20,894 nt of DNA from Candidatus Heimdallarchaeota archaeon (lineage in GTDB: Archaea > Asgardarchaeota > Heimdallarchaeia > Hodarchaeales > Hodarchaeaceae): the NCBI GenBank assembly GCA_048881705.1, contig JBHLSH010000043.1:1-20894 (forward strand). The letters run 5' to 3'. The position numbers and the translations under genes are program-made. Positions within the stretch are counted from its first letter, which is position 1. Every line of letters begins with the position of its first letter. This document shows positions 1 to 20,894 of the stretch, one piece after another. The notes beneath the pieces were generated by a model, which had not been told where the DNA came from, searched no databases, and saw only the letters and a program-made list of their open reading frames with translations.

Positions 1-851
1 GTTGCTGTAATAATGCCAGCACAATGGGTTCCATGTGAATGATCATCCATAGGGTCGGTATCATCATTCACATAGTCATATCCCCCAGTGACGTACTGAT
101 CTACTAGGTCGGGATGATTATAATCAATACCCGTGTCAATGACTGCGACCAAAATCGAAGAGGGATCTCCGATCTGAATGTCCCAGGCCAAATCTGCTTG
201 GATAATCTGGGGCCCATACTGGAGATTCCAATCGGGATCTGTGCTAATGGCAGAGACCGAGGTTATTTGATCGATCTCAGTATACCTAACGGGAGCTAAG
301 TTTTGCCAATACTCTTGAAACATGGTTAAAGACGAAATCGGAACTTCTACTACGATTGCATTCAGCTCTTTTAATTCTCGTATGAACTCTGCGTTCGTAT
401 TGGCTAAATGGGAGTCATAACTGCTTTGACTGAATTCATAAAACAGATGGAATCCAACTGTCACCCGCAGCTTGCCATCCGTGACTTTAATCAATTTTTC
501 TCCGTCTTGTGTCGAAATGGAAAGCCCCGAATCCTCGGAAATGGACTTTAAGGATTGAATAATGCTCCCGTCCTCCAATACTGTTTTTGTTGGGCTTTTT
601 GCAGGTTGGAGTGGTTTATTATCAAATCGACTTCCTGATTCATATGGAAAAGATGAATCAAACGGATTCAATCCGGAACTCGGATTATTGTCAGGGGGTA
701 TGGGAGCTAGAAGGGGAGTCGTCATTCCACCTTCAGTGCCCGTAGATGCAAGATTATTTTCACCGAACGGATTATTAAGCAGAATTATATTGATAAAAAA
801 GGATGATCCAATTAAGAGGATGATCACTGGAGCTGGAATTTTTTTGATCAG
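1..851 (-). CDS. S8 family subtilisin-like serine protease, N-terminal part (continues past the left edge; absent from the ORF track)
   Basis: Manual translation of the minus strand is open from 875 to <1: LIKKIPAPVIILLIGSSFFINIILL (signal/TM), a P/S/N-rich linker, an I9-like prodomain (LRVTVGF...FIRELKELNAIVVEV...VRYTEID), then DPDWNLQYGPQIIQADLAW, ILVAVIDTGIDYNHPDL (catalytic Asp codon 137..135) and DDHSHGTHCAGII (catalytic His). The start is uncertain: CTG at 851 (AAGGGA 6 nt upstream) or GTG at 827. Confidence 0.95.
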   Translation of the reverse strand, partial: MIKKIPAPVIILLIGSSFFINIILLNNPFGENNLASTGTEGGMTTPLLAPIPPDNNPSSGLNPFDSSFPYESGSRFDNKPLQPAKSPTKTVLEDGSIIQSLKSISEDSGLSISTQDGEKLIKVTDGKLRVTVGFHLFYEFSQSSYDSHLANTNAEFIRELKELNAIVVEVPISSLTMFQEYWQNLAPVRYTEIDQITSVSAISTDPDWNLQYGPQIIQADLAWDIQIGDPSSILVAVIDTGIDYNHPDLVDQYVTGGYDYVNDDTDPMDDHSHGTHCAGIITA

Positions 852-951
852 AAAAAGTCCCTTCTTTTCACCTATTCAACATAAAATTCGTTTAAAGTCG
901 CTGGCTACAGTTTTAGATAACCTGTCGAGGAAACCATTCCCGTCCCTAACT

Positions 952-958
952 TTTTATA
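952..958 (-). promoter_or_regulatory. Candidate archaeal TATA box (TATAAAA) for the left subtilase
   Basis: Minus strand reads GGTTAGATATAAAAAG about 100 nt upstream of the probable start. Confidence 0.4.
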
Positions 959-1133
959 TCTAACCTTATTAGAACAGCCCCCAAAAACGGAGTACCTGGT
1001 AACAAACCATAGGATTTTCGCAAGAACATTTGGAATCGCATGATGAGAGATCTAATCCAAGGACAGTCCATTTTTCCGTGATCTACTGCACTTCAGGAAT
1101 AAATGGGGAGCTTCTTTCTATCGCCGCTGGAGC

Positions 1134-1161
1134 AAAAAAACCTATACAGCCAAGGCTGTAT
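1134..1161 (-). terminator. Hairpin plus T7 tract, intrinsic-terminator-like on the minus strand
   Basis: Perfect 7-bp inverted repeat ATACAGC-CAAG-GCTGTAT (1144-1161) next to A7 (1134-1140). On the minus strand this is a stem-loop followed 3 nt later by TTTTTTT. Confidence 0.35.
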
Positions 1162-1398
1162 GCAAATGGATCGACTCTGATCTGGAATTCTTCCCCCCAA
1201 CTGGATTGCATTCGTTCCCTCCTTTTTCCTAACGCTGCTAGCGATCTTTCGTCGTTATCACCCGTGCCTCTTATATCTTCTCAAAAACGGCTCCTAAAGT
1301 TGATATCCCAAACTTTTGAGACACGCATGTTGATATATGAAAATGCTAATCTCACTCCAACGCTAACGTGCCTTACTTACGGTGAAATAGTGAGACAA

Positions 1399-2412
1399 AT
1401 GGAAGATGCAGGTAAAATGAAAGCAGCTATATGTCCCAAATATGGCCCGCCCGAGGTTCTGGAACTGGCCGAATTAGAAACACCCCAACCCAATGATAAC
1501 GAGGTTTTAATCCGAAATTATGGATCATCAATCAACACGATAGATGTCAGTACTCGTGGGGGAAAGGCGCCCCAAGCTATCTTCGGCGGGGCTAGGCAGT
1601 TGATAGGCGTACTGTTACGATTTTCTTACGGAGGTCTCAGAAGGCCCAAACAGAGAATTTTAGGGAGTGGGTTTGCCGGTAAAATCGAAAAGTTCGGGAG
1701 AAACGTCGAAGATTGGCAAGTGGGCGACACGGTCTATGGATATTATGAGGCCGCTTGTGCGGAATATTTGACTGTCCCTGCGGATAAGTTGGCACAAAAA
1801 CCTGCAAATTTGAGTTTTCACGAGGCCGCTGCGGTACCTGGTGGAGCCTCGCCTGCCCTTGCAGCATTTCGAGATGTAGCTCGACCTAAGAAAGGCCAAA
1901 AAGTCCTGATAATTGGCGCTTCGGGCGGCATCGGTACCTTTGGAGTCCAAATCGCCAAGCATGTCTATGGCGCTGAAGTCACCGGGGTATGCGGGCCAAC
2001 AAATCTCGGCATGGTAAGGTCAATTGGCGCCGATTTTGCAATAGATTATACCCAGGAGGATTATTCCAAGAATGACCAGCAATATGATATCATTTTCGAT
2101 GCCATCGGGGCGAATACCCTCTCGAAGTGTAAGAATATTCTCGCGGATGAGGGAGTCTACGTTACTAATAATCCGATGACTAGCCCAAGAACGCTTTTAA
2201 ATTTGATGACCAACCCGTTTCGGAAAAAGAAATTGAAATCATGCATGGCTGATGAGAGTGCGGAGGCTTTGGAGTTACTAAGAGACTGGATTGAGGCTGG
2301 CAAAGTTATGCCCGTTATAGATACGGTGTATCCGCTTAGCCAAACTGCGGAGGCCCATAGACATTACGAGACTGGGCATGCAAAAGGACGCATTGTGATC
2401 AGTATAGAGTGA
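1399..2412 (+). CDS. NAD(P)-dependent quinone oxidoreductase / zinc-type alcohol dehydrogenase-like protein (MDR superfamily, RTN4IP1-like)
   Basis: GroES-like start MKAAICPKYGPPEVLEL...P.P.DNEVLIR, Rossmann motif VLIIGASGGIGTFGVQIAK and C-terminal HYETGHAKGRIVI. No structural-Zn cysteine cluster. True start is probably ATG 1399 or 1417 (GGTGA at 1381-1385), not TTG 1030. Confidence 0.93.
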   Translation: MEDAGKMKAAICPKYGPPEVLELAELETPQPNDNEVLIRNYGSSINTIDVSTRGGKAPQAIFGGARQLIGVLLRFSYGGLRRPKQRILGSGFAGKIEKFGRNVEDWQVGDTVYGYYEAACAEYLTVPADKLAQKPANLSFHEAAAVPGGASPALAAFRDVARPKKGQKVLIIGASGGIGTFGVQIAKHVYGAEVTGVCGPTNLGMVRSIGADFAIDYTQEDYSKNDQQYDIIFDAIGANTLSKCKNILADEGVYVTNNPMTSPRTLLNLMTNPFRKKKLKSCMADESAEALELLRDWIEAGKVMPVIDTVYPLSQTAEAHRHYETGHAKGRIVISIE

Positions 2413-2545
2413 ATAGGGCTTTTCACGTGAGAATACTTGTAAAATCTTCCTCCTCCTAATCTTGTTTCATGATTGGGTTCTTCTTTTCAACCAAAGGTGC
2501 TAGGAAAACCCCTTCACCTTTAGATATCATTTCCCTGTATAACCA

Positions 2546-3133
2546 CTAAACCTGATTCAACTTCTTCCTATTATATAGAATCCCTAGGATGAAGAGGAGG
2601 AACATGACGAATGCCCCTACAAAACTTAACATGGATACATGATCATCTGGAAAACCCAAGAGAACAACAGGGGCCTCTTCAAAAATAATCCAGGCAGGGT
2701 TGTTTGTATTACTGGCAATGTGTATTCTCAAGCCAAAATTGCCTGATTGAGGAATAAAAAATGACACATTTTTATCGTGGCGGCGAGTAGTGAATGGGGA
2801 GGACAGCGAGGGATAGTTACTGAGGTATTCCGAGATAATTTCAAGGTTATCTTCGGTGAACACCGTACACCATACACGTATGTCTCTTTTTGAGTTTGTT
2901 TTCAGAAAAAATCGATAATAATGTCCTTTTTCTAATCTTACAGAGTAAGTTATTGTTTCATCCGTATTGATTTCGTGTTGAAGGATCGGAGATCCCGTGT
3001 TAATCATTATCACAAACCATAGGATTCCATTGAAGAGGAAAATGAATGTAAGAACGAAACTGGATCGTTCGATTTTTCCCAATTTCTTCCAAATCTGAGG
3101 AAAAGTGGTGAGCTGAGACACAGGGAGTCTCAT
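2546..3133 (-). CDS. Hypothetical membrane protein (TM - beta-rich extracytoplasmic domain - TM)
   Basis: Hydrophobic segments FVLTFIFLFNGILWFVIMI and MLSFVGAFVMFLLFILGILY flank an alternating beta-strand region (ITYSVRLEKGHYYRFFLK, NVSFFIPQSGNFGLRIHI) that resembles a PPC/jelly-roll fold. Minus-strand TATA TTTAATA at 3166-3160 suggests a leaderless start. Confidence 0.75.
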   Translation of the reverse strand: MRLPVSQLTTFPQIWKKLGKIERSSFVLTFIFLFNGILWFVIMINTGSPILQHEINTDETITYSVRLEKGHYYRFFLKTNSKRDIRVWCTVFTEDNLEIISEYLSNYPSLSSPFTTRRHDKNVSFFIPQSGNFGLRIHIASNTNNPAWIIFEEAPVVLLGFPDDHVSMLSFVGAFVMFLLFILGILYNRKKLNQV

Positions 3134-3394
3134 CTATTTAAAATCCCACTGTTTGTTTTTATTAAATTTTCTCAATACGGAACAATTCCCGTTCTTCTGA
3201 CTTGAAAGTTAATACAGGACATGTCTTAACAGGATTACAGGCATTTTATACTGTATGAAGATCTAGAATGAGACAGTTTTCCGATTACATGCCATAGATT
3301 GCATCCTGTAATTCCCTCTATTTTGTACATTCCTGCTTCCCATTCAAACTAACAGAAGGTCCGCCCTGGTTTCCCTTCCTACTGCCTCCTTGTC

Positions 3395-3934
3395 CTACTT
3401 GTAGATCTGTAGAAACTTATATTTTTCTGGATTTTCTTCCTTTATCGCGTTTGCAGCACGTTTAATATCAATTTTAAGTATGGGTTCTAATTGCTCCCCT
3501 AGTTCCTTTGGATCCTTTAATTTCTTTGTTACACTGTAAAGTGTTTTCCATAGGTGGTCTTCAACCAAATTGACCGCTTCTTTATAATTTATTTTAATCA
3601 ATGGGTCTAAAACTTCTCTGAAGGTATCTTTATCTTCTTTTTTGCTTAGAGAGAAACTCAATAACCTCCATATATGATCTTTGACCCGTCGCCCTTCAAT
3701 TTGGACTGCAGGTTCCAACAGGGATCTCAATTCATCGGGGTCTTGTATTTCCTTTATTGAATTATAGAATTTCGACCAAAACTGAGCCTCAACTAGTTTC
3801 ATTGCCTTTTCTGGTCTTAGCTGAAATATTGGTTCATATATTTCCCTATAAGTCTCCACATCACCGACCTCACCAATCTTTTCGCATACCATCATCCAGA
3901 AATGCTTTTTGATTTTATCCTGATACTCTCCCAT
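3395..3934 (-). CDS. Hypothetical alpha-helical tandem-repeat protein (4 repeats of 36-40 aa)
   Basis: In track numbering W28/W68/W104/W144 are each followed by D at +12 and P at +22. Start placed at ATG 3934, preceded by AGGTGA, rather than 3979. Confidence 0.85.
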   Translation of the reverse strand: MGEYQDKIKKHFWMMVCEKIGEVGDVETYREIYEPIFQLRPEKAMKLVEAQFWSKFYNSIKEIQDPDELRSLLEPAVQIEGRRVKDHIWRLLSFSLSKKEDKDTFREVLDPLIKINYKEAVNLVEDHLWKTLYSVTKKLKDPKELGEQLEPILKIDIKRAANAIKEENPEKYKFLQIYK

Positions 3935-3982
3935 AACATCACCTGCTAGAATCTCTTTGTATGGGGGTGTTTTGATCATCTG

Positions 3983-3990
3983 TTATAAAA
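3983..3990. promoter_or_regulatory. Candidate TATA box (TTATAAAA) between divergent genes
   Basis: AT-rich TATA-like element in the 130-nt gap between the divergent repeat-protein (3934) and GNAT (4065) starts. Confidence 0.35.
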
Positions 3991-4064
3991 AATGATATTT
4001 GAATCCTCCCCAGTTCTATCCTCATTTTGTGTATTCTCGGCATAGAAAAGGTAAGTTGGAATTT

Positions 4065-4502
4065 ATGATAAAATTACGCCCCGCATTACCCACAGATTTC
4101 GATTTTCTTTATCTTCTCAAGAAAAAAACCTTAAAAAAATATATTGAAGCCACCTGGGGTTGGGATGAAGAATTCCAATATGCTTATCATCAACGGAATT
4201 TTGATCCCTCCAAAATCTCGATTATTCAAGATGATGATAACGATATAGGTTGTCTTTTCATTTTCGAAGATTCTCAAAGGATCTTTTTGGAAGTTATTGA
4301 AATTGCTCCCGAATATCAGAATCAAGGGATAGGCAGGCGACTCATTCAAGATCTGATTTTGCGTGGAAGAGGCTCTGGGAAAAATGTTGAACTTCAGGTG
4401 CTCAAAGTAAACCACCGAGCTCAGAAGCTCTACGCTGCACTAGGATTCCAGTTGGCAGGTGAATCGAAAACACACTTTCACCTGGTGTTTAAGGTTAGAT
4501 AA
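4065..4502 (+). CDS. GNAT family N-acetyltransferase
   Basis: Starts MIKLRPALPTDFDFLY; acetyl-CoA motif A IEIAPEYQNQGIGRRLI; C-terminal LQVLKVNHRAQKLYAALGF. Start moved from TTG 3999 to ATG 4065. Confidence 0.95.
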   Translation: MIKLRPALPTDFDFLYLLKKKTLKKYIEATWGWDEEFQYAYHQRNFDPSKISIIQDDDNDIGCLFIFEDSQRIFLEVIEIAPEYQNQGIGRRLIQDLILRGRGSGKNVELQVLKVNHRAQKLYAALGFQLAGESKTHFHLVFKVR

Positions 4503-4567
4503 ATAACCTTAAGACATCAGATATTTAGCTATTTTTTGGACTCTGAATACCATTGGAGGTTTTACTA

Positions 4568-4918
4568 ATGACTTCAGAAATCGAAAATAATCAGATGGAA
4601 CCGGCTAATTCGTCATCATTTAACCTTAGCTTGATAGATGGGGTGCTGTTGGGATTAGCTTTTTATATTATTTTAGCAATATTACCTCAATGGTTCCCTG
4701 GATTACCGCGATACTCTTCCCTTTTTGCGGGTGATTTTTCAGTAGTTCTTTTCGAAGTTTTTTCCTTGGTCACTATTTTCAAGCTGTACGGGAGCCTGAG
4801 GGATGTTCATCAAGACCTGTTACTTGCAAAACGGTCAATTCTTCAATTGAATAAAGACCTGGCAGCAATCATGGACAGGAAAACACAAAGAAATTTTTCG
4901 AAAGAAAACGAGGGGTGA
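4568..4918 (+). CDS. Hypothetical small membrane protein (2 TM plus C-terminal coiled-coil-like helix)
   Basis: GGAGGT RBS at 4555-4560 precedes ATG 4568. Hydrophobic segments LIDGVLLGLAFYIILAIL and FSVVLFEVFSLVTIF, then heptad-like VHQDLLLAKRSILQLNKDLAAI. Confidence 0.75.
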   Translation: MTSEIENNQMEPANSSSFNLSLIDGVLLGLAFYIILAILPQWFPGLPRYSSLFAGDFSVVLFEVFSLVTIFKLYGSLRDVHQDLLLAKRSILQLNKDLAAIMDRKTQRNFSKENEG

Positions 4919-5044
4919 AAGTTATTTCTTGGTCGTATAAGTCATATCCCATTCAACTTGAAAGGAATTAGCCGCAGTCAGTTATCTAATGGTAGTTTAT
5001 ACATCATCCATATGGCAATTAGGGATCCTACATTTTTCCATCAT

Positions 5045-5052
5045 TTTAAATA
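5045..5052 (+). promoter_or_regulatory. Archaeal TATA box TTTAAATA upstream of the beta-helix/TM gene
   Basis: Consensus TTTAAATA ends 27 nt before the TTG at 5080, consistent with a leaderless or short-leader transcript. Confidence 0.55.
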
Positions 5053-5079
5053 CTCGTTTGTTTTTCTGTTCATAGCAGT

Positions 5080-6912
5080 TTGAAAGGATGGGCGAAGGTA
5101 TTGAGTACGAGGAAGTTGGGAATCGTCCTTTTTAGCCTTTTACTAGTTGTACCTGTGTTCTCTGTTACCCAGTTTGAAATAAAACGTATGATCCCGCGTA
5201 TAACAAACCATGTTGATCCCAAGAGAACTGCTGTTTCTTCAACAGACATGACTTCATTGAAGACCAGTGATTATACTCCTCATGAACCCATTGTCGTATC
5301 CAATGACGCGGAACTGGCAACTATCTCGAATCGAGGCTCAGGCACGATTGATGATCCGTTTATTTTGGAAGGATGGCACATTACTACCCAAGGGAAGATT
5401 CATGGGATCCATGTTCACGACACTACAAAATTCTTTCTGATTCGTAACAACTGGATAGAAGGCGGTAGTTCCACAGAAGCCTATGGTATTTTCATATACG
5501 CCGCCTCTCCAGGGACTGTCACTATCACAAATAACACAGTTCAACATTGTTGGGCGGGTATTGTTGTTGTCGCAGCAAACTTCACTAAGATCCTCTATAA
5601 TACTGTCCAATTCAATGGAGCTTCTGGGATCGCAGTCGAAGGTGCATTTCTTTGGAATGGAACCTATGCAGCTCCTGATTATTGTCTCATTGCTAATAAC
5701 ATAGTAAGCCAAAATTTTCATATTGGAATCTCTGTCAAATTTGTAATAAACAGTTCGATCAGCCAGAACCTGATTGCAGATAATGCCGAGTGGGGATTAT
5801 ATTTCGAGCGTAGCCAACGTTTGCACATCGCGGCTAATTCCTTTATCAATAACAAGCAGCATGTCCAATTCTACTATGATATTTGGTTTGGTAGTTCTAC
5901 GGGGTACATCGAATATACAACAAAATCCTTCCTTGCCAATTATTGGTCAGACTATAGGGGTACAGGCAATTATACCATATGGCAGTCCGAGGGGGTCACC
6001 ATCATTGACCAATTTCCCTTAACTACCCCCCCGCATCATTACGTTTCCCCTCCCATACATTTGTTTGAATTTTTCTTGCTTTTCTTCTTCCTCCTCTGTG
6101 TAGGTGCATTAAGTGTGACAATTCTCTTGGTTACTCTACCCCAAGCGGTTACCACCAAGGAAGCTTTGAAAGATTTATACGTACCCCTCATAAGAATAGG
6201 CTTATTCTTTTTGGTCATCCAAAACACACTTGTCGTGGCTTTCGCCCTCTCTTTTCATGGCATGCCAACTTTCCAAGAACTCGGTCTCATTTCCTTCCTC
6301 GTTTTTCACTTGGATCTTCTGGGGCTGTCATTAGTTGGCATCGGTTATGTGGGCCAATCAACCCTAAAAACAGAGGGAAACTCATGGCATCTTTATGGGG
6401 GCTTGGCATTAATTGGATGGGCAGTCACCCGTGTAATTACGCAATATGTGATTCCTTTTGGTTTAGGTCTTCACGAATATCAACAACCATTAGATTACCA
6501 AACCTTTGCCTTTTACCTGGTCTACAGAGCCATTTATGAAATGTATTACAGGCCCTCCTACCCCGAATCTGGAGGCACCTGGTCAGGCTTATTCCGAAAC
6601 ACCATTGACTTTCCTCCCCTTATCCTTATTCTATCGTTTCTTCTAGCCGCCATTCTCCTATTTCTAGGCGCCCACTACCTTCAATTTACCCACAAGAACA
6701 AAGGCCTCAGGCTATTCAAATGGTATACTCTGCTGAACTTATTCACGGTTTTCTTCCTTATATCCCTTTACTATCAGGAATTGAACTTGTTGGGTCGTCT
6801 TACTCATAATTATTTGACCATTCATTTAACACTTTTAATCAAGATCGTTGTACTCCCTATACTTGGTTTTATTACTTTTCTTCTCATGGGTATGCAACGA
6901 TCCCAACAGTAG
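5080..6912 (+). CDS. Right-handed parallel beta-helix (NosD/CASH-like) domain fused to a multi-pass membrane domain
   Basis: N-terminal signal/TM, the motif HEPIVVSND...GSGTIDDPFILEGWHI common in archaeal NosD-like proteins, PbH1-type repeats (TITNNTVQHCWAGIVV, IANNIVSQNFHIGISV, ISQNLIADNAEWGLYF, IAANSFINN) and an NYWSDY cap. About 7-8 hydrophobic helices follow from about aa 326. Confidence 0.85.
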   Translation: MKGWAKVLSTRKLGIVLFSLLLVVPVFSVTQFEIKRMIPRITNHVDPKRTAVSSTDMTSLKTSDYTPHEPIVVSNDAELATISNRGSGTIDDPFILEGWHITTQGKIHGIHVHDTTKFFLIRNNWIEGGSSTEAYGIFIYAASPGTVTITNNTVQHCWAGIVVVAANFTKILYNTVQFNGASGIAVEGAFLWNGTYAAPDYCLIANNIVSQNFHIGISVKFVINSSISQNLIADNAEWGLYFERSQRLHIAANSFINNKQHVQFYYDIWFGSSTGYIEYTTKSFLANYWSDYRGTGNYTIWQSEGVTIIDQFPLTTPPHHYVSPPIHLFEFFLLFFFLLCVGALSVTILLVTLPQAVTTKEALKDLYVPLIRIGLFFLVIQNTLVVAFALSFHGMPTFQELGLISFLVFHLDLLGLSLVGIGYVGQSTLKTEGNSWHLYGGLALIGWAVTRVITQYVIPFGLGLHEYQQPLDYQTFAFYLVYRAIYEMYYRPSYPESGGTWSGLFRNTIDFPPLILILSFLLAAILLFLGAHYLQFTHKNKGLRLFKWYTLLNLFTVFFLISLYYQELNLLGRLTHNYLTIHLTLLIKIVVLPILGFITFLLMGMQRSQQ

Positions 6913-6971
6913 TCCCTGGCCTCTGCTGCAGTCGTAGGTTTACTTATGATCCTCGTCCTAATTTTTGTCCA

Positions 6972-7748
6972 TCAATTAACCCCATAGGCTTCGTAATAAT
7001 CGAGGTTAATCAATTGGCACCCACAGGCCTCCACATTTGCCGTATAAAGATCCACGAAGAGCTGCTTCGTATCCGCAGTGAAATGGATGGGGATGAAGTA
7101 CCTGGGTTCAATCGTTTCAACCACTCTCACTACATCGATTTCGGTCATAGTTTGACATCCCGGCCCAAGCGGTAGGAAAACCAAGTCTATCTTCCCATTC
7201 AATTGCGAATATTCGTTAATATTCCAGGAATCCCCAGCGTGGAACATGGTAAAGCCATCCAGCTCAATGATATAACTCACATAATTACTCTCTTGAGGAT
7301 GACTCGATTCGTTAGATCCTGGCATAGTGTACATATAGAAACAGCTCACATTAAAATCGTCGCAAACAACAGCATCTTCGGGTTGAACTGACTCTGGAAC
7401 ATATTGGGCTGCCTGTTGGCTCATAATGGCGGGCACAAACAATCTTGTGGTCTCGCTTTTAATGATATCAATCGAAGAAGGATCATAATGATCCCCATGG
7501 TCGTGTGTAATGAAAATATAATCCGCTGGATAATTTGAATAATTGCTGGGTAAATCACAAGGATCAATATAGATCCTGGTGTCTTCTACTTCTATCATTA
7601 CCCCCGCATTATACAATAAGGTGACTGTGATTCTATCCGTTGGGACGTTAGGGGGATTGAGGACTATGGCCGTGATCACCACTCCCGAGGCCACGACAAT
7701 CGTTCCAATTATCGCAATAACTTTCAGATTTTTTTGAACAAAACTCAT
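6972..7748 (-). CDS. Membrane-anchored MBL-fold metallo-hydrolase (UlaG-like / Lactamase_B_2-3)
   Basis: N-terminal TM IAIIGTIVVASGVVITAIVL; motifs IYIDP, THDHGDH (HxHxDH), FHAGDS and IPIHF. Confidence 0.92.
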   Translation of the reverse strand: MSFVQKNLKVIAIIGTIVVASGVVITAIVLNPPNVPTDRITVTLLYNAGVMIEVEDTRIYIDPCDLPSNYSNYPADYIFITHDHGDHYDPSSIDIIKSETTRLFVPAIMSQQAAQYVPESVQPEDAVVCDDFNVSCFYMYTMPGSNESSHPQESNYVSYIIELDGFTMFHAGDSWNINEYSQLNGKIDLVFLPLGPGCQTMTEIDVVRVVETIEPRYFIPIHFTADTKQLFVDLYTANVEACGCQLINLDYYEAYGVN

Positions 7749-7772
7749 GCGGAAATGAAGGTTCTCACCGCC

Positions 7773-7790
7773 TAATAAACGAATTTCTTC
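7773..7790 (-). promoter_or_regulatory. BRE/TATA (GAAGAAATTCG-TTTATTA) for a leaderless MBL hydrolase transcript
   Basis: Minus-strand TTTATTA at 7779-7773 lies about 25 nt upstream of ATG 7748 and is preceded by a purine-rich BRE-like segment. Confidence 0.5.
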
Positions 7791-8007
7791 CTGCAGTCAA
7801 TAACACATTAAACATTGGATAAAATGTAAAAAGTATGTACCCGGGGTTCTTAGATTATTTCTGCATTGGATAATATTTGAACTCCTCGAGTTTTTCTGGA
7901 GGACACCCTCAGAGTGCTTGAACATTCTTGCTTAGATAAACATTCACTGATTTATCTTCACTCTGATCATTCCCCTTTTTTAAATCTGATTCCAAGGACA
8001 TTTTTTC

Positions 8008-8679
8008 CTATAATGACACGGCAACTAATTCCGTTTCTTTTGCGTCAATGGCAGAATTGATATATTGAACTTCCACGCTCTCAGGTGAATAGAAGGTTTG
8101 AATAACCAATTTCTCCGTTGAAATGGATAGATCTTCTATTTTTATGACTTTTTTCATACGTCTTTTTCTCCTTAACAGCCCTAACATTGCAGTTGGTACT
8201 TTATACCATTTGGTATAGAATCCTCGGAAAAATAAAACAATTTTCGGGGCCTGGATCGTATTATTAATGTTAACAGGATACCTTCGTGGATTTAAATCTA
8301 TCTGTATAGCCTTGGAAGCAAAGATTCCATTCTTTACTGTAATTTTTCCCCTAATTTGAACAGTTTCCCCTATGATGGCATTCGCAGTTACAAGATTACC
8401 TGTGAATGTAATATTACCTCCTGTAATCTTTCCAGCCACCTCACATTTACCCTTGATTGTTATATCGCTCACCGAAATCATATCCTTCCCGATTTTCACC
8501 GCAGAAGCAGATATTATGGCACCCCTTGTAGCCTCAAGAGACGACTTTACCTCTAAGTCCTTCTCGAAGTTGAATGAAAATCCCTTCAAACTGCCGTTTA
8601 CCGTGGTTTCACCTGAAAAAAAGAGATCATCCGCGAACTCCATGTCTTTATCAAATACGATAGCATCATACGTTTTCAT
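8008..8679 (-). CDS. Bactofilin-like (polymer-forming cytoskeletal / CcmA-like) beta-helix protein
   Basis: 17-aa periodic rungs ITIKGKCEVAGKITGGN / ITFTGNLVTANAIIGET / VQIRGKITVKNGIFASK with Gly at 97, 114 and 131 (track numbering). Start probably ATG 8679 (MKTYD). Confidence 0.65.
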   Translation of the reverse strand: MKTYDAIVFDKDMEFADDLFFSGETTVNGSLKGFSFNFEKDLEVKSSLEATRGAIISASAVKIGKDMISVSDITIKGKCEVAGKITGGNITFTGNLVTANAIIGETVQIRGKITVKNGIFASKAIQIDLNPRRYPVNINNTIQAPKIVLFFRGFYTKWYKVPTAMLGLLRRKRRMKKVIKIEDLSISTEKLVIQTFYSPESVEVQYINSAIDAKETELVAVSL

Positions 8680-8815
8680 AGTTATTCCAATCATCCGAGC
8701 TGAAGCAGGGAAAAAGTTCGTTCCATGGGATGATATCAAGTTTTTAAAACTTCACCAGGGGAGAGACTTTTTCAATCACTTTATCCATTCCAACTCCAAC
8801 TGACGAGGCATCCCT

Positions 8816-10042
8816 ATGTCGAACGCTGAAATACCAATCGAAATCCGTATGCGGATTGTCCGGGAAAAACATGCTCTATTACCAACTATCCTGAAGGAGA
8901 CCGCCATAGATTGTTGGCTGGTCTTTGTACGTGAAACCTCTGTCAACCCTGATCCTGTCATGGATCTTGTCGTGGGTAATGATGTGGTTTGGATATCTGC
9001 CTTCGTTTTTTATACCAAGGGCGATACCTTATCAAAAACAGCGATTGTTGGCAATTTTGACGCTCCTCATGAACGGCAAAAAGGTATCTGGGACAAAGTT
9101 ATCCCTTATAAAGAGGGTATTTCCGGCCCTCTTACTGAGCTTATTGCGGCAATCAGTCCCAAGAAAATCGCTCTCAATTATGCAGTTGATGAAATTTCAG
9201 CAGATGGATTATCCCACGGACTTTACCTAAAACTATCCGAGATCTTGGCAGAGAGAACCGATTGCTTTACTTCCGCAGAACCCATTATTCGGGCGATCCA
9301 AGGTCGAAAAACCCCAACTGAACTGAACCTTATCACCAGAGCTTGCGAAATCACCGAAGAAATCAATCGACAGGTCTCGTCTCAGCTGCGCGCCGGCATG
9401 TCAGAGATTGATATTCAGCAGTTGTTCCGTCAAGGAATGCAAAAATTTGGTGTCAAGGAAGCCTGGCAAAAAGAAAGCTGTCCAGCGATTGATGCTGGAC
9501 CCGATAAGGAATTTGGACATATCGGCCCTGTTGCGGATTCATATACCAAAGACGGACAAGCCTTACACAATGATTTTGGCGTGAAATACCAAGGATATTG
9601 CTCGGATATCCAGAGAATGTGGTTTTTTGGTCCTGAAGCTGAGATTCCTGAGGAATTACTGCATGCTTTTGAAACCGTGAGGCAAGCCATCGTTAAAGCC
9701 GCGGACACCATTAAACCGGGGGTAACGGGTTATGCCATCGATCAAATCGCTCGTGAATTTGTCAAGTCCCGAGGATATGAAGAATACGCACATGCGCTCG
9801 GACATCAGGTTGGACGACACGCCCATGATGGCGGACTGATTCTGGGTCCCCTATGGGAAAGATATGGAGATGTTCCGAAAGGTATGGTCGAGGAAGGAAA
9901 CGTGTTTACCCTCGAACTCAATGTGAAAACTGAACGTTATGGAACCGTTTCGTTGGAAGAGAATGTGGTGATCACAAAGGATGGGTGTCGGTTTCTCGTC
10001 CCCCCACAAAAAAAGATGATTACTGTAACCGAGTTCCATTAA
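8816..10042 (+). CDS. M24 family Xaa-Pro peptidase (aminopeptidase P / prolidase-like)
   Basis: Creatinase-like N-domain plus the metal ligands in HNDFGVKYQGYCSDIQR (D, D), HALGHQVG (H), FTLE (E) and SLEENVVIT (E). Confidence 0.95.
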   Translation: MSNAEIPIEIRMRIVREKHALLPTILKETAIDCWLVFVRETSVNPDPVMDLVVGNDVVWISAFVFYTKGDTLSKTAIVGNFDAPHERQKGIWDKVIPYKEGISGPLTELIAAISPKKIALNYAVDEISADGLSHGLYLKLSEILAERTDCFTSAEPIIRAIQGRKTPTELNLITRACEITEEINRQVSSQLRAGMSEIDIQQLFRQGMQKFGVKEAWQKESCPAIDAGPDKEFGHIGPVADSYTKDGQALHNDFGVKYQGYCSDIQRMWFFGPEAEIPEELLHAFETVRQAIVKAADTIKPGVTGYAIDQIAREFVKSRGYEEYAHALGHQVGRHAHDGGLILGPLWERYGDVPKGMVEEGNVFTLELNVKTERYGTVSLEENVVITKDGCRFLVPPQKKMITVTEFH

Positions 10043-10497
10043 CTGGCTGTATATGGTAATGTCCGCAACCTCATGTTAATAATGTGGGATGCCACTTCAG
10101 GCCTCCGGAAAGCGAAAAATTCACCTTCCTTGGGCTTCAGTGACCTTTGGCTCATGACAAGTATCGTCATTCTCATATTAGTTTGGTTCTACCATATTCT
10201 TGAAAGATAAAAAGCTTCCCACAGGAGATTAATCTTTCCTCTACTCGTTTTGATGACTTCCTTATATCGATATGGTCGACGAGAAATGTAGTACACAGAT
10301 ATTAAATGGAGCGGCTCTCCCCTCGCTCCTTCATATATCCTTCCGTGGCCCAGACTCCTCATCCAGTCTGATGAAAGTCCACATACGATGAATGGCGGGT
10401 TGTCAAAGGTATCGGCCGAGCTAAGAACACGCTTGACTCTGAAGGTCAGAAATAGATATAAGGAATGGCATGTTATTCAGTCCTACGAGGCTTGAAC

Positions 10498-10962
10498 ATG
10501 GAAAATACACGGGAACGCAGTGATTTTCAATATCTTTCAGACCATGAAGGTATCATTTTGGAACAGGCCGCGGAAACAATTCTCGGGGTTCCGATTGACC
10601 AATTGGGGAGCGAATTTCTTCCAGAAATTGATGATTACTTATACAATTCACCTGAATGGTTGAGAAACGAGTATAAATTAATTTTTAGAATTTTTAATAT
10701 GAAAATCATGGGACTCGTCTTCATTGGACGGCTGAAAAACTTTACAAACATGGAGATCGACCAAAAGACGAAGTATGTCATTAATTTTGCATGCAGTCGG
10801 CTTCCTATGATCAGATCTGCCTTTACTGGGTTAAAAAGTATTTGTGCCTGGGGATATTATTCGCATGAGAGTGCATTTGCGGATTTTCCAGGAAAAACTA
10901 TTGGACGCGAACACGAAACCCCCACCCTCCTCTATGGGAAAGAAGCGTGGAAGCCCAGGTAA
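10498..10962 (+). CDS. GMC oxidoreductase partner subunit (gluconate 2-dehydrogenase subunit 3-like; resembles the N-terminal domain of long-chain alcohol oxidases)
   Basis: Lies 28 nt upstream of the GMC gene. Helical protein with F.N(M/L)...K and RSAFTGLKSICAWGYYS, which fits this family. ATG 10498 preferred over 10465. Confidence 0.7.
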   Translation: MENTRERSDFQYLSDHEGIILEQAAETILGVPIDQLGSEFLPEIDDYLYNSPEWLRNEYKLIFRIFNMKIMGLVFIGRLKNFTNMEIDQKTKYVINFACSRLPMIRSAFTGLKSICAWGYYSHESAFADFPGKTIGREHETPTLLYGKEAWKPR

Positions 10963-10990
10963 CTGTTACAATTTAAAAGGAAATACCGAC

Positions 10991-12523
10991 ATGATTTATG
11001 ATCCTACCACCATTCAGAACGATGAATCGTCTCTAGAAGCTGATATATGCATCATTGGGTCTGGCGCAGGCGGAGCTATCTCTGCAGCCAAACTTGCCGA
11101 TAAGTACTCCATCATAATGCTCGAAAGAGGGCCCAATGTAACTCGAGAGGATTTTACCCAAAATGAGCGAGAGTCTCTAAGAAAATTATATCAAATTCAA
11201 GCGGGCCAGAGCACTGATGATGGCTCAGTCCGAATCTTTCAAGGGCGATGTCTGGGGGGCTCGACGACAGTCAATTGGATGACCTGTTTACGTACTCCCT
11301 TTTTTGTTCTAAATCAGTGGGCGGACGAATTTGGGTTGGAGGATTATACCCCTGAAAAGATGGACACCCATTTCAAGGCTGTAGAGAACCGATTGAGTGT
11401 CCATAAAATTCCCGATGACCACCACAACCCCCAAAACCGAATCATTCTAGATGGGACTAAAAAATTAGGCATAAAAGGCACTGGAACTTGGAATAATTCC
11501 ATTAATTGCATTGGTTGTGGATATTGCGGAGTAGGATGTCATTATGATGCCAAACAGGATATGCGTCTAACGTATTTAAAAGATGCCATGGCGACCAACA
11601 ATATTACAATCTATACGGGTACCAATGCCGAACAAATCGAATATGTTTCCAAGAACGAACAAGTAACTACTGGGATCACATTGGGTAAAGAATATGGCCA
11701 GCCCCAAAGTCGGATCTTGAAAATCAAATCCAAGCGGCTTATCATTGCGGGAAGTGCTATTTGGACCCCAATTGTCCTCCAAAAGTCCAATTTGACTAAA
11801 AATCAAAACCTGGGTAAATACCTAACGATTCATCCCGTAACGCTAGCATTGGGGTTATTTGACCGGATTATCGATCCATCGTATGGTATTCCTCAAACCA
11901 CTTACAGTAATGAGTACATTAATTCCGATGGAAACGGGTATGGTTTCTGGCTAGAAGTTCCACCCGTGCAACCTATCTTGGCGGGTATGTATTTTCCAGG
12001 ATTAGGTCCGAAACGACGTGAGTTAGTCAGCAAAATGCGAAACAAAGGAACTATTATCGTCCTGACACGGGACGGCGCCAATAAAAAATCGAATGGCGAA
12101 GTTCGGTGGAGGAAAAACCGGTTGTCGATTACGTACAAACTATGTAAGGAGGATAAGTCGCATTTACTTAAAGGCTTAGAAAATGCACTCGAGATTTTGT
12201 TCGCCGCGGGCGCCGTGGAAACATTTACTACTCATTCCCAATCCATTTCATTAAAATCACCTCAGGACATTGCCAAAATTCGGAATCTAAAATCTGGGCC
12301 TAACCAGATTTCCTTGTTTAGTGCGCACCCCTTAGGGACCGCGCGAATGGGCATGAGTCCCCAAACGAGCGTGGTGGACTCCACCCTACAAATGCATGAT
12401 TATCCTGGAGTGTATGTTACTGATGGCAGTGTATTGCCCACCGCCTTGGGCGTCAATCCCATGATCACCATTTTAGCTACCATCTCCCGCGCGTATGACA
12501 TTGATACCGATCTGGGAATGTGA
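10991..12523 (+). CDS. GMC family FAD oxidoreductase, long-chain fatty alcohol oxidase-like
   Basis: FAD motif ADICIIGSGAGG...LERG, GRCLGGSTTVNW, cysteine cluster NCIGCGYCGVGC, and C-terminal SAHPLGTARMG and DGSVLPTALGVNPMITI (His/Asn catalytic pair). ATG 10991 preferred because 10844 overlaps the upstream gene. Confidence 0.95.
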   Translation: MIYDPTTIQNDESSLEADICIIGSGAGGAISAAKLADKYSIIMLERGPNVTREDFTQNERESLRKLYQIQAGQSTDDGSVRIFQGRCLGGSTTVNWMTCLRTPFFVLNQWADEFGLEDYTPEKMDTHFKAVENRLSVHKIPDDHHNPQNRIILDGTKKLGIKGTGTWNNSINCIGCGYCGVGCHYDAKQDMRLTYLKDAMATNNITIYTGTNAEQIEYVSKNEQVTTGITLGKEYGQPQSRILKIKSKRLIIAGSAIWTPIVLQKSNLTKNQNLGKYLTIHPVTLALGLFDRIIDPSYGIPQTTYSNEYINSDGNGYGFWLEVPPVQPILAGMYFPGLGPKRRELVSKMRNKGTIIVLTRDGANKKSNGEVRWRKNRLSITYKLCKEDKSHLLKGLENALEILFAAGAVETFTTHSQSISLKSPQDIAKIRNLKSGPNQISLFSAHPLGTARMGMSPQTSVVDSTLQMHDYPGVYVTDGSVLPTALGVNPMITILATISRAYDIDTDLGM

Positions 12524-12713
12524 GTCTTTCCTGTTGTTTACAATGCCCCCTTCCCAGGTATATTTGTTTCGTTAACAAGTTTTCTCTCAAGCTTTTCTTT
12601 GAAAAAATGGCGGTCTTAGAGGCCTCACTATGAAAAAACGTCATTGAGACATGCTACGTCGCCGCGCGGGGTGATCCACTGCGGTTTTCCCCCCCCAGAG
12701 CATTTGATAACCA

Positions 12714-12776
12714 TTAAATATGAACGTCATCTGTACGAACATGAACCTAAGTTCATATGAACTTTCTCTAAAGTTT
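12714..12776 (+). promoter_or_regulatory. TATA box (TTAAATA) followed by an array of ATGAAC half-sites forming palindromes (putative operator)
   Basis: TTAAATA at 12714-12720; ATGAAC at 12720, 12741 and 12757; GTTCAT at 12751; near-match ACGAAC at 12735; perfect ATGAAC-CTAA-GTTCAT at 12741-12756; AACTTT-CTCT-AAAGTT at 12760-12775. Confidence 0.6.
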
Positions 12777-12799
12777 ACATTCTCATATGGTGAAAAATA

Positions 12800-14401
12800 G
12801 TGGCATCGTCTGTGTGGAAATCAATGACGTTTGAAGAGCGAATAGAAGTTGTTCGAGAACGCAGATCAAATGGCGAAACTTTTGCCATGATCGCGGAATC
12901 CTTGATTGGCAGTTCGAAAAACAAATCTACAATCTGGAGTTGGGCGCGGCGAAACATGGAGACCCACGACCTCTACCCAAAAATGGACAAGTTTCCAACC
13001 GAACCGTATTCGCGATTTACTGAGGTTGAACAATGGACTATATATGACATTATTACCGCACTGTTCCCACGCCTTGATGCCATAACTCAGCACTTGTTGA
13101 TCGAGATTGAACAGATTTCTAAGGAACAGAATCAGAAGTTTACTACAACGGCAGGATTCCTAGACCAGCTGGAGCAACGAGTGATCCAGGCGATCCAACA
13201 AAACATCATGGCCTCATCAGGAGTACAAATTCCTGCGAGTTCAATTCGGCCCACGCCCCCCATCCCTTCCCCGAGGCGAACTGTTCCTCCCCCCCCGCCT
13301 TCTACCTCTGCTTTACCATCAGCAATTCTACCTGATCACGAACTCCGCAATGATTTTGAGGAGATGACCCTGGAGGAAATCGCCGCTCTTCCACAGAGTT
13401 TTCTAGAGACATTAAATACTAGTGAACGGAATCGGCTCCAAGAACGGGTGAAAGAACTCAGAATGTTAAGTATAATGAGCTTGGAGGAGAGGACGGCATA
13501 TCTCCTAAAAAAACAGGAAGAACGGGAAAGAGTAGAGGCTACGGAGGGACTTGGGGCATCCTTATCAGAAATGTTAGCAGATTCGGGATCTCTCTTTGCG
13601 CGAATGCGTAGGGTTGCAGATGATTCGGGCGTCTCTGGGACAGGAACATTTGGAAAGTTCTTAACGGAGTTTAATTACTTCTATTGTTTCGCGTGTGGAA
13701 CCACCAATCGGGTAGAAGGCGATTCGGCCTCCACCTGCATATCCTGCCATTCTGGAGAAGAGTTACTGGTCAAAGACGAAGAAAAAAGTCAATTTAGATA
13801 CTGGGAGTGTTTATCAGAAAAAATTCTAGAACCTGTGGATTCCGAGTATACACGAGGCGCACCAATTTCGGTAAAGTCCAGATGGAAGACACTAATAGGA
13901 GAGACGGCGAAAACGGGGGCATGTAAAGACGGAGACGTCCGCGAAATTACTCCTTTTGTGCTAATCAAAGAAAACCCTGATCAACAATTCGCACATTATC
14001 TCACGTTGTTCCGCCTATATCTACAGCTTGGCCTGCCAAACGATCTCAAATCGGAACTTGAAACGCTATTGATCACAATTCAACAACTTCCTGATATTAC
14101 ATCGAAGGATCACACCTCTACCTTGGCAATCAAGATAATGACTATTCTCACAAACGTTTTGAATTGGTTACAATCAGAAAATATAATGAAATCCATCCCA
14201 GATAACCAGACCATCGGGATGCAGGTGAGAAATCTTCTTCAGGATATTGATATACTCCAAGATCCTGACTCCCCTCAAGAATTACCAAAAGCTAGTGAAA
14301 TAGGACAAATCACTGGGAAAGTTGATCAAATTCTCAATCGATTTACCCAAATTCTGGGTCAACTGGAAAGCATGTTGCTATTATCCCCACGTGTGTCCTA
14401 G
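12800..14401 (+). CDS. Uncharacterised multidomain protein: N-terminal HTH, proline-rich linker, charged helices, C4 zinc finger, helical C-terminus
   Basis: GTG start with GGTGA RBS at 12789-12793. HTH-like FEERIEVVRERRSNGETFAMIAESLIGSSKNKSTIWSWARR; RPTPPIPSPRRTVPPPPP; C296-x2-C299-x13-C313-x2-C316. Confidence 0.85.
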   Translation: MASSVWKSMTFEERIEVVRERRSNGETFAMIAESLIGSSKNKSTIWSWARRNMETHDLYPKMDKFPTEPYSRFTEVEQWTIYDIITALFPRLDAITQHLLIEIEQISKEQNQKFTTTAGFLDQLEQRVIQAIQQNIMASSGVQIPASSIRPTPPIPSPRRTVPPPPPSTSALPSAILPDHELRNDFEEMTLEEIAALPQSFLETLNTSERNRLQERVKELRMLSIMSLEERTAYLLKKQEERERVEATEGLGASLSEMLADSGSLFARMRRVADDSGVSGTGTFGKFLTEFNYFYCFACGTTNRVEGDSASTCISCHSGEELLVKDEEKSQFRYWECLSEKILEPVDSEYTRGAPISVKSRWKTLIGETAKTGACKDGDVREITPFVLIKENPDQQFAHYLTLFRLYLQLGLPNDLKSELETLLITIQQLPDITSKDHTSTLAIKIMTILTNVLNWLQSENIMKSIPDNQTIGMQVRNLLQDIDILQDPDSPQELPKASEIGQITGKVDQILNRFTQILGQLESMLLLSPRVS

Positions 14402-14625
14402 GCATAATCGTAAGCCCGTTTGCCTTTCAAATAAATTATCTCTCCCCTCTCTACTCCTGGCGGACGTTAGACCTCTCTCCAAGTGATGCCCGTTCAATAC
14501 CGTTGCAATGTTCTCCTATCAAAGGGTTTTTACATCCTGATTTCTCATTGAGGTAATCATCTGAGTTCTAGCCTTATCCCCTCTGCTGAGCTCAATAAGG
14601 ATAATTTTTTTCACAGTTGATTGAA

Positions 14626-15195
14626 ATGTCAAAACCCCAGTTACCTCTCATTTTTCAAACCGGTAGATTCGAATACATTTTACTTCCGTTACCCTTAATC
14701 CTGATACCCCTGATGGGAGTTTTTACCTATCTTAACTTCGCAAATGACCCCACGCTTCCCTCTCCCCTCATTCCCGCCTTGGCCGGAGCGATATTCATCG
14801 TTATTGGCTTGCTCATCAGTGGGTGGGTTTTCCTGAAGATGAAACAAAAACTGACCATTGATGAGCACCAGCTCGAAATAACGACTTTCATGGGGTCACC
14901 TCGAAACTTCACCTGGGATATCGTAACTTTTCTTGAAGTGGTTTTTACTGGAAAGATAATGGTGGTAGATAGTCTGGTAGATGCACTCATAGAGGCACTA
15001 CCTTCAGATCCTCTTGGTGGAGCAAAGATCAAACTTACTAGCGGCGCCCAAACAGACTCTATAAGCTTCATGCGAATCCATTTGAGGCAGGTCAAACAAC
15101 TCATAGATTCAGTGATTTCCATAACCAACATCGAACCTACCGAGAAACAAGCACGATTCAAAAAAACCACTTGGGCCTGGAACCTACAACCATAG
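14626..15195 (+). CDS. Membrane protein with a bacterial-type PH (bPH)-like domain
   Basis: Two TM helices (ILLPLPLILIPLMGVFTYL; LIPALAGAIFIVIGLLISGWVFL) followed by KLTIDEHQLEITTFMGSPRNFTWDIVTFLEV, the usual pattern of bPH-family membrane proteins. Confidence 0.65.
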   Translation: MSKPQLPLIFQTGRFEYILLPLPLILIPLMGVFTYLNFANDPTLPSPLIPALAGAIFIVIGLLISGWVFLKMKQKLTIDEHQLEITTFMGSPRNFTWDIVTFLEVVFTGKIMVVDSLVDALIEALPSDPLGGAKIKLTSGAQTDSISFMRIHLRQVKQLIDSVISITNIEPTEKQARFKKTTWAWNLQP

Positions 15196-15278
15196 TCTTA
15201 ACTTGGACGCGAGACGTCTAATCAGGGTCCGATCTTCGTCAAGTTTCGTTATGACATGGCTATTTAGGAGAATTCAGT

Positions 15279-16076
15279 TTGCCCTTGAATAAACCATTAG
15301 CTGTTGGCCGCACTGCGGAAGTCTTTCCGTGGGAAGAAAACCAAATTCTAAAGTTATTTCTGGAAGGGATGTCGTCTGACTGGGTAGAATATGAACTTAA
15401 TGTCTCCAAACTTGTAGAAACCGTTGGATTACAAGTCCCTAAGGTTTTTAAAAGAGTAGAAGTGAACGGGCGGCATGGTATTGTTTACGAACATATTAAA
15501 GGCAGCTCTATGCTTCGGACCATGCAATCAAATCTTTGGAAACTCAAATCCTATGCTCGACAGCTCGCGGAACTCCACATTTCTATTCACGATGTAAGAA
15601 TTTCAGAATTACCTTCCCTAAAGGAGAAATTGGAGAGCAAAATACTAAGTCAAGGTCGTTTGACATTAGGGGAAAAACAAGAGATTGTGAGGATCCTCCA
15701 AGACCTCCCGGACGACAATCGATTGTGTCATGGTGATTTTCATCCCGATAATATCATTCTAACAACCAACGGTCCATTTATCATCGATTGGCTTGATGCG
15801 ACACGAGGGAACCCATTGGCCGACATTGCTCGCACCAATCTCTTACTCAAAATTGCGGTTCCTCCCACTGGATGGATGGTACGATTCCTTATTCGCGTTT
15901 TTCAGTCAAGATTTCAAAAGTACTATCAACGGCATTACTTCCAAATCTCAGATCAGAATCAAGAGCAACTGAAGCATTGGCAACTTCCTGTTGCTGCGGC
16001 TCGCTTAGTTGACAATATTCCCGAGGAAAGGCCTCAGTTATTAGACCTCATTCGATCGCAATTAACGTCATCGTAA
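15279..16076 (+). CDS. APH/choline-kinase-like phosphotransferase
   Basis: LAVGRTAEVF glycine loop, ILKLF, Brenner motif LCHGDFHPDNII, IIDW, GNPLADIART. TTG start with an AGGAG RBS. Confidence 0.93.
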   Translation: MPLNKPLAVGRTAEVFPWEENQILKLFLEGMSSDWVEYELNVSKLVETVGLQVPKVFKRVEVNGRHGIVYEHIKGSSMLRTMQSNLWKLKSYARQLAELHISIHDVRISELPSLKEKLESKILSQGRLTLGEKQEIVRILQDLPDDNRLCHGDFHPDNIILTTNGPFIIDWLDATRGNPLADIARTNLLLKIAVPPTGWMVRFLIRVFQSRFQKYYQRHYFQISDQNQEQLKHWQLPVAAARLVDNIPEERPQLLDLIRSQLTSS

Positions 16077-16229
16077 CCTAACAGTTACGCAAGGCGTGAT
16101 TGATCGGTTGAATATAGCCAAAGGGGTCTTTCCATTGATCTTCATCATTGTTCCACCAAACTTTTCCTCAGGGAGAAACCCAATGTAGGTTCGAGAAATC
16201 ATTGTTTGGCTATGTAAAAGAGGCATATC

Positions 16230-16625
16230 ATGATGAGAGACTTAACCATAAGAGGTAAAGATCGACCCGGTACGCTAGCTGATGCAGGAGACGCACTAGG
16301 CGCCGCTAACATCAATATAGAGGGGATTACTGGATGTCGTTGCGAGGGAAGACGCGAAATCCACCTTTTACTCGAAGGTACAGCTGTAGCGCAGCGTGTA
16401 TTAGAAGAAGTAAATATAGAAGTAATAGAGGAACGAGAAGTTCTTGTGATAGATATTAAGGATCAACCAGGGGAACTAGGAAGAATCACTCGGGATATAG
16501 CTACAGCAGGAGTCAATATAAACTTAGTTTACCTAGCTACAGGTAATCGATTAGTGTTAGGTGTCGATAATCTAGGAAAGGCCAGAGCAACCATCGATAA
16601 ACTTAGGTCAAGTTTTGTAAAATGA
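16230..16625 (+). CDS. Tandem ACT-domain protein
   Basis: Two ACT repeats: KDRPGTLADAGDALGAANINIEG and KDQPGELGRITRDIATAGVNINLVY. Confidence 0.92.
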   Translation: MMRDLTIRGKDRPGTLADAGDALGAANINIEGITGCRCEGRREIHLLLEGTAVAQRVLEEVNIEVIEEREVLVIDIKDQPGELGRITRDIATAGVNINLVYLATGNRLVLGVDNLGKARATIDKLRSSFVK

Positions 16626-16667
16626 AATCTTATCGTTGATAGAACAGTGATATCTGAGGTGTAGCCA

Positions 16668-17336
16668 ACGAAACTCGGTGAATTCACGGAATCTCAAATT
16701 CTAACCTTAGCCAACAAAGCTTACGAGGAAGGGAATGCGCAGTTTCCAATTATCTCGAATAAATCTGCTCTTATTGTTGTGGATATGCAGGAGGAGTTTG
16801 TCAAACCTCACTGGACACCGTTTTGGATTCCAGAAGCAACACGTCAGGTCGACAGAATTAAAACGCTGATCGCATTTTGTAGAGAAAAAGGGCTTCCGAT
16901 CATTTATACTGCGGCCGCATATACGTATTTCCGCAAGGATCGCCCAAGTACTGGCGACTTGATGCCGAATCGGTATCCCGAGCTTGGAATTGAGGATCCC
17001 GTCATCTTCAGAGATGGTCGTATTTGGGCGGATCTGACTCCATTGCCCGAGGATATCATCATCCACAAACCCTCTTACGGGGCGTTTTATGACACTCCAT
17101 TGGAAACCATTCTTCGAAATCAGGGCAAAGATACTATCATCATTTGCGGAACCTTAAGCAATTATTGCTGTGGCATGACAGCGCGGCAGGGGTACGAGAG
17201 AGGTTTCAAAGTTGTTGTGGGAAGTGATGTAACTTCCACTAATGACCCAGACCTGCATGAAGCAGAGCTAAAAGTGTTGAGGGCTGGATTTGCACGGGTC
17301 CTCTCCGCAGATGAAATTATCAAAGCATTGGGATAG
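16668..17336 (+). CDS. Isochorismatase-family cysteine hydrolase (apparent ACG start)
   Basis: Catalytic Asp in SALIVVDMQEEF, Lys in IIHKPSYGAF and Cys in GTLSNYCCGMTAR. The track start at 16779 cuts into the conserved first beta-strand. The frame is open back to TAG 16662, and ACG 16668 lies 6 nt after GAGGTG. Confidence 0.93.
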   Translation, partial: TKLGEFTESQILTLANKAYEEGNAQFPIISNKSALIVVDMQEEFVKPHWTPFWIPEATRQVDRIKTLIAFCREKGLPIIYTAAAYTYFRKDRPSTGDLMPNRYPELGIEDPVIFRDGRIWADLTPLPEDIIIHKPSYGAFYDTPLETILRNQGKDTIIICGTLSNYCCGMTARQGYERGFKVVVGSDVTSTNDPDLHEAELKVLRAGFARVLSADEIIKALG

Positions 17337-17676
17337 TTATTATAGAATTCGGGTGCCCAATTGCATCATATACCCAAATTAATGCATTAAAAACCAATGC
17401 AGCAGTGACCAACTTTAGGTGAATCGTTGGTTCTCCGCGAATGAAATTCAAGTACATCTTTTTGATTTCATTCTAGAGAAATCATTCGGATATCATATTC
17501 AAGCGAACATTCTATTTGTACCTGGGATTCAAGGCGAAGTTATAGCCTATTAGGGAGTTATAGGGGCCGACTTACTACAACCTTCGGTCAGAAATCGCTG
17601 CAGAGGAATCGCATCTTTTGATTTATAGGTGGAAAAAGGAAGACGGCCTCTGCATCAGATCTGTTATTATAGGATT

Positions 17677-18903
17677 TCAGATATATTTTAGGACGGATGT
17701 AGGGTGTTTATTTTTAATATCCCGAAACCAGAAGCAGAGGGGGATTAAAACTAGTAAGACCATTATCCACCATATTAAGGAGACGATCAATGCATCGAAA
17801 ACTCCCGGTTCATATGAAATTTGAGTCCAAACGAATATTGCACCGCTCATATACAATGTTATGTGGACACAATAGAAGAACAGCGCTGTTGCTCCAAATA
17901 GCAGTACTGGTGTCATCATGGATCTAAATCGTGAATTTTCTTGGAAGTAAAATCCTATTGCCAACAATAATAAAATACCCCCTATAGTCCATAAGAGAAA
18001 GGCAATACTTGGAGGGTATTTTGCTATGAGAAAAAAATGTTCAATTGCTAGGCTTTCTGGGTCGAGATAATTCGCTGGCCAGGTTTGAATACCTAATAGA
18101 GCAGCAACTCTTGATACAAAGAAAACTACTAGGCATAATCCCCCAGCGATCCCTAAACGTTCTGCAATTTTCCGATTTGAACTAGAGATTTCTTGTTGTC
18201 GTAATAACCAGCGACCAAAAACTACTCCTAATCCCATCACCCCTATCCATGGTACCAAAGGATAGATTCCATACAATCTCCCTTCATATGTCATGGGATA
18301 AAAAAGGGCAACAGCAAGAAATCTCACGATTTCATTGGTTTCAGTTTCAAATGTAATGATTGGAGATAATAACATAATTGGTGACAACAGGATAATACCT
18401 ATTGAGGTGATTGTAATAACAGAACTAGGTAACCTATGAGCAAATGCAAACGTAATCATTCCTATCCCTATGCAAGCAAGAATACCAAAGTAGAATTGAA
18501 CAGCACCAAAACTGCTGAATAATGTCGATATTAATGTCCATTCAATTAACAGGAGGATGAGTCCGCGAATGATCAGGTGTTGGCTTATGGCATTCTGCGT
18601 ATCACCTTTTTCTTTGCGTTTGAACGTACTCAGTGTAATAGCGGTTCCAGCCAAGAATAGAAAACCTGGAGCACAGTAATGCGTCAGAAACCTAGTCAGA
18701 AAAGTAATGGGATCGGGGTACTCTGGTCGACCCCCTAGAAATCCTTCACCCGCAGCGTGATATGGATTTATTATAGATGCATGATCAAGTGCCATCAGGA
18801 TCATAATTATGCCTCTAACAAAGTCGATTGGAACGAGACGGCCTGACGGCAATGTATTTCGTATTCTGGTTCCTAAGTTAGTCCCGGTTACGGAAGCAGT
18901 CAA
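17677..18903 (-). CDS. DUF1624 / heparan-alpha-glucosaminide N-acetyltransferase (HGSNAT-catalytic)-like membrane acyltransferase
   Basis: RLVPIDFVRGIIMILMALDH, LTHYCAPGFLFLAG, YPLVPWIGVMGLG, KYPPSIAFLLWTIG and ALFFYCVHI; about 10 TM. TTG start with GGGGTGA RBS 7 nt upstream and TTATAAA at 18956-18950. Confidence 0.85.
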   Translation of the reverse strand: MTASVTGTNLGTRIRNTLPSGRLVPIDFVRGIIMILMALDHASIINPYHAAGEGFLGGRPEYPDPITFLTRFLTHYCAPGFLFLAGTAITLSTFKRKEKGDTQNAISQHLIIRGLILLLIEWTLISTLFSSFGAVQFYFGILACIGIGMITFAFAHRLPSSVITITSIGIILLSPIMLLSPIITFETETNEIVRFLAVALFYPMTYEGRLYGIYPLVPWIGVMGLGVVFGRWLLRQQEISSSNRKIAERLGIAGGLCLVVFFVSRVAALLGIQTWPANYLDPESLAIEHFFLIAKYPPSIAFLLWTIGGILLLLAIGFYFQENSRFRSMMTPVLLFGATALFFYCVHITLYMSGAIFVWTQISYEPGVFDALIVSLIWWIMVLLVLIPLCFWFRDIKNKHPTSVLKYI

Positions 18904-19323
18904 TTTTCTATCACCCCAATTTGATTTCCAACGTAATGTACTTTACTCGTTTATAAGCTTTTAGGACATAGTACAATGTTTAGGATATAAAATGAGATGT
19001 AATTGCAGAAATAACTGTCAATTGACCTGCTGCTGGTTTAGGTACTTTCTCCGAAACACCAGCACGGACCTGTCTTACTTAATCTTCCCTATGAATGCAG
19101 TTTACGCGCCAATCATAGCTTCTTTGATCGTGAAGAATAATCCTTCTGATATCTCTTTGTTGAGTTCCCTTCCGTAAACCAGAAAAATCATCCCTCTATG
19201 CGCCCGTTACCTTTATTTTGTATGAATTCTGGGGCAACCTTTAAAAGCGGGATGTTTTTCTCGAGCTGCGCTCTGAGTATGGAGCCATGAGACGATTACG
19301 TAAAGTATAGCCAATGGTTGATC

Positions 19324-20703
19324 ATGATGAAACGAAAATTATTTGTCTTGATACTCCTTTCTGGGCTACTAATACCTATCATTGGGGTATTAACAGTCCC
19401 TATTAGTGGAGTAAATATGCTTCCTCGATTATCTGTGAATACATCCGAGGCAGCAAGAGCGATTGCCAGCGATATAACTCTCGACGAAAATAGTCTTAAG
19501 GCCGAGACTATCTTACCTGAGGCTGTCCCCTTTTGGGTAGATATGGTGGATGCAGATATCGTCCCAAATGATGGTGAAGGGGTTTACATTGCAGTCTTAG
19601 ATTCGGGATTGCTGCCTGTATGGCCTTGGTTGTTCTCTGAAGCTACCATCCGTGATGACCTCGGAAGGGGTTTCAGTCATGATGTCGTATGGAACGACAT
19701 TGCCGGTGACTTTGATTGGGGTCCTCTTAGAGAGGATCGTGGGATCTATACGACTCCCTGGGGTTCTGGTCATGGAACTCATGTAACCAGTACGATTGTT
19801 GGTTACAACTATGGTGGGTTGGCTTGGATTCGTGGCGTAGCTCCTAAAGCATCAATTATTCCTGTCCTCGTTCTCGATTATTGGTGGCTTGACTGTCCTG
19901 ATCCCAACTACCCAGGCTGCTACGATGGCAAAGTTCTTTTCAGAGGCGGCACTGATGAAATGGTCTCCGCGGGCATCAATTATATCGCAGATTTAGCTGC
20001 AGACTTAGATGGTCCAGTCATCATAAGTATGAGTCTAGGTGGACCGACTCCATCCCCAATGATTGAAGAGGCCATCGATTATGCTATCAATCAGGGTGTA
20101 ATTGTTGTCGTTGCGGCTGGTAATTCAGGAGATGCAGGTATGGATTGGCCAGGTGCCTATCCCCAAGTGATATCAGCTGCCATGGGCGGCTGGACCGAGC
20201 AATGGATCGGTTGGGATGAAGGTTATCGCTGGTGGCTTTTTGATGTGGATGAGAATCTTAAATCAAGAGACGCGTGGGGTAACAATCATCAGATTTTTCT
20301 CGATTACTATAGTTCGCGTCCAAACAAAGCCCTTGGCCAAAAATCTTTCCATCTCGATGTCACGACTCCTGGAGCGTCCATAGTCGGGCCTTATCAACCT
20401 ATTGTGAGTTGGAATGGCGAAGAATGGGTACTTGGCGGTGCATCTTATTATTATCTCTGGGGTACCAGTATGGCTACGCCCCACGTTTCAGCGATTGCAT
20501 CCCTAGTTCTCCAAAGTTATCCCGGGTATACTCAATCTAAAATGGAACACACATTAAAAATTGCGGCCTCTGGATTACCTTTGGCTAGTGATGGTGCATT
20601 TGCAATCGACGTTGCCATCTATACGTGGTACTTCACCTGGTCTGGGAGTGATTACGGTTCGGGCTTCCTCCAGGCAGATGCAGCGTTGAAAGCTGCCAGA
20701 TAA
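19324..20703 (+). CDS. Secreted S8 family subtilisin-like serine protease
   Basis: Signal peptide MKRKLFVLILLSGLLIPIIGVL; triad motifs IAVLDSG (D95), HGTHV (H152) and GTSMATPHV (S384); oxyanion-hole motif VAAGNSG (track numbering from 19318). Exact start among 19318, 19324 and 19327 is uncertain. Confidence 0.96.
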   Translation: MMKRKLFVLILLSGLLIPIIGVLTVPISGVNMLPRLSVNTSEAARAIASDITLDENSLKAETILPEAVPFWVDMVDADIVPNDGEGVYIAVLDSGLLPVWPWLFSEATIRDDLGRGFSHDVVWNDIAGDFDWGPLREDRGIYTTPWGSGHGTHVTSTIVGYNYGGLAWIRGVAPKASIIPVLVLDYWWLDCPDPNYPGCYDGKVLFRGGTDEMVSAGINYIADLAADLDGPVIISMSLGGPTPSPMIEEAIDYAINQGVIVVVAAGNSGDAGMDWPGAYPQVISAAMGGWTEQWIGWDEGYRWWLFDVDENLKSRDAWGNNHQIFLDYYSSRPNKALGQKSFHLDVTTPGASIVGPYQPIVSWNGEEWVLGGASYYYLWGTSMATPHVSAIASLVLQSYPGYTQSKMEHTLKIAASGLPLASDGAFAIDVAIYTWYFTWSGSDYGSGFLQADAALKAAR

Positions 20704-20721
20704 ATTAACCAGAGACTCCCA

Positions 20722-20738
20722 TTTTCTCTTTTTTTTTT
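20722..20738 (+). terminator. Oligo-T tract terminator after the right subtilase
   Basis: TTTTCTC followed by T10 (20729-20738), about 20-35 nt after the stop, typical of archaeal intrinsic termination. Confidence 0.6.
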
Positions 20739-20894
20739 CAACTTTGGATGCAGACAGAGCAAAAGACACGCAGCATCTTGGGCTCTTAGAAAAAGTGGAT
20801 ATTACCTAGGCGACTCCTAGATATTTGGGCCGCACCAACATATCCCAGCAAGGATGTTCCATATTTAGCCGAATAGGTGGTATCATTTTGCATC

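Follow-up and report, generated by a model that had tools for sequence, protein, structure and literature searches.

Autoregulated helix-turn-helix (HTH) factors of the HTH_38 (PF13936), Sigma-70 region 4 (PF08281), and homeodomain-like types combine an N-terminal three-helix HTH, in which the recognition helix is conserved, with palindromic half-sites at their own promoter and possibly a dimerising helix after the HTH. In ParR/parC and TubR/tubC, a small DNA-binding head is combined with replicon-unique repeats at the gene's own promoter and a tail able to contact protein. The eukaryotic proline-rich actin regulators (formin FH1, Ena/VASP, and the vinculin linker and tail) have a homopolymeric proline run within a disordered linker and helical domains after it. 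Heimdall/Hodarchaeales-type Asgard archaea are currently placed nearest the eukaryotic stem, and their lineage-specific regulators are, to our knowledge, essentially unstudied.

In this work, we analyzed a window of 20,894 nt (i.e., the whole stretch of DNA) from such an archaeon, in which one gene encodes a 533-aa protein that is similar to each of these systems in the features listed above but also differs from all of them. Ordinary HTH_38, Sigma-70 region 4, and homeodomain-like regulators lack the ~400 extra conserved residues of this protein, and the half-sites upstream of the gene are overlapping 6-bp units, unlike those of autoregulated HTH factors. Compared with ParR/parC and TubR/tubC, the gene has no adjacent filament or NTPase gene, has few half-sites, and is a chromosomal core gene of its genus; the likeness to ParR and TubR is one of layout, with no relatedness of HTH type established. 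As for the actin regulators, no FH2, EVH1, EVH2, or WH2 was detected in the 533-aa protein, and there is no sequence homology. Our preferred explanation, which we regard as probable, is that this is a lineage-specific, sequence-specific DNA-binding protein that binds an ATGAAC array at its own promoter and controls its own transcription. The protein, with its unusual but conserved architecture, and the short, conserved, genome-unique DNA array form a well-defined pair that can be tested.

Distribution and domain architecture of the family

The reading frame is open throughout (Table 1). Translation probably begins at the GTG at 12800 because an invariant Trp6 is located upstream of Met9, the orthologues begin with MSNPxxxW, and a Shine-Dalgarno-like site precedes it. 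Comparison with the orthologue in the sister species (G070) gave a dN/dS of 0.12, which indicates purifying selection on the gene.

The first-pass annotation of this DNA described the protein as an orphan, which is wrong. The protein is a member of an undescribed family that is confined to one small Heimdall-type Asgard group. We found 56 homologues, most of them full-length and with 47-56% identity, all in Heimdall/Hodarchaeales-type MAGs as judged by the source names. The family is present in all 21 genomes of the window's genus, with one copy of the long form per genome, alongside one divergent short paralogue. A sister family has a partial copy, and the family is absent from the remaining ~375 Asgard genomes sampled. 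The conserved, lineage-restricted architecture that the annotation had named as supporting evidence was thus found. Its view that the architecture is unlike any named family also held, as the window protein has nothing significant in Pfam, PDB-sequence, or PDB-profile searches. No Pfam, PDB, or fold match accounts for the entire protein, and the ESM Atlas gave no usable match with either the window protein or an orthologue. No transposase, terminase, or ordinary regulator matched the protein over its full length, which would have spoken against a new family, and the orthologues retain the HTH as well as the Cys4 motif. Among 1.84 billion cluster representatives, no eukaryotic homologue was found. 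The annotation's comparison to a eukaryote-style adaptor in a protein-interaction network is not supported, its sole basis being the proline tract and generic helices.

Table 1. Features of the gene and its upstream region, in window coordinates.
Feature	Position	Strand	Basis or remark
TATA-like TTAAATA, abutting the first half-site	12714..12720	+	Read from sequence; putative promoter role
Operator-like half-site array	12720..12762	.	Conserved in orthologues; unique in genome
Shine-Dalgarno-like GGTGA	12789..12793	+	6 nt 5′ of GTG; read from sequence
CDS, 533 aa, likely GTG start	12800..14401	+	Member of genus-restricted Heimdall/Hodarchaeales-type family
Three-helix HTH, aa 9-55, recognition helix KSTIWSWARRN	12824..12964	+	AF2, conservation
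Long single helix, aa 75-138, putative coiled-coil/dimerisation element	13022..13213	+	AF2, alignment
Disordered proline-rich linker, aa 146-170	13235..13309	+	pLDDT < 50 for aa 139-183
Conserved acidic helical region, aa 185-276	13352..13627	+	Alignment, AF2; common to short paralogue family
Cys4 zinc ribbon (C296, C299, C313, C316), preceded by G-x-G-T-F-G-K-F	13673..13759	+	Conservation
Beta-rich subdomain, aa 321-397	13760..13990	+	AF2; no structural relative detected
C-terminal helical bundle, aa 398-528	13991..14383	+	AF2, pLDDT ~90

The HTH that had been proposed at aa ~9-52 is predicted by AF2 as three helices (11-23, 28-35, and 39-52; pLDDT ~90), and T44, I45, W46, S47, W48, A49, R51, and N52 are invariant in a 14-sequence alignment. 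Whole-model fold searches were dominated by the C-terminal bundle, and the HTH geometry was read from the AF2 secondary structure. Relatives of the protein have sub-threshold matches to HTH_38 and Sigma70_r4_2, as well as weak Myb-type matches, and every one of these family assignments is under the curated threshold. For HTH_38, matches at E ≤ 1 were found in 12 of the 50 orthologues (best E 0.034) and lower values in two distant relatives (P0065, E 0.0035; P0082, E 0.0017), and the genus-wide scan found one orthologue at 21.4 bits, under the Pfam gathering score of 27 bits. The window protein has no HTH_38 match at E ≤ 10. No second protein with this HTH type was found in the window's genome. 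The long helix after the HTH has an invariant motif (F114, T117-A118, F120-L121-D122, and L124-E125) and may function as a dimerisation element.

The proline-rich stretch, first placed at aa 150-167, was confirmed and extends over the entire linker, with a P5 run at 163-167. The run is P5 in the window copy and P7 in most orthologues, and all 14 aligned sequences share P164-166. The acidic, charged region expected at aa 185-275 is helical in the AF2 model, contains 20 D/E vs 13 K/R, and has the motif DFEEM..EI..LP..FLE.L....RNRLQ.RVKEL...M..EER..YL.

The four cysteines of the zinc ribbon, which had been recognized from the sequence, are invariant in 50 sequences, as are C337 and C375, and the G-x-G-T-F-G-K-F motif N-terminal to the ribbon is likewise invariant. 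AF2 predicts ribbon strands at 292-296 and 302-305. The ribbon appears to consist of two conserved CxxC knuckles on beta-hairpins and represents a putative metal site. Matches to the model of the ribbon domain are weak, namely, the archaeal MCM N-terminal domain (Z 4.0, rmsd 3.3 Å over 43 residues), rubrerythrin (Z 3.5), and RanBP2/NZF fingers (Z ~3). When aa 283-397 were used alone in the fold search, the first 45 residues matched generic zinc ribbons (Z ≤ 4) and no match was found beyond them, although this is no proof of a new fold. The Pfam family DUF7130 (PF23458) is matched by 49 of the 50 orthologues over G-x-G-T-F-G-K-F and CxxC...CxxC (best E 2e-11). Orthologue scores were 23-35 bits, and some narrowly passed the cut-off of 35 bits. 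DUF7130 has no match in the window protein or elsewhere in the window's genome, and its matches in other Asgard genomes are mostly limited to the generic ribbon half of the model and come from short ORFs or ~200-aa proteins. As DUF7130 has no known function, membership in it explains nothing, and neither DUF7130 nor proline-rich Hodarchaeales proteins turned up in our literature search. A second, C-terminal CxxC...CxxC ribbon of the family is absent in the window copy and the sister species, and no remnant of it was found 3′ of the window gene's stop.

The last ~130 aa are helical, as had been stated, and form a predicted bundle (aa 398-526, pLDDT ~90). Also consistent with the annotation is the lack of a TM segment (top 19-residue Kyte-Doolittle mean of 1.12). 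Whole-model fold searches gave only generic helical-bundle matches that are confined to aa 400-530. The top Foldseek matches of the bundle are the vinculin tail and the alpha-catenin ABD (E 0.15-0.7, with 0.15 for the vinculin tail; TM(target) ~0.5). In the VIA search, 3jbi_V (Z 8.6) and 7uuw_G (Z 8.1) were found amid many unrelated bundles with Z ≤ 9.6, and the helical noise of this search reaches Z ~13. A vinculin-tail relationship was not accepted because it is one of many matches and lies within this noise.

The half-site array and its genomic context

Five half-sites are located upstream of the gene, namely, ATGAAC (12720), ACGAAC (12735), ATGAAC (12741), GTTCAT (12751), and ATGAAC (12757). 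They form a 12-bp palindrome, GTTCATATGAAC, at 12751-12762 and a 16-bp palindrome, ATGAAC-N4-GTTCAT, at 12741-12756. Where the array lies with respect to the putative promoter is read from the sequence, in which the first half-site adjoins a TATA-like element; many orthologues also have an AT-rich stretch 5′ of the first half-site. The gene appears to have a specific operator at its own promoter.

The array is conserved across orthologues, which strengthens the first-pass interpretation of the protein as a DNA-binding regulator. At least two exact half-sites are present in 17 of the 19 orthologue upstream regions (~0.2 expected per 300 nt), and the aligned upstream consensus is tatGAACAa-N7-aAaGTTcATATGAACgTTcat. 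The half-site core GAAC is invariant, as is the recognition helix. In the 3.96-Mb genome of the window, the 12-mer GTTCATATGAAC has a single occurrence (0.4 expected), and the array is the only cluster of at least four half-sites within 60 bp (0.02 expected). Across the genus, the 18-mer GTTCATATGAACGTTCAT has 27 matches with up to two mismatches vs 6 for the reversed control, and it is located directly 5′ of the orthologue in 12 genomes. An RNA element was considered and rejected (no Rfam match; fold z-score of -1.06).

The array stays with the gene despite differing upstream neighbors and ~50% protein identity. In the window, the neighbors are a GMC oxidoreductase gene and unrelated genes, while the orthologues elsewhere are found near genes for a class II aminoacyl-tRNA synthetase (Asp/Asn/Lys type by Pfam), Ras/Arf GTPases, KaiC, and LplA. 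A conserved operon was rejected because the window is syntenic with G070 only and the other genomes have two different neighborhoods. This conservation of the array whatever the neighbors, together with its uniqueness in the genome, suggests an autoregulated DNA-binding protein.

Outside of this locus, the array was also found upstream of nadB in 3 of the 16 genomes (G065, G069, and G072) and in one intergenic region of G058. With so few genomes involved, nadB was rejected as a conserved regulon member, and no stable regulon explains a function. With the query used, nadB was not found in the window's genome.

Candidate functions of the protein and its array

According to the explanation that we prefer, the N-terminal HTH probably dimerises through the long helix after it, and the dimer would recognize the ATGAAC half-sites, which are arranged as overlapping palindromes, at its own promoter, such that the protein controls its own transcription. 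We infer that the array is bound by the 533-aa protein rather than by another factor. As the TATA-like element lies next to the array, repression would be the more likely mode of control. The tail, in which the disordered proline tract is followed by the acidic helices, the Cys4 ribbon and its beta subdomain, and the bundle, may be a conserved effector or sensor part. Its probable ligand is a partner protein or a metal/redox signal, through which it would modulate or exploit DNA binding. Several observations count against this explanation. A simple HTH dimer does not usually have half-sites that are adjacent at 6 bp, and an ordinary autorepressor needs far less than 533 aa with a polyproline tract and ~400 aa of additional conserved domains. 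The HTH family assignments are all sub-threshold, and the few arrays at nadB do not make up a stable regulon that would explain a function. If the protein is an autorepressor only, it would be a modest addition to what is known.

Any conserved factor could bind the array, and it may be the operator of a different regulator, in which case the HTH would have a different target (DNA, RNA, or protein) and the gene would be merely a regulated one. The copies at nadB and in the G058 intergenic region fit the motif of such a general regulator, and the pairing of the HTH with the array is drawn from sequence alone. However, the array is almost exclusive to the 533-aa gene and has its sole site in the window's genome there; such confinement to the gene's own upstream region is the usual signature of autoregulation. 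The HTH type is also unique in the window's genome, and we consider a different regulator to be somewhat unlikely. Autoregulation has likewise to be weighed against an origin from a mobile element, in which the N-terminus of an IS30-type transposase or a phage small terminase-like HTH was fused to unrelated sequence and persists as a remnant or domesticated protein. The best weak similarity of the HTH is to HTH_38, which is the HTH type at the N-terminus of IS30 transposases. Against this origin, Pfam found no DDE, integrase, or terminase domain, each genome has one long-form copy, alongside one divergent short paralogue, and the gene occurs in 21 of 21 species of the genus, evolves under purifying selection, and has a partly conserved chromosomal context. 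An IS30-type transposase is effectively refuted by the missing catalytic domain and the single-copy core status of the gene, and we find a mobile-element origin hardly credible.

A further alternative is that the protein is primarily an adaptor between DNA and a protein network rather than a transcription factor, with the HTH anchored at one or a few arrays and the proline tract and tail recruiting a cytoskeletal or other partner (e.g., profilin-actin) in the manner of ParR/parC, TubR/tubC, or a formin FH1-like recruiter. In favor of this, the array has no second copy in the genome and, like parC, is located at the gene's own promoter, an invariant proline run is present inside the disordered linker, and the best Foldseek matches of the bundle, weak as they are, are actin-binding domains. 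Moreover, in vitro binding of polyproline, in the 0.1-mM range, is reported for some Asgard profilins (PMC8410842), and that work leaves their natural ligands unnamed. This literature raises the question of whether Asgard proline-tract proteins engage profilin or other eukaryote-like partners. However, the gene has no neighbor that encodes a filament-forming or NTPase partner, the neighborhood is not conserved, the array has only 3-5 half-sites, and the second arrays at nadB in three genomes resemble a regulon. The bundle matches are also within helical noise (VIA Z ≤ 9.6 vs the ~13 needed), and no match to WH2 (PF02205) or another actin-binding family was found in the window protein (E ≤ 10) or four orthologues (E ≤ 1), although the HMMER filters used in the WH2 search drop weak matches to short motifs. 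Among proline-binding partner domains, the window's genome has one weak UEV-like match and no match to Pfam SH3_1, Profilin, or WW, with the control genomes equally silent for the latter two, whose negative results therefore carry no weight. We regard such an adaptor role as unlikely. In its most far-reaching form, the protein would be an Asgard invention that tethers the unique ATGAAC array to profilin-actin or another proline-binding partner as a primitive, centromere-like DNA-cytoskeleton adaptor, with the short paralogue and its winged-helix partner (described below) as a second such system. A tail that links DNA to the cytoskeleton would be important if true, and we consider this form to be very unlikely.

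A short paralogue and the winged-helix gene that precedes it

The short paralogue retains the proline/acidic/zinc module but lacks the HTH. The ATGAAC array is absent upstream of its operon. In 12 of 12 cases, the paralogue is preceded by a weak MarR-like winged-helix gene, and the resulting operon has its own conserved palindrome. This pairing, which we count in favor of the preferred explanation, suggests that the module has been repeatedly joined to a DNA-binding domain and a private operator.

The half-site array upstream of the gene

The array of ATGAAC/GTTCAT half-sites at 12720-12762, upstream of the gene encoding the 533-aa protein, is the most informative result of this analysis. An operator array had been mentioned in the first-pass annotation, and it is real, conserved, and specific, consistent with a predicted operator. 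Within 300 nt 5' of the gene, at least two exact half-sites were found in 17 of the 19 usable orthologue loci, many of which have four (chance expectation: ~0.2 exact half-sites per 300-nt upstream region). The orthologue upstream regions align to tatGAACAa-N7-aAaGTTcATATGAACgTTcat, and the array travels with the gene despite three different flanking-gene arrangements. Across the genus, an 18-mer allowing up to two mismatches had 27 matches vs 6 for the reversed control, and in 12 genomes it lies directly 5' of the orthologue. In the window's 3.96-Mb assembly, the single hexamers are about as frequent as chance predicts (1251 and 1211 observed vs 1257 expected); by contrast, GTTCATATGAAC occurs once, and the array is the only site with at least four half-sites per 60 bp (0.02 expected). 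An RNA element is not supported (no Rfam match; fold z-score -1.06). The extra palindrome directly 3' of the array has an imperfect copy in the sister species with a syntenic orthologue (G070) and is absent from the other orthologue promoters.

We favor, with some reserve, the reading that the product is a sequence-specific DNA-binding protein that recognizes the array and autoregulates, a way of working closest to that of autoregulated HTH factors. Binding at its own promoter would control its own transcription, probably by repression, given that the first half-site directly adjoins TTAAATA (12714-12720), a TATA-like element, and that the presence of a Shine-Dalgarno site implies that the leader is transcribed. 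Dimerization would probably involve the long helix, and the tail is a putative effector or sensor.

That the array is instead bound by another factor is a good deal less probable. Less probable again is a ParR/TubR-like role as an adaptor between DNA and a protein network, in which the proline tract might engage profilin-actin; the Pfam profilin model misses Asgard profilins and was silent in the control as well, and the examples named in a paper on polyproline and profilin are other proteins (PMC8410842). The remnant of a mobile element is effectively excluded, as the gene behaves as a single-copy core gene and lacks any catalytic domain.

Extra full copies of the same array (ATGAAC-N10-GTTCATATGAACGTTCAT) are located 100-180 nt 5' of nadB, which encodes L-aspartate oxidase, at L050 (G072:C194), L049 (G069:C259), and L060 (G065:C1), and are absent at the other 13 of the 16 nadB loci in the genus. 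Because only these three genomes have the array 5' of nadB, the element can be recruited to another promoter but does not define a stable regulon. No nadB was found in the window's genome with the query used. A rich half-site array (ATGAACAAAGTTCACATGTTCATATGAACTTTCAT) is also found in one genome between small unannotated ORFs (L045:2900-2960, G058:C93), in an intergenic region apart from that genome's own orthologue.

Gene and protein features

The frame at 12800-14401 (+) is uninterrupted over 533 codons. The start codon is likely the GTG at 12800, because orthologues open with MSNPxxxW, with the invariant Trp at residue 6 and thus before Met9, and because GGTGA, resembling a Shine-Dalgarno site, precedes the GTG by 6 nt. 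The dN/dS of 0.12 against the G070 orthologue indicates that the gene is under purifying selection. Every protein feature named in the first-pass annotation was recovered by alignment, predicted structure, composition, or hydropathy, and no TM segment was found in the protein (top 19-residue hydropathy mean = 1.12).

Features of the array and of the 533-aa protein
Feature	Position	Observation
Exact ATGAAC/GTTCAT half-sites	12720, 12741, 12751, 12757	Read from sequence
Variant half-site ACGAAC	12735	
Palindrome AACTTT-N4-AAAGTT	12760-12775	
N-terminal helices	aa 11-23, 28-35, 39-52	pLDDT ~90 (predicted model)
Recognition helix		T-I-W-S-W-A-x-R-N, invariant (orthologue alignment)
Long helix	aa 75-138	
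Disordered proline-rich stretch	aa 139-183	pLDDT <50; P5 run at 163-167
Acidic helical region	aa 185-276	20 acidic vs 13 basic residues
Helix L-Q-E-R-V-K-E-L-R	aa 213-221 (13436-13462)	Nearly invariant L-x-x-R-V-x-x-L-(K/R)
Region matching Sigma70_r4_2 in orthologues	aa 222-262 (13463-13585)	M-S-P-E-E-R-E-x-Y-L ... E-A-A-E-G-L-G-x-S-L-T-A-M
Cys4 ribbon	C296, C299, C313, C316	Invariant, n = 50 sequences
Further cysteines	C337 (13808-13810), C375 (13922-13924)	Invariant, 50/50 family members
Helical bundle	aa 398-526	Confident in predicted model

All six cysteines of the protein are invariant among the 50 family members, and C337 and C375, in the beta subdomain, are candidates for a redox pair or for an additional metal site. 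The nearly invariant helix at aa 213-221 bears a speculative resemblance to the MIM1 motif, which ESCRT-III tails use for MIT-domain binding.

A second, terminal ribbon (WKCSxCxNxFEVKDR..PExCxxCGKIITKL) is present in all orthologues but two, namely the window protein and the one from G070, a close relative with a syntenic locus, and explains the orthologues' weak HypA and Zn_ribbon_8 matches. These two proteins end just short of it (profile position 542/578), and nothing resembling the terminal ribbon is found in the 215-nt spacer 3' of the stop (14402-14616). The ribbon-less form is a shared, selected variant and not an assembly error, because G070 shares the same endpoint and no downstream remnant is detectable.

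Family distribution and fold comparisons

The protein had been described as an orphan, which does not hold: a word-indexed search returned 57 proteins, its own entry included, most of them full length (~570-590 aa) with 47-56% identity. Their source records label them as hypothetical proteins from Heimdallarchaeota, Hodarchaeales, and Hodarchaeota MAGs, B3_Heim among them, with a few looser labels. When 1.84 billion cluster representatives were scanned exhaustively with HMMER, there were only 28 matching clusters (longest up to 578 aa) and no recognizable relatives outside this Heimdallarchaeota/Hodarchaeales-type group. When a profile of 50 members was compared with 400 Asgard genomes, full-length copies were found in all 21 other species of the genus, a 298-aa truncated copy in one of the two sister-family genomes, and none in the remaining ~375, four of which have marginal matches (E 8e-6 to 1e-3) to the profile's C-terminal ribbon part only.

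For the window protein, neither Pfam nor the PDB (by sequence or profile) gave a match. Of 50 orthologues, 49 match DUF7130 over the first-ribbon region (best E 2e-11; some only just clear the 35-bit cut-off). DUF7130 is a family for which we know of no function and whose profile mostly picks up only generic ribbons elsewhere in Asgard genomes. Sub-threshold matches were obtained to HTH_38 (N-terminal, 12/50) and to Sigma70_r4_2 (39/50, best E 3e-5), and when four orthologues were inspected, the Sigma70_r4_2 match fell at aa ~225-275 and not at the N-terminus in three. The corresponding aa 222-262 could be a degenerate second HTH; this segment is a single long helix in the AF2 model.

The full-model fold search matched only helical bundles, at aa 400-530, with the vinculin tail and alpha-catenin ABD as the best Foldseek matches (E 0.15-0.7, TM ~0.5); VIA-align of the full model gave Z up to 9.6 to many unrelated bundles, which is under the tool's stated helical-fold noise. 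For aa 283-397 modelled alone (pLDDT 76), matches were confined to the first 45 residues and were to zinc ribbons or rubredoxin-like knuckles, namely those of the N-terminal domain of archaeal MCM (Z 4.0), of rubrerythrin (Z 3.5), and of RanBP2/NZF fingers (Z ~3); the beta subdomain (aa 328-397) had no structural match. As these tests were below threshold or inconclusive, the protein is not a demonstrable member of the HTH_38, Sigma70_r4, DUF7130, WH2, or vinculin-tail families. Its architecture and the proline/acidic/zinc module are undescribed, and no papers on DUF7130 or proline-rich proteins of Hodarchaeales were found.

A short paralogue with its own operon

A ~350-aa paralogue is present in every genome of the genus and has an equally narrow distribution. 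It shares aa ~110-320 (long-helix end, P7 tract, acidic helices, and ribbon) and lacks both the HTH and the C-terminal half. At all 12 loci, it lies 3-10 nt 3' of a ~235-aa gene with weak MarR-like winged-helix similarity. This operon has its own conserved upstream palindrome, TATAGAC(A/T)TG(T/C)CTATA (11/11 loci), and the ATGAAC array is absent from the upstream regions of these 11 loci. Distant relatives (P0084 and the copy in genome G079) have an HTH, a Pro-rich region, and helices, sometimes with a ribbon, and no bundle. Based on the short-paralogue operon and these relatives, the proline/acidic/zinc module is a unit that recurs in combination with a DNA-binding domain and a private palindrome. 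In the window's genome, the operon is found at C1:163414-165260 (L067:1498-3285, minus strand), with the winged-helix gene followed by a 358-aa short paralogue, and exact TAGACATGTCTA occurs only twice, at C1:165229 and C15:18408.
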